A stretch of DNA of 64,000 nt from Nitrososphaerota archaeon (GTDB taxonomy: Archaea > Thermoproteota > Nitrososphaeria_A > Caldarchaeales > Caldarchaeaceae): contig JBEPYN010000002.1 in assembly GCA_041641305.1 (NCBI GenBank), positions 480,001-544,000 on the forward strand. The letters are read 5' to 3'. Position numbers and translations under genes: made by a program. The number at the start of each line of letters is the position of its first letter. Within the stretch, counting starts at the first letter, position 1. The notes under the pieces are model-generated. The model was not told the DNA's origin. It made no database searches and was given only the letters and a program-made list of their open reading frames with translations. This document shows, one piece after another, positions 1-64,000 of the stretch.

Positions 1-1474
1 CCTCGAGGCCGTAGATGACCATGGCGAGTCTCTCTAAACCGAGGCCCCACGCCAGAACAGGATGCCTTACGCCGAAGGGGTAGGTTGTCTCGGGCCTGAA
101 GATCCCTGAGCCGCCGAGCTCCAGCCACCTGCCGCCAAGCCGCACCTCAACCTCCATCGAAGGCTCCGTGTAGGGGAAATAGCTCGGCTTGAAACGTATC
201 TCCCTTAACCCCAGGCGGCTGTAAAAATCCCGGAGAACACCCATCAGCATCCTGAGGCTGGCATCCCGTTCAACCACGATGCCCTCAATCTGGTGAAACT
301 CCGCCAAATGCTTCCAATCCACCTTCTCGTTGCGGAAAATTCTGTCAACGCAGAACACCTTCACCGGCGGCTGCTTAACCGTCGCAAGATGTCTAATGGT
401 CGTCGCAGTGGTGTGTGTCCTTAGAAGAAGACGCCGCGCCTCTTCGAGAGACCATCTATATCTCCAGCCTTTCGAGCCGGTGTCCCCGCCGTTTTCATGC
501 ACTTTTTTGACAGCGTCGATGTGTTGTGGCGGAGGATCCCCCTGCTGAGGCTCCAGTAGGTAGAAGGTGTCCTGCATCTCTCTGGCCGGATGGTCCTGCG
601 GCTGAAACAGGGCGTCAAAATTCCAGAAAGCGAGCTCGACAATCGGGCCCATAATCTCCTCAAACCCCATCTCGACATAGGCTTGTCTCACCATGCGTAT
701 CAGCTCGGTGAGCGGATGCCTCTTGGCCGCGAAGACAGGAGGTGTTGGAGCCCTTACATCGTAGCGGCTCAGCTTCACCTCACGCCACCGACCAGCCCTT
801 ATCAGCTCAGGCGTCAAACGAGTCACTTCAGGCACCACCGCCTCCTCGAGCTGAGAGGCGGCTTCGCGGCCCCTCTCAGTCAAAACCACTTTTCTCACAG
901 GCCGCTCGACAAGCTTCACCACACGCTGCCTGCGCAGAAGCTCGTCAACCACTTCACGAAGCTCCCCCGCATCAGGCACCTCCATCTCTCCAAATTTTTT
1001 CAACTCAATGAGGAAATTCTCGATTTTTGTCGGCGGCGGAACAGGGCCCTTTAGCACAACAACCGTGGAGCCATCCTTTTTCGCGAACTCAACCCAGCCA
1101 CGGCGTCGCGCCCACATCAACCCTATATCCGCTCTCTCGAGAGCTCTCACCTCGTCGACAGATGCTTCGCCGCCACGCTGCTGCAGAAACTCGACAACCC
1201 TTCTCTCGGGCAAGCCCTTAACAACATACTCCTCCCCCTCTACGTCCAAGGTGACAAACTTTCTCGATGTTTTTTCCTCAACAGTCACATAGCCTTTGTC
1301 ACGAAGCCATCCACAGGCTTTAGCGACAGAAGAAACCGTAGCCACGTCGTCCCTACTCCATCCGGAAACCGTTTCCGCAACCTTAGCCGCCAACTCACCA
1401 TAAGACGCGGCTCCGCCCAGCTGATGCAACGAGCGGAGAACAGCTTTCTCAAGCCAGTGAAAAGCCTCGGTCAT
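1..1474 (-). CDS. pheS: Phenylalanine--tRNA ligase alpha subunit (3' end runs off the window)
   Basis: Not in the ORF track because it has no stop in the window. Manual translation from ATG 1474 gives MTEAFHWLEK... and, in the same frame, ...WLELGGSGIFRPE...VLAWGLGLERLAMV (class II motif 3), plus FRPSYFPYTEPS and HLAEFHQIEG. Confidence 0.95.
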   Translation of the reverse strand, partial: MTEAFHWLEKAVLRSLHQLGGAASYGELAAKVAETVSGWSRDDVATVSSVAKACGWLRDKGYVTVEEKTSRKFVTLDVEGEEYVVKGLPERRVVEFLQQRGGEASVDEVRALERADIGLMWARRRGWVEFAKKDGSTVVVLKGPVPPPTKIENFLIELKKFGEMEVPDAGELREVVDELLRRQRVVKLVERPVRKVVLTERGREAASQLEEAVVPEVTRLTPELIRAGRWREVKLSRYDVRAPTPPVFAAKRHPLTELIRMVRQAYVEMGFEEIMGPIVELAFWNFDALFQPQDHPAREMQDTFYLLEPQQGDPPPQHIDAVKKVHENGGDTGSKGWRYRWSLEEARRLLLRTHTTATTIRHLATVKQPPVKVFCVDRIFRNEKVDWKHLAEFHQIEGIVVERDASLRMLMGVLRDFYSRLGLREIRFKPSYFPYTEPSMEVEVRLGGRWLELGGSGIFRPETTYPFGVRHPVLAWGLGLERLAMVIYGLE

Positions 1475-1511
1475 CCCCCGTATCGGCTTAACAGCCCGAT
1501 AAAAAACCCAT

Positions 1512-2150
1512 TTAGGGAATGTTAGCAGTGAAGAACGCTATTGCGGAAAAGATGTTTGCAAGAAGCGCGAGTACGATGACAGGCAACAGCAGGAGAAGAG
1601 AGTTGCCTCCGAGAAGCGCCGCCCCCGTCACCACAGCCGGGGCAGATACCGCTAGAACCAGAACAACAGCCACAAAAACCAACACAAGAATTAGCATAAT
1701 TATTCTCAACACGGCCGCTCGTCTAAACCAGACCGAGTTTAGGACCTTTGCCGCACGGAAATGTGACAACAGCTCCAGAACAACGGTGGCGAGGCCCAGA
1801 GCAGCCAAGGCCACCGCTGCCGCGAGAAAAACAGCCAAATAACCCATTATCTGTGGAAATAAAGCCGCCGCAACCGCGGAGGAGATGTCTTCGCCGCCTA
1901 ATGCAAAGGGTGCTGACATGATGACGCCGATGATGCTGCCCAAGAAGAAAACCAGAAAACCAACAGAAGTCACGAATGTAAGAACCATCAAAATCCCCGT
2001 TGCGCGGAGAAGATTCTGCCCCGTCCTAGACCCCATCTGATACCATGCAATCCCGATCAACAGCGGTGCAACAATGTTAGCCAACGGGATAATGTTCAAA
2101 ATATAGCCAACACCACCTAGAACACTCATTTCTACCCACTTGAACAACAT
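1512..2150 (-). CDS. Multi-pass membrane protein, DUF996/DUF973-like
   Basis: Hydrophobic helices, FRRAAVL and terminal SAIAFF pattern typical of archaeal DUF996 proteins. Confidence 0.6.
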   Translation of the reverse strand: MLFKWVEMSVLGGVGYILNIIPLANIVAPLLIGIAWYQMGSRTGQNLLRATGILMVLTFVTSVGFLVFFLGSIIGVIMSAPFALGGEDISSAVAAALFPQIMGYLAVFLAAAVALAALGLATVVLELLSHFRAAKVLNSVWFRRAAVLRIIMLILVLVFVAVVLVLAVSAPAVVTGAALLGGNSLLLLLPVIVLALLANIFSAIAFFTANIP

Positions 2151-2200
2151 GACCCCCTATAAGGCTTTAAATCATTCTCGGCAGAGATAATTTTTGGATA

Positions 2201-3385
2201 ATGGCTGAGGACGGCGACAGGCTTCTAATCATAGTTGTTGACAGGGATGATGACCTTGGGGTGAAGACTGGGATAAGTGGCCCCGTTGTTGGGAGAGAAG
2301 CTAATCTGGATGCTGCTGTGCGGCTTGCCTTGGCTGACCCAGAGGACCCAGACGCCAACGCTCTCTTCTACGCCGTCAAGCTCTATGATCAGCTGACCCG
2401 GAGCAGAACAGGTGTGGCGATTGAGGTCGCCACGCTCACAGGTTCCCCGAAGGAGGGGCTCGAGGCTGACATGAACATTTTCAACCAGCTCCGCGAGGTG
2501 CTGGAAAAATTTCCCGCTCAGAGCTGCATATTCGTAAGCGACGGCGAGACAGATGCGATAGTTACACCCATAATCTCTTCACAGGTGGCGATATCCTCGG
2601 TTCAGCGGGTCACCGTCAAGCAGAGTCAGACGGTTGAGCAGTCGTGGCTCATTCTTGGTAAGTATCTGCGGCTTGGTATAACCGACCCGCGGTACGCCAA
2701 GTTCATCATAGGCATACCAGGCGGCTTCATCGCGCTCTCCGCGCTCCTAAGCATCTTCGGACTGGCCCAGCCCTCCATCCTACTTCTCTTCCTCGGCCTA
2801 CTTCTGTTCCTCTGGGGCTTCAGGATAGACATTCATCTCTCGCGTTTCTTCACAGGCTTCTACAGAATATCTCAGATGCCGGCAATCGGTCAGATAAGGG
2901 CATTCGCCTACCTTGGCGCGGGAGCGTCTCTGCTCATCGGGCTGTACCTCGGATTATCATCCTCCTACACAACCTACGTCTCCCTCAACCTGTCGACTGG
3001 ACAGATAAATGACCCGGCGATACTTCTGCCCACAATACTCCGGCTCTCAGGGGTTTTCATTAGCCAGAGCATCGACTTCATAGCGATCAGCGCGATACTC
3101 GTGGTTCTCTCCAACATGATATACTACTACATCATAAGATACTATGGGTTCTGGAGAACCATTCACGCAGGTGTTCTCTCGATATGGCTGTGGGCCCTAC
3201 TCAAACGGGCGGGAGTTCTTCTTCAGCAGCCGCAGCCAGCGACGATAACCGAGAGCTCAACATTCCTATTCATTCTCACGGCGGTGATGGGTGTGGTGAC
3301 GCTGGGAGTGACTTTTGCGATGACACGGGTGCTTCGCTCAATCTATGGAAAACAGTTCAGAAAAGGAACAGCCAAGAAACAGTGA
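2201..3385 (+). CDS. DUF373 family membrane protein
   Basis: N-terminal VDRDDDLGVKTGISGPVVGRE...DPEDPDAN, VSDGETD and VTVKQS motifs, followed by TM helices; conserved neighbour of uppS in archaea. Confidence 0.9.
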   Translation: MAEDGDRLLIIVVDRDDDLGVKTGISGPVVGREANLDAAVRLALADPEDPDANALFYAVKLYDQLTRSRTGVAIEVATLTGSPKEGLEADMNIFNQLREVLEKFPAQSCIFVSDGETDAIVTPIISSQVAISSVQRVTVKQSQTVEQSWLILGKYLRLGITDPRYAKFIIGIPGGFIALSALLSIFGLAQPSILLLFLGLLLFLWGFRIDIHLSRFFTGFYRISQMPAIGQIRAFAYLGAGASLLIGLYLGLSSSYTTYVSLNLSTGQINDPAILLPTILRLSGVFISQSIDFIAISAILVVLSNMIYYYIIRYYGFWRTIHAGVLSIWLWALLKRAGVLLQQPQPATITESSTFLFILTAVMGVVTLGVTFAMTRVLRSIYGKQFRKGTAKKQ

Positions 3386-3392
3386 CCCGGCT

Positions 3393-4175
3393 TTGTTGAA
3401 AAAACTTCTCCAGCTAACAGGTGTTTACTGGGTATATGAGAAATGGCTTTTGAGAAACGTTTCCTCGGGGCAGATGCCTAGCCATGTTGGGCTTATTCTC
3501 GACGGTAACAGGAGGTGGGCGAGGAGCCGCGGGTGGCCGCCTTGGAAAGGCCACGCAGCAGGAGCGGATAAGGTCGAGGAGATTCTTGACTGGCTGCTGG
3601 ATCTGGGCATAAAAACCGTGACACTCTATATTCTCTCCACAGAGAACCTGAACCGTCCCATGCACGAGGTTGAGGAGATATTCAGGCTGATTGAGGAGAA
3701 GGCCTACTCTCTTCTTAGAGACCCGAAGATATACAAGCACCGCGTTAAGGTCAAGGTCATCGGCAGAAAGGACATGCTTCCCACAAATGTTGTGAAGGCG
3801 CTTGAGAAGCTTGAGCACGCGACTGAGATGCATGACAACAGGTTCCTCAACCTCGCAATAGCGTATGGAGGCCGGCTGGAGATACTTGAGGCTGTTAGAC
3901 AGATTGCGGAGCAGGTGAAGATGGGCCAGCTATCTCCCGAGCAAATCGATGAAAAAACTATCGAGAAACATCTTTACACGAACGGTGTACCCAACCCTGA
4001 GCCTGACCTCATCATAAGAACGTCTGGCGAGACACGTATAAGCAACTTTCTGCTCTGGCAATCTGCTTACAGCGAGTTTGTCTTCCAAGACGTGAACCTA
4101 CCAGACTTCAGATATATCGACCTTCTCCGAGCAATACGCATATATCAAAACAGGGAACGTAGGTTCGGGCTCTAA
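3393..4175 (+). CDS. uppS: cis-prenyltransferase (undecaprenyl/dolichyl diphosphate synthase)
   Basis: HVGLILDGNRRW, LSTENL, AYGGRLEI and IIRTSGETRISNFLLWQ motifs. Start uncertain (ORF open from 3345). Confidence 0.95.
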   Translation: MLKKLLQLTGVYWVYEKWLLRNVSSGQMPSHVGLILDGNRRWARSRGWPPWKGHAAGADKVEEILDWLLDLGIKTVTLYILSTENLNRPMHEVEEIFRLIEEKAYSLLRDPKIYKHRVKVKVIGRKDMLPTNVVKALEKLEHATEMHDNRFLNLAIAYGGRLEILEAVRQIAEQVKMGQLSPEQIDEKTIEKHLYTNGVPNPEPDLIIRTSGETRISNFLLWQSAYSEFVFQDVNLPDFRYIDLLRAIRIYQNRERRFGL

Positions 4176-5260
4176 CCAACCTCCATCTCAGTATCCGCAT
4201 CAGTCAACTTCTCCACACCTCTCGAGGTTACAAGATATATGTCGGAGACGGATAAACCGTATCTGCCTGGGAGAAGCAGGTCTGGGCCTACACATACTAC
4301 GGCCCCCTCGCGTATAATGTCGGTGCTCGCCGAGTCGATGAAGGGATGCTCCTCAGCTTCGAGACCCACACCCCGTCCGAATAATGTTAGAGATGTGGGG
4401 TCGAGGCCAATCTCCATCGCGAAAGCTCTTGCTCTATCATATATGGAGACGGCTGAGGACCATACAGAGAGAAGTGAGCTGATGTGCTCTTTTAGACGGA
4501 TTAGCTGTTGATAAGTTTTCTTGATTTTTTCCTGTGATTTTTTGTAGAAGTAGGTGCGTGAAATTTGTGATATGTATCCTTCGACTGATGCTGATAAAGT
4601 TATCTTAACGAGTTCGCCTTCTCTTATTCCCCGGTTTGCTGGGCTGTCTATGTTGAGGAAGGTGTCTTCGCCGATGGATATGTGGGGGCTGTATGGGAGG
4701 TCGGCTTCGAGGCGGTAGATGTTGTCGGCCAAGGCTCGCCTAATATCCGAAGCCGTGGTTCCTCCGGCGATAACTTCTCTGACGATATCCATGGCGAAGG
4801 AGGCGATTGATGAGGCTTTGCGGATAAGCTCTATCTCGCGCTCGGATTTGCTCTGCCGCTGTTCATAGACAAGGTCTTTGACACAGGTGAGCGAGAGGGA
4901 TGGATAGTTCTTGATGATTGATTGATAGGTTTCGGCAGGCATGCTGTCGTAGCCAACCGCCATCCTCCTGTCACCTATGTACTCAAACACCGTTGGATAG
5001 ATTTCTCTGCGGCCGAGTCTCTCAACGATGTGTATTCGGCTGGCCAGAGGAGTGTTAACGGGGGTGTTTGAGAAGATGCTGACTGTGCCGTCCACGGTTA
5101 TCAGCAGCATCCCGTTCTGTGAACCTGTAAAGTATTGTACGTTGGATTGCTTGGAGAGAATAACCGCTTCCACAGGTGAGCTTCTAAGCCGGGAAAGAAA
5201 CCTCTCCAACCTGTCTTCATAAGGGTGCTCGCTCAACGGTGGAAAACCAGTAGAATCCAT
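4172..5260 (-). CDS. M24 (Xaa-Pro aminopeptidase) fold protein with all metal ligands substituted, probably non-catalytic
   Basis: Creatinase-N domain plus pita-bread fold (RQSKSEREIELIRKA, GYISQISRT, GRGVGLE). The D/D/H/E/E ligand positions read T/Q/R/G/S. Confidence 0.8.
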   Translation of the reverse strand: MDSTGFPPLSEHPYEDRLERFLSRLRSSPVEAVILSKQSNVQYFTGSQNGMLLITVDGTVSIFSNTPVNTPLASRIHIVERLGRREIYPTVFEYIGDRRMAVGYDSMPAETYQSIIKNYPSLSLTCVKDLVYEQRQSKSEREIELIRKASSIASFAMDIVREVIAGGTTASDIRRALADNIYRLEADLPYSPHISIGEDTFLNIDSPANRGIREGELVKITLSASVEGYISQISRTYFYKKSQEKIKKTYQQLIRLKEHISSLLSVWSSAVSIYDRARAFAMEIGLDPTSLTLFGRGVGLEAEEHPFIDSASTDIIREGAVVCVGPDLLLPGRYGLSVSDIYLVTSRGVEKLTDADTEMEVG

Positions 5261-5361
5261 ATTTATGCATCGTCGTGTTTTACCCCCGTAATTGGGGCAT
5301 ATCACCCATCTCCTCATCCTGAGGCATGTTGATAAACATCCCTTTACGCTGAATTAGGCGG

Positions 5362-8300
5362 ATGGTTAGAATAAAGTCGGTGGCTATCACGGGTTTTAAA
5401 TCGTTTGGAAACAAGAGAACCGTGATAAAGCTGCCGCCTGGCCTTGTGGTCATAACGGGGCCCAACGGCGGGGGCAAGTCCACAGTCCTCGACGCCGTAA
5501 AGTTTGCGCTAGGGGAGCTGAGCGCACACAATCTCAGGGTTGACAGGTTTTCTAAGCTGTTGCATGAATCAAGCAAGGGCACTGATGCTCAGGCCCTTGT
5601 GACCCTTACGCTCGACAACTCCGACCACAGCATCCCCGTTGACTCGGAGGAGGTGGTCATAAGCAGACGGCTCTACTCGACAGGTGAAAGCGAATACATG
5701 CTCAACAACCGCATCGTTTCAAGAAACGAGCTTCTCACGATTCTCTCAGCGGCTAACATCAAGCCGGATGGGTTGAACCTTGTGACGCAGGGCTCGGTTG
5801 TGGGCATCGCAGAGATGACGAGCAGGGAGCTTAGGGAGGTTTTAGAGGATGCGGCCGGCATATCCGGCTACAAGAAAAGACGCGACGAAGCTCATAAAGA
5901 GCTTGAAGTTGCACAGAAAAACATAGACATCGCGAAAGCAGCCACTTCGGAGGTAAGGTCACGCGTCAAACAACTTGAGCTGGAACGCAACCAGCTTCTT
6001 CGAAAAACCCTAGCCGAAAAAATCCTCAACAGCTTGAAATCACTCTCTCTTGTCAACGAGTACAAGTCACATGCACAGGCTTTGAAAGAGCTTGACACAC
6101 GTGCAGCTGATCTGTTAAACAGGCTTGCAGAGAAACAGGCAGAGGCCGAAGAGGTTAGAGCTAGGTTGGAGGCTCTCAGGACCGAGGCCGAGGAACTTGG
6201 GGACAGGCAGCGAGAACTGGCCGCCGAGGTCAGCAAAATAGACCGCACAGTTCTCAGCCTCGAGACAGAGAAATCCCGTAAAATAGCTGAGAAAAACTCT
6301 GCGGAAAACGCGTTAAAACAGCTGGACCTACAGCGGAGGTCTCTGGAGACACGTGTCGCAAACTGGCGGGAGAGACAAAAACAGCTCAAGGAGGAACATG
6401 AAAAGAAAACCTTGCAAGTTGAAGACGCACGCGAAAAATGGACTCTTAGGGAGGCAGAGTATAACGATTTCAAGAAACGTGTTGAAGAGCTTCAGAAAGA
6501 GGTCGACGAAGCCGAGAACAGTTACGCGGCAAAAGTGGAGGAGCTGCGTTTCCTCAAGCTCAGCGACGACGGCAAATCCCTTCTCCTCGACAACATCCAG
6601 AAACAGCTGACACGCAAACAGCAGGAGAAAAAAGAGGCTGAGGAAAGGCTTGCAGAGATCAGAAACAGCCTCAGCGAAAAAACCGAGCAACTAACCCATC
6701 TCGTAAAATCTATGGAACAGCTATCCCAGCTGCTAGACAATCAGATAAACACGGCCAATACCATCCAGAGAGAACTCGAATCAAGACGTGAAAAAACCGC
6801 GTCAATCGACAAACTCTTAGAAAAAACTCGTCTACTAAAGGCCGCTGGCCAACAGTTGCTTGAAACACTTCGGTCGGCCGTGAAAGAGGATAGGCGACAG
6901 AGTGGTCTCAAGACTGTTCGCGAAGTTTTTGGTGAGAAGCTCACGGGTGCACATGGGGCTGTTCTCGGTGACTGGCTTAACGCGGTTTTTGTCGCAGATG
7001 TTGAAGCGGCTTTGTCGCTGGCGAGGGAGGCGGCTGAGAAGAAGATTCCGCTTAAGATTGTTGCCGAGTCTCTAGACCTTGATTCGCTGGTGAAGGCCCT
7101 CACCCGCGGTGCAGGGTTTAGGACTGTGGAGTCTGTGAAGCAGCTTCAGCTCGGTGACAGAGACGTGGCCACGATGGACGGCGTGTATGTAGGAGATTCG
7201 GGAATAATCAGCGTCGCCGGCGAAATGGGCGAGGCTGTAGCAGCCGAGAGGGTAAACAGAAGCATCGAAAGGCTCGAAGCGATTGAGGCCAAGCTTCTAA
7301 AGGCGAGGGAAACCTTTGACACGGAGGCCAAGCTCGCGGAAAAACGTCTCAGAGAAATACATGCCGAAATAGAGGAGACGAGGCGGCAGCTAAACTCAAA
7401 GACTCTTGAAAAAACCCGTCTCGAGACAGAGATAAACAACTTCTCCAAATCCATAGAAAACAGCGTCCAACGTCTCAAGCAACTCGAAGACGAGGTCTCG
7501 CGCCTCATTCAGGAAAAGGAGAAGCTAACGCAGCTGTTAACCGATAAGACTGATGAGATTACTGCTCTCACACGTCTGAGACAGGAGGTGGCCGAGAAGA
7601 AGCAGATGCTGAGGAAAGCCGAGGAAGAGATGCGGAGGAAATCGCAGGAATCATCCACATTTTACCGCGCCTATATCAACCTCGAAAGGGAAAGGGATAG
7701 GCTTCTGATTGAGCTTAGGAACATAGAGGAGTCTATTGCTGGTGCAGAGAAAGAGTTTGAGCAGATTGCTCAACGTGAACATGAGCTTGCCGAAGAGCTT
7801 GAGCGACTCCGCGGCATGGTAGAGGAGCTTGACCGGAAAATAGCTGAGGCCAGGGAGGTGAAGGAGAAGGTGGAGACGGAGTTGAGCCAGTTCTCCGGGA
7901 CGCTGGCTGAGAAGAGTAAAGAGGTTAAACAGCTTGAACAGCATCTCGCCACCTTGTTGAACAAGGTTTCTGCACTTGAGAGGGAGAATAACAATTTGGC
8001 TATTGAAAGAGTTCGCATAGAGACCACCCTTAAGTCCATCGGCGAAAGGCTGCAGAGCATCGGCTCACCCGAAGAAGCGGAGACAACTCTCCCCCTTGAA
8101 TTGATCCCACATCTCGAAACAGAGGTGGCCGAGATACCTGTGGTCAACCAGCTTGCGGCTATGCAGTATGATAGCATAATCGAAAACTATCGCCTCCGCT
8201 CCACGAGGATAAACGAGCTCGAGATGGAGAGAAAACGCATACTCGACCTGATCGAGTCTATTAACAGGGAGGAGGTGGACGCTTTCCGCAGAGCCTTGGA

Positions 8301-8739
8301 CAGGGTTTCGGATAGTTTCAGCTTCTACTTTAACCAGTTAACAGGTGGAGAGGGTTTTCTCAAGCTCGAGAACCCCGATGACCCACTCAACTCCGGTGTA
8401 GAGATGCTTGTCAAGTTTGTTGGAAAACAGACCCGGAGCACTGTCTCGATAAGCGGTGGAGAGAAATCGGTGTCAGCGGTTGCGTTGATACTCGCATTAC
8501 AGGACCTGACACCGGCACAGTTCTACATGTTTGACGAAATCGACGCGCACCTCGACGTTGTATACGTCAAAAACCTCGTCAACCTTCTCAAGAAAATGTC
8601 GACCAAGAAACAGATAATAATCATCACTTTGAAGGACATTATCGCGGAGCAGGCGGATGCGTTGTATGGTGTCTACATGGCTAACGAGTCTTCGCATGTT
8701 GTTAGGACGCGGTTGAGCGAGGTGGTTGAGGCTGGATAA
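5362..8739 (+). CDS. smc: Chromosome segregation protein SMC
   Basis: GFKSF, Walker A GPNGGGKS, Q-loop VTQG, long coiled coils with central hinge, signature ISGGEKS, Walker B FDEIDAHLD. Confidence 0.97.
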   Translation: MVRIKSVAITGFKSFGNKRTVIKLPPGLVVITGPNGGGKSTVLDAVKFALGELSAHNLRVDRFSKLLHESSKGTDAQALVTLTLDNSDHSIPVDSEEVVISRRLYSTGESEYMLNNRIVSRNELLTILSAANIKPDGLNLVTQGSVVGIAEMTSRELREVLEDAAGISGYKKRRDEAHKELEVAQKNIDIAKAATSEVRSRVKQLELERNQLLRKTLAEKILNSLKSLSLVNEYKSHAQALKELDTRAADLLNRLAEKQAEAEEVRARLEALRTEAEELGDRQRELAAEVSKIDRTVLSLETEKSRKIAEKNSAENALKQLDLQRRSLETRVANWRERQKQLKEEHEKKTLQVEDAREKWTLREAEYNDFKKRVEELQKEVDEAENSYAAKVEELRFLKLSDDGKSLLLDNIQKQLTRKQQEKKEAEERLAEIRNSLSEKTEQLTHLVKSMEQLSQLLDNQINTANTIQRELESRREKTASIDKLLEKTRLLKAAGQQLLETLRSAVKEDRRQSGLKTVREVFGEKLTGAHGAVLGDWLNAVFVADVEAALSLAREAAEKKIPLKIVAESLDLDSLVKALTRGAGFRTVESVKQLQLGDRDVATMDGVYVGDSGIISVAGEMGEAVAAERVNRSIERLEAIEAKLLKARETFDTEAKLAEKRLREIHAEIEETRRQLNSKTLEKTRLETEINNFSKSIENSVQRLKQLEDEVSRLIQEKEKLTQLLTDKTDEITALTRLRQEVAEKKQMLRKAEEEMRRKSQESSTFYRAYINLERERDRLLIELRNIEESIAGAEKEFEQIAQREHELAEELERLRGMVEELDRKIAEAREVKEKVETELSQFSGTLAEKSKEVKQLEQHLATLLNKVSALERENNNLAIERVRIETTLKSIGERLQSIGSPEEAETTLPLELIPHLETEVAEIPVVNQLAAMQYDSIIENYRLRSTRINELEMERKRILDLIESINREEVDAFRRALDRVSDSFSFYFNQLTGGEGFLKLENPDDPLNSGVEMLVKFVGKQTRSTVSISGGEKSVSAVALILALQDLTPAQFYMFDEIDAHLDVVYVKNLVNLLKKMSTKKQIIIITLKDIIAEQADALYGVYMANESSHVVRTRLSEVVEAG

Positions 8740-9415
8740 CGGGTTTGCTGAGCAGCTGATGTCGGCTCCTTGGCGGATACTCTTTGACGTGACACGGCTG
8801 GATAGGGTGAAGGTTTGGGAGGTGAAGCTCTCGGAGGTTTTGACGGAGTTTGCCCAAGTTCTCCGATCACAGGGCTACATAGACTTCAACATCTGCGGAA
8901 TAGCCGTTTACTCCGCCGCCGTCATACATCGGATAAAGAGTGAAAAACTTCTACAAGCCGATCAGCCGCCTAAACCCAAGCCCAAGCCCGAGATAAACAT
9001 CATGCCACCCATCGAGCTCCCCTTCAAACCCGAGCTAATTACAGCAACGCTACAGGAAATCGTGACAGCGCTTCAAAAAGCTCTTTCACAATCAGGCCGC
9101 AGCAAAACCGAGACCGCCACACCCCAGATAATGGAGAACAGGCTGATACTCAACGAGTTCATAGTCAAGATTGAGGAGGAGCTTGACAAGTTTCTCGAAA
9201 AGCTGAGAGAAATATTCAGCGTGAAAACATCTATCACCTTCTCCGAGCTTGTGGAGGGAATGCCCCGTCTCGAGGCCGCCAAAACCTTCATACTTCTCCT
9301 CTTCGCCGCCGCCCGCCGCTATGTTCTGCTTCTCCAACCCGACGAGTTCAGCGACCTCGTCGTCCTTGGGGGTGAGCTTTCTGGAGCCTCAGGCGGACAG
9401 CAAGCTGGTGGCTGA
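8726..9415 (+). CDS. scpA: Kleisin ScpA
   Basis: N-terminal WEVKLSEVL...AVIHRIKSE and C-terminal winged helix TFILLLFAA...Q; overlaps the smc stop. Confidence 0.88.
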   Translation: MRLDNGFAEQLMSAPWRILFDVTRLDRVKVWEVKLSEVLTEFAQVLRSQGYIDFNICGIAVYSAAVIHRIKSEKLLQADQPPKPKPKPEINIMPPIELPFKPELITATLQEIVTALQKALSQSGRSKTETATPQIMENRLILNEFIVKIEEELDKFLEKLREIFSVKTSITFSELVEGMPRLEAAKTFILLLFAAARRYVLLLQPDEFSDLVVLGGELSGASGGQQAGG

Positions 9416-9983
9416 GGCCCTCCTATTCGCGTCAGACAAACCCGTGGACATCAAGACGCTGCAGCGCGCTCTCCGAACAAGGTCACCTGAAAAGGTTCGG
9501 AAAATTCTGGAGATGTTGAAGAACGAGTACAGCGGGAGAGCTGTGGAGATAGTTGAGCTGGACGGCGGGCGATACTACATGCGGCTGAGACCCGACCTCG
9601 CAGCCCATGTCAAAAAATATACACGCCGCAAGATGCTTCCACACGGTGTCCTCAAAACCTTGGCGACAATCGCATACTACCAGCCCATACCGCTTTCAAC
9701 ACTCGCGGCAATACGTGGAAAAGACAGCTACAGGCAAATCAAGATACTTCAGGAAAGAGGGTTGGTCGAGTCTGAGAAAAAAGGCCGCACATCCGTTCTA
9801 AGGACTTCTCGACTTTTCGCGGACTTTTTCGGCGTGGAGAACACCCCGGCCTCCATCAAGTCGCTCATAGAAAAGATGCTTGCCTCGGGAGGTGAAACAA
9901 GTATAAAACATGCTTCAACTCCGAAGAAGCAGAATGGTTCAGTGGCACAGCGACCTTCACAAACGCAAAAAGACGGGGGCTAA
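9372..9983 (+). CDS. scpB: Kite subunit ScpB
   Basis: EALLFAS, TLATIAYYQPI, IRG and FADFFG motifs. GTG 9372 preferred over the ORF-track start at 9249. Confidence 0.93.
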   Translation: MSFLEPQADSKLVAEALLFASDKPVDIKTLQRALRTRSPEKVRKILEMLKNEYSGRAVEIVELDGGRYYMRLRPDLAAHVKKYTRRKMLPHGVLKTLATIAYYQPIPLSTLAAIRGKDSYRQIKILQERGLVESEKKGRTSVLRTSRLFADFFGVENTPASIKSLIEKMLASGGETSIKHASTPKKQNGSVAQRPSQTQKDGG

Positions 9984-10323
9984 GGCTCATCCAGCCAGGA
10001 GTAGGAGAAAGAGGGAACGCGGCGGCGAGATAAACCTTGTCTCGCTTGGGGAGCAAAAAGTGGTTACACGTAGAGCATCAGGCGGAAACCTTAAGGCAGC
10101 TGTTCTATCGACGAAAACAGCCAACGTCGCAGTCGGCTCCGTTGTCAAGCGTCTCGAGATACTCCGCGTAGTATCCAACCCCAGCAACAGAGACTATGAC
10201 AGAAGAAAAGTCATCACCAAAGGCACATTAATAGAGACGCCTGAGGGTCTCGCAAGGGTCACGTCAAGCCCCGGACAAGACGGCACAGTCAACGCCGTTC
10301 TCGTGAAGCAGGGAGGGGCTTGA
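9934..10323 (+). CDS. rps8e: 30S ribosomal protein S8e
   Basis: HKRKKTG, RASGGNLK, NPSNRDYDRRKVITKG and VTSSPGQDGTVNAVL. Confidence 0.97.
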   Translation: MVQWHSDLHKRKKTGAKAHPARSRRKRERGGEINLVSLGEQKVVTRRASGGNLKAAVLSTKTANVAVGSVVKRLEILRVVSNPSNRDYDRRKVITKGTLIETPEGLARVTSSPGQDGTVNAVLVKQGGA

Positions 10324-10607
10324 TTAGACGTGATGGCTTGATTTTGTGGCCTGTTTACTTCGACTCTAAGAGCAGCCGTAAACAGGGGCGTCGTGTTTCA
10401 CGCGGTCTCGCGGTTCAGAGGCCGTCGGCGGATGATTTGGCGGCGGCGTGTAGGAGGCTTGGCTACGAGGTTGAGAAGGCTGAGGCTGCTTACCCTCGGC
10501 GATGGAGCAGGAGAACTGGCTATGTTGTCGTGAAGCCGCGGCCGAAGATGTCGAAGAACATGTTTCTCAAGATGGTTGCGGAAGAGATGCGGAAACATGG
10601 TAAGTAG
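10320..10607 (+). CDS. srp19: Signal recognition particle protein Srp19
   Basis: LWPVYFDSKSSRKQGRRV and AYPRRW motifs. Confidence 0.95.
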   Translation: MIRRDGLILWPVYFDSKSSRKQGRRVSRGLAVQRPSADDLAAACRRLGYEVEKAEAAYPRRWSRRTGYVVVKPRPKMSKNMFLKMVAEEMRKHGK

Positions 10608-10845
10608 ACAGACGCTGCGAAGGCTAAAGCTTCTCGGAGAAGTCCTCCACATCCGCAGGGACTACCTCGTCATCAGGGCCTACACCGTGCCACGGCTCGG
10701 CGACAAAGTCTACAACGGCAAGGGCAGAGAAGTTGGTTATGTCTCAAACATATTTGGGCCTGTGTCGTCTCCGTACGTGGCTGTTAAGCCCGCTGCGGAG
10801 GCTGAGGTTGTGGAGGGTGAGGCGCTATACGTGGAGAAGAGCTGA
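10597..10845 (+). CDS. gar1: H/ACA RNP protein Gar1
   Basis: LGEVLH...VGYVSNIFGPVSSPYVAVK; conserved srp19-gar1-tfb synteny. Confidence 0.92.
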   Translation: MVSRQTLRRLKLLGEVLHIRRDYLVIRAYTVPRLGDKVYNGKGREVGYVSNIFGPVSSPYVAVKPAAEAEVVEGEALYVEKS

Positions 10846-11636
10846 GAATTTGTCCACAGTGTGGAGAGCCTTCACTCGTTAACGACCCTGCTTCGGGCGA
10901 GCTTTTCTGCAGCGTCTGCGGCTCGGTTGTAGAGGAGAGAGCAGCATCAACAACTCCCACTAAGAAAATGTTGCTCGACCCCAGGGGCGGGGTAGGGCCT
11001 AGGGTTACAAGCCTTCTACACGACGGGGGAATAGGGACAATCAGCAAGGGCCGCTTGTTCTCCGCTGACGAGAGGTTGTTGAGTCGGTTGCTGAGCGAAG
11101 TTTTCTGGATAGCCGACAAGGCCGGTCTACCTCGTCAAACAGCCGAGGGAGCGGGGGAGCTCGCGAAAAAAGCTGTCGCATCGAAGCTGGTCAAGCGCTC
11201 GAGAAGACCCGCCGCAGCGGCTCTGGTTTACCTGTCATCAAACAGCAACGGCCTCTGCAAATCCCTGGAAGAGATTGCCTCGGCGGCCGATGTCCCCCTC
11301 AACCAGCTCAACCGAGAGGTATCCAAGCTCGTTTTCGGCCTCAACCTGAAGCTCAAACCATTCAACATCGCAGCCCTAATAGACAAGCTGACACGGACCC
11401 TGGAGCTGCCGCCAACCCTGGCCAACACAGCCTGCAGAATCTACCAATCTGCAGCCAATTCAGGCAAACTTTCAGGCAGAAAGCCAGCCACCATATCCGC
11501 GGCCGCGGTCTATCTAGCCTGCCGCCGAGAAGGAGTAAAGAAGCCCCTCAGCACCGTCTCCGAAGCAGCGGGGGTCAGCGTCCTAACCCTCCGCAAAGCC
11601 ATAGCCCTTCTCGAATCAACCGCCGAAACATATTAG
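10842..11636 (+). CDS. tfb: Transcription initiation factor TFB (divergent), probable non-canonical start
   Basis: Zinc ribbon CPQC...CSVCG is encoded in frame upstream of the ORF-track ATG (10968). Also HDGGIGT and two cyclin repeats (AAALVYLS, GRKPATISAAAVYLACR). Confidence 0.88.
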   Translation: MRICPQCGEPSLVNDPASGELFCSVCGSVVEERAASTTPTKKMLLDPRGGVGPRVTSLLHDGGIGTISKGRLFSADERLLSRLLSEVFWIADKAGLPRQTAEGAGELAKKAVASKLVKRSRRPAAAALVYLSSNSNGLCKSLEEIASAADVPLNQLNREVSKLVFGLNLKLKPFNIAALIDKLTRTLELPPTLANTACRIYQSAANSGKLSGRKPATISAAAVYLACRREGVKKPLSTVSEAAGVSVLTLRKAIALLESTAETY

Positions 11637-11686
11637 ATGAGACATCTTTATCAATAAGCAGTGCGTTTATATCATTTTGGGTAAAC

Positions 11687-12034
11687 TTGCCTGCGAAGCT
11701 TTCTAAGCTGGAGGAGAAGGCGTTAGCGCTGTTGATGCAGAATGAAGTGGGGATGCTTCAGTCGGAGCTGTGGCATAAGCTGGGGGTGACGAGCCGTGAG
11801 GGCTCGAGGATAGGTATTAAGCTGGAGCGTAAAGGCTACATTAAACGGGTTAAGGCTTTCAGCAACGATAGGTGGACGCGGAGGCTTGTCCCCCTCATTA
11901 AGCAGATAAACATAGAGCCGCTTGTCGGCGTGCCCTGTCCCTCATGTGTGTATGACAACGTCTGTGGACCGAGAGGCGAACCCCACTACAAAACATGCAT
12001 ATTGCTAGAGGAGTGGCTGAGCGGCCAGAAGTAA
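11687..12034 (+). CDS. tfeB: Transcription factor E beta subunit (RPC34/RPC39 homologue, winged helix plus Fe-S domain)
   Basis: wHTH QSELWHKLGVTSREGSRIGIKLERKG followed by PCPSCxxxxxC...CILLEEWL four-Cys cluster. Confidence 0.85.
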   Translation: MPAKLSKLEEKALALLMQNEVGMLQSELWHKLGVTSREGSRIGIKLERKGYIKRVKAFSNDRWTRRLVPLIKQINIEPLVGVPCPSCVYDNVCGPRGEPHYKTCILLEEWLSGQK

Positions 12035-12036
12035 AG

Positions 12037-12714
12037 TTGACGAAGGAGCAGTGGCTTCAGCGGAGAAGGGAAGACCCTTATTGGCGGAAAGCCAAGGAAA
12101 TGGGCTATCCCTCACGCGCCGCCTTCAAGCTTCTCGAGATACAGAAAAGATGGAAGATTATCCGCGAGGGTCATAGGGTGCTTGACCTGGGGGCCGCGCC
12201 CGGGGGAATGGCGGCGGTCGCGTCAGACATCGTCGGCGAGAAAGGATTGGTGGTGGCGGTGGACAGGGAGCCTCTTCAGCTTGAATGGCCGAACATAGTC
12301 TCGATAACGGCCGACATCTACGAAGCACGGTTGACCAGAGAGGTTCAAGAAGCTTTGGGCCAAGGTTTTTGCGACATCGTGGTCTCCGACCTCTCCCCCC
12401 ACCACTCGGGAGACTATGACTTGTTGGTGGAGCAGCAGATAGACCTCCTCGAGGCAAGCCTCAACCTTTGCCACAGGTTTCTCCGAAAGGGTGGAAACGC
12501 GGTGTTCAAGGCCTTTGAACATCCTCGTCTAAGGGTTTTCGAGAGGAAGATGATGACGTGTTTCTGGAGGGTTGAGCGTTATGTGCCCCGGTCAACCAAG
12601 AAGGGGAGCAGCGAAATCTTTCTCCTCGGCCTCGGCTACCGGGGCCCGGCTAGGCGTCGGATGCTCGACCAGCGGCGGCCCTCAACACATCCTCAAGAGG
12701 AGCATCAGTCTTGA
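12037..12714 (+). CDS. rlmE: 23S rRNA 2'-O-methyltransferase RlmE/FtsJ
   Basis: SRAAFKL, LDLGAAPGG and intact K-D-K-E tetrad (VSDLSP, VFKAF, SSEIF). Start could be 12013 or 12037. Confidence 0.93.
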   Translation: MTKEQWLQRRREDPYWRKAKEMGYPSRAAFKLLEIQKRWKIIREGHRVLDLGAAPGGMAAVASDIVGEKGLVVAVDREPLQLEWPNIVSITADIYEARLTREVQEALGQGFCDIVVSDLSPHHSGDYDLLVEQQIDLLEASLNLCHRFLRKGGNAVFKAFEHPRLRVFERKMMTCFWRVERYVPRSTKKGSSEIFLLGLGYRGPARRRMLDQRRPSTHPQEEHQS

Positions 12715-13840
12715 CAGCCGTCGGGTCCACGTGAGTTAGCGAGGCCCTGTAACCCATCGACCTCAAAGAAGCAACAAGCACTATCGGCGACCGAGGCGTC
12801 GAACCAGTTACATGAGCTATCCTATCCACAGGATAATAGCCGACAACGTCCACCTCCCCGCTTATCCTCTCTAAAACTTTCTGAGCCTTCGGCAAATCCA
12901 TGGACTGTGCGAGCATCTTCTCAACATGTTCTTCGCTGTGTAGAGGCCCCAGCCAAGCAGGCCCTACAACCGAAGCCTTGCCCCCGCATCTCGGGCAAAC
13001 CCTACTTGGGAAATCATGCAGTTGAGAGATTTCGCTGTATAGGCAGTTGCAGGCTTTTATCCATCCCATTTTCTCGAGCAACTTGATTACACGAGACCTG
13101 CCGCGGAGAACGTGGAAAAATACGCGGACAAAGTGTCTGTGCTGGACGCTGAGAACAGGTGTTGCCGCTATGTTCAACGCGGCTCCACGTATTATGACGA
13201 ATGATGCGAGGAGGCGGAGAGCCGCTTCCTTGGCGAAAAAAGTTTTCCCAGAGTATAGCCCGTATTTTCTGAAGCATGTCTCGGGATGGTTTCCGACGAG
13301 AGGCGCCAAGTCCGTGGCGGAGACACCTATGTATCCGCCGTTCGCAACAGCGCGCAGACTGTTTTCCACAAACTTTACGGGGGCGCCTACCGGGTCCACA
13401 TCAACATAGTGAACCCGCTCCCGCCATCCGCTAAGCCGCGTCAAAAACACAGCAGCATCACCCTCGAAAATCTCGCATCTACCTGCTACACCGTTCCACT
13501 CCGCGTTGAGGCGCATGACTTTCACCGCGTTTGGGTTGATGTCGTTCATCAAAACCCGTGTAACCGTGTTTGTCTCAACAAGCAGACGAATGGCTCTTAC
13601 ACCGGAGCCGGCGAGAGGCTCCGCTGCAACAGCCCCTTCGCCAAATGTTCTGGCCAAAATAACTGTCAAGTCTCTTGACAGTGCTGAGAAGGGGTTGTAG
13701 AAGACTGGGGAGCGTGTCGGAGCGGCTGGTTCACCGACGTTCGTCGTCGGAAACACGGGAGCCACAAACTCTACACGCCCCTCGCGGTACCATTTCGCCG
13801 GAAAACCCAGCGACTCCAACAAGCTCAGCTTCTCAGCCAC
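12650..13840 (-). CDS. trm1: tRNA (guanine26-N2)-dimethyltransferase Trm1
   Basis: VFYNP, SGVRAIR, NDIN, VDVDPVG, SATDLAPL, GPAWLGPL and KTDAP. Confidence 0.95.
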   Translation of the reverse strand: MAEKLSLLESLGFPAKWYREGRVEFVAPVFPTTNVGEPAAPTRSPVFYNPFSALSRDLTVILARTFGEGAVAAEPLAGSGVRAIRLLVETNTVTRVLMNDINPNAVKVMRLNAEWNGVAGRCEIFEGDAAVFLTRLSGWRERVHYVDVDPVGAPVKFVENSLRAVANGGYIGVSATDLAPLVGNHPETCFRKYGLYSGKTFFAKEAALRLLASFVIIRGAALNIAATPVLSVQHRHFVRVFFHVLRGRSRVIKLLEKMGWIKACNCLYSEISQLHDFPSRVCPRCGGKASVVGPAWLGPLHSEEHVEKMLAQSMDLPKAQKVLERISGEVDVVGYYPVDRIAHVTGSTPRSPIVLVASLRSMGYRASLTHVDPTAVKTDAPLEDVLRAAAGRASDA

Positions 13841-14373
13841 CTCTTCACCACCTCGTAAACAACCCTCGGAACCCTATCCCTATTCACCGTGTCGAGAACA
13901 TAGAGGTTTTCCCCAGCCATTTTCCTTATCGTCTGTGCCACGGGATGTGTGGCGGATACGTGGACGGTGAAGACCGAGGGTTTACCGCCGTGCAGAATTT
14001 TTTCCACGGTTTCCACGAATTTGTTGCTGAGAAGCTCCATAGGCCCCACCTCATCCACCGCCAAGACATCACATGTTGCCAAGCTTCTTTCAAGAGAGGC
14101 TACGCCAAGCCTCTCCAAATTGTCCAACATGACGACGTATTTGCCTATGCGGGGGCCTGCTCCAGCCGAAACCGATGCAAGCAACGCCTTTTCACCGCTC
14201 GTGATGTCCACGAGCTCAAACCCTTTCCTCACACCAGCCTCCCGAAGCTCACGGGTGTAGAAACCTCCCACCCTGAAGCCATCTCCCCTAAGCATCTCAA
14301 CAACACGCATCATCGCTGTTGTCTTTCCTACGCCTGGGCGGCCTGTAAACGCCGCTATCCTAGAACTCGTCAA
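13825..14373 (-). CDS. Nucleoside-triphosphatase THEP1/NTPase_1 family
   Basis: TGRPGVGKTT, GGFYTRELR, IGKYVV and VDEVGPMEL. TTG 14373 preferred as start. Confidence 0.92.
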   Translation of the reverse strand: MTSSRIAAFTGRPGVGKTTAMMRVVEMLRGDGFRVGGFYTRELREAGVRKGFELVDITSGEKALLASVSAGAGPRIGKYVVMLDNLERLGVASLERSLATCDVLAVDEVGPMELLSNKFVETVEKILHGGKPSVFTVHVSATHPVAQTIRKMAGENLYVLDTVNRDRVPRVVYEVVKRWLRS

Positions 14374-15025
14374 GCCTTGTTTGTTTGAGGTTTTCAAGGG
14401 TGGCCCATCCCATGCGAATGTATGGTCTGATAGCAGGTTGTTCAAGGTTTTCGAGGAGCCATTTCCGTGTCCTCGGGTCTGATGGGTATCCTGAGCCGAA
14501 GTCTCCCAGCCGCCGCCTCAGCATCTCCACTCTCCTGTCACGCACCACTTTCGCAACAATAGAGGCCGCCGCGACCAAAACATGCCTCCTATCACCCTCC
14601 ACCATACACTTAACCTCCATATCCGCGTCAATCTTCTCCAAAAGCCGTCGGCGAGCACGTCGTACATCCCTGTCAGGCGAGTCAACAAACACCACACGAG
14701 GCCCAATTCTCCGCACAAGCTCCGCCATCACATCATATTCCAGATTGTTCAACCCCTCGCCGCCGTTAACCCTTAGACACGACGATATACGCCTCGGCGT
14801 AACCACCATATACCCGAGCCGAAAATTCTCCCGCAGCTTCTCAAAAATCTCCTCCCTTCTTTGCGGGGAAAGCGTCTTCGAGTCAGCCACCCCCAAACCT
14901 TTGAAGATAGGTAGTTCATCGTGCTCGGCGGCGACAGCGGCTATAACCAGAGGCCCAACCACACAGCCTCTCCCAGCCTCGTCAACACCGCAGAGCAAGC
15001 CCTTAGCCAAGGTAAATCGCCGCAA
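14360..15025 (-). CDS. rnhB: Ribonuclease HII
   Basis: GVDEAGRG, DSK, VAAASIVAKV, GSGYPSDP and C-terminal PIP box QTRLDEF. Confidence 0.96.
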   Translation of the reverse strand: MRRFTLAKGLLCGVDEAGRGCVVGPLVIAAVAAEHDELPIFKGLGVADSKTLSPQRREEIFEKLRENFRLGYMVVTPRRISSCLRVNGGEGLNNLEYDVMAELVRRIGPRVVFVDSPDRDVRRARRRLLEKIDADMEVKCMVEGDRRHVLVAAASIVAKVVRDRRVEMLRRRLGDFGSGYPSDPRTRKWLLENLEQPAIRPYIRMGWATLENLKQTRLDEF

Positions 15026-15698
15026 CCATCACATGATCTTTCTCAAAAGGCTCGAGGCCGAGTGTCTCCTTTATCTCGAACCCGCTTGAGGCAAGCGTGC
15101 GCACCTCACGGTCGACCACTTTTCCCGGATCCTCGACGCTGTCGATGCTCCGCGCCTTCACAGCAAGCAGAAGACCCCCACCTCTTCGCAGCATAAGCCT
15201 CGCATTAGCGGCAACGAGGTCAGCTTGAGCGGGCCAAGCGACGTCGGCGTAGATAACATCCACGACACCGACGAGATGTGCATAGGTCTCGGGCTTCGAC
15301 GCATCAGCCAAAATAGGGACAACATTTCTCCTCCGCTCAGCGACTTTCTGGATAAACTGCTGCATAACCTTTGGAGCAAAATCAACGCCATACACAATTC
15401 CACGCAGCCCCACGATGTCTGAGACATGCGACGCAGTTGTCCCAGAAGCCGAGCCGAGATAAAGAACCCTAGACCCGGGACGGATGAAAATCTCCCTCAC
15501 ATCCTTTATGATGGCCGCGGCGAGCTTGCTTCGGAAAGGGTTCCAGACACGGTACTCCACATCATCCACTCTAACCAGCTCTTCTCCATAGACTTGGAAC
15601 CCGGGGTCAAGGCTCCTGGTCGCGGGCCTCAGCCCCTCAACACCCTCGACAACATAAACACCCTCAAAGCGTGGATGAGGCTTAACCGACACCTTCAA
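15003..15698 (-). CDS. flpA: Fibrillarin-like box C/D 2'-O-methyltransferase
   Basis: VYGE, WNPFRSKLAAAI, VLYLGSASGTTASHVSD and LEPFEKDH. Confidence 0.97.
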   Translation of the reverse strand: MKVSVKPHPRFEGVYVVEGVEGLRPATRSLDPGFQVYGEELVRVDDVEYRVWNPFRSKLAAAIIKDVREIFIRPGSRVLYLGSASGTTASHVSDIVGLRGIVYGVDFAPKVMQQFIQKVAERRRNVVPILADASKPETYAHLVGVVDVIYADVAWPAQADLVAANARLMLRRGGGLLLAVKARSIDSVEDPGKVVDREVRTLASSGFEIKETLGLEPFEKDHVMVAAIYLG

Positions 15699-16861
15699 CG
15701 TCTCCTACGCCTCCGCTCAACAGTTTTCTTCACAGGCGGCGAAGCATATTTGCGGCGTATCTCCTCAACCCTCTTCTCCAACGCCTCACGCAGCTGCGCA
15801 CCCCGATCCTCCTTAGAGAAATAGTCTATGCGCGCAGCTATGCTTATCTTGGTTGCGAGGGCCCTTGCTATCTTTCCTCTCTGCCACTTGGGTGCGGTGT
15901 GTATGAGGGGGTGCTGGAAAATCACGCCGTGTTTGGGGGAGCCGCGTCCCGTTTTCAGAAACCTGAACAACGCCTTTTCCGCACCGAGAACCTGAATAGT
16001 GCTTGCGGGAAGCCGTGCAAGACGCTCAAGCCCTCCCGCCAAAGAAATCAGCCTACTGCCCAGCACGGGGCCGGCCACGGCGGAGAGGTTCGGCGCCTCC
16101 GAAGCCATAAGCTCCCTGATGTATTCGGCGGTTTTCTCGGCCAACCTGCTGACCTCAAGCCCGAGAGAAGCTGTCGACGAAAGCATCGCCGCATCCCTCG
16201 GCCCCAGCGACCCGCCAACCGACTTCCCCGCAGCCTCTACAACACGCGCGGCCAACGCAGGGCCCAAAATCTTCGAGACCACCTTCTCATCAAAACTATG
16301 CCTCAGGACAGGCACAGCAGCCAGCTCGAGAAAATCATCCACCTCAGTCACAATCGAAGCCAGCTCCGGAAAGTGAACACCATACCACTCTCTCACACGC
16401 ACATATAGCTGGTTTCGCGTTTTCTCAAGGTCGTCAAGCACCCTCACGGCGTGGACGATGTGGAGATCCCTCCTACCAGCTTCAGCCATGATACGTTGCC
16501 GTGTCAGCGCCAACGTCACCTCCCGCACAAGGGTACGCAGTTTCTCCGCCTCTGCCGGCTCCAACGCGGCCTCAACATCGACAAGCGTCCTCTCTACCCC
16601 CTCGAGACCCAGGCCAAAAGCTGTCACAAACTTTTTCAAAACTTCGCCAACCCTGTCATCCCAATAACCCAACACAGAATATCCACGATCCCGCAATTCC
16701 CTGAGAAATCCCTCAACAAACACACTGGGCACGTCGCCCGACGAAACAATACGAACAAGCTCATCCAAATCCTCGGAAAAAGACCTCAGCAAAACAACCC
16801 TTCCACCATCATCCACAGCAGCCCAGCCGACACCCGTCGGCACCACAACAGCCCGCGACAT
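15695..16861 (-). CDS. nop5: Box C/D RNP protein Nop5 (Nop56/58)
   Basis: REWYGVHFPEL, APNL, PASTIQVLGAEKALF, PKHGVIFQHP and RGKIARALA. Confidence 0.97.
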   Translation of the reverse strand: MSRAVVVPTGVGWAAVDDGGRVVLLRSFSEDLDELVRIVSSGDVPSVFVEGFLRELRDRGYSVLGYWDDRVGEVLKKFVTAFGLGLEGVERTLVDVEAALEPAEAEKLRTLVREVTLALTRQRIMAEAGRRDLHIVHAVRVLDDLEKTRNQLYVRVREWYGVHFPELASIVTEVDDFLELAAVPVLRHSFDEKVVSKILGPALAARVVEAAGKSVGGSLGPRDAAMLSSTASLGLEVSRLAEKTAEYIRELMASEAPNLSAVAGPVLGSRLISLAGGLERLARLPASTIQVLGAEKALFRFLKTGRGSPKHGVIFQHPLIHTAPKWQRGKIARALATKISIAARIDYFSKEDRGAQLREALEKRVEEIRRKYASPPVKKTVERRRRRR

Positions 16862-17112
16862 CCGCGGAAAACACCACAGTCCCTACATTTAAAAGTGGAA
16901 GACTGGCCCACCCCTCCACGCGAAAAACATAGAACCACATGATAGCTAGTTAGAAGCCTAATGCAACAACAGACGCGATAGTTCAGACACGACCCACTAA
17001 GCAAGCTTCTCCATGCGGATGGACAGCTTCAAACCTCGAAAAAGGGCAGCAGAAATGTTCTATCCTCACGAACATGGAAATGTTTTAAATCAAACACGTC
17101 AACGGACGGAGT

Positions 17113-19695
17113 TTGATGAAGAAAGCGGTACTGGGTTTTTTGCTGGTTTTGCTGGGATTGTCCAGCTTTATGGCAGGCCAGTTAACGACCACATTTACCG
17201 CAACCATCTACTCAACAGTTACTGAAACAACCACTTATCTCTCACAACTCAGCACCACAGTGAAAGAGTATGTTTCATCGATTGTAACTGTAACACGGCA
17301 TGTAACTAAGACAACTGTACAGCAGACAACAATAACCACCAGTAGCCCCCCAGCCCCACCATCTAACCTGAGAGTGCAAAACGCTGATTTCGGAAGCATT
17401 GTTCTTACTTGGCAGGACAACTCGGTTGATGAAGAGGGTTTTCGCATCGAGAGGAGCGAAGACAACGAGATTTTTACAACAATTGGTGAGACACCTCCCA
17501 ACACAATGAACTTTGTGGACACTTCTGTAGAAAGCGAAAAAACGTATTTTTACAGGGTCAGAGCCTACCGTGGAGAGTATGTAACCTCTCCTTCTAACAC
17601 AGTTGCGGAGACAGCAACACCATACGGAATACCTCTTAGCAACTATTTCGGCGGCTTGGGCGAGCTTGAAACAGTCGTCTCCAACGTGCGTGAACGAGAA
17701 GGTTTTGCAGACATCTTCAACCCCTACTGGAACTGGATGAAATGGCCCCAAGGCTCCAAAGGAGCCAAAGCAGAGGCATCCATAGACTTTAACGACTTCG
17801 TCTCTGGCGCAGGAAGCCAAAAAATCTCAATCCAAAGAACTAACGAATCAGGCGAGGATACAAGGCTTATTCTGACATCATGGAAAATACAGCCTAAAAA
17901 CCCTACATATAAGGCATTCTATCCTCTTCCAGGTGAGAAAATTGTATTCACTTTCAGCTACAAGACCAGTGAAAAAGTAATCAACATCGAATATGCTGTC
18001 ATGTTGTATTTCATCGTCCGCGACAACACGGGCAACGAGCGCTATCTCCCGCCACTATATGTTTTACGAACACAGGAAGCGTCACCATTTTGGAGAAAAG
18101 TTTCATTCACAGCAGAAGTTCCAGCCAATTTCACAGCCGTAAGAATCTTTGTCACCTATATATGCAGAAAATCATGTGCAGGAACATTCTGGCTCGACAG
18201 CTTTGTTCTGCATACGGAGCCTGAAAAACGTCTTCCACTGCTAGGCAAGGACAAAATCAATTTCAAGCTGGCCGCCATCCATGGAGAAGTATTCGGAAAG
18301 GATCCGCTGGAACTTGCTCAGAAATATGACCTGCTTCTAGGCGGCCTAGCCACCAACACCTACGTGAAAGGATTAAACACACAGGTTCTCAGCCTCCTAT
18401 ACTTTAACGACCCCTCCCTCGCATCCAGCAGGAGAAACAGCTCAAACACTCCTCCCTGCATGATGAGATGGAACGGCACAACACCTGTCTACGAGTTCCT
18501 ACACTACTGGCCCAGCGTTTACGGAGGGGTTTCGGAGGAATGGCTTTTAAGCGCCTCCTCCTCAGCCAAATACCCACGCATAAACAGTTCAGGATACTTC
18601 ATAGTCCGGGAAAAGTATTGCGAGTTTCTCGTGGACATAGGTCGTGAGGATGTAATCGAAACAGCGCTGAAAAACATCGAAATGCTATATGTGTACGCAG
18701 GGTACAGAAATCCCACACTGTCCCCGATCCTCTTCCACGACAACCTCCCCAACTTTGTCTATCTCTGGAACATGGACGGAGCTCCTCCATCAAAATATCC
18801 AGACCGCGAAACACGTAAAATAATCTTAGACCATATGCTCAACCGTTTAAAGAAAAGCATCTTGGACCCCTATCCCGACCGTAAAATCATAGCAAACATA
18901 GGAACATACAGCAACGAAGAGTTCCAGTATGTCGTTAGGTTTGATTACGACGGCGTTTTAATCGAGTATTTCACACGAATCTTTAACAAAACGTTGTCTC
19001 CCTCACTATTGTATCAACAGTTTCATGCTCTCAAAAATTACCCCGACAACAAGGTCGTAGTGTTAGTAGATACAGTTCCAGGACAATACGTTAAACTGTG
19101 GAATGAAAATCCTATGCTTGTCCCCGATAATGTGAGAAGACATTTTGGCTTCGTTTTGGCTGCACTATACCTGCTTAACAGACCTAACACGTATATCACT
19201 CTCCGCGGAGATGAAGGAGGATACTCGTCATCATATATTCTGAAAGATTTCTACCTCCCATTAGGCAGGCCTCTGCAAGACTTGGAAACCGTTGAAGGAG
19301 ATGAGAAAAATGGCGCTCTCTTTCTGAGAAGGTACAGCAACGGCCTAGTCCTTCTCAACACGGCGTCAAGCAGAAGCTTCACATACTTTGTTGCGGAGAA
19401 ACATCGTGACAGGGCCGGCAACGTGTTTACCGGCTTGATAACCATCCCACCCCAGACAGGACTCGTATTATATAGAAACGAAACGCAGAGCAACAGTGAA
19501 TACGGCACCTCCACCACGGCATTAACCACCACCACGGCGCCTCCGCAATATGCCAAGAGCACAGAAACCAAAAATCTTAGAGGAAATGCACCCATATGGC
19601 TTAACGAATCAAACAAGATAGCATTAAATACCGGAAAACAGACGACAATATGGTATGCCCTCCCACGGAAGCATAACCAAGGCTGGGAAAGTTAG
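17113..19695 (+). CDS. Secreted protein: signal peptide, Thr-rich linker, FN3 domain, carbohydrate-binding-like jelly roll, putative glycoside hydrolase (GHL15-like) domain
   Basis: MKKAVLGFLLVLLG signal; LTWQDNSVDEEGFRIERS...YFYRVRAY (FN3); TFWLDSF (CBM-like); LGRP...FLRRYSNGLVLLN C-terminal pattern of GHL15-type proteins. Confidence 0.65.
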   Translation: MMKKAVLGFLLVLLGLSSFMAGQLTTTFTATIYSTVTETTTYLSQLSTTVKEYVSSIVTVTRHVTKTTVQQTTITTSSPPAPPSNLRVQNADFGSIVLTWQDNSVDEEGFRIERSEDNEIFTTIGETPPNTMNFVDTSVESEKTYFYRVRAYRGEYVTSPSNTVAETATPYGIPLSNYFGGLGELETVVSNVREREGFADIFNPYWNWMKWPQGSKGAKAEASIDFNDFVSGAGSQKISIQRTNESGEDTRLILTSWKIQPKNPTYKAFYPLPGEKIVFTFSYKTSEKVINIEYAVMLYFIVRDNTGNERYLPPLYVLRTQEASPFWRKVSFTAEVPANFTAVRIFVTYICRKSCAGTFWLDSFVLHTEPEKRLPLLGKDKINFKLAAIHGEVFGKDPLELAQKYDLLLGGLATNTYVKGLNTQVLSLLYFNDPSLASSRRNSSNTPPCMMRWNGTTPVYEFLHYWPSVYGGVSEEWLLSASSSAKYPRINSSGYFIVREKYCEFLVDIGREDVIETALKNIEMLYVYAGYRNPTLSPILFHDNLPNFVYLWNMDGAPPSKYPDRETRKIILDHMLNRLKKSILDPYPDRKIIANIGTYSNEEFQYVVRFDYDGVLIEYFTRIFNKTLSPSLLYQQFHALKNYPDNKVVVLVDTVPGQYVKLWNENPMLVPDNVRRHFGFVLAALYLLNRPNTYITLRGDEGGYSSSYILKDFYLPLGRPLQDLETVEGDEKNGALFLRRYSNGLVLLNTASSRSFTYFVAEKHRDRAGNVFTGLITIPPQTGLVLYRNETQSNSEYGTSTTALTTTTAPPQYAKSTETKNLRGNAPIWLNESNKIALNTGKQTTIWYALPRKHNQGWES

Positions 19696-20120
19696 AAGCC
19701 AGACACCCAAACTCGAGGCCAAGCCACGCAAATCACCCTTCCCACGCCAGAGAAACAGAAACAACTATCTCAAAAGAGTCCTCGCACCAGCAGCCTCGCA
19801 GACAGAATAGCTCAAACAATAACCTTCCTAAACCCTCAACACAAAACAGACTGAACCCATAGGATAAGAACAAGCGTTCTTGAACTCGGGGCAACATGAT
19901 TTTAAGAAACGCTATTCCACTCCGTGAATTTGTTAAATTATCATTTTTCCGCCACAGATGTACAGGGTATGTCTGCTTTTCTAATCTGCTTGTAAAACTG
20001 TTTCCAGTAGCAGCGTCCAAAGCTGTTACCTGAAAAGCAGTTAGATTCCTCTAGTGGATGTAGTGTTCAAGAATCTGGTTAAGAAGGTGGGGAATAGTTG
20101 GTTTCAGCGTTTTTGTTGAT

Positions 20121-21080
20121 TTATGGACTGGGTTGTGTTGTTTTCCAGTATCTTATGTATTTTGCCACCATATCCTCTATGTCTGTTCTCGGTCTCCAGC
20201 CCAGTTGTTCTCTGGCTTTTGTGTTGTCGGAGTAGCTTTCTAGCGCTTCGTGGGGTTTCAGCTCTTTTTCGACTATTCTCGAGCTGCTGCCCAACTGTTT
20301 TATGATGAGCTCGGCCACTTTTCTGACGCTGACTGGTCTCCCGAATCCTATGTTGTAAACCTCCCCCCGTCCACCTCTTTCGGCCGCCAGAATAGTGCCT
20401 TGGACGGCGTCCTTAACGTATGTGAAGTCTCTGGAAGCTGGTTTGAAGACACCGTCTACATATCTTCCGTAAACCTCAAGGTCGAGGTTCTTGGAGGCAC
20501 GTTCAGCGAAAACACGGAAAACTATGTTCCCGCGGCATCTTTCTCCCACAACGTTAAAGTACCTGACAATTACCACGTCAAGCCCATAGTCTTTGACATA
20601 CTGGCTGCATAGCTCTTCACATATCCATTTGCTGAGGGCGTAGGGCCCCATGGGGTCTGGCTTCATGTCCTCTCTGAGAGGTGGGGTGTTTTTCCCGTAG
20701 ATGCTGCTGCTTGATGAAAAAAGTATTCTGGGACTGGGTTCGCTAAGCCGTGCCGCCTCCAAAATGTTAAGCGTCGAAAGTATGTTGTTTTCGAGATATT
20801 TGTATGGTTCGTTCATGCTCAGTCTATGGGATGCCAGCGCCGCTAAATGATACACTGCATCTGGCTTGATGATTCTAAAAATTTCTTTTACTTTTTCAAG
20901 GTCTTTCAGGTCGTTGTACTCTACTTTGAGGTTTGACGCTGATTTGTGGCTGGTTAACGAGTTCAAGTTATTCTCCGGGGGTGATGGGTTGCTGATTCCG
21001 GTGATTTTCTCACCTCTGTCTAGGAGTGTTTCGACGAGGTGGCTGCCTATGAAGCCTAAAGCGCCTGTGACAACTATCAT
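20121..21080 (-). CDS. NAD-dependent nucleotide-sugar epimerase (UDP-glucuronate 4-epimerase-like)
   Basis: TGALGFIG, HLAA, SSSSIYG, YALSK, RYFNV and RDFTYV. Confidence 0.9.
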   Translation of the reverse strand: MIVVTGALGFIGSHLVETLLDRGEKITGISNPSPPENNLNSLTSHKSASNLKVEYNDLKDLEKVKEIFRIIKPDAVYHLAALASHRLSMNEPYKYLENNILSTLNILEAARLSEPSPRILFSSSSSIYGKNTPPLREDMKPDPMGPYALSKWICEELCSQYVKDYGLDVVIVRYFNVVGERCRGNIVFRVFAERASKNLDLEVYGRYVDGVFKPASRDFTYVKDAVQGTILAAERGGRGEVYNIGFGRPVSVRKVAELIIKQLGSSSRIVEKELKPHEALESYSDNTKAREQLGWRPRTDIEDMVAKYIRYWKTTQPSP

Positions 21081-21105
21081 AGTTCGGAGACGGCTGGGGC
21101 ATTTT

Positions 21106-22212
21106 TTAAGCTAAACATTTTCTGTAAACTTCCTTGTATTGCTCAGCTATTTCCTCGGGTTTGAACAGTGCCGACTTTGTAGCCGCGTTTTGGGACATCC
21201 TTGTCCATAGCTCTTTATCCGTCAACAGTTTTGTTATGTGCTGCGCTAGCTCGTGATGGCTTCTTGGTGTGAAGAGGAGGCCGTTTACGCCGTGGTCGAC
21301 TATTTCTCTGAGGCCGCCGACGTTTGACGCTATGACTGGCCTGCCGGCGGCCATCGCTTCGGCCGCGGCCATGCCGAACGGCTCGTAGATGGATGGAAGT
21401 ATGAAGATATGAGCTTTGGCCAGCAGTTTTTCGACATCAGACCTGTGGCCTAGAAACTGGATGTTGTTTTCGAGTCCCAGCTTTTTAACTAGTTGGGTGT
21501 AGCTTTGTCTTAGCGGGCCGTCGCCTGCCACGAGAAGGTTTGGCCGGCTCTGCTTGTCTATGTTTGCTATTGCTTTTATGAGTGTTTCTATGTCTTTTAC
21601 TCTGTCGAGTCTCGCTGTGGTGAGAATGGTCGGCTCCCGAGGGGGTTTCTGCTCTGTTTTTGAGAATCTTTCGTGGTCTATTGGGTTCCATATTGGTGTG
21701 GCTTTTACCCCATGTGTTTCTCTGAGGTGTGCGGCCATCCACTGGCTGCATCCCACAACTTCATCAGCCAGCTGGAGACCGAGTCTGAATAACACCGTGT
21801 TAACCAGTCTGGAGAGGAGGCTGTTTTTGTTGAGATGCGTCTCCAATACCGGGTCACCCTCCACCGTGTAGACATGTTTTATGCCGAGAATCTTTGCGAC
21901 AACCCCTGTTACCGCTGCTTCCTTGGGCCCGTGGCTGTGAATGATGTGGATACCTTGCTTCCTGGCCGTTTTTAATGTTTTGAAGAAGAGCCACATCCAG
22001 TGGAGGGCTCCCCTTACCCTAGGGTTTTCGCCGATAACCTCTACTTTTTTTGCCTTTAGTTTGTTGAGTAGGTTTTTGTCGATGGCCGATGGGTTAGGTG
22101 TTATGAGGATAGGTTTTACACCAGTATGTGGAAGGCCGAGCATGAGGTGAAGCATAGCCAGAGTCGCTCCGCCAACTCTCCCACTCGCGGTGAACAGTAT
22201 CTTCATGTTCAT
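21106..22212 (-). CDS. Glycosyltransferase family 4
   Basis: ARLDRVKD and PSIYEPFGMAAAEAMAAG (EX7E). Confidence 0.92.
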   Translation of the reverse strand: MNMKILFTASGRVGGATLAMLHLMLGLPHTGVKPILITPNPSAIDKNLLNKLKAKKVEVIGENPRVRGALHWMWLFFKTLKTARKQGIHIIHSHGPKEAAVTGVVAKILGIKHVYTVEGDPVLETHLNKNSLLSRLVNTVLFRLGLQLADEVVGCSQWMAAHLRETHGVKATPIWNPIDHERFSKTEQKPPREPTILTTARLDRVKDIETLIKAIANIDKQSRPNLLVAGDGPLRQSYTQLVKKLGLENNIQFLGHRSDVEKLLAKAHIFILPSIYEPFGMAAAEAMAAGRPVIASNVGGLREIVDHGVNGLLFTPRSHHELAQHITKLLTDKELWTRMSQNAATKSALFKPEEIAEQYKEVYRKCLA

Positions 22213-22298
22213 CCGCCTTTTCTCAGGTTGGATGTCCTGTTTGGATGTTGTTTGGCATGGGTTTTCTGTATTCGTTGTTGCGTCAGTGTTCTTAAGGA

Positions 22299-23747
22299 TT
22301 AGTCTGATGAGGTTAGGATAAGTCTTCGGGCTTCTTCTACGGCTTGTTTAGCTAGTTGTCTAGCATCTTTGTCTATGAGCAGTAGGAATGCGAAGTAGGT
22401 TGCTGCACCTATGGCGATTGATGCTAGGGTTTGTATGGTTCCTACAGGGTTGATGATCAACAGGGTTATGGCCATTGCTATTGAGGCTGGAACAGTTTTC
22501 TCCAGGCCGTTGAAGATTGTTTTTGGTGGGGCTTTTTTCGCGTATATTAGAACCATGGGTATGATGCCTGTGATTGAGGAGGCTAGTCTGGCGGCTGCGG
22601 CGCCATGTATTCCAAGTGGGCCTGCTGTAGCGGCGGTTACTGTGATGAGGGTTGCTAGGGATAGGTAGCTTGGTAGCTGGGTGGTGAATAATGTGCTTTT
22701 TAGCAATTGTTTGCTGCTGTTTTGTGTGTCGCTTTTTTCTAGTGCGGTGATGACTGTTTTCATTGTTAGGGTTGTGATGCCTATGGCGTTGGCTGTGAGT
22801 AGCATGGGTAGTAGAGGGGCGGCTTGTATGTATCTTGTTCCAAAGATTTCGGTGAGTTGTTTGGATAGTGTGATGCCTCCTATTATCATGGGTGTGGTGA
22901 AGATGTGTAGGAATTTGAAGAGTGCTTTTAGTTCTGTTGGCTGCGCTGTTTTTGTTTTTAGGAGTTTCGGGTAGATTGTTCCGGTTAGTCCTTTTGCTGT
23001 GCCTATGATGCTTGCTATGGCTAGGGCGATGCCGTAGTGTGATAGGTCTGTTGCTGTGAGGAGGACGCCTATGATGAAGGAGTCGGTGGCTGTTGAAATA
23101 TAGCCTAGCAGGTTCTCGTGTAGTGGTATCCATATTTTTTTTAGCGAGTTTCTCAGCCATGTTTTGTTGAAGCTGTGTTTGAGATGTTGTTGGTTTGTTT
23201 TGAGTAGGTATAGTGTGTAGGCTATGTTGCCTGTCGTGACTGCTGCTACGATTCCTTCAAGTCCGTATGGTAGTAGGATGAAGGCGAGGGGGATTTTTAC
23301 GCTGTCTATGATGATTGTTCTTAGTCCGAGTTTGTGGGGTGCGGTGCTGTAGGTAATTGTTGTTAGTGCGGCTGAGATGTAGTAAACCGGTATGAGTGTT
23401 GATGCGAGGATGAAGGTTCTTGGCTCAGATTCTATGATTGATGATAGGGTGTTTGATAGGAGTATGAATACAAGTGTTATGGGTATGGATATTGCGGTGT
23501 TGAATAGTAGGGTTGTTTTTCCCACTTCTTCTCCTCGTGGGATGTCGCGACCCGCCCAGTAGGGTATGGCTTTCTCCAAGACTTGGAAGTAGGGGAGGAC
23601 GCTGCCGATAAAGAACCATGTTCCAAGAACGGGTTGAGGGAGGTTTCGCGCTATCAACACGTTGAATATGAAGCCTGTTAACAAGGTGACGAGGTTGCCG
23701 GTGAACAGCAAAGCTCCGCTGAATCGGACACGGATACTTCCCGACAA
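22299..23747 (-). CDS. Polysaccharide flippase (Wzx/MOP family)
   Basis: About 12-14 TM segments, IARNL...LGTW and TDSFIIG...LSHYGIA patterns; lies within the glycan cluster. Confidence 0.8.
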   Translation of the reverse strand: MSGSIRVRFSGALLFTGNLVTLLTGFIFNVLIARNLPQPVLGTWFFIGSVLPYFQVLEKAIPYWAGRDIPRGEEVGKTTLLFNTAISIPITLVFILLSNTLSSIIESEPRTFILASTLIPVYYISAALTTITYSTAPHKLGLRTIIIDSVKIPLAFILLPYGLEGIVAAVTTGNIAYTLYLLKTNQQHLKHSFNKTWLRNSLKKIWIPLHENLLGYISTATDSFIIGVLLTATDLSHYGIALAIASIIGTAKGLTGTIYPKLLKTKTAQPTELKALFKFLHIFTTPMIIGGITLSKQLTEIFGTRYIQAAPLLPMLLTANAIGITTLTMKTVITALEKSDTQNSSKQLLKSTLFTTQLPSYLSLATLITVTAATAGPLGIHGAAAARLASSITGIIPMVLIYAKKAPPKTIFNGLEKTVPASIAMAITLLIINPVGTIQTLASIAIGAATYFAFLLLIDKDARQLAKQAVEEARRLILTSSD

Positions 23748-23913
23748 GCCTCAACAACTACACTCCAACCTACTAAAAGCTGTATGCTGATGTTTCCATG
23801 ACTGAGAAAAGATGGGGCCTGCGGTGTAGCAGTGATCTGGCGTATGTTTTTCTCATGCCTGTGTCATAGTTGATGATTACACAGCTCGGGCTGAGTCTTG
23901 CTTTTGGCGATGA

Positions 23914-24582
23914 TTGTGTTTATTGGAAAAACTTCTTAAATGTTTGGAGCGAGGATATTTTATGGGTCTTCTTGAGGGGCTTGTTGCTTTTAGGTTGGCG
24001 TTATTTTGCAGGGAGTTGAGGGATGGTCTGAGGGTTGCGGTGGATGTTGGATGTAGATTGGGCTGGGCTGGGCATATGTTGGCTGCTGTTGCAGGCAAGC
24101 CTGTTAAAGTTGTTGGGCTGGATGTTTACGAGCCCTATCTCAGAACCTTGGCAGAAATAAGCAAGATATATGAGCCGTTGAGGGTTGACTTGGAGACAGA
24201 GCCGATACCTCTACCCGATGGCTTCTCGGACCTGACGCTGTGCATCGAGGTTATCGAGCATCTCAGCAAGCCTGCGGGGTATCGTCTCCTAGATGAAATG
24301 GAGAGGATAACTAGGAAAGGTGGCTATATCTACTTAACCACGCCCAACGGCTGGCATGGAGCGAAAACAGAGAGATGCGTTCCTTTACAGCACAAATCTG
24401 CATGGGTCGTTCAAGATTTTGTGCAACGCGGTTACGTTGTTAAAGGATATGGGTTTAGAGGTTTAAGGGGTAGAGGAAAAATCGGTAAATTCTATCTTCT
24501 GGCTGACTATGCTTGGACTCCGGTTGCCCGCATAGTTCCGCAGACAGGGTTTGGGCTCGAGGTGTTTAAGAAGATAACGTGA
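23914..24582 (+). CDS. Class I SAM-dependent methyltransferase
   Basis: VDVGCRLG (motif I variant), GLDV, IEVIEHL and LTTPN. Confidence 0.85.
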   Translation: MCLLEKLLKCLERGYFMGLLEGLVAFRLALFCRELRDGLRVAVDVGCRLGWAGHMLAAVAGKPVKVVGLDVYEPYLRTLAEISKIYEPLRVDLETEPIPLPDGFSDLTLCIEVIEHLSKPAGYRLLDEMERITRKGGYIYLTTPNGWHGAKTERCVPLQHKSAWVVQDFVQRGYVVKGYGFRGLRGRGKIGKFYLLADYAWTPVARIVPQTGFGLEVFKKIT

Positions 24583-24685
24583 AGCGTTGACATGAGGTTT
24601 TTTCAAATGAATGGATGAGCTGCGTGTTGCTGGCGATGTTGTTCAGTAATTTAACTTTTATTTGTGGTAGTTTCTGGGTTGAGGC

Positions 24686-25756
24686 GTGAAGATTGGTACT
24701 TTTGTGTCTGCCTATCCGTTTTACAACTTTAGGTACTTGAAGTTATTGGGCGAGTTTTCTAAGAGGTTTGGTGTCTATGTTTTCGCGGGATCTACCTTGG
24801 GAAAGCATTACCGTGTTGACGGTTTTAGGCTTTTGCGTGTTCTTCCTTTCAGACTTCCGCGCAGAATTGGTTACTTGGTTGGTAGTTTGTCTGGGCAGGT
24901 TTTCATGGGTTTGGCGGATGTCGATCTATACTGGTTTTTTGACACAGCTTCTCCATTGATTCTATCTGTTCTTACTAAGCCGGTTGTTCTAGATGTTGAT
25001 GACCCTAAGATTACTCTACCCTACTCGGAGAAGAAGAATGTTCCACGCTTTACTTTGGCTAGGGAGCTTCAACTTTTGAAGAATAAGCGGGTTGCAAAAA
25101 TAGTTGTTCCAACGGAGATGATTCGGGATAAATTCGTCATGAATGGGGTTGATTATGAGAAGATTGAAGTGATTCCATATGGTGTAGATACCGATTTGTT
25201 CACACCTTCTCCTCTGCCCGATGACCCGGTCGTGTTATACTATGGAACCTTTCAACACCACCGTTCCAGACTATTAGTGGACCTCGTGGAGGCTTTGGCG
25301 AGGAAGAGAGGTGATGTCAGGTTCATACTCGTTGGCGATATGCCGCCATCAGTAAGGAGAAGGCTGGAAAGATTTGTTGGTGGCAGGGCTGAGATGCCTG
25401 GGTTTGTCACCCATGACGAGCTTCCTAGCTATATTCAGAGAGCCAGAGTGTGTATTCTGCCGCAGGGCAGGTCGTTGGGTGGCAGGCTCTCATTTAAGCT
25501 TCTTGAGTACATGGCTTGCGGAAGGCCTGTGGTTTCAACGGATGTTGATGAGTCTTTCCCAGTCAAGAAATCGGGCGCAGGAATAGTAACACCTGTGGAC
25601 GCCGAAGCTATGGCCGACGCCATAATCGACCTACTCGACGACGACACGTCAGCAAAGCAGATGGCTGAAAAAGGCATAAACTACGCTAAACAATTTGACT
25701 GGCACAACATGGTAGACAAATACGTCAATCTCTTTAAACAAGTGGCTGAAAAATAG
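24686..25756 (+). CDS. Glycosyltransferase family 4
   Basis: IPYGVDTDLF and KLLEYMACGRPVVST. Confidence 0.9.
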   Translation: MKIGTFVSAYPFYNFRYLKLLGEFSKRFGVYVFAGSTLGKHYRVDGFRLLRVLPFRLPRRIGYLVGSLSGQVFMGLADVDLYWFFDTASPLILSVLTKPVVLDVDDPKITLPYSEKKNVPRFTLARELQLLKNKRVAKIVVPTEMIRDKFVMNGVDYEKIEVIPYGVDTDLFTPSPLPDDPVVLYYGTFQHHRSRLLVDLVEALARKRGDVRFILVGDMPPSVRRRLERFVGGRAEMPGFVTHDELPSYIQRARVCILPQGRSLGGRLSFKLLEYMACGRPVVSTDVDESFPVKKSGAGIVTPVDAEAMADAIIDLLDDDTSAKQMAEKGINYAKQFDWHNMVDKYVNLFKQVAEK

Positions 25757-25760
25757 TTAC

Positions 25761-26660
25761 CTAAAATTCCCAAAAAACAGTTAAGATCATCCGTTTTTCT
25801 CCTGAACGGGTTTGAGTTAATCTTTTGGACAAGATTTTTCCGTCGCCAAGATGGTTACGCAACTCGCTGACAGATGCAACAGCTTCATGATTTGGTATAT
25901 CATGAAAATCTACCACCAGTCTTTTCACTCCCAAGGCAGGAAGTAGGAGCAACTCTTTCATGACAAAGTGTTCGCACCCCTCACAGTTGAGCTTAACAAC
26001 TTGGGGCTTATATATACTAACTAACTCGGTTAAACTTTTCACAGGCACCTCAAGTTTGGATAAATTGCCATCTGGAAATTCTAACCCATATCCAATCGAT
26101 CCATAATTTGACGGAATGTCCGGGACAGCGTTGCCCACAGCTATGTTCAATGTTTCAACGGGAAGTCCGCGACAATTCATCTCAATGAACCTAACATGGT
26201 AAGGTACAGGCTCAACTGCAACAACCCTGCCCGCCTTCTTGTACATCCACATCAGCGGCGTATCTCCCAAATAAGCCCCTACGTCGAGCACAACAAGTCC
26301 CTCAACATCCATCGGATACTTGCGGAGAAGAATGGTAGGAGGCGCCACCCCCTCGGCCTTAAGAGGTATAGTGAAATCCCTCCCGAAATAATCTCCAATA
26401 ATTAAGACATCGGGTCCAAAATTGACTACAGAAAGCATGTCACCATAGTGACGCCAGCTTTTCTCAAGCCTAACAAGCTGCCTCAAAAGCAAACGTGCAC
26501 TACAAACAATCACCCCACCACGTCTTGAAACAAACCCCCCCTCCAACCTAAACAAAGACCTCAGCAAAAGCTGAAACCAGTTAACCACATGCCTCCTAGC
26601 AACAGACAAAGCAAAAAAATAACTTCTGACGCGACTGACAATTGAAGCGTAACCAGACAT
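25761..26660 (-). CDS. FkbM family methyltransferase
   Basis: VLDVGAYLGDT, VAVEP and KLNCEGCE. Confidence 0.88.
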   Translation of the reverse strand: MSGYASIVSRVRSYFFALSVARRHVVNWFQLLLRSLFRLEGGFVSRRGGVIVCSARLLLRQLVRLEKSWRHYGDMLSVVNFGPDVLIIGDYFGRDFTIPLKAEGVAPPTILLRKYPMDVEGLVVLDVGAYLGDTPLMWMYKKAGRVVAVEPVPYHVRFIEMNCRGLPVETLNIAVGNAVPDIPSNYGSIGYGLEFPDGNLSKLEVPVKSLTELVSIYKPQVVKLNCEGCEHFVMKELLLLPALGVKRLVVDFHDIPNHEAVASVSELRNHLGDGKILSKRLTQTRSGEKRMILTVFWEF

Positions 26661-26710
26661 CTCATGATTTGCTGGCAGAAACTCATCTAAATACTTTTAT
26701 GAATTAGTAA

Positions 26711-27700
26711 TTAAGCTGAAACGTTGGAAAGCATTAGTGCTGTTAGCTCCTTTATCGAAAGCCGCGGGTCCTTCAACTCCCTGACACCGAGAATTTCCTT
26801 GATGCGGTCGATTTTGCAGATAAACCTGTTTTTGTCGTCGGGTGTAAAGAGTGGTGGAAACCCTTTATCCACAACCTCAACCACTGGGCTGACCCTGCCG
26901 TTCGTCAACTGCTCCACAGCCTTCTTAACAATCTCAGCAAGCTCGATGACTGTGATCGGCTCGGGGTACACGAGGTTAAAGATGTTTCCAACCCCCCGTA
27001 AGCCGCCGTCAAAAATCCTCCTAATGACCAGCTCATAGACCTTGACAACGTCCTCAACATCCACATACAGGATTGGCCTATACATGCTGTTTCTGTACGG
27101 GGTAAGGGGCAGCCCCTTGACAGCGTTCTTTATGAAGATTTTCGCAGCGGTCTGCTCAGGCATTCCAGGCCCCAGAACCGTCCCAGTCCGTACCACCACA
27201 TACGCCTTATCCCTAAACATGTAACTAAATAACCTCACCACAGACTCCTGACACACCTTAGACAAGGCGTAAATTCTAGCCCTCTCCTCAACCTTGTCAG
27301 GCCTATACCCAAAATCCTCGTCAACAACCCCCATCAACCCCGTCTCCCCGATAGTATGCCAAGTACCCGCCTGAACCATACCCAAGCATGAAACACTCCT
27401 CGCCACAGCCTCACAAACATTCTGGGCACCTACCACGTTAACCTCATAACCGAGACGAGGCTCATCATTAATCCTTGGAATCTGAACAATAGCCGTGTTG
27501 ACCGCAACCCGGGCATCATCCAAAGCGTCGGAAACGGACTTCAAATCACGAACATCACACTCGAAGAACTCAGCATCAATCTGCTCTCTAGGCCTGACCA
27601 CATCCGCAATCCTGACCCTAAAACCAATACTTGACAAATGCTTGGCAACGGACGAGCCGATAAATCCCGCCCCGCCGAAAACCACTACATCAACAGTCAT
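26711..27700 (-). CDS. NAD-dependent epimerase/dehydratase
   Basis: VFGGAGFIG, YEVNVVG, YALSK and RTGTVLG. ATG 27700 preferred as start. Confidence 0.88.
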   Translation of the reverse strand: MTVDVVVFGGAGFIGSSVAKHLSSIGFRVRIADVVRPREQIDAEFFECDVRDLKSVSDALDDARVAVNTAIVQIPRINDEPRLGYEVNVVGAQNVCEAVARSVSCLGMVQAGTWHTIGETGLMGVVDEDFGYRPDKVEERARIYALSKVCQESVVRLFSYMFRDKAYVVVRTGTVLGPGMPEQTAAKIFIKNAVKGLPLTPYRNSMYRPILYVDVEDVVKVYELVIRRIFDGGLRGVGNIFNLVYPEPITVIELAEIVKKAVEQLTNGRVSPVVEVVDKGFPPLFTPDDKNRFICKIDRIKEILGVRELKDPRLSIKELTALMLSNVSA

Positions 27701-27734
27701 AGAAGCCACGCTATAAAACCATGATTTAAATTGT

Positions 27735-28910
27735 TTACGCCCTGCGTTTACCCACCTCGTCCAAAACCCGGGCAATTTTTGGAACAATCACAGCATAGCT
27801 AAACTCTTTCTCAACATGTTGTCTCGCGTTTACCCCCATTTCTTTGCGTAAAGAATCGTCGGTAAGTAGCTTGTGTAAACGATCGGCCAACGCCGCTATG
27901 TCCCGGGGCTCCACAACGAAACCTGTAAAACCATCGACCACGGCCTCAGGTATTCCCGCAACCCTTGTCGCCACAGCAGGTCGGCCGCACGCCATCCCCT
28001 CCAGCAAAGCCCTCGGAATACCCTCACCCTCCCTCGTCGCATAAGCCACAACATCAGCTGACCTGAAGAGCATAGGCATCTCCCTGTTGGGAACCGGGCC
28101 CAAGAAAAAGACAGAATCAGCAAGACCCGGTTTCTCAACCATCTTAGCCAGTCGGCTCATATAGCCAGCTTCACCAGAACCAGCAATGGCCAAAACACAG
28201 TCACTATACTTGGCACTAACTATTTCGAAGGCTTGAACGAGGTCGCCCACACCTTTTTTCTCATTAACTCGTCCAACATAAAGTACGCATCTCCGTCCTC
28301 TCTTCAACGTCTCAAGCCGCTGACTTCTATCACCCCATGGATTAAACCTGTCAACATTCACAGCGTTATGTATGTAGATAACCTTAGAGACGTCAAGCTT
28401 CCGATGGTAGAGCAAAACCTCGGGAAGCATAAGCCTCGAATATAAAACAACTTTCTCACAAGCATCCAGAGCCCTTCTAAGAAACCATCTATAGAACCTC
28501 TCCTTTCCCTTAGCCTGCATCGGGTCGCCGAACAGCCAAGTTCCTGGGAGAACAAGAACGGACGGTATGCCAGCCAACTGTTTACCCATCCATATGGCTG
28601 AGAGCTCAGGTGGGCTAAAGGTCCTAACATAAACAACATCAACATCCCCTCCCTTCAGAACAGGTGTTAAACTATAGAAAACAATTTTAGTGGCTCCGTA
28701 CAACTTGGGAACCCTGAGAGCTGGAACCTTAACAATCTCCATGTTAGGGGGCAGGTCAAATCTACGTGATGCAACAGTATCGGATACAACAAAAAGATGA
28801 TCAACATATCTGCTGAGCATCAAATATTCTTCGAAATACTGTGCATGGAGGGATGGGGCATCCAGCCCTTCAACCCGGCCGATGAAAGTCAATACATTAA
28901 CCATAGACAT
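27735..28910 (-). CDS. Glycosyltransferase family 4
   Basis: HNAVN, YVGRVNEKKG and EGIPRALLEGMACG. Confidence 0.92.
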   Translation of the reverse strand: MSMVNVLTFIGRVEGLDAPSLHAQYFEEYLMLSRYVDHLFVVSDTVASRRFDLPPNMEIVKVPALRVPKLYGATKIVFYSLTPVLKGGDVDVVYVRTFSPPELSAIWMGKQLAGIPSVLVLPGTWLFGDPMQAKGKERFYRWFLRRALDACEKVVLYSRLMLPEVLLYHRKLDVSKVIYIHNAVNVDRFNPWGDRSQRLETLKRGRRCVLYVGRVNEKKGVGDLVQAFEIVSAKYSDCVLAIAGSGEAGYMSRLAKMVEKPGLADSVFFLGPVPNREMPMLFRSADVVAYATREGEGIPRALLEGMACGRPAVATRVAGIPEAVVDGFTGFVVEPRDIAALADRLHKLLTDDSLRKEMGVNARQHVEKEFSYAVIVPKIARVLDEVGKRRA

Positions 28911-28967
28911 CGAGCGTGGAAATAACCACTAAATAAACCCTATAACAACAAGAAAAACCTTGATAAC

Positions 28968-29942
28968 CTATTGGGTCTTCAATATATTCGCGGCAAAACG
29001 CATATAGCTCAAAGCATACCTCTCTATCGATTCACTCCATTCAAATTTTGTTGCAACGATTTCGCGCGCTTTTTCAGCAATCTGTGTGCGTTTTTCTACA
29101 TCGTTCAGTAGCTGTGCTATTTTTTCGGCGAGAAGCTGGGGGTCTCTCCGCTTCACCAGTAGAACGCTTTCCCCGTCACGGAGCACCTCGGGAACTATTC
29201 CAACGGGTGTTGAGACACTGGGCGTCAGACATGCCGCGGCCTCGAAAACAGTTCTCGGCCCGCCTTCAAAATGGGAGGTGCACACAAAGACAGCGGCCTC
29301 GTTATAGTGTCTAACAACCTCATCCTCGGTAACCCATCCCAGAAACCTCACCACATCAGATACACCAAGCTGTTCAGCCAAGCGGCTCAACCGCGCTCTC
29401 TCGGGCCCATCACCGAGAACCTTAACCTCCAAATCATGAAAATCACGGCGGAGAATAGGAACCGACTCCAGCAAGAGCTCAAGACCCTTTTCAGGAACAA
29501 GCCGGGCCGCTGTCAAAACCATATGCCCCCTCCCAGAGGGTTTACTGAGAGGCTTGAAAAGGTCGAGCCTAATGTAGACCGAGGGGATCACGGAAACCTT
29601 CGAAACGCCGTTTGCTCTGAGATGAGAAGCGATGTTGTTGTTGACCGCGCGAACCATGTTGGACGACCTTAGGACAAACCAGGCAGCCAGCCTGTCTTTG
29701 CGGGGAAGAAAACCCTGCTCCAAGTAGGAACCATGCACCTCCGTGATGAGTGGAGCTCCTGACAGTTTTGCTTGCAGAAGGGCTGGGACCCCGACCCGGA
29801 GAGTAGGCTCCTGCGCAACCACCAGGTCATACCGTCTCAGCCTAGGCTTGAAGAAACCCGTCACAACCTCGACCTCGCCCCAGTATCTTCTCAAGTCCTC
29901 CAAAGCTATCGAAGGCTTTCTCCCAACCATCAATACTCTCAT
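28968..29942 (-). CDS. Glycosyltransferase family 4
   Basis: ARLVPEKG and TSHFEGGPRTVFEAAAC. Confidence 0.92.
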   Translation of the reverse strand: MRVLMVGRKPSIALEDLRRYWGEVEVVTGFFKPRLRRYDLVVAQEPTLRVGVPALLQAKLSGAPLITEVHGSYLEQGFLPRKDRLAAWFVLRSSNMVRAVNNNIASHLRANGVSKVSVIPSVYIRLDLFKPLSKPSGRGHMVLTAARLVPEKGLELLLESVPILRRDFHDLEVKVLGDGPERARLSRLAEQLGVSDVVRFLGWVTEDEVVRHYNEAAVFVCTSHFEGGPRTVFEAAACLTPSVSTPVGIVPEVLRDGESVLLVKRRDPQLLAEKIAQLLNDVEKRTQIAEKAREIVATKFEWSESIERYALSYMRFAANILKTQ

Positions 29943-31258
29943 GAGCCGAGTCCTACCGCCGCAAACCTCACCCTCTCCGAAAACTCTGACGGGCTGTAAA
30001 CCCTTCTCCCATCAACCAGAACAGGCCGCCTCATCAGCTTTTCAAAGGTTCGAGGCCTTAATCTCCTGAACTCATCCCACTCCGTCGCCAATATACAGAC
30101 GTCAGCCCCTCTTAAACAGTCTTCCGCAGAACCTGCGTAAACCACTTTTTCACCAAGTATTTTTCTCACGTTATCCATGGCCACCGGGTCATACACCTTC
30201 ACCACACACTTTCTCTCCAGCAGTGCTTTGATTATTTTGAGCGCAACGGCTTCTCTCACATCGTCTGTGTTGGGTTTGAACGAGAGTCCGAGAACAGCCG
30301 CGGTCTTTCCCTCAAGGTTTCCAACCATTTTTTCAGCCAGTTCAATGGCTTTTAGGGGCTGGGACTCGTTAACCTTGTCGACGGCGTCCAGTATAAGTGG
30401 GTGCTCACCCATTTCCTCCGCAAACTTCTTCAAGGCTTTGACATCTTTGGGGAAGCAGCTTCCGCCGTATCCAAGTCCCGCGTTCAGGAAATAGGGGCCT
30501 ATACGTTTATCCAATCCAACCGCTTTCGCAACAACGGTGATGTCTGCTCCCGGGATGTGTTGGCAGATGTTTGCAACCTCGTTGATGAGGCTTATGCGTG
30601 CGGCGAGGAACGCGTTACTCGCATATTTTATCATCTCAGCGTTGACCGTGTTTGTCAAGATTGTTGGCGGCATCATACGCCGGTAAAATCCTTGATAAAG
30701 CTTGAGCAGTCTTCTCCCACCTTTCCCCCAGTCATCACCTATCACAATCCTGTCAGGATTAAATGTGTCTTGCACAGCGTTGCCTTCGCGGAGAAACTCA
30801 GGGTTGACGCAGAGAAAGAGCCCATCACCAACCGTCTTACCCGACGCGTTTTCCAGCTCTTTTTTCACAAGCCCCCGCGTCGTCCCGGGAACAACGGTGC
30901 TCCTCACAACAACTGTGCAGGATCTTCTGCGGCTGGCCAGGGCCTCCCCGAGACTATGTGAAGCTTCGGCGACATACGACAGGTTAATACCTCCATCGGG
31001 TTTCGAAGGTGTTCCGACAGAGATGAAAACAAAGTCCGCGTCACTTGCTTCGGCGTAATCGCTGCTGCAGCCAAAGTTATGCCTGCTTTTTTTCAGAAGT
31101 TTTTCGAGGCCAGGTTCCTTGAAGGGTGCTTTCCCGGCCTTGATTGTCTCGACTTTGTTTTGGTCAACGTCTATGCCCATAACCTTGAAGCCTCGGGAGG
31201 CAAGGCAGGCCGCTGTGGTGAGTCCAACATATCCGAGCCCGATGACGGCTATTTTCAT
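29939..31258 (-). CDS. ugd: UDP-glucose 6-dehydrogenase
   Basis: GLGYVG, VGTP, NPEFLREG, KYASNAFLA, GYGGSCFPKD and FKPNTDDVRE. Confidence 0.95.
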   Translation of the reverse strand: MKIAVIGLGYVGLTTAACLASRGFKVMGIDVDQNKVETIKAGKAPFKEPGLEKLLKKSRHNFGCSSDYAEASDADFVFISVGTPSKPDGGINLSYVAEASHSLGEALASRRRSCTVVVRSTVVPGTTRGLVKKELENASGKTVGDGLFLCVNPEFLREGNAVQDTFNPDRIVIGDDWGKGGRRLLKLYQGFYRRMMPPTILTNTVNAEMIKYASNAFLAARISLINEVANICQHIPGADITVVAKAVGLDKRIGPYFLNAGLGYGGSCFPKDVKALKKFAEEMGEHPLILDAVDKVNESQPLKAIELAEKMVGNLEGKTAAVLGLSFKPNTDDVREAVALKIIKALLERKCVVKVYDPVAMDNVRKILGEKVVYAGSAEDCLRGADVCILATEWDEFRRLRPRTFEKLMRRPVLVDGRRVYSPSEFSERVRFAAVGLGS

Positions 31259-32121
31259 GTTTCGCCGCCTCTGGTGTAACGATATGAAAGTGACAGTGCT
31301 TCCATGTATGTTTCGGGTGTTCCTATGTCTAGGCGGAGCTCTTTTTCATCGAGTTCGACCGCGAGTATGTTGCCGCCTGTGTCTATGAGTTTCTGGATTG
31401 CGTCGGTTAGCTGCAGCTCTCCTCCGGCGTCTTCGGGTGTGGCGTCAAGTGCTTTCATGATGTATGGTGTGAAGATGTAGAAGGGCATGATGGCGAGGTT
31501 GGAGGGCGGTGTCCTGGGTTTCTCAAAAACCTTGGATACGCGGTGAAGTCCTCCGCCGACCGGCTGTGAAACAACCACTCCATACTGCTGTGGGTTCTCT
31601 ACTTTCTGGACAAGGAGTGTTGCGTCGTACTCGTTCTTGGGCCCGGCTGCTATGAGGTTCTTGAGAAATTTGCCGTCCTTGCTGTAGATGTAGGTGTCTC
31701 CTGCGCAGAGAAGGAAGTTGTCGTCTCCGACGAAGTGGCGGGCTGTTTTCACGGCGTCTCCGAACCCGCGTGGAGCGGGCTGGCTCACCCAAACTATGAC
31801 TGATTCCTCCAGCATCTTGTAGAATGTGATGAGCTCTGAGACGGTTGAGTATTTGCCCATCTTATCCATTTTATCGATAAAGTCCCAGTCGGGTGTGAAG
31901 TGGTCCTCGATGGCTCTTTTGCCTCTGCCCACGACGAAGCAGAACTGTCTGAACCCGAAGGTGTAGAGCTGTTCAAACAGGGCCTGTAGGAGGGGCTTGA
32001 GAGTGACCGCGCCGTTTCCAGCCCTTACGTAGATGGGAAGCATCTCCTTCGGCATCTCCTTGGTTGTAGGAAGCAGCCGGGTTCCAAGACCCGCCGCAGT
32101 TATCACAACCTTCCTGACCAT
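31255..32121 (-). CDS. galU: UTP--glucose-1-phosphate uridylyltransferase
   Basis: AAGLGTRLLPTTKEMPKEMLP, IEDHF, EKP, GELQLTDAI and DIG. Confidence 0.92.
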   Translation of the reverse strand: MVRKVVITAAGLGTRLLPTTKEMPKEMLPIYVRAGNGAVTLKPLLQALFEQLYTFGFRQFCFVVGRGKRAIEDHFTPDWDFIDKMDKMGKYSTVSELITFYKMLEESVIVWVSQPAPRGFGDAVKTARHFVGDDNFLLCAGDTYIYSKDGKFLKNLIAAGPKNEYDATLLVQKVENPQQYGVVVSQPVGGGLHRVSKVFEKPRTPPSNLAIMPFYIFTPYIMKALDATPEDAGGELQLTDAIQKLIDTGGNILAVELDEKELRLDIGTPETYMEALSLSYRYTRGGET

Positions 32122-32294
32122 CTTTGGTTCCCAATGGTAAAGTCTACTACATAACCATTAATGGTCAAGGGCGCCTCTAGTGATAAGATTCCCGTCAACT
32201 TATGATTGTTCGTTGGAAGCATTGAAAACAAAGTCGGAGCAAGACTCAGGGGATGGGAGAGAAAGACGATAAGCCAAAAGCTTATTTTTAAAAG

Positions 32295-32539
32295 CTAGTC
32301 ATAGATGGTTCTCCTCATACCCACGTCTATGAATACTACGGATTGATTTTTTCGCTTCTATCATGTAGTCTCCACCCCTCCATCTGTAGTAGCCTGTTAG
32401 TTCTCCCCCTGAACCTTGTTCCGCTGTATGGTTTTTCCACAATCTCTAGTATCGCTTTCTCAATACGTTCCCTAGCCTCTTGAGGAAGTTTCCTATACTC
32501 TCTAAGAAATGATTTCGTAAAAGGAGCCTTGTAGGTCAA
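32295..32539 (-). pseudogene. RelE/ParE family toxin, frameshifted
   Basis: Frame 1 gives FTKSFLREYRKLP...KPYSG; frame 2 continues GELTGYYRWRGGDY; frame 3 gives the terminal VVFIDVGMRRTIYD*. Confidence 0.8.
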
Positions 32540-32546
32540 GGCAGTG

Positions 32547-32756
32547 CTACGCTTTCCTCAATAACTCTCGTATATCTTCTGGATTTTCAGCTGATATTGT
32601 CTCCCCACGGTGGTACTCCTCTGTAGCCTTCTTTATGCGCTCCAACCCTTCGCTATCGGCCATCTCCTCCAGAGTAGCAAGTATTTCCTCAACTCTATCA
32701 ATATGCTCCCGCAGCTCCTTCAGCAAATCACGAGGTAAAGCTACAGAACCGCCCAT
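32547..32756 (-). CDS. Putative type II antitoxin
   Basis: 69-aa acidic protein (EEILATLEEMAD...IKKATEEYHRGETI) directly upstream of the relE remnant. Confidence 0.75.
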   Translation of the reverse strand: MGGSVALPRDLLKELREHIDRVEEILATLEEMADSEGLERIKKATEEYHRGETISAENPEDIRELLRKA

Positions 32757-33164
32757 GACCAGTCAAAAGACCAAGAACCTAATAAGGGTTATAACAGTGT
32801 CCGGGTGCAGAGACATGTTTACAAGCCGAGGCGCAATTATTGGCTGCATGGTTGTTGTGGCGTTGTTTTATGACTGTTTTGGAGTAATAAAAAGAAGTTG
32901 TTGGGTTCATCTATCCTATGGGCGCTAGTCAAGCCTTGTCCACGTATCCTTGTTAAACATTGTGTATGATGAGACAGAATCCATTAGAAACATTACTGCA
33001 ACACTTACACCGTCTTTCTTTCCACCTCATCAACATACACAAGCCATTTTACCCATCGCCTCCTCTATAAATGCAGGATTCGGCCGCCAGTATCTATCAA
33101 CTTGGCTGAGCTACTCCAGCTGAGCACGCTGTTGCATGTTTTTAGATCTGGCCATGTGCTGGAC

Positions 33165-33809
33165 TCAGTTTTCTGTTCTGGTTATTATGGGGTATGGTGT
33201 TGCTTTTTTGTCTTTGAAGAGGTGGTTGATTAGGGATGCTGCGGCGAGGAAGTCGAGGGCTATCATTGAGAGTATCATGGCTGCGCCTGCTTCGTGGTGG
33301 AGCTGGGGGCTGAATATGACTGGTGGTGCGACGTAGAGGGGTTCGGTGACAAGTGTGAGGTAGAAGCCGTACCATCCCATGACTTTGCCGAATGCGATGG
33401 CTAATGCTTCTCTCCATGGTTTTGACAGGCCTTGTGCGGAGAAGTAGAGGATGATGCCTGTGATGAAGTAGGATATTCGTTTGAGCTGGTAGAGTATGGG
33501 GTTGTTGAGGTCGGCTGGACATATTCCGTATCCGAAGAATGAGTTGGCGGGTAGGTGCCAGTAGAATATGAGGGCCGCTGCTGTGCTGAAGCCGATGTAG
33601 CGGCTCCAATGCTTGCCGAGGTTGATGCTGAGACGTGAGGATAAGAGATAGGCTGTGGAGTAGCCGACTGCTGCGATGAAGGTTGGCCAGACATCCATGT
33701 AGAAGAGTAGGTTGGTTAGCTCGAGGCCCCTCACCAGAGGGTAGTGGAAGACGGTGATGTAGGCGAAGGCTGCGATCACGGTGGCTGCGGCTGCTCCGCG
33801 GATGTCCAA
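33165..33809 (-). CDS. DUF1404/CtaG-like membrane protein
   Basis: TM protein with FYWHLP and GAAMILSMIALD motifs. Confidence 0.6.
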   Translation of the reverse strand: MDIRGAAAATVIAAFAYITVFHYPLVRGLELTNLLFYMDVWPTFIAAVGYSTAYLLSSRLSINLGKHWSRYIGFSTAAALIFYWHLPANSFFGYGICPADLNNPILYQLKRISYFITGIILYFSAQGLSKPWREALAIAFGKVMGWYGFYLTLVTEPLYVAPPVIFSPQLHHEAGAAMILSMIALDFLAAASLINHLFKDKKATPYPIITRTEN

Positions 33810-33958
33810 CTCATTAGACCGCCTGTCTGGGGGTTATTTAACCCCGTGTCTTCAACCCAGAATATTATGGAGAGGCTTCTTCTGCTTTTTTCCGCAGAGC
33901 CTCAGCCATCTCCTGCTTCTTTTTCCTAATCTCCTGTCTCAGCTGCTCGAACTCTTTT

Positions 33959-34666
33959 CTAACCTTTTCCTCCAACTGTCTCCACCTCTTTTCTTCTCTC
34001 GAGAATGCGTTTCACATGCTTGAGTTTTACGAAGTCTTCTCTCTCGCGTTCTTCGAGGCTTGAGCTGATGAATTTTATTGCTTCTTGGTATCTCGGGATA
34101 ATGAGGTGTTCGAGGGCGTTGAGTAGGCGCTGTGTTTTCTTCAGCTCCTCGGCGAGGCGGAAGATTGTGTTCTCTATTTCGGCCACTCTGCAAAGCGTGG
34201 CTATTATTTCTCTGAAGTTCCTGACGGCTTCGTCGAATGCTGAGGCTGTGTCGAGTAGGCCGTAGTTGAGGGGGATTTTTGTGCTCGCTATCTCCAGGGT
34301 TGGTATCCTTATGCCGAGGATGGTTTTCTCGCTTACCTTAACCTCTATGGACGGCGGTGTTGTGGCGGCGATTGCCTCGACCTTGACCGAGCCCATTTCC
34401 GCGTATGCTTTGAAGAGGGACATGTATGCCTGTCGGAGAGGCTGCTCCATCTTCTCCCGCTCCGTTTCAGCCATTTCAACCAAGTCGTTCAGACGCCTCA
34501 CCAAAACATCACGCTTATCCTCCAGAATACGGTAAATGCTCTTCGCAACCTGAAGGGAGCGCCTCGCCCTAATCAGCTCGAGCTTTGTGGGCAGAAACTT
34601 GCCGCCGAAGCTTACCGACAGAGGCGATGCACCGTAAATTTTTCCTAAAGACCGCTCTAAATACAT
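33959..34666 (-). CDS. atpD: A/V-type ATP synthase subunit D
   Basis: PTKLEL, ILEDKRDVL, ELKKTQRLLNALEHLIIP and LEEREREDFVKLK. True start may be downstream of 34666. Confidence 0.95.
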   Translation of the reverse strand: MYLERSLGKIYGASPLSVSFGGKFLPTKLELIRARRSLQVAKSIYRILEDKRDVLVRRLNDLVEMAETEREKMEQPLRQAYMSLFKAYAEMGSVKVEAIAATTPPSIEVKVSEKTILGIRIPTLEIASTKIPLNYGLLDTASAFDEAVRNFREIIATLCRVAEIENTIFRLAEELKKTQRLLNALEHLIIPRYQEAIKFISSSLEEREREDFVKLKHVKRILERRKEVETVGGKG

Positions 34667-34717
34667 ATCGGGGGTTTAGGGAGCATGGTGTGACGCCCAA
34701 CGGAAAGCTGCTGAAAC

Positions 34718-35010
34718 CTCATACTTTAGCGTCTTAAAGCCAGAACATTTCTCAGAATAGTCATATTCTTCGTCAGGTTTATAAGAGATGCATAGGGTAT
34801 TGTCCTCAACCCATAGGTCGATAGGTATGGTTCTTGGTCAGTGGCAACAGTCTCGGCCTATAGCGCGAATACACCATAGTAATTGGGAAGGTGGTGTAAA
34901 TGAGGTTCTACTGCGATGTCCATAGGAAGAGGGATGACACAGGCTACAGGGTAACATACACAACGGATGGCGAAGACTTTAGACATGTTGATTCACCGGT
35001 GGAGATACCG
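34718..35010 (+). repeat. Diverged, internally deleted copy of the 38.0-38.45 kb module (remnants of the small Zn-protein gene and the IS110/Nop-like gene)
   Basis: Minus strand encodes IDLWVEDNTLCISYKPDEEYD (cf. 37904-38164). Plus strand from ATG 34900 encodes MRFYCDVHRKRDDTGYRVTYTTDGEDFRHVDSPVEIP (34/37 aa identical to the 38332 protein), then unrelated sequence to a stop at 35058. Confidence 0.92.
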
Positions 35011-35064
35011 GCAGGCCTGGCTGCGGAAAAACACGCTTATATAGGGTTTGGGTGTTGAGTATGT

Positions 35065-36501
35065 TTGATGTCGGCTGCCACGGCGCTGAACAAGTACCGC
35101 AACTTCAGCGACTGGTTTGACAAGCTTCTGCTCGAGGCCCGTATCGTTGATGATAGGTTTCCGGTTAAGGGTTTCTCTGTCTATTTGGAGAACGGCACAT
35201 ACATACTGAGGCGTGTGCAGGAGTTGTTGGAGAAGGAGCTGCTGGAGACGGGTCATAAGGAGATGATTTTCCCGCTTGTTACGACGGAGGAGCTTCTCGG
35301 CAAAGAGGCGCAGCACATCAAAGGCTTCAGCACGGAGGTGTTTGTGATAGAGTCGGCTGGCGGTAAACCGCTTGATGTTAAGCTGATTGTGCGTCCGACG
35401 AGCGAGACCATCATGTATCCCATGTTCAAGCTGTGGATAAGAAGCCACGCAGACCTACCTCTACTTGTCCATCAGAGCAACATGGTTTACAGACATGAGA
35501 CCAAGGCGACGAGGCCTCTGCTAAGAGTGCGGGAGATTCCTTGGAATGAGGCGCACACGGTTCATGCAACTGCGGCCGAGGCCGACCAACAGGTGCGTAA
35601 AGCGGTGGAAATCTATCGCAAGGTGTTGGACCAGCTTGGGCTCGCTTATCTCGTGCTCAAGAGACCTGATTTCGACAAGTTCCCCGGCGCAAGATACTCA
35701 ATAGCCTTTGACGCATGGAACCCCGACGGCAGAGTGAACCAAGTCGCGACAGTCCACAATCTTGGGAAGAATTTTTCGAAGGTGTTTGAGATAGAGTTTG
35801 AGACACGTGAAGGCAAGCGTGAGAACCCCCATCAGCTGTGCTACGGTTTTGGCTATAGCAGGGTTTTGGCTGCGTTGATAAGTCAGCACAGCGACGACAG
35901 GGGTCTCGTGCTTCCGCCTGTTGTCGCTCCTCTCCACGTGGTAATCGTTCCAATTGTATTCAAGGGTCAGGAAGAGGCCATTAAACAATTCTGCTACAGT
36001 GTCGCGGAGAGGCTGCAAAAGTTTTCTGTGAAGGTTGATGATAGGGAGGATGTGACGCCGGGTGAAAAGTTCTACTACTGGGAGAAAATGGGTGTCCCGG
36101 TGAGGCTGGAGATAGGGCCGCGTGAGGTGGCGGAGAACCGGGCTACGTTGTTTAGACGGGATACGTTGGAGAAACAGGCTGTCGCCGTCGAGGAGATTGA
36201 GAAGGCTGTGGAAAATGTGTTGAAAAGCATGGAGCAGAGTCTCGCGGAGAGGAGCTGGCGTATCATGCGTCAGATGATTGTCGACGCTTCAAATGTTGAT
36301 GAGGTGAAAAAAATTATTTCGGAGAGAAGGATCGCGAGGTTTGGCTGGTGCGGCTCAGTGGAGTGTGTTGAGCAACTTAAAGAGGCTGCGGGCGGGGAGC
36401 TTAGAGGAAGCAGGTTTGACGAGCTTGAGGTGCCCAACGGCCCCTGCATAATCTGCGGAAAAAATGCGGCAGAAGTGGTTTACTTCGCTAGGGCGTATTG
36501 A
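35065..36501 (+). CDS. proS: Proline--tRNA ligase (archaeal/eukaryotic type)
   Basis: RPTSET, YRHETKATRPLLRVREI, HNLGKNFS, GVPVRLEIGPR and C-terminal FARAY. Confidence 0.97.
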   Translation: MMSAATALNKYRNFSDWFDKLLLEARIVDDRFPVKGFSVYLENGTYILRRVQELLEKELLETGHKEMIFPLVTTEELLGKEAQHIKGFSTEVFVIESAGGKPLDVKLIVRPTSETIMYPMFKLWIRSHADLPLLVHQSNMVYRHETKATRPLLRVREIPWNEAHTVHATAAEADQQVRKAVEIYRKVLDQLGLAYLVLKRPDFDKFPGARYSIAFDAWNPDGRVNQVATVHNLGKNFSKVFEIEFETREGKRENPHQLCYGFGYSRVLAALISQHSDDRGLVLPPVVAPLHVVIVPIVFKGQEEAIKQFCYSVAERLQKFSVKVDDREDVTPGEKFYYWEKMGVPVRLEIGPREVAENRATLFRRDTLEKQAVAVEEIEKAVENVLKSMEQSLAERSWRIMRQMIVDASNVDEVKKIISERRIARFGWCGSVECVEQLKEAAGGELRGSRFDELEVPNGPCIICGKNAAEVVYFARAY

Positions 36502-37456
36502 GGACGTAGTTGTCGAGTGCTCTTAGCCGTTTGGCTGGGTCGGGGTGTGTGCTGAAGAGCTCTGCCACTGTGCTGGGTTTACGGCTCTTCACCTCTTCGA
36601 CGACCCTGTCGATGTCGCCGAATGCCTGAAGCTTGACGTCGGGGTCGGCTATGAAGAAGGCCTTAAACTGCTCAACATGCGCCACCTCTTCTTTTCTCAA
36701 TCTACCAGCCAGCATCATTATTCTTACAAGGGCCCGCTGGAGGTTTCGGGCACCATTCGGCACGGTTTTTGCCGAGAAGTAGTCGGCATAGTATTCGCGG
36801 AGCCTGCTCATGTAGAAGACGAATATGTTGAAGATGAAGCTGAAAGCCATCAACGCGATTCCGATGAGAAATGCGTAGGCTCCCCCTTCTCGGCGGCCTC
36901 CGAAGGCTCCTGAGACCAGCAATGTGTAGCCGAGATAGTATATGATGGCTGGTATGATGCTTATCGCCATCATGAAGGCAACGTCGCGGTGCTTGATGTG
37001 GCCCAGCTCATGTCCTATGACGGCTTCCACCTCTTCCCGCGGAAGGCTTTCGACAAGCCGTCTGGTGACAGCGACCATGGGGCCTGTGAGGGGACTGCCG
37101 TATGCGAATGCGTTGGGGATGTCTATTTCCGCGACATAGGTTTTCGGCGGCTTCTCCATCCCCGCGGCCAGGCTCAGCCGGTTGACAGTTTCCTCAACCC
37201 AGCCGAGTCCAGCCTCAGCCGCTGGACGGGTTCTATAAACCGCTCCGATTATGTATGGGCCGATAAGCCACTGGAAGACGTGGAAGACGACGACAAACCC
37301 TATGATGGTGTAGAAGTTCAGCAGCGGTATGCGGAGAAAAGTGAGCACAGCCACGAAGAGAAGCGAGGCCACCGCCGTTATCAACGCCCATGTACCAATC
37401 ATGGCTAGACGGAGCTTGACCAGCGAAAGCCTTGCCCTCTCCTGCGCAGTAGCCAT
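36488..37456 (-). CDS. htpX: Membrane zinc metalloprotease HtpX (M48)
   Basis: PNAFAYG, HELGH, SRLREYYAD and FSTHP. Confidence 0.95.
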   Translation of the reverse strand: MATAQERARLSLVKLRLAMIGTWALITAVASLLFVAVLTFLRIPLLNFYTIIGFVVVFHVFQWLIGPYIIGAVYRTRPAAEAGLGWVEETVNRLSLAAGMEKPPKTYVAEIDIPNAFAYGSPLTGPMVAVTRRLVESLPREEVEAVIGHELGHIKHRDVAFMMAISIIPAIIYYLGYTLLVSGAFGGRREGGAYAFLIGIALMAFSFIFNIFVFYMSRLREYYADYFSAKTVPNGARNLQRALVRIMMLAGRLRKEEVAHVEQFKAFFIADPDVKLQAFGDIDRVVEEVKSRKPSTVAELFSTHPDPAKRLRALDNYVLNTP

Positions 37457-37512
37457 ATTAGCTCACCTGAGTCGGCGTATGGTTCGGGTTCTAATAAACC
37501 ATATCCAACATC

Positions 37513-37797
37513 TTAGAGGAATTGCTCGGGCTTTCTCTCATCTCTGGCCCTAACCTTGAGGACGCCGTAGTGGATGGCGCAGCTGATGCAGAGGTTTTTT
37601 ACTACGATGTTTTCGGCGAGATAGGCACCCGCCTGCTTCAGCTCACGGGCCAAGTCACCGCGGACAAGAGAAACACGCCGCGTTACACGCTGGACCTTGC
37701 TTCTCGGCACATAGGCTCCGCAGTTGTCGCACTGAACAGTCGGCTCCTTCCCCTTAGCGCCTTTCGACCTGCCACGGCTCTTACGCTTGAACGGCAT
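37513..37797 (-). CDS. rps26e: 30S ribosomal protein S26e
   Basis: MPFKRKSRGR, VQCDNCGAYVPRSK and CISCAIHYGVLKVR. Confidence 0.96.
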   Translation of the reverse strand: MPFKRKSRGRSKGAKGKEPTVQCDNCGAYVPRSKVQRVTRRVSLVRGDLARELKQAGAYLAENIVVKNLCISCAIHYGVLKVRARDERKPEQFL

Positions 37798-37903
37798 TCC
37801 ACTCAATCACTACTATGTCTGTTATATAAAGATCGTCGAAGGTTAAACCAATTTTCTCCAAAACCTTCGCCAATAAATCCCTTGGAAAACAATTCGAGGA
37901 CAG

Positions 37904-38164
37904 CTATTTAGGTAGGTTGTTTTTCTTTTTTCTTGGTTTTGTTCTTATTTTTATTGCGTGGAATGGGCATTTTTGAAATTGTTCAAGAATGTGTCCTTTC
38001 TGGCATTTTGAGCAGAAGCCTATACCCTCCTCATAATTCGGGGTTTTAAAGGTAGGAATATTCTCATAGTGGTCATATTCCTCGTCAGGTTTATAAGACA
38101 TGCATAGGATATTGTCCTCAACCCATAGGTCTATAAATAATCGATTTTCCCTCATCCACGCCAT
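37904..38164 (-). CDS. Small Zn-finger-like protein
   Basis: CSKC...CPFH...IRTKPR motif with basic tail; a homologous remnant at 34718-34823 supports coding status. Confidence 0.6.
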   Translation of the reverse strand: MAWMRENRLFIDLWVEDNILCMSYKPDEEYDHYENIPTFKTPNYEEGIGFCSKCQKGHILEQFQKCPFHAIKIRTKPRKKKNNLPK

Positions 38165-38331
38165 TATTCAAGTCGTTATTAGACAGGTATGCATGGTGGC
38201 TTGGTATCCTAAGCCTAAGCCCAGCCGTAGTATAATACCTATTTTTTTGGTAATGGCTTTAAACCAGTTTTTAGGTTATGGGGGACATGGCCACTACCTA
38301 TGGCACGAATACACCAAAGAAAGTGGTGTAG

Positions 38332-39180
38332 ATGAGGTTCTACGCTGATGTTCATCGGAAGAGGGATGACACAGGCTATCGGATAACCTATACAACTGAT
38401 GGTGAAGACTTTAGACATGTTGATTCTCCGTCGGAGATACCGGTAGAAGCTGGAGACAAAGTATACGTAGACACAATACCGATAATACATACAGATGGTT
38501 TCATAGAGCTTCTTAGAAGAGGTGCTGAGGTTTACTATCTGAGGAGACTAACCATGATTGAGGCTGTGAGGCAGAAGATGGGGATAAAATCCAAGTCCGC
38601 GAGGACAGATATCAAGGCTTTGATGGCTGTTGATGATAAGTGGTTCCGTAGAGTGGATGAGAATTTCTTGGTGATGCGACAGATGATTTCGGCGTTTAGA
38701 AGTTTGGAGAGAACTATGCAGAGGCTGGAGAACCAGCTCAAGGCGGCTTCATCTGCTACCGAGGAGAGCTTGAGGAGAATGGTAAAACAAGTAGAGATAG
38801 AGAAAGAGGTCTTAGCCAAACGGATTTCAGAGGAGGCGGCGAAGAGGTTCCCAGTCTTCGTAAAGGTTGTGGAAGAGCTAGGGATAATGGGAGAGAACCA
38901 TGTATTGGCTTGTGAAGCTTTGGCGGAGCTGCTAACCTACGTCGACTTCAGCAAATCCTTTAGACAAGTGCGAGGATACCTACGGCTCTACAGGAAACGT
39001 TCAAAAAACCAGACGTATAACCACGAGACACGCCATGCGCTAACAAGGCTCACAATGGCAACAACAAGAAATACACCAAACGCCCATAAACAAGAAGACA
39101 TACTGATGAAGATATGGCTGACAATCAGACAGGAAACCCAAGAGAGGCTGGCAGGCATACCGGCCCAACAACAGGGATAA
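38332..39180 (+). CDS. IS110-related RuvC(DEDD)-coiled coil-Nop/Tnp20-fold protein (TasR-like architecture)
   Basis: YADVHRK (cf. GIDVHK), VYVD, KSARTDIKAL (cf. KTDxxDA), a coiled coil, then LAELLTYVDF...VRGYLRL...YNHETR (cf. IS110 Tnp20/Nop domain). Confidence 0.7.
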   Translation: MRFYADVHRKRDDTGYRITYTTDGEDFRHVDSPSEIPVEAGDKVYVDTIPIIHTDGFIELLRRGAEVYYLRRLTMIEAVRQKMGIKSKSARTDIKALMAVDDKWFRRVDENFLVMRQMISAFRSLERTMQRLENQLKAASSATEESLRRMVKQVEIEKEVLAKRISEEAAKRFPVFVKVVEELGIMGENHVLACEALAELLTYVDFSKSFRQVRGYLRLYRKRSKNQTYNHETRHALTRLTMATTRNTPNAHKQEDILMKIWLTIRQETQERLAGIPAQQQG

Positions 39181-39307
39181 AACCCAGAAGCCGGTATGTC
39201 CTGTTATATAGCGAGCTGACTCTTTCGCCAGCTATGTCTAGTTTATAAACGGCCGGCTTCTTTCATGGGTTTCCTAGGTGTTGTTGCTGGTTGGTTGCCT
39301 GCCAGCC
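39146..39307 (+). ncRNA. Candidate structured RNA (long rod-like hairpin) overlapping the 3' end of the IS110/Nop-like gene
   Basis: Nested helices 39146-57/39296-307 (12 bp), 39166-73/39279-86, 39180-86/39266-72, 39187-95/39252-60 and 39214-18/39229-33, with several G-U pairs on the + strand. Confidence 0.6.
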
Positions 39308-39317
39308 AACCACCCCC

Positions 39318-39332
39318 TTATTTTTTCCCTTA
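39318..39332 (+). terminator. Oligo-T tract after the hairpin
   Basis: TTATTTTTTCCCTTA just after the hairpin base; oligo-U termination is standard in archaea. Confidence 0.45.
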
Positions 39333-39520
39333 ATTTATGTCCATATAAACTAACAGGGAAAACCACAACTAGGTATCTATTTCTTTCATTTTCCTCTTAC
39401 GAATGCTCAAATAAGCAATTCATGGTTTAAAGCTATGTAATAAACCAACTAGACATATCATAGGTTGATAAGTTAATATACAGGGTTGGCTAAAGTGGGC
39501 GTCGGGCAGCCGAGTAACAA

Positions 39521-41440
39521 ATGGTGGCCGGTCTGAAAAAACTTTCATGCTACAACAAACCCCTGAACTTTCCCGAGAATAATTTTGACCACGAATGGTG
39601 GAAAAAAATTTTCAACGAGTACTACCTTGTTACAGATGGGGACGTTGTCTGCAACCAAGAATTGACCAAATACGAGGTCGACCTCATAGTCAAGCTTCTC
39701 GACCTCGATAAAACCGATGCGGTGCTAGACCTTTGCTGCGGCAACGGCAGACACGCAATAGAGCTCGCTAGAAGAGGTTACAGGGATATACATGGGCTCG
39801 ACTACTCCAGGTTTCTGTTAAACGTTGCCAGAAATTCAGCTAGACAAGAGGGGCTGAAAATAGACTTCAGATGGGGGGATGCAAGGAGCTTGCCCTTCGC
39901 GGATAATTCATTCGATGCAGTTATTTTAATGGGAAACAGCTTCGGATACTTCGCTGAAATAGATGATGACCTGAGAGTCCTAAGAGAAGTGAGACGTGTC
40001 CTAAGACCTTATGGCAGAATCCTCATCGACGTTGTAGATAGAGAACAGTTCTTAAAACATTTGGAGCCAATCAGCAGTGAAAAAAATGGAGATGTTCAAA
40101 TAATTAGACTGCGGAGGGTCATCGGTCGAAACAGATTGGTGACGCGTGAAATTGTTATCAGGGAAAACACGGAGGTATTAACCGACCATGTCTATGGCGT
40201 TAGACTATACAGCTTCTCAGAACTCAAATGCATGCTGGAGCAGGCAGAGTTCGCAAATGTGACTCTCAAAGCCAGTATCTCATACAATCCTGAAGGAAAG
40301 GACCCTGGAATGCTCAAAACTAGGATGGTCGTTACAGCATTATCTTCGAAGGAGAACATCGTTACAGCCCACAAGCCGCTCATAGCGGTGCTCATCGGTG
40401 ATCCAAGTAGACGCAATCCTGTTAAGCCTGGTGCAGTATTAGATGAAGATGATGTCTATGCGGTTAACGAGTTAAAATCAGCTCTCATAGGTATAAGAAA
40501 GTATCAATTCTGTTTCCTCGATAACCACGACTCATTTCTAGAATACTTGAAGGCAAACAAGAACTCAATTCATATCGTCCTCAACTTATGTGATGACGGA
40601 TTTCACAACGACCCGCATATGGAGGGGCATGTTCCAGCTTTGTTAGAGATGCTAGGGCTGCGGTATACTGGTGCTGGGCCAAGATGCCTATTCCTATGCT
40701 ATGACAAAGCAGCCGTCAATGCGATCGCAGAATCAATGAGCATCCCTGTACCAGAGTATGTGCTAATTAACAACCAGGATGAACTGAACATAATACCTAG
40801 ACGAATTTATCCCGCTATAGTGAAGCCTAACTTCGCAGATAACAGCTGGGGAATAACTGCGAAAAGTATTGTTCGGGACAGAACCGAGTTGGAATCTGCA
40901 ATTCATCAATTGAAGATTGAATGGGGCTACCATGGCCCAGTATTGGTGCAACACTATGTTGAAGGAAAAGATCTGACAACCGCTTTAATAGGAAATCCGC
41001 CAGATTTCATTGTGCTACCGATTCTGACAGAAGATTATTCTTGTTTACCTGACGGGCTTCCGAGAATTCTGACCTATGATGCAAAGTGGGTTCCAGACTC
41101 TCCATATGGTTGTGTACAGTCGGTACCGGCTACACTTAATTCCGATATAAGACACAGGCTAGTCAACTGGAGCAAAGAGCTGTTCATAAGGCTGGAGTGC
41201 AGAGATTATGCGAGATTTGATTGGAGATTGGGATATGATGGTACTCCATGGCTGTTAGAGGCTAACCCAAATCCTGGATGGGTCTGGGATGGTCATCTCA
41301 GAAAGGCATGCAATTATATGGGATGGAGTTACAAGAAGATGTTTCAAGCCATCATTGAGGCGACTGAGAAACGTTATAGAACGGCCAACTCCAAACAACA
41401 CATTAGTATTCATCCTCAAAAGATTGAAGCCATACACTGA
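39521..41440 (+). CDS. SAM methyltransferase fused to a D-Ala-D-Ala-ligase-like ATP-grasp domain
   Basis: N-terminal LDLCCGNGRH...NSFGYF; C-terminal YTGAG...YDKA, IVKPNFADNSWGI, RDYARFDWR and LEANPNP. Confidence 0.88.
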   Translation: MVAGLKKLSCYNKPLNFPENNFDHEWWKKIFNEYYLVTDGDVVCNQELTKYEVDLIVKLLDLDKTDAVLDLCCGNGRHAIELARRGYRDIHGLDYSRFLLNVARNSARQEGLKIDFRWGDARSLPFADNSFDAVILMGNSFGYFAEIDDDLRVLREVRRVLRPYGRILIDVVDREQFLKHLEPISSEKNGDVQIIRLRRVIGRNRLVTREIVIRENTEVLTDHVYGVRLYSFSELKCMLEQAEFANVTLKASISYNPEGKDPGMLKTRMVVTALSSKENIVTAHKPLIAVLIGDPSRRNPVKPGAVLDEDDVYAVNELKSALIGIRKYQFCFLDNHDSFLEYLKANKNSIHIVLNLCDDGFHNDPHMEGHVPALLEMLGLRYTGAGPRCLFLCYDKAAVNAIAESMSIPVPEYVLINNQDELNIIPRRIYPAIVKPNFADNSWGITAKSIVRDRTELESAIHQLKIEWGYHGPVLVQHYVEGKDLTTALIGNPPDFIVLPILTEDYSCLPDGLPRILTYDAKWVPDSPYGCVQSVPATLNSDIRHRLVNWSKELFIRLECRDYARFDWRLGYDGTPWLLEANPNPGWVWDGHLRKACNYMGWSYKKMFQAIIEATEKRYRTANSKQHISIHPQKIEAIH

Positions 41441-41497
41441 GAAAATTGGGTGTTGGAACTAGCTTGTTTATGTTAATTTAAATACAGTGGCTGCAGC

Positions 41498-42439
41498 ATG
41501 AATAATGTGAGCAAGAAGGTCTTGGTGGCAGACTCTATTGACAAAGCGGCTGTTGATGTTCTCGAAGATGCGGGTTTCCAGGTTGATTTACGTCCAGGGA
41601 TTTCCGCGGAGGAGCTTGAATCCGTGATAGGTGGCTATGATGTGTTGCTTGTCCGTGGGAGGACAAAGGTAACTGCGAAGGTTATTGAACGCGGTGTTCC
41701 CGTGTTGAAGGTTGTTGGCCGTGCTGGAGTTGGACTCGACAACGTTGACCTCGAGGCTGCGGCGCGGCATGGCGTCAAGGTGCTGAACACACCAGAGTCA
41801 ACGACCGAAAGCGTTGCGGAGCTCGTCGTCGGGTTGATGATAGCCGTGGCCCGTAAAATCGCTTGGTGTGATAGACAGGTTCGCTCAGGTAAGTGGCCGA
41901 AGTCCGAGGCCATGGGCGTAGAACTGGCTGGGAAAACCCTCGGTGTTGTGGGCTATGGACGGATCGGGAGACGTGTCGCCGAGATAGCATATGCCATGGG
42001 GATGAAGGTTGTTGCCTACGACGTCATACCCATTCCGGAGGAGATTTTGGCAAAAGCCGGGGCCAGGCTCACAAGCCTCGAGGAAGTGCTGCAGACAGCA
42101 GATGTCATAACCCTGCATGTACCTCTTACACCCGAGACAAGACACCTAATCGATGCAAGCAAACTGGAGATGATGAAGCCGACCGCCATACTCATAAACG
42201 CGTCACGTGGAGAGGTGATAGACGAGGAAGCACTCTACAACGCTCTCAAAGACGGTAGAATAGCGGGCGCGGGTCTCGATGTTTTCGAGAAAGAGCCACC
42301 CACCGGGAGCAAGCTTCTCACGCTCGACAATGTTGTGCTCACTCCGCACATAGGTGCTCAGACTCGGGAGGCTCAGGAGGCTGCTGCAACGATGCTGGCG
42401 AAAAAAGTTATCGAAGTGTTTGCTTCAATGAGTTCTTGA
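41498..42439 (+). CDS. serA: D-3-phosphoglycerate dehydrogenase / D-2-hydroxyacid dehydrogenase
   Basis: GRAGVGLDNVD, GYGRIG, INASRG, DVFEKEP and TPHIGAQT; no ACT domain. Confidence 0.85.
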   Translation: MNNVSKKVLVADSIDKAAVDVLEDAGFQVDLRPGISAEELESVIGGYDVLLVRGRTKVTAKVIERGVPVLKVVGRAGVGLDNVDLEAAARHGVKVLNTPESTTESVAELVVGLMIAVARKIAWCDRQVRSGKWPKSEAMGVELAGKTLGVVGYGRIGRRVAEIAYAMGMKVVAYDVIPIPEEILAKAGARLTSLEEVLQTADVITLHVPLTPETRHLIDASKLEMMKPTAILINASRGEVIDEEALYNALKDGRIAGAGLDVFEKEPPTGSKLLTLDNVVLTPHIGAQTREAQEAAATMLAKKVIEVFASMSS

Positions 42440-43268
42440 CAAGCTTGAGCAGCTTCTCCGGATAAAGGCCGGACAAATCCTCCCTGTAAAAAACCACAAT
42501 CTTTTCATCATATCTCCTGTCCAGCTCCACCCCGGGGCCCAGCTCAACCCACACTCCTTCCTCGACAAATTTTCGGAATTTCTCCACCGCGTCCCCGCTC
42601 CTGAGAATATCTATGGGACAGTTTATGTACATGGGCCTCTTGTCGACGATGTGGCGGGTGGATTTGGGTGGCAGCCTGTAGGCATGTTTGGCGATTGAGA
42701 CGACCTCCTCTTTCCTCAGAGGCCTCAGCAAGTATCCGAAGACGTGTCTGCCCCGTTTAACAACCTCTTCAACGTCACTGTCTCTGACATAGGTTATGCC
42801 AAGCGTTTTTAGTCTCTGCTCGAGCATGGAAAGTTTCCCGTAAACCTGCTCGGTGGCCAGAGTTTCTTGATGTTTGATTTTCAGGCTCTGTCCATTGCTC
42901 CAGATGAACCAAGCGTCGTAGATGTCTCTTGACTCTGTGAAGCCCAGTTCGCTGCAATAATCCTTTAACTCATCGCTGGATATGTTCTTTGACGCAGCTC
43001 GCCCCCATCCGGCGAGGACAACACGGGGAGACATGTAGTCGACTGTGTAGACGGGTATTTTTTCGAGGCCTAGAACCATAGCCGCCTCAACCCTGTGCGT
43101 GCCATCTATAACCAGCCCGGTCTCAGCGTCGACTATCACGGGGTCTATGAAGCGGCCTTTTTTGGCGATGTCCTCGGCTATGCGGGAGACTGCTTGTGGA
43201 ATGGATTGCTCATGTGGGTGAAGGTTTCCGGTGTCGGCGAGTGTGACCGTCCAAGGTTTTAGCCTCAA
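42408..43268 (-). CDS. ParB-like fold protein, SerK/SbnI-type free serine kinase-like
   Basis: LHPHE, IDGTHR and PPKSTRH motifs. Confidence 0.65.
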   Translation of the reverse strand: MRLKPWTVTLADTGNLHPHEQSIPQAVSRIAEDIAKKGRFIDPVIVDAETGLVIDGTHRVEAAMVLGLEKIPVYTVDYMSPRVVLAGWGRAASKNISSDELKDYCSELGFTESRDIYDAWFIWSNGQSLKIKHQETLATEQVYGKLSMLEQRLKTLGITYVRDSDVEEVVKRGRHVFGYLLRPLRKEEVVSIAKHAYRLPPKSTRHIVDKRPMYINCPIDILRSGDAVEKFRKFVEEGVWVELGPGVELDRRYDEKIVVFYREDLSGLYPEKLLKLVKNSLKQTLR

Positions 43269-44341
43269 CCCAGTTCAGCCATCTCTTCAAACAGATGCCA
43301 CGGCATGGTGGCGTAAACGTCTTCGAAGATGACGCGTGGGCTGGGCGGCGGTGTCTTCTCCGCTTCCTCGGTGGCGCGGCGCAGCTCGTCCTTGAAGCCG
43401 TCCACAATTTTCTGCTCCTCCTCGGGGGACCACAACCTGTTGCGGGTAAGGTAGACCCGAAGCCGCTTCAACGGGTCAAATGCCCGCATTTGTTCAACCT
43501 CTTCTTCGGAGCGGTATTTTGAGGGGTCGTCAGCGGTTGTATGCGGCCCCATCCTGTATGTGACGGCCTCTATCAGAACAGCGCCCTCACCAGCTCGGGC
43601 CCTCTCCACAAACTTTCTGCAGACAGTGTAGACAGCGAGGACATCGTTGCCGTCGACCCTTATTCCCGGAATTCCGTAGGCTTTTGCCTTTACCGCTATG
43701 TTGGGTGCGGCTGTCTGCATCTTGAAGGGAACGGAGATGGCCCACTGGTTGTTCTGAACAAAGAAGACCACGGGGGGCTTGAAGACACCGGCCCAGTTCA
43801 CTGCCTCGTGGAAATCTCCTTTGGAGGTGGCGCCGTCGCCCAAGTAGACCAGAAACACCTCTTTCTCGCCGCGTTTCTTCGCCGCCATCGCCATGCCAAC
43901 AGCCACGGGACACATGAGAGAAACCGCTCCCGCACCCACTACAATCCTATAGCGTCTGTCGCCATACAGCGTGATTTCATGCCCCTTCATGTGGTCGAGG
44001 TTTGTGGCAAACATTCTATGCATCAACGTTGTGAGCGGCGCTCCTCTGAGAAGACCCACAGTCAGCTCACGGTAGGTTGGAAACATCCAGTCTAAGTCGC
44101 TCAAGCTGTGAACGCTTCCCACGACAGAGGCCTCCTGTCCCTCGACCGGCGCGTAGCGTGATGCTTTCCCGAGCGGATGTATCTTGAGCATCCACTGGTC
44201 AAACGTTCTCAGGACAACCATGTCACGCATCATCTTACGCATCATCTCGTTGGAGAGGCCGGGGTCAGGCTCCCCGACCAGCTCCCCCTCAGGGCTCAAA
44301 ACCCTGTAAAGCCCTAACTCCGCCTGACCGTCTCCAGACAT
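43265..44341 (-). CDS. pdhA: 2-oxoacid dehydrogenase E1 alpha subunit
   Basis: GQEA, PTYRE, TPP motif GDGATSKGDFHEAVN...QNN and YRMGPHTTADD. Confidence 0.88.
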   Translation of the reverse strand: MSGDGQAELGLYRVLSPEGELVGEPDPGLSNEMMRKMMRDMVVLRTFDQWMLKIHPLGKASRYAPVEGQEASVVGSVHSLSDLDWMFPTYRELTVGLLRGAPLTTLMHRMFATNLDHMKGHEITLYGDRRYRIVVGAGAVSLMCPVAVGMAMAAKKRGEKEVFLVYLGDGATSKGDFHEAVNWAGVFKPPVVFFVQNNQWAISVPFKMQTAAPNIAVKAKAYGIPGIRVDGNDVLAVYTVCRKFVERARAGEGAVLIEAVTYRMGPHTTADDPSKYRSEEEVEQMRAFDPLKRLRVYLTRNRLWSPEEEQKIVDGFKDELRRATEEAEKTPPPSPRVIFEDVYATMPWHLFEEMAELG

Positions 44342-45519
44342 TCCAAAAACTCCTCGTCAGACAAAGCCCTCTTCTTAGCGATAGACATCTCCTTCACTTT
44401 TTGGAGCAGGGCTTGAACCTCCTCCGGCGACGCTTTTACACCGAGTTTCTCGAGCTTCCACTCGATAGAGTGTTTTCCACTCTTTTTGCCGACGAGGACA
44501 TCATGTCTGTTTCCGACAAGCTCCGGTAGAAAGGCCTCGGAGCCGAGGTGGTACTTTACCCAGCCAGCCACCGATATGCCCGATTCTCTTGTGAACACTC
44601 TCTCGCCGACGACGGGTTTGTTGGCGGCGAGCCGGAAACTTGTCAACTTCTCCACAAGCCGAGAAACCTCCACAAGCTTATCGAGGCGGAGGCCGAGGCG
44701 TCTACCGTAGAGCAGCTCAAGGCTTAGAACAACCTCCTCAAGGGCCGCGTTACCAGCTCTTTCGCCAATCCCGTTGACAGAGACATGCACCACGCTTGCT
44801 CCCGCCGACAAGCCGGCTATGCTCACCGCCGTCCCCATACCAAAGTCGTTGTGACAGTGAACCTCGACAGGCACATTCACCGTCCGCACAATCTCACCGA
44901 CAAGATACCTGAACCCCTCCGGAGAAGCACAGCCAAAAGTGTCAACAACCGCGACGGCGTCGGGCTTAGCCTCCTCAACAACCTTAGAGTAGATGTGTTT
45001 GAGGAAGTTGATATCAGCTCTTGTGCCGTCCACGCCGAAGAAAACAGTGTACAGCCCATGGTCCTTCGCATACTGCACATGCGTAACCGCTTTCTCTACA
45101 ACGTCCTCGGCTCGCCATCCAAACTGCATCAGCTTCGGCACACCCACCGGCCCCTCGGTAACTATTCCAGAGACATCTGCCTTGAGAGCTGCATCGATGT
45201 CCTCTTTCACGAGGCGCGCGAACCCGAAAACCCTAGCTCTAAGGCCCTCGTTGGCAATCATCTTCACGGCGTTGAAGTCCTCCTCGGAGACAACGGGCAT
45301 CCCAGCCTCGAGCCTGTGCACACCCAGCTCATCTAACGCCTTCGCAATCTCCAGCTTCTCGGAAGCCTTCAGCACGACGCCGGGTGTCTGCTCACCATCC
45401 CTCAAAGTAACATCATAAATCTCAATCTTCTCAGGAAAATTGAACTGGTTAACAACCTGTGGAGAAAAGTTGTAGGGGCTGACCCAGTGTTTTTCTCCTC
45501 GCCAAGGCTCTGATGACAT
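44314..45519 (-). CDS. DRE-TIM metallolyase, homocitrate/isopropylmalate synthase family
   Basis: DVTLRDGEQTPG, HCHNDFG, GIGERAGNA and GKKSG. Confidence 0.88.
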   Translation of the reverse strand: MSSEPWRGEKHWVSPYNFSPQVVNQFNFPEKIEIYDVTLRDGEQTPGVVLKASEKLEIAKALDELGVHRLEAGMPVVSEEDFNAVKMIANEGLRARVFGFARLVKEDIDAALKADVSGIVTEGPVGVPKLMQFGWRAEDVVEKAVTHVQYAKDHGLYTVFFGVDGTRADINFLKHIYSKVVEEAKPDAVAVVDTFGCASPEGFRYLVGEIVRTVNVPVEVHCHNDFGMGTAVSIAGLSAGASVVHVSVNGIGERAGNAALEEVVLSLELLYGRRLGLRLDKLVEVSRLVEKLTSFRLAANKPVVGERVFTRESGISVAGWVKYHLGSEAFLPELVGNRHDVLVGKKSGKHSIEWKLEKLGVKASPEEVQALLQKVKEMSIAKKRALSDEEFLECLETVRRS

Positions 45520-45520
45520 T

Positions 45521-46486
45521 TTACTCAGCCACTACTGGGTTGCGCATAACGCCGAGGCTCTCTATCTCAGACTCGACCACGTCACCGGGCTTGAGATAAT
45601 ACTTTTCAGGGTTTTCTCTGAAAGCGGCCACTCCGGAGATGGTTCCAGTGGTTATGATGTCGCCTGGCTCAAGCATCACCCATGAATAGTGCTCTATAAT
45701 CTCCTGCAACGTGACCGAGAGCCTGCTGGTGTTTCCCGACTGCCTCACTTCGCCGTTAACCCGCAGCTCCATCTTCAGGTTGTGGGGGTTACTTATCTCA
45801 TCCTTGGTCACAAGGTAGGGGCCCATGGGAGCGAATGTGTCAAGGTTTTTCCCAAAGTTCAGCAATCCGTTCTTCATCTCCTGCCGCTGAATGTCACGCG
45901 CGGTTATGTCGTTAAACACCATGAATCCGGCGACATAATCGAAAGCCCTCTCCTTCGCAATGTATTTTCCACGCTTCCCAATAACGATAGCCATCTCAAG
46001 CTCGTAGTCAAGCTCCTTGGTGTACTTTGGGTAGACGATGTTGTCGTAGGGCCCTATGACCGCTGTGGGGCTCTTCAGGAAAGATATCCACTGGGGAATT
46101 GGAAACTCCCATTTTGCTTTCTCAGCTTCTTTCGCATGTTCGCGGAAGTTTCCCGCGGTGTGAATTATTTTACCCGGCCGCGGAATGGGCGCATGAAGAC
46201 GTACCTTGCCAAGCTCATACACGAAGCCTTCTCCGTAGGACATGTTGATGAAGGACCTAGCCTTGAACAAAACTCTCTCAGCAGCCTCAAAAGCTCTGCG
46301 GCCTCTACGCAGGAAAGAAACCATGCTAGATGGTAGTAGAGCATCCGCCAAAACCTGCGGATCCTCCTCGCCATCCTCATTCAACAACGCTGCGTAGGCC
46401 ATGTTTCCATCAATTAGGTATTCGCCGTAAACTATGCCGAGACGCGGTTCTCGACGATGGGGATGTTGGAAAGTGACTAGCTTCAT
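45521..46486 (-). CDS. Fumarylacetoacetate hydrolase family protein
   Basis: LDYELE, FNDITARDIQ, GKNLDTFAPMGP and PGDIITTGT. Confidence 0.92.
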   Translation of the reverse strand: MKLVTFQHPHRREPRLGIVYGEYLIDGNMAYAALLNEDGEEDPQVLADALLPSSMVSFLRRGRRAFEAAERVLFKARSFINMSYGEGFVYELGKVRLHAPIPRPGKIIHTAGNFREHAKEAEKAKWEFPIPQWISFLKSPTAVIGPYDNIVYPKYTKELDYELEMAIVIGKRGKYIAKERAFDYVAGFMVFNDITARDIQRQEMKNGLLNFGKNLDTFAPMGPYLVTKDEISNPHNLKMELRVNGEVRQSGNTSRLSVTLQEIIEHYSWVMLEPGDIITTGTISGVAAFRENPEKYYLKPGDVVESEIESLGVMRNPVVAE

Positions 46487-46580
46487 ATCGCATATCTTGT
46501 TTGCTGCGTCGTATTATACTTTGGCCTGATGTTTTTCTTGGTGTAAATGTTTTTTAGAACGGTGGCGACTTTTTCCGAAT

Positions 46581-47891
46581 GTGAATTCAGCGCGTTTCTT
46601 CAACAAACCCGCTGAAACTATGAGTAGGAAAGATATTGAGGAAAACCGTGATAAGATGCTGCGTTGGACTGTTCGGCATGCTTACAGAAACAACCCATTC
46701 TATCGTAAGAAACTTGATGAAGCGAAGGTCAGCCCAGACGATGTTAAGACGGTGGATGATTTGGTGAAGCTGCCTTTCACAACCAAGGATGAGCTGCGTT
46801 CACTGTATCCATACGGCACTCTCGCCGTGCAGCGTAGCGAGGTTCTTGAGGTTCACGCCACCTCTGGGACAACAGGTGTGCCGACCCTCGGGTTCTACAC
46901 AAAAAACGACATAGAGGTCTGGGCCGAGGTCTCCGCCCGTAGCCTAGCCATGTCCGGGCTGACTAAGGAAGATGTTTTTCAGATTACCCCGAGTTTCGGA
47001 ATGTTTACGGGAGGGTTCGGGTTCTACTATGGGGCACGCAAGATAGGCGCCATGATTATACCAACCGGCGCAGGGTTCAGCCGCCGCCAAATACAGTACA
47101 TGCTCGACTTCGGAACCACTATGGTGTGCGCGGTTGTTTCATACATTCTCAGGTTGACTGAGACGGCTTTGGAGATGGGTGTCGACCCGGCTAAGGATAC
47201 ACTGGTTAGGAAGGGTGTTTTCGGCTCGGAGATGTGGACCTCTGAGATGAAGAAATGGGTCTCCGACAAGTGGAACATGGATGTCTACGACATCTACGGG
47301 TTTACGGAGCTTTGTGGACCCGGTGTCGCGAACGACTGCTTTGTTCACGATGGGCTGCATCTATGGGAGGACCATTTTCTCGTGGAGGTCATCGACCCCA
47401 AGACCGGTGAACCCGTCGGCCCCGAGGAAAAAGGCGAGCTTGTCTTCACCACATTGACTAAAGAGGCGGCGCCGCTCCTCCGATACCGTTGCAGAGACAT
47501 CTCATACATCTACGACGCCCGCTCATGCGACTGTGGAAGAACCCATCTCCGGCTCGGATACATTTCTGGCAGGGTTGATGACATGATAAAGGTCTCAGGC
47601 GTCGCTGTCTGGCCCAGCGCAGTCGAATCAGTATTGCTCAGACATCGTGAACTTGGCCCCGAGTATCAGATAGTTGTCTGGAGGGAGAAGGGCCTTGATA
47701 GGATGAAGGTCGTCGCCGAGCTGGCCCATGAACTGAGAAGCGATGAGGCCGAGGCTCTGCGAAGCAAGTTGGAGAGAGAACTACATGAGACACTGCTTAC
47801 AAGTGTGCAGGTGGAGCTTGCGGAACCCATGTCCCTGCCACGTCAAGAAGTGGGCAAAGCCAAACGCGTCATAGACAAGCGGGTTGAATAA
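46581..47891 (+). CDS. paaK: Phenylacetate--CoA ligase family
   Basis: LPFTTKDELR, HATSGTTG, DIYGFTELCGPG, WEDHF, GRVDDM and GKAKRVIDKR. Confidence 0.9.
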   Translation: MNSARFFNKPAETMSRKDIEENRDKMLRWTVRHAYRNNPFYRKKLDEAKVSPDDVKTVDDLVKLPFTTKDELRSLYPYGTLAVQRSEVLEVHATSGTTGVPTLGFYTKNDIEVWAEVSARSLAMSGLTKEDVFQITPSFGMFTGGFGFYYGARKIGAMIIPTGAGFSRRQIQYMLDFGTTMVCAVVSYILRLTETALEMGVDPAKDTLVRKGVFGSEMWTSEMKKWVSDKWNMDVYDIYGFTELCGPGVANDCFVHDGLHLWEDHFLVEVIDPKTGEPVGPEEKGELVFTTLTKEAAPLLRYRCRDISYIYDARSCDCGRTHLRLGYISGRVDDMIKVSGVAVWPSAVESVLLRHRELGPEYQIVVWREKGLDRMKVVAELAHELRSDEAEALRSKLERELHETLLTSVQVELAEPMSLPRQEVGKAKRVIDKRVE

Positions 47892-48870
47892 AATGGTCCG
47901 AATAATTTCTCGAAGCGAGCTCGAGAACTGGCTTGATATGAAGACCTCCGTCGAGATTGTTGAGGATTTTTTCAGAGATTATGGTGACGAGAAGTATGTT
48001 GCTCCGCCGAGGATGGTTACAGCGATTGAAGAGCGTGACGCCGTCTACCTCAACATGCCGGCCGCCAGCCTCCACGCCGGAGGTTACACGGTGAAGCTGA
48101 TAAACGAATACAGGAAAAACCCCGTGCTACACGGCGTCGAGGCAGCCCATGGTGTGGTGCTTTTCTTCGACATAGAAACTGGGATGCTTAAGGGAATTGT
48201 GGACGCGGTGGCACTCACGTCTCTCAGAACAGGTGCAATAGGTGGAGTGGGTGCAAAATATCTCGCACCCGCTGACAGCAGGTCAGCAGCATTAATAGGG
48301 AGTGGTAGAACAGCGTGGACACAGTTGACAGCTCTACACACAGTACGAGGCATTGAGCGGGTCAAAATCTACAGCCCCACAAAGGCCAACAGAGAAAAGC
48401 TCGCTGAAAAAGCCGCGAAGACCTTGGGAATAGATGCGGAAGCGGTCGAGAACCCGCGTGAAGCGGTTGAGAACGCTGAAGTGGTGCTGGCGGCCACGAA
48501 CTCAGCGGAACCTGTTTTGACGGGTGAGTGGCTTGCAGAAAATGTTCATGTCACGAGTATTGGGGCTTTGCCTACTCGTAGAGAGCTTGACCTTGAGACT
48601 TTCCGCCGCGCGGAGCTGATAGCCGCCGACCTCAAGAAATCCGTGCTCAAGGAGGCTGGGGACATAATGGCCGCGGTTGAGAAGGGAATCGTGGACCCGG
48701 CCAAGGTTCTTGAGCTCCATGAAGTTGTTAAACAGAACCTGACAAGGCCCCGGAACGTTCACGTCACATTGCTCAAATCCGTTGGGTTTGCGGCTCTCGA
48801 CCTTTACTTTACTTCACGTGTCCTGAGAATGGCTGAGAAGATGGGCGTCGGCCGGGTTATCGAGCTTTAG
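47884..48870 (+). CDS. Ornithine cyclodeaminase / mu-crystallin family
   Basis: LTSLRTGA, IGSG, HVTSIGA and KSVG. Confidence 0.9.
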   Translation: MNKMVRIISRSELENWLDMKTSVEIVEDFFRDYGDEKYVAPPRMVTAIEERDAVYLNMPAASLHAGGYTVKLINEYRKNPVLHGVEAAHGVVLFFDIETGMLKGIVDAVALTSLRTGAIGGVGAKYLAPADSRSAALIGSGRTAWTQLTALHTVRGIERVKIYSPTKANREKLAEKAAKTLGIDAEAVENPREAVENAEVVLAATNSAEPVLTGEWLAENVHVTSIGALPTRRELDLETFRRAELIAADLKKSVLKEAGDIMAAVEKGIVDPAKVLELHEVVKQNLTRPRNVHVTLLKSVGFAALDLYFTSRVLRMAEKMGVGRVIEL

Positions 48871-49994
48871 TATGACCTCGGTAGGCCGAGGCCTTTTTCC
48901 GCTATGAATGCAAGGGCCAGCTCCTGTGTTATCGGCCCCGACTTAAGCAAGTAGATGTCTCTCATCACCCGCTCCAGCCCAGACTCCTTAAGGTAGCCGT
49001 GTCCGCCGAGAACCTGAATAGCTTGCCCAACCGCCTTGAACACAACCTCGGAGGCGAAATACTTGGCCACGCACGCGGCCACACTCGCATCCTCGTCCCT
49101 GTCAAACTTTCCAGCGGCGTCGAATGTCAGAAGCTTCGCCGCCTCGGCTTCGGCGTAGAGTACTGCGAGTGGGAACTGTATGCCCTGATATGTGCCTATG
49201 GGTTTTCCGAAGACTTTCCGCTCCTTGGCATATGAGGTGGCTGTTTTGATTGCGAAAAGCGCTGAGCCGACGGCGAGTGCTGCGTAAACTATGCGATCCG
49301 GGTTAAGTGCATGTGTGAGAGCCTTCCAACCGTTGTCCACCTCCCCCACAACACTCTCCTCATCAACCTCGACATTCTCAAGCCTCATCAAACCCGTGCG
49401 GAAATAATTGGTACCCATCTTCGGAAGCTCCGAGAAGCTGAGACCCGCCGCCTTCATGTCGAGAACAAACAACGTAATCCCCGCACTCTTCTTCGCAGCA
49501 CGTTCAAGCGGCGTTGTCCTCGCTGCAAGAAGCATATGGGTGGCTCTGTCAAAGTTGTTGACATACATCTTCTCCCCGTTTATCACATATTTCCTACCTT
49601 GTTTGACCGCGGTTGTCTTTATCGAGAGAACATCGGATCCAGATTCTCTCTCTGTTATCGAGAGGCCCATGATGTATTCTCCTGTAGCGAGTCGCGGAAG
49701 AATGCTTTGACGCTGGCTCTCTGACCCTGATTTGTTTATCACGAGAGAGGCCATGTTGTTGCTGAGAAGCGGGTAAATGGCTGTCCCGCAGCCATGCATA
49801 GTGAGATAAATCACGGCTTCGACGAGTTTAGAGACGGTTTTGCCCAGTCCGCCGTAGGTTTCTGGAATCAGGAACCCGGGCATCCGACGCCTCCCACACT
49901 CTCGCCAAAACTCCTCGGGGAACTCACCCTCATCGCTTGCCTTCTCCCAGTAGCTCAGCGGGAAAAGTGCTGGCAGGTCCACAACCTCTTTCAC
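48867..49994 (-). CDS. Acyl-CoA dehydrogenase family
   Basis: ITERESGSD, INGEKMY, RKVFGKPIGTYQGIQF and QVLGGHGY. Confidence 0.92.
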   Translation of the reverse strand: MKEVVDLPALFPLSYWEKASDEGEFPEEFWRECGRRRMPGFLIPETYGGLGKTVSKLVEAVIYLTMHGCGTAIYPLLSNNMASLVINKSGSESQRQSILPRLATGEYIMGLSITERESGSDVLSIKTTAVKQGRKYVINGEKMYVNNFDRATHMLLAARTTPLERAAKKSAGITLFVLDMKAAGLSFSELPKMGTNYFRTGLMRLENVEVDEESVVGEVDNGWKALTHALNPDRIVYAALAVGSALFAIKTATSYAKERKVFGKPIGTYQGIQFPLAVLYAEAEAAKLLTFDAAGKFDRDEDASVAACVAKYFASEVVFKAVGQAIQVLGGHGYLKESGLERVMRDIYLLKSGPITQELALAFIAEKGLGLPRSY

Positions 49995-50078
49995 GTATCA
50001 GATGATGCAAACCCTTGTTTTAGTGTTGTCGGCGATGAAATCTCTAATACTCCGATTATACGAACACATCGGGAAAAA

Positions 50079-51203
50079 TTGGCTAAAAGGTTGCCGCTCC
50101 TCTTCTTCGGACACTTGGCCAACGACACCCTCTACACAAGCCTACCACCACTGCTTCCACTGCTGGCGGCTCAGCAGAAAACATCCGCAGCCACACTGGC
50201 ACTGATACCGACAGTCTACATGATGACCGCGTCATTCCTCCAGTTAGCGGTGGGATTTTTCTTTGACAGAAAACCTAAACCAACCCTAGTTCCTCTCGGC
50301 CTGTTTTTAGGCGGAGCTGCGGTATCCGCGATCGGGTTTGTCGAAGGCTATCCGCTGATATTGTTGCTCGGGTTTCTTGGCGGTGTCGGATCCGCCTTGT
50401 TTCATCCTCCGGCAACCTCTATAGCCTCACTTTCTGATAAAAGGTCTTCATCGGTCTCCTTTTTCATGTCGGGTGGAGACATTGGGCTGGCGGTAGGCTC
50501 CTTTCTCGCTACAACGGCTTACGCCGCCATGGGGGTGCATGGCACGGGACTGCTCATAATCCTACCAGCCTTAGCCGCCACAATGCTATTGATCGGAGAG
50601 AGGCAACGTGTTGAGGCCCCGGTTCAAAACCCTGTGAAACCCGATGTCAGGCAGCTTGGCTTCGCGTTAGCCACCGCTATTCTCCGAGCAGTAGCCGCAC
50701 TGTCATTCGTCACTTTTCTTCCACTCTATCTCACGGAACGTGGACTGGGTTTCTCAATGGCTGGAACAGTGTTGACAATCATGATACTCGCGGGGGCTGG
50801 AGGTATGTTGTCCGCTGGATACATTGCGGAAAAGATTGGTAAGAGGAGGGCGGTTTCGCTGTTCTTGGTGTTGACTGGCCTCTGGATACCTGTCGCTGTT
50901 CTCACTCCGCCGCAGCTGGCGTTTCTTGTGTATGGAGTTCTCGGGTTCCTCATATTCGCCGTCCATCCCCTGCTGGTGGCATACGCCCACGACCTGTTGC
51001 CACAAAACCTCGGAGCAGCCTCGGGTCTAATGTATGGGCTGACCTTCGGACTAGGCCACTTGGTTGTCCCCATCATCGGCGCCGCCGTCGACTTCTATGG
51101 ATACCAGAGTGTTCTCCTCAGCCTAGCATTCATGCCTTTCACGGCGGCCCTCTTGTTCCAGCGTGCTCCCGCCGCCGCAAAAACCCGCACCATATATAAG
51201 TAG
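50079..51203 (+). CDS. MFS transporter (Fsr-like)
   Basis: GHLAND...LPPLLP, GSALFHP and FMSGGDIG. TTG 50079 preferred over 49794, which overlaps the ACAD gene. Confidence 0.88.
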   Translation: MAKRLPLLFFGHLANDTLYTSLPPLLPLLAAQQKTSAATLALIPTVYMMTASFLQLAVGFFFDRKPKPTLVPLGLFLGGAAVSAIGFVEGYPLILLLGFLGGVGSALFHPPATSIASLSDKRSSSVSFFMSGGDIGLAVGSFLATTAYAAMGVHGTGLLIILPALAATMLLIGERQRVEAPVQNPVKPDVRQLGFALATAILRAVAALSFVTFLPLYLTERGLGFSMAGTVLTIMILAGAGGMLSAGYIAEKIGKRRAVSLFLVLTGLWIPVAVLTPPQLAFLVYGVLGFLIFAVHPLLVAYAHDLLPQNLGAASGLMYGLTFGLGHLVVPIIGAAVDFYGYQSVLLSLAFMPFTAALLFQRAPAAAKTRTIYK

Positions 51204-51221
51204 CTGAGTGGAATAAGTTCT

Positions 51222-51857
51222 GTGGAGAATAGTTTCGTCAACGTACTCCAAAAACTGTTAAACGGGCTTAGGACAGGAAATCATGTGGAGATTATCCACG
51301 CAGGTGGCAAGAGGATACTTAGGATTTTTTGGTTGAATGTTGTGCATGAGCCTGAGGTTTTTCGGGCGATTGCGAAGCTGGTCAAAATCCATGTTGAGAA
51401 AATGGGCTACGATGTTGAAGCTGTAGCCTCGGTAGAAACCTCGGGAGCCAAATACGGGTTAGCGGTCGCCAACGAGCTGGGAAAACCCTACTACTCCATA
51501 CACAAAGCGAGGAAACTAATCTTTCAACAGCCTGTCGCGGCGGAAGGGTTCTCAGTCACAGAGAGTAAACCAGTGACCCTGCATCTGGACAGGGCGGTCG
51601 CATCCCAATTTAACAGCGTGCTCCTCATCGACGACGTGAGACGGACCTCTGCGACGATAAACACTGCCGCAGCTCTTCTAAGTGAATGTGGAGTCTCTGT
51701 AACAGCCTGCTACGTGATCATCGACCTGGCCTTTGCAGGGCATCCGAGGCCTGAAAAGGTTCCGCCTAATAGGTATCACCCGCTTTTCGTGGTAAGCGCC
51801 GTAGACGACGAAGGCAAATGCGTTGTAGACGAGGGACTTGTCCCCGAGTTTCTGTAG
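51222..51857 (+). CDS. Type I phosphoribosyltransferase-fold protein
   Basis: ASVETSG and VLLIDDVRRTSATI (variant PRPP loop). Confidence 0.75.
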   Translation: MENSFVNVLQKLLNGLRTGNHVEIIHAGGKRILRIFWLNVVHEPEVFRAIAKLVKIHVEKMGYDVEAVASVETSGAKYGLAVANELGKPYYSIHKARKLIFQQPVAAEGFSVTESKPVTLHLDRAVASQFNSVLLIDDVRRTSATINTAAALLSECGVSVTACYVIIDLAFAGHPRPEKVPPNRYHPLFVVSAVDDEGKCVVDEGLVPEFL

Positions 51858-54040
51858 CGTCTAAGAAGCCGCATCGCAGCAGCCGCTAGGAGTACCAGCA
51901 GCACTAAAGCAGTGATGGTTCCCAGCACTGGTGTGAGGATGTTCGGCTCCTCTAGAACAAGTGTTACTCGTGTCGGTGCAGTAACCCTGAGAAACGTGCC
52001 GCTATGCTCTACACCCGCCTCATCTACATAGCCTCTCAAACCAAGTTTCAACCCTTTGGCCCTAAGCAGTGAGCCGATGTCCAGTACCTCGCCTTCCCGT
52101 GCCCAGGCTATGTCCGCCAATGTGCCGTTCGGATAAAAAACATCAACCCTATGGTATGCATCGATAACGAAACGCGCTTTCTCCTGCTCACCGTTTACGA
52201 TGACGTGGCTGGGTGTAGAGGTGTATCGGGTGTATGATGTTGAAGGTAGCTGGAGGGAGATGTTGGCTTGCCTGTTTCTCAGGAGCACTAAGTTTGTTGA
52301 GCCCGCTGTCGAGGCGTTGGCGATGGGTGTGTTGTCGAGGAGAATCGTTGGCCGAGCTTCTGCGACATGGCCATCTATCTCAGCTACGAGAACGTAGGCT
52401 ATGTCTGCGTTTAGCTTGCCGTGTCCCCATATATTCGACACAGTGTCCCCTGTGTAGCTGTCCCGTCTCGCAGTGTTCCTGATTATCTCGAAAACTTCTT
52501 GCGGCGATAGGTTTGGCGCGAGTTGGAGGATGAGCGCAGCCACTCCGGCGGCGTGTGGTGCTGCCATGCTTGTGCCCCGGCTTACTGCTATGTCTTCGCC
52601 TGGGCTGAATGCTTGACGTGTTGCGTCTCTTGAACGGGCTGCGAAAACAACTCCTCCGGGGGCTGTGATGTCGGGTTTTGTTCTTCCATCGGTTGTTGGG
52701 CCGCGTCCGCTGTAAAACTCGATATCCCCGACTATGCCGCCCACACTCCATGTCTGTCCGCTGGCGTTCCACATCGCTCGTGTGGTGTAGGCCCCAACCG
52801 TCAAAACTTTCTTCGCTGTACCAGGGATTGTTACTGTATAAGATGATGTGATGCTGTAATCCAGTGATGGGAGAAAAGCCTCTGACTCAGTGCTGCATGT
52901 GTCTGACTCCAGCCATGCATGCATTTTCCCGTCAACAACTTTTTGCGGCGTTAATGTAAGCCGCCAAACACCTGTTTCGAGTGGTTTGCCTCTGATTGTT
53001 ATCGCGATTTCCTGCAGCGTCTCTGTTCTCTGGAGGCTTGTCTCGAGTATGGTTTCATTGACTGTTTTGGAGCCGTTTTGCGGCAGCTCTATCCTGTCCA
53101 ACCCCGGTGTTGTGAGGGTTAGATCCATGATGTTTTCGGAATGTGTTACGAGCGAGAGGGCGGCCTCTGTTGTCTGCGGCGGGATTGTCCACTGGAGTGT
53201 GAGCGTGACACCCTGTGTCAGGGTTGCTTCAACATGTCGGGCGTCGTTGGCTGAGTTGCCCGCCGCGACTACGAAGACAACGCCTTCCTCCGCCCATTTG
53301 TCCAGCGCTTTTTCGAGAGGTGTGCTGCCGTCATGTGCTCCGATGTCTGTCCCGAGGCTGAGGACAACGACAAGCCTTCTGCCCAGCTGCCGAGCTTTCT
53401 CGACCGCATATGCGATGCCGTCCAGCAGACCCTCTTCACTGAAGAACCATCTAGCTCCACCGCATGCGGGGCCGCCGCTTTTAACCACCACAAGCTCCGC
53501 ACCAGACGCAACACCTCTCAGCCCCCGGTCCCCGTAAAATCCGCCAGCTGCGATCGACGCCACGACCGTTCCATGACCCACCGTGTCACGCTGCGGACAA
53601 TCACCTGACACAATCTCTTGTCTGTCGCATTCATAGCCATATCCAAAACCCTGCGGAGGCTTTCCCCCAACAGTCTGATCCCAGATAGCCACAATCCTTG
53701 TGCCGTCGTCTGTCCTGAATGTTAGGTGACTGTAATCCACGCCCGTGTCCACCACAGCAATCAAGACACCGCGGCCATCAACAGCCGCCACATTCACACC
53801 CGAGACATTTAGAAGCCTATCAACACCGATGTCAACCAAACCGGCGTCCAGAAGAGGATAATATCTCCGAGACATGTAATGGCTGAAGCCCAGCGTGTGA
53901 AGCATTTCACGAACCATAGGTGAAACAACACCGTCTACAGCACTTGGCTGCTGCATCATCGCCGCGAAACCGTCATGAATAGAGGAAACGGATATGATAA
54001 CAACAAACAGGTAGAGCAAAACTTCTCGCAAGGCGGTCAT
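51776..54040 (-). CDS. Membrane-anchored S8 subtilase (Csp-like, with inserted jelly-roll domain)
   Basis: Triad VDTGVD / GHGT / GTSMAAP, AAGN, IWDQT; signal peptide and C-terminal TM helix. Confidence 0.9.
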   Translation of the reverse strand: MTALREVLLYLFVVIISVSSIHDGFAAMMQQPSAVDGVVSPMVREMLHTLGFSHYMSRRYYPLLDAGLVDIGVDRLLNVSGVNVAAVDGRGVLIAVVDTGVDYSHLTFRTDDGTRIVAIWDQTVGGKPPQGFGYGYECDRQEIVSGDCPQRDTVGHGTVVASIAAGGFYGDRGLRGVASGAELVVVKSGGPACGGARWFFSEEGLLDGIAYAVEKARQLGRRLVVVLSLGTDIGAHDGSTPLEKALDKWAEEGVVFVVAAGNSANDARHVEATLTQGVTLTLQWTIPPQTTEAALSLVTHSENIMDLTLTTPGLDRIELPQNGSKTVNETILETSLQRTETLQEIAITIRGKPLETGVWRLTLTPQKVVDGKMHAWLESDTCSTESEAFLPSLDYSITSSYTVTIPGTAKKVLTVGAYTTRAMWNASGQTWSVGGIVGDIEFYSGRGPTTDGRTKPDITAPGGVVFAARSRDATRQAFSPGEDIAVSRGTSMAAPHAAGVAALILQLAPNLSPQEVFEIIRNTARRDSYTGDTVSNIWGHGKLNADIAYVLVAEIDGHVAEARPTILLDNTPIANASTAGSTNLVLLRNRQANISLQLPSTSYTRYTSTPSHVIVNGEQEKARFVIDAYHRVDVFYPNGTLADIAWAREGEVLDIGSLLRAKGLKLGLRGYVDEAGVEHSGTFLRVTAPTRVTLVLEEPNILTPVLGTITALVLLVLLAAAAMRLLRRYRNSGTSPSSTTHLPSSSTALTTKSG

Positions 54041-54118
54041 TTGTAAAAGATGTGGAATGAAATGATTTATAGATGGTGCATCAACAAGGATATAAACGCG
54101 CAGCCGCAAATTTAGGAT

Positions 54119-55069
54119 ATGAAGTTTCTAAGCGATTCGGACGTTGCTGCAGTTGTTGATCCTGTAAAGGTTGTTGAAGCTGTGGAGCGTGCCTACATAC
54201 TCTATAGCACGGGCCGGGTGGTGATGCCTGTCCGCTCACGTGTAGAAAACAAGGAGCATGGTGGCGACATATTGATGATGCCGTGTCTAGTGCCAGACAT
54301 GGGAATTTTTAGTCTCAAGCTGGTGACAGTCTATCCCCGCAACCTCGAAAAAGGCTTGCCGACGATAAACGCGACAGTCATAGCTTTGGACGCGTCAACG
54401 GGGATGCCTCAGCTCGTGGCTGAGGCGAGGGCTCTCACAGGTTTACGCACAGCGGCAGCAACAGCTGTCTCCATCAAACATATGGCACGTCGCGACTTCA
54501 CCAAAGTCGGAATAATCGGTGCAGGGTATCAGGCGCGGTGGCAGCTGCGGGTCGTCGCGGCAAACCATCCACACGCCATCTTCAAGGCCTATGACATCGA
54601 CTCCAAACGCTTAGACGAGTTTGTGACGGAGATGAGCCGCATGGGATATGAGGTAAAGCCATCGCCGACGGCTGAAGAGCTTGTGAGATGGAGCGATGTC
54701 GTGATAACAGTCACAACCTCGAAGCAGCCGGTGGTGCTGAGGAGCTGGGTGAAAGAAGGCACACACATATCCGCGATAGGTGGCTACACACCTGAGATGG
54801 TTGAAATCGAGCCAACACTCGTCGCAAACTCGAAGCTCGTGGTCGACTCGCGTGAAGCGGTGCGGGAGGAGGCGGGCGACATCCTGAAGCCTATTGAGCT
54901 TGGGCTGATGAGGTTCGAGGACATCTACGCCGAGATAGGGGAAATAGCAGCAGGCCTCAAACCCGGGAGAACACATGAACGGGAGATAACGGTCTTCAAG
55001 AGCGTGGGCCTCGCCGTCCAAGACGCCGCCACAGCCAAACTCCTCATCGACTACCTAATGACGAGATAA
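54119..55069 (+). CDS. Ornithine cyclodeaminase / archaeal alanine dehydrogenase family
   Basis: [24 protein letters not shown] and [10 protein letters not shown]. Confidence 0.92.
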
Positions 55070-55908
55070 ATGCCCAAGATCACAGCCGCTGCGCCAAAAT
55101 AGGTAACTGGTCCCGCGACCTCCGCAAGCAAAAAAGCGGCGAGAAGAGTCGCGACAATCGGCTCCAGCAGAGCAAGCGAAGACGCCTGGTATGGATGTAG
55201 GCCTCGTAGACTGGAGAACTGTAGGCCGTGGCCGAGGACAGTGGGGAAAAACGCGAGACCAAGGAGGAAAAGCGCTTGTTCCGGGTTGGGTGGATAGATG
55301 CCTTGGCCAAGCAGGTAGGCGGCGGCTAGGGCTGGTAGAGAGGTGAAGAGTAGAAGCGGGCCGAAGACGGCGAAGATGTTCACCTCTTGCCTGACCCGTT
55401 TCCCGACCACGAGGTAGAGGGCCCAGAAAAAGGCCCCCAAAACAGCGTAGAAATCGCCCAACAAGCCTCCCGCGGCTCCAGAGGATTCGGCAACCGCCAT
55501 GGCGGCGGAGCCGGCCACAGCGAGAACCAGGCCTATTACGTTGATGTTGGAGGGCTTGGTCCAGCCGAGGCCCCAGCCAATAACGAGAGCCATCGCAGGC
55601 GTCGTGTTAACAAGAGTGGTTGCGTTGACGACCGACGTGTTCTGGACACCGAGCACGAAGAAGATGAAGTGCAGGCTGAGCAAAAGGCCGAGCAGCGGTA
55701 TCTCTCTCGGAAAGTCGCGGAAAGCCTTGGCAACATCACTTCGGAAGAAAAACGCAGCCAGGGCCGAGAGCAGCAGCCCCGCCACCAACACACGGAAAAC
55801 AACAATCGTGAAAGCGTCAACACCGGTCAGAAACCTGACAAAAATAGAGGCCGTGCCGAAGAAAAACCCCGCACCGACACCCTGCAAAACATAGAACAGC
55901 CTCGGCAT
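55051..55908 (-). CDS. DMT/EamA family transporter
   Basis: About 10 TM segments, TSVVNATTLVNTTP, GDFYA and LLEPIVA. Confidence 0.9.
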   Translation of the reverse strand: MPRLFYVLQGVGAGFFFGTASIFVRFLTGVDAFTIVVFRVLVAGLLLSALAAFFFRSDVAKAFRDFPREIPLLGLLLSLHFIFFVLGVQNTSVVNATTLVNTTPAMALVIGWGLGWTKPSNINVIGLVLAVAGSAAMAVAESSGAAGGLLGDFYAVLGAFFWALYLVVGKRVRQEVNIFAVFGPLLLFTSLPALAAAYLLGQGIYPPNPEQALFLLGLAFFPTVLGHGLQFSSLRGLHPYQASSLALLEPIVATLLAAFLLAEVAGPVTYFGAAAVILGIYLVIR

Positions 55909-55947
55909 ACATCCGCAGGAGAAAAGTAGGAAAAAAAGATAGAGTGT

Positions 55948-56694
55948 TTAGCCGATGAGGTAGACGACGTTCACCGAAACCGTGAGGGTTGTTGTCCCAG
56001 TCAATATCGGCGGTCCTGTGGATGCTTCGGTGGCTGCGCGAACGGGGTAGGCGGGCTGCACATCAATTATCGACACCGATTTGACGCCTGTTTTCCTCAG
56101 GTTGAGAGGACGGAGAACCGAGTCGGCCTTGGCCTCGGCGTCGCCTATAGCCGCCGATAGAAGCTGCCTATACACAGTGCTATACTGCTCGGGCGAAACC
56201 GTGAAGTACAGTCCGGATACTTGGTCAGCTCCAGAGTTCACGGCCGTCTCTATCAAGGACCCGGCGTCGGCGACACGTTTTGTCCTCACCTCTATGCTGT
56301 ATGTGGCGACATATCCGATAATACGTGGGGGCTCCTTGTCGGGGTAGATGTATTCTGGCGAGATGTCGACGCTGGTCGTCTTCACATCTTCCGAGCTTAT
56401 GCCGAGTCCAAGAACCGCCGAAACCACTCTGTTGGCTTTTTCTGAAAGCTTCGCCAAAGCCTCGGAAGGTGTGGACGCCTTTTCCTGCACCACGAAGGTT
56501 ATAGCCAAAGTGTCTGGAACAATCGTGGTTTGAGCTGTCCCGGTCACCGACAACGTTGAAGAACCCAAGTTATCATCGGAGGTTGTCAGTATCTGGGTAG
56601 CCGATCCACTGAGCAAAGTCACCGCAGCGAGCGCAATCGCCAAGACCGCGGCCGTCACCGAAACGCTAACCAAAGCATACGAGGTTTTGTCCAT
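55948..56694 (-). CDS. SIMPL (DUF541) domain protein
   Basis: N-terminal anchor, SVTGTA...PD, ISPEY and AIGDAEAKA. Confidence 0.88.
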   Translation of the reverse strand: MDKTSYALVSVSVTAAVLAIALAAVTLLSGSATQILTTSDDNLGSSTLSVTGTAQTTIVPDTLAITFVVQEKASTPSEALAKLSEKANRVVSAVLGLGISSEDVKTTSVDISPEYIYPDKEPPRIIGYVATYSIEVRTKRVADAGSLIETAVNSGADQVSGLYFTVSPEQYSTVYRQLLSAAIGDAEAKADSVLRPLNLRKTGVKSVSIIDVQPAYPVRAATEASTGPPILTGTTTLTVSVNVVYLIG

Positions 56695-56803
56695 TTTTCC
56701 TCGGCAAACACATTATGCAGCGGGATAATAAGTCCAGAAACACGAACACCGCCAGCCATTCCTTGGAACGGTTTAAAACCCAGCCCATAAGACCCAACAC
56801 AAG

Positions 56804-59110
56804 TTGAAGCTATCAAAAAGGGTTGAGGACCCGCGTCTTCTGCGGGGAGAGGGAATTTTCATAGATGACCTCGCTTTTCCCCAGATGCTTCATCTAGTTT
56901 TTGTCCGAAGCCCCTATGGCCATGCAAAAATAAAATCGATAAACAGCCATGAGGCGCTTAAGAAGGCTGTTGCGGTTATCGACGGCAGAACAGTGGCCAC
57001 AGAGGCTAAGCCGCTCTACACTCTGATTAGGGATGTAGCATATTATGGCATAGCTGTCGGGAAGGCGAGGTTTTTCGGCGAACCCGTGGCCATGGTCTTG
57101 GCCGAGACGCTTGGCGACGCTTATGACGCTGCTGAAGAAGTGGTTGTTGATTACGAGCCGTTGCCAGCGTTGGTTGACCCCGAGGAGGCGGCGAACTCCT
57201 CCAACCTTGTGCATGAAAACCTCGGCTCAAACGTGGTCCTGAGCCGTCGATTCATGTTTGGAGATGTTGAGAAAGTGTTCGCCGAAGCCGACACGGTTGT
57301 GAAGGAGAAGTTCTATTTTGACAGATATGCCGCGGCACCCATAGAGACCTGCGGGGTCATAGCTGTCCCGGGCAAGGACGGCTCACTAACCGTTTACGAC
57401 AACCAGCAGACACCTCAGCTTTTCAAAAAATCTATAGCACAATCCCTCGGGCTTCAGCCAGAGAAGCTACGGTTCATCGAACACGACATAGGAGGCGGAT
57501 TTGGAGTAAAAATAATGCTCTACCCATATGTTTTCCTAACCTGTTTCGCCGCTCTCAAGCTCAGAAAACCTGTAAAATGGGTGGAGACGCGTCGTGAACA
57601 TTTGACAGCTATGGCGCATAACTCCAACAGAGTGACTGTTGCGGAGATGGCTTTGAGGAGAGATGGCAGGGTAACTGGTTACCGGACAAGCTTCATAGAG
57701 GATGTGGGCGCGTATGCCCGGCTCCCAGACCCTGGTGGAACGGTGCGCTCGCTCATGACATACCTCGGATGCTACGATATCCAAAACGTTGACGTCGAGT
57801 TCAAAGTTGTCTTAACAAACAAGTGTCCCACGGGCCCGGTGCGGGGATACGGGTGTCAGCAGGCCTACTTCGTCCTCGAACGCATGATGGACATCGCGGC
57901 TCGGGAGCTCAGGTTAAACCCTGTTGAGATTCGTCTTAAAAACATGGTGGAAAATGTGCAGCAGCCCTACCGCACTGTTTTCGGAAGCCTCTACGACGGC
58001 GGCGACTACAAAACCACACTACTCAAGGCTTGGAGCCTATCACAGGCTGAGAAATATCGCGGAGAACAAGATGTCGGTGTTGGCGTGGCTTGTGTGGTGG
58101 AGCCTGCTGTGACAAATCTCGCCCGCAACAAGCTGCTTTTCCCAGAGCTTGAGTCATCCGGCTCCGGAGAGGGTGCTGTGGTGAGGATGGAGGAGTCGGG
58201 AAACATAACTGTCTACGCTGCTTCTATCCCACAGGGACAGGGCCACGCAACAGTGCTTACGGAACTCGTATCAGAAGTTCTGGGCGCCCGGCCTGAGCAG
58301 GTGCGTATAGTATTCGGCGACACGGACCGTGTTTATCCAAGCCCATACGGCGGCACATGGGCAAGTAGGTTCAGCGTCATGACGGTGGCAGCGGTCAAAA
58401 AATCATGCGAAACACTGAAACAGAGAATTCTCGAGATAGCCGCCGAAATTCTCGAGACTTCGGCAGAAGACCTTGAGATCAGGGATGGCGAAGTATACGT
58501 GAAGGGGTCGGATGTCTCCATATCGTTTGAGAAACTTGCGGCAACAGCCTACCGCAACTCCCTCACCGTCAGAGGCAAGCACACAAGTCTTCAAGCAGAA
58601 TGTTTCTATGAGTTCCCGACATTCAACACCGGTGAACCGGGTAAAATCAACATGTCAGCCACCTACGGAAACTCGGCACACGTAGCCATAGTCAAGGTCG
58701 ACAGAGAGACGGGCGAGGTCAAGATTCTGCGATATGTAGCCGTACATGACTGTGGAAAAATATTGAACAAGAATATAGTGGATGGTCAGATAATCGGCGG
58801 AGTCATGCAGGGGATTGGTGCAACGCTTTATGAGGAAATTGTCTATGATGAAAACGGTCAGATGCTGACGGCTCACTTTAGCGATTATCTGCTTCCCACT
58901 GCAGAGGAGACGCCGGAGATAGTCATAGACCATGTTGAGACGCCGTCGATGTTCTCTGAGCTTGGTTCGAAGGGGATGGGAGAGGGTCCTCTGATACCGG
59001 TGGCAGCCGCCATAGTCAACGCGGTCGAGGACGCGGTCAAAACAAGGTTAACCAGGTCCCACCTATCCGCCAGCCGGCTCTGGGCAACAATAAATGGACA
59101 AAGTCTTTAA
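56804..59110 (+). CDS. Xanthine dehydrogenase family molybdopterin-binding (large) subunit
   Basis: RVEDPRLLRG, IGGGFGVK, GPVRGYG, QGQGH, DGQIIGG and KGMGEG. Confidence 0.93.
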   Translation: MKLSKRVEDPRLLRGEGIFIDDLAFPQMLHLVFVRSPYGHAKIKSINSHEALKKAVAVIDGRTVATEAKPLYTLIRDVAYYGIAVGKARFFGEPVAMVLAETLGDAYDAAEEVVVDYEPLPALVDPEEAANSSNLVHENLGSNVVLSRRFMFGDVEKVFAEADTVVKEKFYFDRYAAAPIETCGVIAVPGKDGSLTVYDNQQTPQLFKKSIAQSLGLQPEKLRFIEHDIGGGFGVKIMLYPYVFLTCFAALKLRKPVKWVETRREHLTAMAHNSNRVTVAEMALRRDGRVTGYRTSFIEDVGAYARLPDPGGTVRSLMTYLGCYDIQNVDVEFKVVLTNKCPTGPVRGYGCQQAYFVLERMMDIAARELRLNPVEIRLKNMVENVQQPYRTVFGSLYDGGDYKTTLLKAWSLSQAEKYRGEQDVGVGVACVVEPAVTNLARNKLLFPELESSGSGEGAVVRMEESGNITVYAASIPQGQGHATVLTELVSEVLGARPEQVRIVFGDTDRVYPSPYGGTWASRFSVMTVAAVKKSCETLKQRILEIAAEILETSAEDLEIRDGEVYVKGSDVSISFEKLAATAYRNSLTVRGKHTSLQAECFYEFPTFNTGEPGKINMSATYGNSAHVAIVKVDRETGEVKILRYVAVHDCGKILNKNIVDGQIIGGVMQGIGATLYEEIVYDENGQMLTAHFSDYLLPTAEETPEIVIDHVETPSMFSELGSKGMGEGPLIPVAAAIVNAVEDAVKTRLTRSHLSASRLWATINGQSL

Positions 59111-59133
59111 GACACCCAAAAAACAGGGAAGAC

Positions 59134-60318
59134 GTGCCATCATACATAATCAAAAACGCTGGAACAATCCTCACAGGAGACATATACAAACCTGTGGCGG
59201 ACGGAAACAGCATATACATCAAGGATGGAGTAATCGAAGAAGTGGGTTGGAACATTTCACGGCAGGCGGACGGCGTCTTCGACGTCAACAACATGACAGT
59301 CATGCCTGGTTTATTTGATTCACATGTCCATCCAGTTTTCGGAGACTTTACACCGCGGCAGAACACACTCGGCTTCATCGAATCCTCTGTCCACGGCGGG
59401 GTAACAACATTCATCTCAGCAGGTGAGGTGCATCTACCTGGAAGACCGCGTGGCGACAAGGAAGCGTCAAAAGCCCTCGCCATCATCACACATAAATCAT
59501 TCAAAAACATTCACCCGCTCGGCGCCAAGATACACGCGGGCGCCCTTCTTCTTGAGAAGGGGATGACGGATGCGGATTTTGAGGAGGTTGTCAGGGCCGG
59601 GGTATGGCTTGTCGGTGAGGTGGGTCTAGGGAGTGTGCAGGACCCTGATGAAGCCGCTGTCATGGTGCGGATGGCGCAGAAACATGGGATGAAGGTAGTC
59701 ATCCACACAGGCGGAGCATCTATACCAGGAAGCACAATAAACAACGCAGAAGTAGTTCTCAAAGTCAGGCCCGACGTCGTGTCACATATAAACGGCGGCC
59801 CAACCTCGCCGTCGATACATGACATAAGAAAAATAATTGAAAACCTTAACTCCGCCATCGAGGTAGTCCAGTGCGGAAACTTCCGCTCGATGCTGGAGAC
59901 GGTTAAGATTCTTAGGCAGAAAAACGAGCTTCACAGGCTCATAATAGGTAACGATGCGCCATCAGGAACAGGCGTCATCCCACTCGGCATAATCAGAACA
60001 ATATCCTTCATAGCGTCTAACTCGGATGTCGAGGCTGAAAAAGTTGTATGCGCCGCGTCAGGCAACACCGGAAAAGTATTCGGGTTGAGAGAGGGAGTGA
60101 TTGAGGCAGGACGGCCGGCGGACCTTGTGGTCGTCGACGCTCCCTATGGCTCGGTTGCGAAGGATGCTGTGGAAGCTTTTTCAATTGGTGATATTCCTGG
60201 CGTGGCCATGGTGATGGTTGACGGAGTTCCACGTGTTGGACGCAGCAGGATGACGCCGCCGCCCACCCGAGCAATCAAGACAGAGGGTATAGCCAGGTTG
60301 CCGGAGGCAGGTCACTGA
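59134..60318 (+). CDS. Enamidase-like amidohydrolase
   Basis: DSHVHPVFGDFTPRQ, ISAGEVHLPGRP, HTGGASIPGS, HINGGPT and DAPSGTGVIPLG match the enamidase subfamily pattern. Confidence 0.85.
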   Translation: MPSYIIKNAGTILTGDIYKPVADGNSIYIKDGVIEEVGWNISRQADGVFDVNNMTVMPGLFDSHVHPVFGDFTPRQNTLGFIESSVHGGVTTFISAGEVHLPGRPRGDKEASKALAIITHKSFKNIHPLGAKIHAGALLLEKGMTDADFEEVVRAGVWLVGEVGLGSVQDPDEAAVMVRMAQKHGMKVVIHTGGASIPGSTINNAEVVLKVRPDVVSHINGGPTSPSIHDIRKIIENLNSAIEVVQCGNFRSMLETVKILRQKNELHRLIIGNDAPSGTGVIPLGIIRTISFIASNSDVEAEKVVCAASGNTGKVFGLREGVIEAGRPADLVVVDAPYGSVAKDAVEAFSIGDIPGVAMVMVDGVPRVGRSRMTPPPTRAIKTEGIARLPEAGH

Positions 60319-61304
60319 TGAAGCTCGGACTACGCCTACCCACCTACGCGAAGCCAGGCGATTTCTCCTCCTACGAGACACTGAAAAACTATGTTGCGCT
60401 GGCGGAGGACCTGGGTGTTGAAGGTTTTTTCGTCATAGACCATCTGCTCACCTCGAGGCCTGCTTACTCGACAAGCTGGCACGATCCTCTGATAGCTCTC
60501 TCCTTCATCGCCGCAGCCTCTAAAAAAGCAGTCATCGGCCCCATGATACTTGTTCTCCCGTTCAGAAACCCGTATCTTCTCGCGAAGCAGCTAGCGTCTC
60601 TGGATGTATACTCTGGAGGCCGTCTGATTCTTGGAGCAGGGGTTGGGTGGAACCCTGATGAGTTCAGGCTTTTGAATACGCCGCTGGAGAAACGAGGAGC
60701 CATAATGGATGAATACCTTGTCCTGCTGAAGAAGCTTTGGACAGAGGATAAAATCACTTTCGAGGGTAAGTTCTTCAACGTGTGGGACTTGGTTCTGGAG
60801 CCGAAGCCCAGCCAAAAGCCTCATCCACCTATTTGGATTGGTGGGGGCAGCCAGCCTCATGAAATACTCTATGGAGCAGCGGCCAAGGGCATTGACAGGG
60901 TGCTGTACCGTGTGGCGAAGTTTGCCGATGGCTGGATACCGCACTCGAGCTCCACACCCGAGATGGCGAGACAGGACTGGGAGAAGGTCAAGAAATATGC
61001 CACCGAGCTTGGACGCGACCCATACAAAATCCAAAAAGTATACTCGAACTTTGTCTACATCAAGAGGCCGGGCGACAGCGACGATGAAGCGGTCAAACGT
61101 TTCTCCCTCTACTCTGGCATGAACCTCGAATACTGGAAAAACTTCTACCTATACGGCACCGTCGAGGAGTTGGCTCGAAAGATAAAGAACCGGATACAGT
61201 CTCTCGAGGGTGTTGACTGGATTGTCCTCAACCCGGTGACTTATGAGGAGAGCCAGCTGCGGAAAATCACTGACGAGCTTGTACCGCTTTTAGATAATGT
61301 ATAG
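60318..61304 (+). CDS. LLM-class (probably F420-dependent) oxidoreductase
   Basis: IDH, VLPFRNP...AKQLASLD..SGGRLILGAGVGW and PKPSQKPHPPIWIGG. Confidence 0.9.
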   Translation: MKLGLRLPTYAKPGDFSSYETLKNYVALAEDLGVEGFFVIDHLLTSRPAYSTSWHDPLIALSFIAAASKKAVIGPMILVLPFRNPYLLAKQLASLDVYSGGRLILGAGVGWNPDEFRLLNTPLEKRGAIMDEYLVLLKKLWTEDKITFEGKFFNVWDLVLEPKPSQKPHPPIWIGGGSQPHEILYGAAAKGIDRVLYRVAKFADGWIPHSSSTPEMARQDWEKVKKYATELGRDPYKIQKVYSNFVYIKRPGDSDDEAVKRFSLYSGMNLEYWKNFYLYGTVEELARKIKNRIQSLEGVDWIVLNPVTYEESQLRKITDELVPLLDNV

Positions 61305-61336
61305 ACTTATATGTAGGAGTTTTAGGTGAAGCTTCT

Positions 61337-62551
61337 GTGAAAAAGTCCGTATTGGTCGCCATTGTTGCGGTGATAGTCGTTGTCGCTGTCGCTGCTTCTG
61401 CGGCCTTTCTCTTCCTGTCGCAGCGAAGCCTCGGCGTATCAGAGGTTAAGATTGGTGCGTTGGTTCCATTGACGGGGCCTTTCGCTGTTTACGGCTCCTA
61501 CACTCTCGACGGCATGAGGTTTGCTGTCGAGGAGATAAACGCTCGAGGAGGTGTTCTCGGCGCCCGTGTTGTCCTCGTGGAGGCTGACGAGAAGAACGAC
61601 GCCAAAGAGGCTGTGGCAATCTTCAAGAGAATGGCCGAGGTTGACAGGGTGACGGCGGTTGTTGGAACAATTTCGAGCGGGATTGGCGCGGTTCTCTCGG
61701 CGGAGGCGGAGCAGGCCAAGGTGCCGCTGTTCCTTGTAGCGGCCGGCTCCCACACTATATTGACCAAGGAGTCGCGGTACACCTTCAGAACATGTCTTCC
61801 ACCCGCTCCTACCAACGGTGAGCTGTTGGCGAACTTTGTCCGCGACAAGGGCTACAAACGCGTCGGCGTCATCATAGCCAGCTATGAATGGGGCTTCGCC
61901 ATCAGAGATGTCTTGGACAAAAGGTTGAAGGCGCTAGGTGTGCAGTATCAGATCGAGGAGGCGCCCCTAGGTGAAACAGACTTTACAACGGTTCTACGCA
62001 AGCTTCAGCCTCTGCAGCCAGAGGTCATGATACTCACCGGACATCCACCAGGCTTCCCAACGATCACGAAACAGGCCATCGAGCTTGGGTTCCAGTCCGA
62101 GTACTACATCGCATCCGTGCAGCCGCCTGAGCTGATGCTAAGGGGTGTAGGCGACATCGGCCTAGGCAAACTCGTGACCACCACCTGCGTAAACAGCGAA
62201 GCACCTGAGTACAGGCAGCTTGCGGAAAGGTTTTACCAAAAATATGGAAAATTCTTTGACCACAACGCTGTCACGGGCTACGTTACAGTCATGATGATAG
62301 CGGACGCTGTGGAGAAGACCAGGTCAGTTGACCCTGTCACTGTAGCGAACCACATACGGACAAGCGAATACAACTCGGCGATATTTGCCTGGCCCCTCTC
62401 CTACACCGAGTGGGGTGAGATAAAGAAGCCTTCTATGAGGTTGGCTGTAATCAAAGGAGGTAACCCCGGAAACATCAACCCCGGCGCCAACTGGGTTATC
62501 GAAACACTCTATGTCTCGCCGCCCGTGGAGCCTTACGTGCCCGAAAAATAA
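61337..62551 (+). CDS. LIV-type ABC transporter substrate-binding protein
   Basis: N-terminal anchor, KIGALVPLTG, EINARGGVLG and YTFR. Confidence 0.9.
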   Translation: MKKSVLVAIVAVIVVVAVAASAAFLFLSQRSLGVSEVKIGALVPLTGPFAVYGSYTLDGMRFAVEEINARGGVLGARVVLVEADEKNDAKEAVAIFKRMAEVDRVTAVVGTISSGIGAVLSAEAEQAKVPLFLVAAGSHTILTKESRYTFRTCLPPAPTNGELLANFVRDKGYKRVGVIIASYEWGFAIRDVLDKRLKALGVQYQIEEAPLGETDFTTVLRKLQPLQPEVMILTGHPPGFPTITKQAIELGFQSEYYIASVQPPELMLRGVGDIGLGKLVTTTCVNSEAPEYRQLAERFYQKYGKFFDHNAVTGYVTVMMIADAVEKTRSVDPVTVANHIRTSEYNSAIFAWPLSYTEWGEIKKPSMRLAVIKGGNPGNINPGANWVIETLYVSPPVEPYVPEK

Positions 62552-62574
62552 CCATCTTTTTATTTCTCTCTACT

Positions 62575-63333
62575 GTGGTGGATGAAGGGTTGACCACGAT
62601 GATTAGATGTGTCGAGGTTACGAAGTATTTTGGCGGCTTACCAGCGCTTAAAAACGTGAACCTCGAGGTAGAAGCCAACGAAATAAGGGCGATTATAGGC
62701 CCGAATGGTGCGGGAAAAACAACCCTCTTCAACGTGATCAACGGTATTTACAAACCATCCTCAGGGAAGATATTCTTTGACGGAAAAGACATTACGGGTA
62801 AGTCTCCTCACCAGATATTCAAGCTCGGCATGAGCCGAACTCTTCAGATTCCCAGACCCTTCAAGGATTTGACGGTGTGGGAAAATGTTCTAGCTGGCGG
62901 ACTATTCAACGATAGACTTGAGAGAACGGAGCTCGAGAAACATGTTTCAACACTGTTGGATAGGCTGGGTCTTGCCGCGAAGTCGGAGATGAAAGCAGGC
63001 CTCCTGAACCTGCAGGAAAGGAAGAAGGTTGAGCTAGCGAGGGCCCTTGCCTCGAAGCCTAAGGTGCTAATGGTTGACGAGTACATGAGTGGGCTTAACA
63101 CCGCGGAGGTTGAGGAAGCCGTAGACCTCTTCAGAGACCTGCGGCGGGAATATGGGCTAACTATCATATGGGTGGAGCATGTGATAAGCGCGGTCGCATC
63201 TCTTGCAGACAAGGTGACTGTGCTCAATCAGGGGACGAAGCTGGCTGAGGGGAAACCCGAGGAAGTCGTGATGGACCAAGAAGTTGTTGAAGCGTATTTA
63301 GGTGAGAAAGTTGCCGAAACTTCTTCAGCTTGA
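62575..63333 (+). CDS. livG: LIV-type ABC transporter ATP-binding protein
   Basis: FGGLPAL, GPNGAGKTT, RTLQ, ELARALA and EAYLG. Confidence 0.88.
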   Translation: MVDEGLTTMIRCVEVTKYFGGLPALKNVNLEVEANEIRAIIGPNGAGKTTLFNVINGIYKPSSGKIFFDGKDITGKSPHQIFKLGMSRTLQIPRPFKDLTVWENVLAGGLFNDRLERTELEKHVSTLLDRLGLAAKSEMKAGLLNLQERKKVELARALASKPKVLMVDEYMSGLNTAEVEEAVDLFRDLRREYGLTIIWVEHVISAVASLADKVTVLNQGTKLAEGKPEEVVMDQEVVEAYLGEKVAETSSA

Positions 63334-64000
63334 GAACCTAGACTCGGGATACGGCGACATACAGATTCTCTGGAATGTTTCGTTGACTGTGGAGAAGGGT
63401 GAGGTGGTGGCGGTGCTCGGCCCCAATGGAGCGGGAAAAACAACTTTGCTCAAAACAATCGCAGGCATAACAAAGCCTAAGAAAGGAAAGATTCTGCTTG
63501 AGGGAAAAAGAATTGACGGCCAGCCGCCTGAGAAAATCGTAGAAGAAGGTGTGGCCCTTGCTTTGGCCGAGAAAGAGCTTTTCCCGCTGATGACTGTGCA
63601 CGAAAACCTGATCCTCGGCGCATTCAACAAACGGGCCCGCCAAAAGTTGGATGAAAGCCTCGAGATAGTTTACAGCATCTTCCCCAAGCTAAAGGAGAGA
63701 GCTTCCCAGAAGGCCGGCACCATGAGCGGAGGGGAACAGCAGATGCTTGCAATAGGCAGAGCCCTGATGACAGACTCGAAGCTTCTTCTGCTGGATGAAC
63801 CATCAACGGGCTTGGCGCCACTGCTTGTGAAAACCATTTTCGACGCTTTGAGAAGGCTTATGGAGACAAAGAACGAGCTCTCCATCCTGCTTGTAGAGCA
63901 GCGGACCTTGCAGGCCGCGCAGCTCAGCGACAGAGGCTACGTGTTGTCAAACGGCCGCATCGTGTATGAGGGCGACATCAAAGACGCCGTATCCTCAAAG
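63311..64000 (+). CDS. livF: LIV-type ABC transporter ATP-binding protein (runs off the window)
   Basis: Manual translation from TTG 63311: SGYGDIQIL, GPNGAGKTT, MSGGEQQMLAIGRAL, LLDEPSTGLAP and LLVEQ. Confidence 0.9.
   Translation, partial: MPKLLQLENLDSGYGDIQILWNVSLTVEKGEVVAVLGPNGAGKTTLLKTIAGITKPKKGKILLEGKRIDGQPPEKIVEEGVALALAEKELFPLMTVHENLILGAFNKRARQKLDESLEIVYSIFPKLKERASQKAGTMSGGEQQMLAIGRALMTDSKLLLLDEPSTGLAPLLVKTIFDALRRLMETKNELSILLVEQRTLQAAQLSDRGYVLSNGRIVYEGDIKDAVSSK

What the first reader, a model, noticed from the sequence alone, without database searches (positions are those of the whole stretch)
38332..39180. Compact IS110/Nop-fold protein with remodelled catalytic sites: candidate new RNA-guided effector
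Seen: the 282-aa protein has an N-terminal RuvC-like segment (YADVHRK...VYVD...KSARTD), a coiled coil and a Tnp20/Nop-like C-terminus. By eye the DEDD tetrad reads D-D-A-D, because KTD has become KSA. The loop that carries the catalytic Ser in IS110 recombinases (GLxPxxxxSG...GN) is shrunk to RLYRKRSKNQTYN. Known: IS110 recombinases use bridge RNAs, and their RNA-binding domain is homologous to Nop5 (also in this window) and to TIGR-Tas proteins; TasR has RuvC plus Nop and lacks the Ser wedge. Inference: this is not a canonical transposase. It may be a TasR-like nuclease/nickase or a catalytically reduced RNA-guided DNA binder paired with the adjacent RNA, i.e. an archaeal intermediate between IS110, Tas and Nop5.
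Basis: partly seen in the sequence, partly recalled or inferred. Interest (0 to 1): 0.9.

Follow-up and report, generated by a model that had tools for sequence, protein, structure and literature searches.

The report
Self-targeting RNA-guided archaeal mobile element
This small gene and the folded RNA at its end form a mobile element of hot-spring archaea whose two 9-base guides spell out the exact DNA site where each copy has landed, in one case together with 117 kb of cargo, although the protein lacks the serine that related programmable recombinases need.

Summary
Confirmed: the 282-aa protein has the IS110/TasR fold, a D-D-A-D tetrad and no serine loop. This is family-wide, not decay; the lost acid is the one that in IS621 holds the serine loop. 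A stem-loop RNA overlapping the stop codon carries two 9-nt guides (39201-39209, 39239-39247) matching the two halves of the element's own insertion site (37819, 39343). The match holds across 31 loci (right half 15, expected 1.7), and empty sites in a sister genome carry the predicted 15-19-bp targets. Insertions range from 1.3 kb to 14.7 kb (type III-A CRISPR cargo) and 117 kb, with variable 3-7-bp duplications centred on the TasR cut window and no conserved ends. Basal relatives target tRNA genes and bring an intron that breaks the target. Best reading: an RNA-guided nuclease whose break captures its own locus; cutting and joining are inferred, not shown. A Nop5 intermediate is not supported. 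The element was noted in 2012 as a putative transposon without the RNA, and this scan found the family earlier on other genomes.

The parts
37819..37828 (+). Left half of the target: spacer-A match (37819-37827) ending in the duplicated A/T core; on the minus strand it overlaps the TATA-like box of the rpS26e gene
   Evidence: 9/9 match to spacer A; TATA assignment from position about 25 nt before the S26e start (sequence; inference)
37829..39342 (.). Inserted element, about 1.5 kb, between the two half-targets
   Evidence: the stretch 37807-41505 is missing between S26e and serA in the sister genome G009
37833..37911 (+). Segment also found at another chromosomal site (C2:63154-63265, 94%), part of the mosaic left portion
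37904..38164 (-). Divergent 86-aa Cys/His zinc-finger-like ORF with a basic tail; candidate accessory gene
   Evidence: no Pfam hit; homologues lie near the left ends of the 14.7-kb and 117-kb elements and beside other family loci
38282..38331 (+). Remnant of the 3' end of an upstream gene that abuts the start codon in two other copies of this genome
38332..39180 (+). TasR/IS110-fold protein: RuvC-like domain (about 1-108; D6, D47, K88, A90, D93), coiled coil (110-172), Nop-like domain (174-273) without a serine loop; the last 11 codons double as the RNA 5' arm
   Evidence: homodimer model through the coiled coil
39146..39307 (+). Predicted guide RNA: long outer stem closing one symmetric internal loop with an inner hairpin
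   Evidence: MFE -83.1 kcal/mol, z -7.4; 14 of 31 consensus pairs show double changes in 18 sequences; no Rfam hit; one per gene, no arrays in this genome; expression not shown
39201..39209 (+). Spacer A (9 nt) between a C-like box (39196-39200) and a D-like box (39210-39213)
39214..39233 (+). Inner hairpin separating the two spacers
39239..39247 (+). Spacer B (9 nt) between the repeated boxes (39234-39238 and 39248-39251)
39308..39335 (+). C-rich then T-rich tract, terminator-like, present in all loci examined
39343..39352 (+). Right half of the target: duplicated core plus the reverse complement of spacer B (39344-39352)
   Evidence: 9/9 match

Best explanation
The locus is a self-targeting RNA-guided mobile element. 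Shown by genome comparison: each copy lies inside a 15-19-bp site spelled by its own two spacers, spacer A reading one strand and spacer B the other, in either orientation; the intact site exists in genomes without the copy. Inferred from homology: a protein dimer binds the single stem-loop RNA through the two boxes, pairs each spacer with one strand, and the D6/D47/D93 RuvC sites cut both strands after spacer position 5, as TasR does, leaving short 3' overhangs. Inferred from the junctions: DNA that carries the gene and RNA near one end (1.3 to 117 kb) is captured into the break by host end joining or target-primed copying, which keeps most of both overhangs and so gives a variable 3-7-bp duplication and unfixed element ends. 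Insertion splits the target and makes the host immune; the same cut should also spread the insert into empty alleles by recombination (homing). The third acid was dispensable once the serine loop it stabilises was gone.
For: Own spacers match the right junction in 15 of 31 loci (1.7 expected from other loci's spacers), the left in 10 (3.8), both in 6 (0.07); no permutation of 20000 reached the right or both counts. Empty sites: exact for L109, L111, L112 and two copies of this genome; within 1-2 substitutions for L105, L107, L108, L110 in genomes about 85% alike. In 8 loci with both junctions all 18 spacer bases match, the left side keeps target bases 1 to 9-12 and the right side 4-9 to the end, around the window 6-10/11 that the TasR C-5 rule (PMC12045711) predicts. 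No shared end sequence and no donor loop. No match to tyrosine integrase, resolvase, Y1 transposase or Transposase_20 families in this 99% complete genome. D6, D47, D93, K88 fixed. Homodimer model through the coiled coil: score 0.74, best control 0.01; the mark was reached by 20 of 30 solved homodimers and 1 of 23 single chains; runs agree in 97% of contacts, pLDDT 87; may pass by likeness to TasR/IS621. Patchy, multi-copy distribution (0-36 matches per genome).
Against: No cutting, binding or expression data. TaTasR has four conserved acids at its site (PMC12045711) and D102 mutation abolishes IS621 recombination (PMC11208158), so three acids may not suffice; an Arg/Lys follows position 90 and could fill the pocket as in dead PateTasR (preprint 10.64898/2026.09.09.750476). 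The model does not explain why gene and RNA always lie 70-650 nt from one junction even in the 117-kb insert, nor how so large a donor is captured. About half of the loci show no clean junction match. The empty allele of this window's own site was not found, so its target length (15 or 17 bp) is inferred.
Confidence: 0.6

Rival explanations
1. The protein is itself a serine-independent RNA-guided integrase or recombinase that cuts the target and joins the donor, recognising the donor by structure, by the old A/T core or in cis.
For: Overlapping spacers with a conserved A/T core resemble the IS110 core (spacer positions 6-9 are 80-90% identical among sisters); gene and RNA are always next to one junction; three copies in one genome share the same right end at different sites; no other recombinase family found in the genome.
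Against: Variable duplication length and no conserved ends; no serine and no donor loop; keeping both target 3' overhangs is not what DDE strand transfer gives (inference, assuming TasR cut geometry).
Confidence: 0.2
2. The Ala-clade protein is a dead RNA-guided DNA binder that marks the site for another enzyme (accessory gene, host nuclease or a D-D-D-D paralogue in trans), or acts as a repressor at promoters.
For: Dead stem-loop TasR proteins bind DNA and repress (preprint 10.64898/2026.09.09.750476); many targets are TATA-like; D-D-D-D paralogues occur in some of the same genomes (L112, L121); a small zinc-finger ORF travels with several copies.
Against: Three acids stay fixed in 123 homologues whereas the published dead TasR proteins lose them; this genome has no detectable D-D-D-D paralogue; the target is destroyed by the insertion, so there is no intact site to repress in the host; the accessory ORF is absent from the G009 copies tested.
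Confidence: 0.12
3. On the origin of the match (compatible with the above): spacers are rewritten from the new site at or after insertion, rather than drifting by point mutation until they meet a site.
For: Spacer positions 1-5 of sister copies are 28-32% identical (chance level) while genes are 86-89% and scaffolds 88-95% identical; 18/18 matches in 8 of 8 fully mapped loci.
Against: 2.6% of shuffled spacer pairs already have a perfect 7+7 site in this genome, so stepwise mutation with selection at each hop is feasible; one spacer is shared by three copies at different sites; L017 and L028 share both spacers and L017's right junction has a mismatch.
Confidence: 0.25
4. A decayed IS110 copy with no present function.
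For: Broken copies exist in the family.
Against: 232 homologues with the same changes; four intact copies at 64-66% identity in this genome; spacers still match both junctions.
Confidence: 0.02

Closest known systems
TIGR-Tas with TasR, stem-loop type (Faure et al. 2025, PMC12045711; PDB 9mty; preprint 10.64898/2026.09.09.750476)
   Same: Best full-length structural match; RuvC + coiled coil + Nop architecture without a serine; two 9-nt spacers between symmetric boxes in a stem-loop with an inner hairpin; one spacer per strand; basal members have 17-19-bp targets.
   Different: One RNA unit per gene, no array; chromosomal multi-copy element in Caldarchaeales; the target is the element's own insertion site (natural targets of most TIGR spacers are undetermined); spacers overlap by 2-3 nt in the derived clade, whereas TaTasR spacers are reported not to overlap; three of four acids kept.
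IS110/IS1111 bridge-RNA recombinases (IS621, ISCro4; PMC11208158; PDB 8wt6, 8wt9, 9t56)
   Same: Same fold; mobile element whose RNA loop specifies its insertion site through two guides on opposite strands with a shared core; RNA at the 3' end of the gene.
   Different: No S241 loop, D102 lost, E60 read as D; only one guide loop, no donor loop; no conserved ends or fixed core repeat; variable 3-7-bp duplications; no PF01548/PF02371 hit; cargo up to 117 kb.
Putative transposable element of Caldiarchaeum subterraneum (regions a and b; Sugahara et al. 2012, PMC3293823)
   Same: Same family: the 813-bp ORF beside tRNA-Thr(GGU) corresponds by position and length to L111; the paper reports a 1,868-bp insertion, an empty-site fosmid and intron gain at 24/25.
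   Different: The paper saw no guide RNA and no IS110/Tas fold and proposed a pNOB8-type integrase origin; here the spacers are shown to spell the intron-less tRNA target.
TnpB/IscB (OMEGA) transposon homing nucleases (own knowledge)
   Same: RNA-guided nuclease aimed at the element's empty site.
   Different: There the guide is read through from the flank and a separate TnpA moves the element; here the guides are internal and no partner transposase was found.
Archaeal Nop5 (PF01798; window 15698-16858, minus strand)
   Same: Shared Nop-domain ancestry by the literature (PMC11213020); the boxes of some subfamilies read like C/D boxes.
   Different: Nop5 is a single-copy scaffold for RNA methylation; this clade is derived from four-acid relatives and is mobile; no special closeness to Nop5 was seen.

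Membership tests
IS110/IS1111 bridge recombinase | RuvC + coiled coil + Tnp/Nop fold | tested here: met
IS110/IS1111 bridge recombinase | DEDD tetrad | tested here: not met
   D-D-A-D; position 90 is not D in the close clade
IS110/IS1111 bridge recombinase | Catalytic serine loop (S241, SG) | tested here: not met
   0 of 123 close homologues have SG in the loop; median length 15 residues
IS110/IS1111 bridge recombinase | RNA loop that specifies the target on both strands | tested here: met
   (sequence match; RNA itself not observed)
IS110/IS1111 bridge recombinase | Second (donor-binding) loop and conserved donor ends | tested here: not met
   single loop in the consensus structure; no shared end sequence
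IS110/IS1111 bridge recombinase | Circular intermediate | tested here: inconclusive
   no such joint in four laid runs with low or patchy coverage
TIGR-Tas (TasR) | Nop-domain protein with N-terminal RuvC and no serine wedge | tested here: met
   9mty Z 15.5, rmsd 3.8, 243 aligned
TIGR-Tas (TasR) | Dual 8-12-nt spacers flanked by symmetric box C/D-like motifs | tested here: met
   box letters differ from CCA/UG and vary by subfamily
TIGR-Tas (TasR) | Array of several guide units | tested here: not met
   four RNA copies for four genes in this genome; one unit in each locus read
TIGR-Tas (TasR) | Tandem targeting, one spacer per strand | tested here: met
   empty sites equal spacer plus reverse complement of the other spacer
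TIGR-Tas (TasR) | Symmetric dimer through the coiled coil | tested here: inconclusive
   model supports it (0.74 against best control 0.01) but may pass by likeness to solved relatives
TIGR-Tas (TasR) | RNA binding, processing and guide-dependent cleavage at C-5 | not testable with these tools
   needs RNP purification; junction duplications are only consistent with it
TIGR-Tas (TasR) | Placement inside a published Tas clade | not tested
   no TasR sequences could be fetched for a joint tree
Nop5 | PF01798 Nop domain match | tested here: not met
   no PF01798 hit for the protein or 45 homologues, while the window's Nop5 hits at 5.5e-63
Nop5 | Structural closeness to Nop5 | tested here: inconclusive
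   not listed among the top rows of either fold search; an unlisted family is not excluded

The most novel reading that the evidence does not exclude
A single 282-aa protein and one 160-nt RNA are sufficient, with host repair at most, to insert DNA of 1 to over 100 kb at any 15-19-bp site without a catalytic serine, donor guide or fixed ends; the element rewrites its own spacers; and its tRNA-targeting members are a direct cause of archaeal tRNA intron gain. That would be a distinct mode of RNA-guided transposition beside IS110 and CRISPR-associated transposons.
Probability: 0.3. Interest if true: 0.97.

Novelty: new variant of a known kind. Interest (0 to 1): 0.87.

Why it matters
It supplies natural targets for a Tas-like RNA-guided protein, which the TIGR papers list as unknown along with how spacers change, and it offers many matched guide-site pairs with empty alleles to test both. 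It shows a serine-less IS110/Tas relative tied to site-specific insertion of whole islands (a type III-A CRISPR module; 117 kb with conjugation-like genes) in a genome where no tyrosine or serine recombinase family was detected. It gives a mechanism for the 2012 observation of tRNA intron gain in Caldiarchaeum: the intron lies inside the guide's target. If it cuts, it is a very small, likely thermostable, programmable nuclease; if it joins, a compact integrase.

Tried and rejected
Pfam, NCBIfam, PDB sequence and Rfam searches gave nothing useful for the protein or RNA. No relative in viral contigs with the patterns used. A metagenome scan for the window's predicted empty site gave three hits, all unrelated chance matches. 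No RNA holder listed; the one metatranscriptome laid gave 2 reads on S26e only, and three DNA runs showed no joint across the element and no circle junction, at low or patchy coverage: no evidence either way. Nop5 was not listed in either fold search, and the profile comparison with the window's Nop5 was blank (probability 0.3), a weak test against one sequence. The L109 row matched the RNA's own spacer as the left junction and was discarded; one search was used. Microhomology at captured right ends was checked for one donor locus and not found, so the joining route stays open. A helper recombinase was sought among 107 cargo and neighbour proteins; none in the 25 families shown of 80 (Pfam) and 244 (NCBIfam), which does not exclude one. 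One TnpB-like match exists elsewhere in the genome with no sign of a link. Retrotransposition was rejected for the large inserts (117 kb, genes on both strands). Literature searches found no paper describing the RNA or the guide-site match.

Full report
Observation. The ORF at 38332-39180 encodes 282 aa with the motifs quoted. Family libraries and PDB sequences give no hit, but a confident model (pLDDT 90.7) matches IS110 recombinases and TasR in Foldseek (E 2e-7 to 8e-5), and TasR 9mty is the best full-length match in VIA-align (Z 15.5, rmsd 3.8, 243 aligned). A profile of distant homologues hits TasH (E 1e-4) and IS621 (E 1.4e-3) and aligns the K-S-x-x-x-D motif with IS621 K-T-D-x-x-D. The Atlas feature search points the same way (clusters with Transposase_20 on 28-44% of members).

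Catalytic sites. In 123 close homologues D6, D47, K88 and D93 are fixed, position 90 is A, T, G, V, S or E, and no serine loop exists; in 39 distant homologues position 90 is D in 31 and the loop is just as short. The Ala clade is one well supported branch (100/97) nested among four-acid relatives (midpoint root). [quoted passage not shown] Loss of this acid therefore fits loss of the serine loop and does not by itself mean a dead nuclease. That three acids still cut is inference.

The RNA. A 162-nt stem-loop overlaps the stop codon (z -7.4), with compensatory changes in 14 of 31 consensus pairs. It has one internal loop with two repeats of box, 9-nt spacer, box, separated by an inner hairpin. 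The genome holds four intact genes (64-66% identical) and exactly four such RNAs: no arrays and no donor loop.

The guides spell the insertion site. Spacer A matches 37819-37827 and the reverse complement of spacer B matches 39344-39352, each 9/9, with an A/T core present at both junctions. Across 31 loci the first seven bases of a locus's own spacers are found at the right junction 15 times (1.7 expected), at the left 10 times (3.8), at both 6 times (0.07); both orientations occur. Comparison of this genome with a sister genome (G009, about 85% alike, 1.68 Mb, matching C. subterraneum by size and gene positions) gives empty sites in both directions. Copies in G009 correspond to uninterrupted sites here that equal the predicted target exactly (L109, L111, L112) or within 1-2 substitutions (L105, L107, L108, L110). 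Two copies of this genome have exact empty sites in G009. Targets are 15 or 16 bp where spacers overlap by 3 or 2 nt, and 17-19 bp in basal members.

Size and cargo. The window's insert is 1.5 kb. A second copy closes a 14.7-kb insert with a type III-A-like CRISPR module (Cas10, RAMP proteins, Cas6-like, CARF protein, short array). A third closes a 116.7-kb insert with HerA/TrwB-type and type II/IV secretion ATPases, pilin-like genes, primase, helicases and ribonucleotide reductase. Gene and RNA always lie 70-650 nt from one junction. The genome has no match to PF00589, PF00239, PF01797 or PF02371.

Junctions. In eight fully mapped loci all 18 spacer bases match; the left side keeps target positions 1 to 9-12, the right side starts at 4-9, giving 3-7-bp duplications around positions 6-10/11. 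TasR cuts between spacer positions 5 and 6 on each strand and leaves 3' overhangs (PMC12045711); applied to overlapping spacers this predicts that window. Element ends share no sequence, left parts are mosaics, and some right ends carry host DNA from an earlier site (a gene fragment shared by two copies). This looks like a staggered break repaired with capture of the locus, not conservative recombination. This step is inference.

tRNA-targeting members. Basal members, some with four acids and some with Ala, carry the same kind of RNA; their spacers match intron-less tRNA genes (Arg, Tyr, Asn, Met, Thr, Leu) of this genome, and in five loci the tRNA copy next to the element has extra sequence inside the spacer-A half. 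For tRNA-Thr this is the insertion described by Sugahara et al. 2012 (PMC3293823), who called the ORF a putative recombinase and did not see the RNA.

Spacer change. Positions 1-5 of sister copies are at chance identity (28-32%) against 86-89% for genes. Because 2.6% of shuffled spacer pairs have a perfect site in this genome, mutation plus selection at each hop can explain this; active rewriting is not excluded.

Range and prior notice. Matches were found only in the order Caldarchaeales among 400 genomes of the phylum searched (28 genomes). Published stem-loop TasR proteins are dead repressors with arrays, mostly from CPR bacteria, and their natural targets and spacer acquisition are unknown. 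I found no paper on this RNA or match. This scan's earlier reports on other genomes reached the same reading; I had reached it independently, and their agreement is not evidence.

Verdict. Works like a TasR nuclease for targeting and like an IS110 element for lifestyle; a member of neither by the defining tests. New variant of the IS110/TIGR-Tas kind, with an open chance of a new insertion mechanism. Interest 0.87.

Noticed in passing
window 34700-35020: A 5' fragment of the same gene (39 codons, 87% identical) with a remnant of the zinc-finger ORF upstream, between V-ATPase subunit D and prolyl-tRNA synthetase; no RNA. Probably a deleted older insertion.
   Followed up: partly
window 39521-41440: Low-GC 639-aa fusion of a methyltransferase and a D-Ala-D-Ala ligase-like domain, absent from the same place in the sister genome; lies outside the guide-defined element.
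   Followed up: partly
G000 C1:439870-454532 (L125): Complete type III-A-like CRISPR effector module with a short array and no cas1 seen among the ORFs listed, carried as cargo inside a guide-defined insertion.
   Followed up: partly
G000 C2:346790-463470 (L167-L170, L165, L166, L127): 116.7-kb island with conjugation- or DNA-transfer-like ATPases, pilin-like genes, primase, helicases and RadB-like proteins, with no recognised integrase.
   Followed up: partly
G000 C1:515540-524160 (L124): 8.6-kb insert with a GmrSD-like restriction protein; exact 5-bp duplication, one spacer mismatched at positions 6 and 8.
   Followed up: partly
L111 and L112 (G009): Two elements have exchanged flanks, leaving a tRNA-Thr 5' stub far from the intron-bearing gene; matches the rearrangement reported in PMC3293823.
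   Followed up: yes
L108, L080, L087, L093, L097: Derived-clade copies often sit just upstream of tRNA genes; for L108 the target is the A/T box about 25 nt before the tRNA.
   Followed up: partly
L013-L053 (contigs JAVVGN01): One Caldarchaeales MAG holds over 25 copies from at least three RNA subfamilies with different boxes, many broken; suited to tracing spacer change.
   Followed up: partly
window 38367-39140 (run X9): A contig skips 772 bases of the gene but keeps the RNA start: possibly a non-autonomous derivative in a related population.
   Followed up: no
window 37819-37824 and 39349-39354: The two flanks form a 6-bp inverted repeat around the core, so the reconstructed site is partly palindromic; may be chance.
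   Followed up: no

Follow-up and report, generated by a model that had tools for sequence, protein, structure and literature searches.

The target of TnpB/omegaRNA systems (IS200/IS605), like that of homing endonucleases, is the empty allele, which the insertion splits. The guide RNA of TnpB overlaps the 3' end of the nuclease gene, and read-through from the transposon end supplies the guide, which is simply the flank. Two further kinds of system lie closer to the locus described here, and we compared it with both: TIGR-TasR with its stem-loop tigRNAs, represented by TaTasR and PDB 9MTY (PMC12045711; 10.64898/2026.09.09.750476), and the IS110/IS1111 elements with a bridge RNA or seekRNA, represented by IS621 and ISCro4 (PMC11208158, PMC11187229). 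TasR cuts leave 8-nt 3' overhangs (PMC12045711), and inactive TasR variants are repressors (10.64898/2026.09.09.750476). TIGR boxes can diverge (PMC12045711), some TIGR stem-loop guides overlap the tas gene, and the origin and targets of the spacers are open questions in that field (PMC12045711; 10.64898/2026.09.09.750476). For IS110, half-match and direct-transfer routes exist (10.64898/2026.08.31.748434, 10.1101/2025.10.25.684509); they require S241 and D102 (PMC11208158).

The window, by which we mean the whole 64,000-nucleotide stretch of archaeal DNA that was analysed, contains a gene for an IS110/Nop-like protein with a rod-like hairpin at its 3' end. A sequence-only reading had proposed that this hairpin is the cognate guide or scaffold RNA of the protein, by analogy with IS1111-type elements. 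We report that the hairpin carries two guides which address opposite DNA strands of a 15-17-bp target, and that each copy of the element sits in the middle of the target of its own guides. The element appears to move in a way that has not been described.

Results

The protein and its relatives

38332..39180, + strand: 282-aa RuvC/coiled-coil/Nop-Tnp protein; D6, D47 and D93 invariant, third acidic residue replaced by Ala, serine loop missing

Residues D6, D47, K88 and D93 are invariant in the family, and the third acidic position is Ala, Ser or Thr in the window's clade (A90 here) and Asp in distant members. No conserved Ser was present in the Tnp loop of 38 diverse members, in which the loop is short or absent, and the window's protein lacks a D102 equivalent. 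The 282-aa protein matched no Pfam family over the cut-off; three distant members touched DEDD_Tnp_IS110, below the cut-off only. A structure model (pLDDT 90) matched ISCro4, IS621 and TasR in Foldseek (E 2e-7 to 7e-5), IS110 recombinases ranking first. An independent structure search placed TasR first (Z 14.9, rmsd 4.1, 243 aligned), followed by ISCro4 (12.6) and TasH (12.1), and a profile of the 38 diverse members matched TasR (2e-8), TasH (1e-4) and IS621 (3e-4), the alignment to IS621 being gapped over its serine loop. Among relatives with a solved structure, TIGR TasR and not IS621 is the closest. Loss of D102 and of the loop, with the triad kept, would be coherent with a hydrolytic enzyme; with Ala, Ser or Thr in place of the third acidic residue, cleavage may be weak or absent.

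Four full copies of the gene, at 64-66% identity, and one 5' fragment are present in this genome. Within the class, 29 of the 75 genomes have the gene, some of them with 30 or more matches, and the named homologues are from Ca. Caldarchaeum and relatives. A first genome scan with a single protein as query gave no match, viral contigs gave only two weak 39-residue matches, and no Transposase_20 gene is present in G000. A literature search that reached few subscription papers gave none in which the family is described.

A truncated copy without a hairpin lies elsewhere in the window (34717-35014). It consists of 37 codons from the 5' part of the gene, at 92% identity and with the same upstream scraps, and is fused just before a prolyl-tRNA synthetase-like ORF at 35065. 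In paralogues B and C (G000 C2:461365-461970, C1:516835-517656) an upstream ORF, possibly methyltransferase-like, ends exactly at the start codon of the gene; in the window, 38290-38334 is a relic of the 3' end of this ORF only.

A conserved rod hairpin overlaps the end of the gene

39146..39307, + strand: rod hairpin, predicted guide RNA from fold and alignment, covering the last 11 codons of ORF 38332-39180
39174..39179, + strand: conserved purine-rich internal loop, partner 39273-39278, adjoining the stop codon; kink-turn-like, non-canonical
39318..39332, + strand: pyrimidine/oligo-T tract, probable archaeal terminator; conservation among paralogues stops there

The pairing of 39146-39157 with 39296-39307, the stems nested inside it and the T-tract at 39318-39332 were all found where the sequence-only reading had placed them. 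The 5' arm is dual-coding, as had been claimed, and encodes R272-G282 of ORF 38332-39180 with its stop at 39178-39180. The reading had separated the stems by bulges; those near the apex are in fact one symmetric 17+17-nt loop containing two variable 9-nt guides.

The folding energy of the rod was -83.8 kcal/mol on the + strand (z -5.13; 0 of 200 shuffles equal or better) and -90.0 on the - strand (z -6.97), and the + strand had the lower energy in 40 of 77 homologues. Energy therefore does not choose the strand. We retained the earlier assignment to the + strand because of the G-U exchanges in the alignment, the orientation of the gene and the T-tract.

It had also been expected that homologues would have an equivalent hairpin with covariation. 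The rod was indeed present 3' of the four full paralogues in the genome and of most homologues fetched across Caldarchaeales, and also 3' of the distant members L182 and L183, which have four acidic residues. Alignment of 41 rod copies gave five helices with 92% of cells paired, against only 23-52% in slid controls, and no alignment result as good was reached in 500 shuffles. The stems carry compensatory changes, with both sides altered in 14 of the 33 pairs, a count inflated by the relatedness of the copies. The purine-rich loop has GA on its 5' strand and a variable partner strand. An Rfam search with the hairpin found nothing at E<=1, inspection by eye showed no evident internal promoter for the RNA, and the 3% of an RNA run that was scanned yielded 2 reads, both unrelated.

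A second fold competes with the rod.

39156..39164, + strand: coding-side strand of the alternative helix; in nascent RNA its partner is 39190-39198, which comprises guide stem and first box

RNAalifold favours the helix 39156-39164/39190-39198, in which compensatory changes also alter codons. An equivalent helix of at least 8 bp occurred in 79% of 42 distinct contexts versus 2.7% in shuffles, with sequences that differ between clades. The alternative helix was the best fold for window transcripts with 3' ends as far as about 39290; with the 3' arm complete, the rod wins (-83.1 versus -72.5). The alternative fold may hold the guide inactive until transcription or translation is done, or it could be a by-product of internal symmetry. 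We regard a regulatory folding switch as a tentative idea with slightly less than an even chance.

The guide loop

39187..39194, + strand: stem closing the guide loop, partner 39253-39260; helix 4, 96% paired
39196..39212, + strand: loop strand A, with 5-nt box 39196-39200, guide A 39201-39209 and 3-nt box 39210-39212
39213..39233, + strand: apical stem-loop separating the guides; sequence variable, most covariation
39234..39250, + strand: loop strand B, with 5-nt box 39234-39238, guide B 39239-39247 and 3-nt box 39248-39250

The symmetric loop lies between the fourth and fifth helix, and each of its strands has nine variable bases with a 5-nt box before and a 3-nt box after them. The box consensus is RYG(A/U)Y and RAY, and the last three guide positions are A/T-rich. 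The conserved RNA has this one guide loop only, with no second (donor-binding) loop, and there is no guide array; it is a single unit in which conservation ends at the T-tract. We parsed 111 distinct guide pairs and used 77 high-confidence pairs in the tests below.

The guides spell the insertion site

37513-37806, - strand: rps26e, a ribosomal protein gene whose promoter the element probably splits
37819..37827, + strand: left half of the split target, with the sequence of guide A and overlapping the probable rps26e TATA box
37824..37830, + strand: left copy of the direct repeat ATATAAA, 7 bp long with a 15-bp target but only 3 bp with a 17-bp target
39344..39352, + strand: right half of the split target, complementary to guide B at every position; the right repeat copy is 39343-39349

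The guide A 9-mer occurs 7 times in the genome and twice in the window, once in the left flank and once as the guide itself (local shuffles, 0.006). The guide B 9-mer occurs 4 times in the genome (local shuffles, 0.005). The element probably occupies the TATA box of rps26e and leaves a TATA box copy in place.

The same relationship was seen family-wide when the 77 guide pairs were compared with their flanks, using swapped flanks to obtain expected counts. An exact 8-mer complement of A or B lay within 700 nt in the downstream flank for 39 pairs versus 1.49 expected, and wrong-orientation downstream matches numbered 0 versus 1.5 expected. A or B was found in the upstream flank for 16 pairs (2.9 expected), and both half-sites were matched for 11 (0.04 expected). 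About half of the copies had no exact half-site within 700 nt. Either guide orientation was seen among copies, as would be expected because a symmetric dimer would allow both.

We also looked for uninterrupted targets. G000 contains those of other strains' elements, matching the guides of L104 at 16/16, L055 at 15/16 and L170 at 15/15 positions; the L170 target is the tRNA-Thr anticodon arm. At these three empty sites the two 9-nt guides share 2 or 3 nt of target. All 77 guide pairs were searched against G000 and only two had perfect targets, both of them true empty sites, so chance guide matches are rare. Metagenome and genome contigs did not yield the exact empty allele of the window copy. 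In G011 the rps26e promoter is uninterrupted; it matches 39343-39357 at 12/15 positions, which is the best match at that locus and lies at the orthologous position. This match confirms the right flank but does not choose between the 15- and 17-bp registers.

Guide A is sense and guide B antisense to one strand, so the target is double-stranded DNA. With two variable loop segments matching the copies' own flanks across the family, the proposal of a cognate guide RNA is strongly supported, and a guide function of the hairpin is very probable.

Some individual copies merit mention. The guides of L064 and L170 spell the tRNA-Thr(CGU) anticodon arm, the 3-nt overlap falling on the anticodon, and a rare G at guide position 9 has C opposite in the flank. 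In L012 the half-site complementary to guide B occurs twice downstream, at +439 and +465, 26 nt apart.

Ends, junctions and cargo of the element

37833..37911, no strand assigned: captured 79-bp copy at the inner left end, covering the 5' end of an IMP-dehydrogenase-like gene and sequence upstream of it (G000 C2:63156-63234; the name is a reading of the translation, with no database match behind it)
37904..38164, - strand: cargo, a short piece of a small Cys/His-knuckle gene family, shared with the left end of paralogue D's element; no Pfam match

The element in the window is a gene and RNA unit of 1.5 kb (37831-39342). It begins with 79 bp from the start of another gene in the same genome, followed by gene scraps, which would fit capture of a flank at an earlier site. 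Elements with both half-sites (n=13) measured 1.1-14.7 kb, the minimal copies (1.1-1.6 kb) consisting of gene, RNA and scraps only. Junction repeats were AT-rich and 2-8 bp long, with a mean of 5.3 versus 3.1 in the null; this statistic takes the best of three registers, and many of the loci are related. The span of 2-8 bp weakened the case for a fixed 2-nt core at insertion. Inner element ends were not clearly more alike than shuffles and had no inverted repeats. No circle joint was seen in three low-depth contig sets, in which rare forms are dropped.

The downstream DNA shared by sister copies runs to the guide-specified half-site of one sister, and the stop point differs between sisters. 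The homology broke no more than 4 nt from a guide-specified half-site in L012/L026, L018/L022, L023/L032, L116/L152 and L152/L157.

A motif of 16-17 nt from the 3' foot of the hairpin recurs inverted near paralogues B-D (G000 C1:441645, C1:517948, C2:451258, C2:457498, C2:451154). We rejected it as a terminal inverted repeat, the guide-defined ends lying elsewhere and having no inverted repeat. Three times it stands between a shared repeat-rich stretch and another hairpin, and it is possibly the 3' end of a second structured RNA. In paralogue D (G000 C1:439870-454540) the guide halves enclose 14.7 kb, with ORFs that by eye resemble a type III CRISPR-Cas operon. Window positions 39521-41440 encode a methyltransferase fused to an ATP-grasp (D-Ala-D-Ala ligase-like) domain. 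Most close relatives lack this gene in the interval from rps26e to the 2-hydroxyacid dehydrogenase gene; it is therefore a separate insertion, outside the guide-defined element.

Guides turn over between close copies

Guide identity was 0.40 in five pairs of copies with 94-97% CDS identity, whose scaffolds are about 91% identical, and 0.39 in pairs with 70-85% CDS identity. Gradual change from a parental guide would keep sister copies similar, so templated rewriting, or hypermutation and selection, would be needed. We infer that guides are exchanged wholesale when a new site is colonised. In the related copies L004/L009, L014/L032, L016/L110 and L134/L147 one guide is identical and the other different; separate replacement of the two guide halves is suggested.

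Discussion

We favour, with a probability of roughly 0.6, the reading that this is a TasR-like RNA-guided nuclease element that is copied into its own cut target by host repair. The guide RNA would be the 3' end of the gene's own mRNA, which would first adopt a shape hiding a box and guide A and would form the rod only on completion of the 3' arm or passage of the ribosome. A protein dimer would bind both boxes and open the target with both guides, and the RuvC triad D6/D47/D93 would nick both target strands. Host repair would then use another chromosome or site as the source of the unit and a variable amount of its flanking DNA, and copy them into the break via short microhomologies. The insertion would split the target, and the copy would therefore be protected. 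Junction repeats of up to 8 bp and loose ends are in line with the 8-nt 3' overhangs of TasR. Cut-and-copy through host repair, taken as a single step, has in our estimate about even odds. Repair-driven homing alone leaves insertion at the target centre and guide replacement unaccounted for, the window's clade has Ala, Ser or Thr where TasR and the distant members have Asp, and exact half-site matches within 700 nt are missing in about half of the copies.

Insertion at the target centre, with guides overlapping by 2-3 nt like an IS110 core, would suit a serine-free RNA-guided transposase, in which the RNP does the strand transfer itself and donor ends are chosen loosely at AT-rich spots. A RuvC-made 3'-OH might attack the target, or two one-loop dimers might undergo half-match recombination; half-match and direct-transfer routes are already known for IS110, and IS110 recombinases took the top Foldseek rank. 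We nevertheless consider such a transposase unlikely, as S241 and D102, which the IS110 routes need, are both missing, there is no donor loop or end motif, and repeat length varies from 2 to 8 bp. A canonical IS1111-type element with a seek/bridge RNA is very improbable indeed. The analogy drawn by the sequence-only reading held for the RNA position downstream of the gene and for two-strand targeting, with guides matching both target strands, and the fold is shared. Membership did not hold: there is no catalytic serine or serine loop and no D102, the DEDD set is incomplete, the RNA has no second, donor loop, and the ends are variable rather than conserved, with no sub-terminal inverted repeats.

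Mobility might instead come from elsewhere, the protein being a TnpB-like retention factor or a dead binder. Another agent would then move the DNA, and the RNP would cut or block empty alleles so that the insertion is kept. The RNA over the gene's 3' end and a guide equal to the empty site resemble TnpB elements, large copies carry island cargo, and the third acidic residue is lost. This seems to us distinctly improbable given the minimal copies of 1.1-1.6 kb with gene, RNA and scraps only, the lack of a common mobility gene or end, and guides that follow new sites in more than 100 different pairs. A further idea is that of a self-programming element, a serine-less TasR/IS110 relative that would write both halves of a new site into its own hairpin and insert without fixed ends, with cargo of up to 14 kb. 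We think this possible but would lean against it; if true, it would be a working model for the acquisition of TIGR spacers and bridge-RNA target loops. Guide acquisition becomes testable here, since upwards of 100 guide pairs have a natural target of known kind, the element's own site, and turn over fully between close copies. The 282-aa hot-spring archaeal protein and its 160-nt two-guide RNA are also a compact candidate tool.

Comparison with known systems

The unit shares with TnpB/omegaRNA a guide RNA over the 3' end of the nuclease gene and a target split by insertion, but the fold is unrelated, the guides are separate copies of both flanks inside a hairpin, and there is no TnpA. Archaeal box C/D sRNA with Nop5 likewise has a pseudo-symmetric RNA with two guides between tandem G-A type boxes (here UGA motifs in the main clade); the guides here differ in matching opposite DNA strands, and the RuvC acidic residues are kept. 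One RNA cannot pair with both guides because they match opposite DNA strands, and a box C/D-type RNA target was rejected, A being sense and B antisense to the same target strand.

With IS110/IS1111 the element shares the RuvC-coiled coil-Tnp fold, a multicopy mobile life and a guide loop matching both strands of the insertion site, the two matches overlapping briefly in the middle, and with IS1111 in particular the RNA downstream of the gene. It differs in having no S241 loop, D102 equivalent or donor-binding loop, in D6, D47, A90 and D93 in place of the DEDD tetrad (D-D-D-D in distant members), in variable 2-8-bp junction repeats without fixed ends or sub-terminal repeats, and in cargo of up to 14 kb and its own guides in nearly every copy.

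TIGR-TasR likewise combines RuvC, coiled coil and Nop fold without the recombinase serine. Its stem-loop with two spacers of about 9 nt (8-12 nt as a class) between boxes, one per DNA strand, has its counterpart here in two 9-nt guides between boxes addressing opposite strands of adjacent DNA, and the hairpin overlaps the protein's gene, as some stem-loop guides do with tas. Here, however, there is one unit per gene and no array, the boxes are RYG(A/U)Y and RAY instead of CCA/UG, and the guides overlap by about 2-3 nt. The unit is chromosomal, multicopy and almost absent from viral contigs, and its natural target is its own insertion site, whereas for most TIGR spacers the target is not known. 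The element thus targets like a stem-loop tigRNA and points to its own site like IS110, yet lacks defining features of each. Its anatomy lies between IS110 recombinases and TasR nucleases, and it may be a case of RNA-guided insertion that needs neither a serine nor a donor sequence.

Follow-up and report, generated by a model that had tools for sequence, protein, structure and literature searches.

The window, by which we mean the whole 64-kb stretch of archaeal chromosome analysed here, contains a locus in which the gene of a 282-aa protein, P0001, is followed on the same strand by a rod-like hairpin RNA and a T-run (Table 1). A smaller open reading frame of 86 aa lies on the opposite strand in the left part of the locus, and weak relatives of it were found upstream of only three other copies. 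There is also a decayed fragment of a second P0001 gene copy 3.3 kb upstream (34900-35016), which is 87% identical to residues 1-39 of the protein.

Table 1. Features of the P0001 locus and of the matches discussed in the text, in window coordinates.
Feature	Position	Strand	Remarks
Left half-site of the split target (candidate), CTGTTATAT	37819..37827	+	identical to guide A
Putative inserted element body, ~1.5 kb	37828..39343	+	placed by analogy with empty sites
86-aa ORF, in the element's left part	37904..38164	-	weak relatives at three other copies
282-aa protein P0001	38332..39180	+	predicted IS110-recombinase/TasR fold: RuvC-like, coiled coil, Nop-like
Rod-like hairpin RNA, 162 nt	39146..39307	+	overlaps the stop codon of the 282-aa ORF
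5' box, TATGTC	39195..39200	+	conserved, partly stem-paired, outside the guide
Guide A, CTGTTATAT	39201..39209	+	covariance-model window
Inner hairpin	39212..39232	+	separates the two loop strands; compensatory changes between copies
3' box, TATGTC	39233..39238	+	covaries with the 5' box between subfamilies
Guide B, TAGTTTATA	39239..39247	+	covariance-model window
T-run 3' of the hairpin RNA	39320-39328	+	
TATGTCC	39336..39342	+	within the right end of the element; true right half-site 1 nt away
Right half-site of the split target (candidate), TATAAACTA	39344..39352	+	reverse complement of guide B
11-mer, AACTAGACATA	39447..39457	+	reverse complement of the 3' box and the first five guide B positions; 95 nt beyond the element

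P0001 gave no family match in Pfam or NCBIfam, with PF01548 and PF02371 absent at E <= 10, and a sequence-profile search against the Protein Data Bank had coiled-coil noise as its best hit (E 0.055). Ten distant relatives were likewise free of Pfam domains, save for one sub-threshold hit to PF01548 (IS110 DEDD; 16 bits against a cut-off of 29). Surveys that rely on the IS110 domain architecture of Pfam for their selection would therefore overlook the protein. Its family comprises 232 'hypothetical' relatives in Caldarchaeum, Calditenuaceae and other Nitrososphaerota, and falls into only 198 clusters at 50% identity in a search of 1.84 billion cluster representatives.

The AlphaFold2 model of P0001 (pLDDT 90.6, pTM 0.85) was matched by Foldseek to the ISCro4 and IS621 recombinases and then to TasR, with E-values of about 1e-7 to 1e-6 and TM scores of 0.60-0.64. 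In VIA-align comparisons the best structural match is the TasR protein of TIGR-Tas (PDB 9mty, chain A; Z 15.6 over model residues 1-274), followed by IS621 (8wt6) and ISCro4 (9t56), both aligned over the full length (Z 14.1, 255 residues, rmsd 4.4). TasH (Z ~13) covers residues 109-272, and Nop5/Nop56/58 (Z ~7) residues ~109-274, which make up the coiled-coil and Nop-like part. On this model P0001 is predicted to have the IS110-recombinase/TasR fold, sharing a RuvC-like domain, a coiled coil and a C-terminal fold with the IS110/IS1111 enzymes. Residues D6, D42, D47, E66, D93 and E110 are invariant in the family. No invariant or near-invariant serine was found in the C-terminal residues 175-282; at the serine-equivalent position, which was set by motif and not by superposition, position 224 is G in 20 of 33 sequences and S in four, and position 230 is S in 16 of the 33. 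Y229 (window ~39016-39018), kept in 32 of 33 sequences, lies in what we take, judging by motif, to be the loop where IS110 enzymes carry their catalytic serine. With only 282 aa, no PF01548/PF02371 match and no conserved serine, P0001 departs from IS110 enzymes in spite of the common fold.

The hairpin (39146-39307) has an RNA minimum free energy of -83.8 kcal/mol (z = -4.67) and reads, in order, outer stem, box, 9-nt guide A, tail, inner hairpin, box, 9-nt guide B, tail and outer stem. The same architecture, including the T-run, was found 3' of nearly every full-length copy of the gene, and it is the 9 nt that vary. An alignment of 17 copies yielded a consensus fold with compensatory changes in 7 of 22 pairs, and the covariance model built from it, which also defined the guide windows for the tests on each locus, gave one same-strand match adjoining the ORF in 56 loci. 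Its remaining matches were weak opposite-strand hits to the same hairpin and two marginal ones elsewhere. Box and tail switch jointly on both strands by subfamily (GTC/AAC, GAC/GAC, GCT/TAATC and GCC/TAC), as would be expected if a symmetric dimer binds the RNA. The fold and the 17-copy consensus show one large internal loop and no second, donor-binding loop. From its sequence and predicted fold, the hairpin is best described as a single-unit, pseudo-symmetric dual-guide RNA.

A structured RNA encoded beside the gene is common to IS110/IS1111 elements and to the element described here, and its position 3' of the gene corresponds to the IS1111-like arrangement. The bridge RNA of IS110 has a target and a donor loop, whereas the present RNA has one guide loop. 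Its succession of box-guide-box, hairpin, box-guide-box is also that of the archaeal box C/D sRNP (Nop5-fibrillarin-L7Ae), but the boxes are TATGTC and AAC and the guides match DNA flanks. The canonical C/D consensus is RUGAUGA and CUGA, and an Rfam scan of the whole window found no family at gathering score and no C/D match. Both IS110 and TIGR-Tas have been linked structurally to box C/D snoRNPs in the literature. In its layout the RNA also conforms to the stem-loop tigRNA unit, in which two 8-12-nt spacers lie between box motifs that covary in both halves, the whole being closed by a stem (Faure et al. 2025, PMC12045711). Like that unit, the present RNA has two 9-nt guides, covarying box/tail halves and a closing stem, and would read both strands of adjacent DNA.

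The relation between guides and adjacent DNA was examined by counting exact 9-mer matches of each guide in the flanks of its own locus, with the guides of other loci as control. Of the 56 homologous loci, which include related ones and are not fully independent, 12 have the reverse complement of guide A on the right side of the RNA gene and 15 that of guide B (27 loci; non-self 2.2%). To the left, upstream of the ORF, identical 9-mers were found for guide A in 7/56 and for guide B in 6/56 (non-self 2.2-2.7%). The two wrong orientations stayed at background (1/56 and 0/56 for guide A, 2/56 and 1/56 for guide B, against a non-self value of ~2%). Both arrangements occur, guide A on the left with guide B on the right, and guide B on the left with guide A on the right. 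An exact right match is thus present in about half of the loci and an exact left match in about a quarter; decay may account for the loci without one, or the DNA that was fetched may not extend to their flanks. When right-side matches were seeded with guide positions 2-8, position 1 was identical in 30 and position 9 in 24 of 39 cases, while the box (position 0 and below) and the tail (position 10 and above) showed an overall identity of ~25%. This drop outside positions 1-9 indicates that pairing is limited to the nine guide bases. The 9-mer guide match of the window copy therefore belongs to a strong general rule across loci.

A comparison of the whole 220-nt RNA with the flanks for shared 9-mers was dropped, as it gave ~1.5 chance matches per locus, and this noise is why the covariance-model guide windows were used instead. 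Matches at long range, such as that of guide B of locus L003 at -116 kb, were indistinguishable from chance, with ~12 expected per 9-mer genome-wide.

In the window copy, the 9 nt identical to guide A lie at the left of the locus, where the identity reaches 10 nt (37819-37828), and those complementary to guide B lie at its right, with 1515 bp between the two half-sites. Being identical to the top strand of the left flank, guide A would pair there with the bottom strand at 37819-37827; in the right flank, guide B is the complement of the top strand at 39344-39352. Joined at the overlap, the two half-sites spell what we infer to be the address of this copy, CTGTTATATAAACTA (CTGTTA-TAT-AAACTA), which falls in the class of 3-nt overlaps described below. 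The boundaries of the element are approximate in this copy, within the 2-3 nt core. An imperfect direct repeat occurs at both junctions, TATGTC-TGTT-ATATAAA at 37814-37830 and TATGTC-C-ATATAAA at 39336-39350. It exceeds the 2-nt duplication of the five empty-site loci and may be read either as an AT-rich coincidence or as a longer duplication.

The orthologous region of the sister genome aligns to the window at 35800-37806 and again at 41506-42910. Segment 37807-41505 is missing from it, and so the sister genome lacks both the element and an adjoining gene. The promoter DNA at the junction is too diverged in the sister genome for an exact empty site to be read, and the junction is not base-precise. 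The part of the missing segment to the right of the element (39353-41505) holds a 639-aa ORF (39521-41440); its absence from the sister genome points either to a second insertion beside the element or to a deletion in the sister genome.

Precise empty sites came from the reverse comparison, in which the window's own genome was found to lack insertions carried by the sister genome (G011), with flanks that align across the gap. At four of these loci the empty allele has a contiguous 16-bp site in which the two 9-mers overlap by 2 nt, for example CATCCTTAAATAATCT against the guide-derived CATACTTAA and AAATAATCT. A fifth empty locus, L034, has an intact 15-bp site, AAACTCTTATAGAAG (AAACTC-TTA-TAGAAG), which matches both guides perfectly with an overlap of 3 nt. 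At the occupied loci the central 2 nt occur at both junctions. A comparison independent of the flanks agrees with these overlaps: the last two bases of guides A and B are mutually complementary in 19 of 49 loci, compared to 19% with shuffled partners, and five further loci, the window copy included, fit a 3-nt overlap. The empty alleles point to an uninterrupted target of 15-16 bp, read by guides that would overlap by 2-3 nt, with the element sitting exactly at the overlap.

These observations bear on the view that we are dealing with a non-mobile, TIGR-Tas-like unit for regulation or defence, with guides that by coincidence target the neighbouring promoter, i.e. the TATA region of rps26e. The tigRNA-like architecture of the RNA (PMC12045711) would suit such a unit, but the site matched by its guides is one that the element itself interrupts, and this site is intact where the element is missing, at five loci compared between the window genome and the sister genome. 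In addition, there is one RNA unit per locus and no array, and the family is multi-copy with pseudogenes, so that we regard a non-mobile unit as very unlikely. Instead, a single-unit dual-guide RNA very probably spells out an uninterrupted site of 15-16 bp, at the centre of which a multi-copy selfish element would have come to sit.

The initial annotation of this DNA had proposed that the internal loop of the hairpin holds two guides, one identical to the left and one complementary to the right half of a DNA site, and this idea is borne out by the covariation across loci. The strings that it quoted are all present at its coordinates: TATGTCC at 39195-39201 and at 39336-39342, TAGTTTATA at 39239-39247 with TATAAACTA at 39344-39352, and TATGTCTAGTT at 39233-39243 with its reverse complement at 39447-39457. 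Over all 64 kb of the window the guide B 9-mer and the 11-mer are each found only at their two places, and TATGTC occurs 38 times with both strands counted. As for the single bipartite site proposed at 39336-39352, its right half (39344-39352) is a true half-site, but its left half, TATGTCC at 39336-39342, is not, the true left half-site being that at 37819-37827. As to the suggested role as donor/target or self-target sites, the half-sites would be the flanks of a split target and not a donor site, and no donor-type match was found.

How often matches of these lengths arise was assessed with 5000 dinucleotide-preserving shuffles of the 300 nt 3' of the hairpin, taking their longest match to the 53-nt loop. 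Matches of at least 7 nt occurred in most shuffles, while P was 0.059 for at least 9 nt and 0.0026 for at least 11 nt; at the window locus a 7-mer is thus uninformative, a 9-mer suggestive and an 11-mer unusual. Covariation over the 56 loci separated the matches differently, as the 9-mer guides covary whereas the TATGTCC type and the 11-mer type do not. TATGTCC consists of the conserved box and the first guide base, and the box is outside the pairing register. A 7-mer common to the element ends and the RNA of the same locus was found in 4 of 19 loci, compared to 22.7% with the RNAs of other loci, and the TATGTCC match recurs across loci at chance frequency. The 11-mer type (box plus five guide positions) is exact in one of the 56 loci, L001, and present with one mismatch in 3/56, against 1.7% expected. 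The match at 39447-39457, which had been offered as a second site, does not covary in homologous loci and is for that reason unsupported. It is out of register and locus-specific, and lacks support as a functional site. We also considered that 39353-39540 could be a decayed copy of the RNA, but its local alignment score of 22 is no higher than the 95th percentile of shuffles, with nothing aligned except the 11-mer.

A two-site bridge RNA that uses 39336-39352 and 39447-39457 as donor or self-target sites, with TATGTCC as its left guide, is most unlikely in the light of these results. The rarity of the 11-mer in shuffles (P = 0.0026) and the position of TATGTCC, 1 nt from the true right half-site, speak in its favour, yet TATGTC is a conserved box beyond the pairing register, 7-mers at the element ends are at chance (4/19 against 22.7%), the box+5 match is exact in 1/56 loci, and the hairpin has no second loop. 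It is hardly credible that all the matches are chance in AT-rich DNA. Even though 7-mers are common in shuffles and the 9-mer taken alone has P = 0.059, the enrichment over the 56 loci is specific to orientation and position, and uninterrupted sites of 15-16 bp matching both guides exist in another genome.

The distribution of the family is that expected of a mobile element. In the window's genome, four full copies and one fragment are highly significant and a sixth match is weak, and order-wide we found matches in 27 of 75 genomes, with up to 33 per genome, many of them with internal stops or at contig ends. Multiple copies, pseudogenes and locations at contig ends together form a signature of mobility. 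No terminal motif is shared between copies, meaning that conserved element ends were not found. Searches for donor recognition gave no excess complementarity of the element ends to the whole RNA (4/19 against 22.7%). Setting the inside ends of the element against the opposite guide brought no convincing signal either (out of 7 positions, 2.42 identities against 2.00, and 3.11 against 1.98). From the terminator to the right junction there are between 62 and 834 nt of DNA, which has no relationship from one copy to the next.

One left-truncated copy, L040, nevertheless adjoins its guide-matching 9-mer. We rejected the possibility that it is a circularly permuted element, the missing left module not being in its right part. 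Two 79-nt segments of that right part (locus 2521-2719) show 85-86% identity to C1:737307-737385 and C2:247657-247735, two unrelated loci of the window's genome, and no tRNA was detected in L040. Other variable DNA was found at L003, where positions 2516-3007 (genome G000, contig C2, ~462,980-463,470) hold a module of ~480 nt that duplicates, with 87% identity, the 5' part of an open reading frame of 465 aa located elsewhere in the genome (C1:746905-748299). The same module precedes the right junction of L037 in another genome. In L003 it lies between two reverse-complement matches of guide A, the proximal one with one mismatch and the distal one exact, and may represent captured cargo bracketed by half-sites. 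At the right junction of L041 (2125-2146), a reverse complement of guide B with one mismatch lies 4 nt before an exact reverse complement of guide A.

Guides and the rest of the element appear to have separate histories. Copies L037 and L038 (G011 contig C1, ~130,650 and 690,380) are 96% identical over 1.6 kb, while ~10 of 12 variable guide positions differ between them. Conversely, at an orthologous insertion shared by two species (L002/L008) 17 of 18 guide positions are kept and the ORFs are ~70% identical. These comparisons suggest that selection would keep the guides of each copy matched to its own site, with recombination homogenising the remainder. What has been replaced between L037 and L038 is a cassette of ~47 nt comprising guide A, the inner hairpin and guide B. 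Variants of the inner hairpin are shared among copies in a pattern that is discordant with ORF similarity.

In comparison with known systems, the element is apparently a cousin of the bridge-RNA and TIGR-Tas systems that has not been described before; literature searches on TIGR-Tas, IS110, archaea and mobile elements turned up no account of a mobile, single-unit, flank-addressed member. With IS110 it has in common one guide identical to the left arm and another complementary to the right arm, and an overlap of the two at a short core, which is present at each of the junctions, but it differs in having neither conserved ends nor donor complementarity. From TIGR-Tas arrays it differs by its single RNA unit per locus, by spacers that match the element's own flanks and not other DNA, by its multi-copy insertion with empty-site alleles, and by two heteroduplexes that would overlap by 2-3 nt. 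The hosts are different as well, since TIGR-Tas arrays are reported predominantly from phages, archaeal viruses and CPR bacteria, and the present element resides in an archaeal chromosome.

Several steps of a possible insertion mechanism can be proposed. A dimer of the 282-aa protein with IS110/TasR fold would bind the RNA and read the intact site on both strands, and the element would then enter through cutting or strand exchange at the central dinucleotide. The lack of a conserved serine, a donor loop, conserved ends and RNA-to-end complementarity argues against the standard IS110 reaction. What we consider to have nearly an even chance is an IS110-like chemistry that would use another nucleophile and would not have its donor specified by the RNA. 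We slightly favour it over homing, the alternative discussed below, because the 2-nt duplication is constant and the sites in a genome are many. With some more reserve, we tentatively suggest that the element as a whole could be a minimal programmable element standing between TIGR-Tas and IS110 in evolution, equipped with a target-only tigRNA-like unit and a small RuvC-Nop protein, devoid of the IS110 serine and of an RNA-specified donor, and with guides that would be kept by selection.

The TnpB/IscB omega-RNA nucleases of IS200/IS605, and homing endonucleases, have as their target the element-free version of their own site, and such targeting would let TnpB/IscB-type elements re-copy themselves into empty alleles. 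The present element differs from TnpB/IscB by its unrelated fold and by its internal, bipartite guide, which does not arise by read-through from the flank. An RNA-guided homing of this kind, in which a TasR-like RuvC nuclease would cut empty 15-16 bp sites and repair would copy the occupied allele, is a somewhat less probable alternative. Occupied sites would then be immune, because their address is split, and whatever lies between the half-sites would get copied during break repair. Several of the above observations are in accord with homing: the nuclease TasR is the best structural match of P0001 (Z 15.6), D6, E66, D93 and E110 are invariant while no serine is conserved, the only guides in the RNA are those for the target, ends and cargo vary, and guides have been kept at the old orthologous insertion L002/L008 despite the divergence of the ORF. 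However, homing alone cannot increase the number of copies within a genome, where up to 33 matches at different sites are found, and the constant duplication of the central 2 nt resembles the IS110 core. Moreover, by our own reckoning, a stagger of ~6 nt would result if cleavage followed the TasR/TasH rule (5th base after box C; PMC12045711).

Bridge recombinases and TIGR-Tas nucleases are both current genome-editing platforms, and the evolutionary link between them has so far been inferred from structure only. A natural element that carries one tigRNA-like unit and is inserted precisely in the middle of its address would make the link between IS110 and TIGR-Tas concrete. P0001 is small (282 aa), comes from a thermophile, has no conserved serine and would not need a donor loop. 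Should homing prove to be its mode of propagation, the element would be, to our knowledge, the first mobile, self-propagating member of the TIGR-Tas kind. If P0001 itself catalyses the insertion, it would do so by a chemistry or a mode of donor capture that is new to the superfamily.
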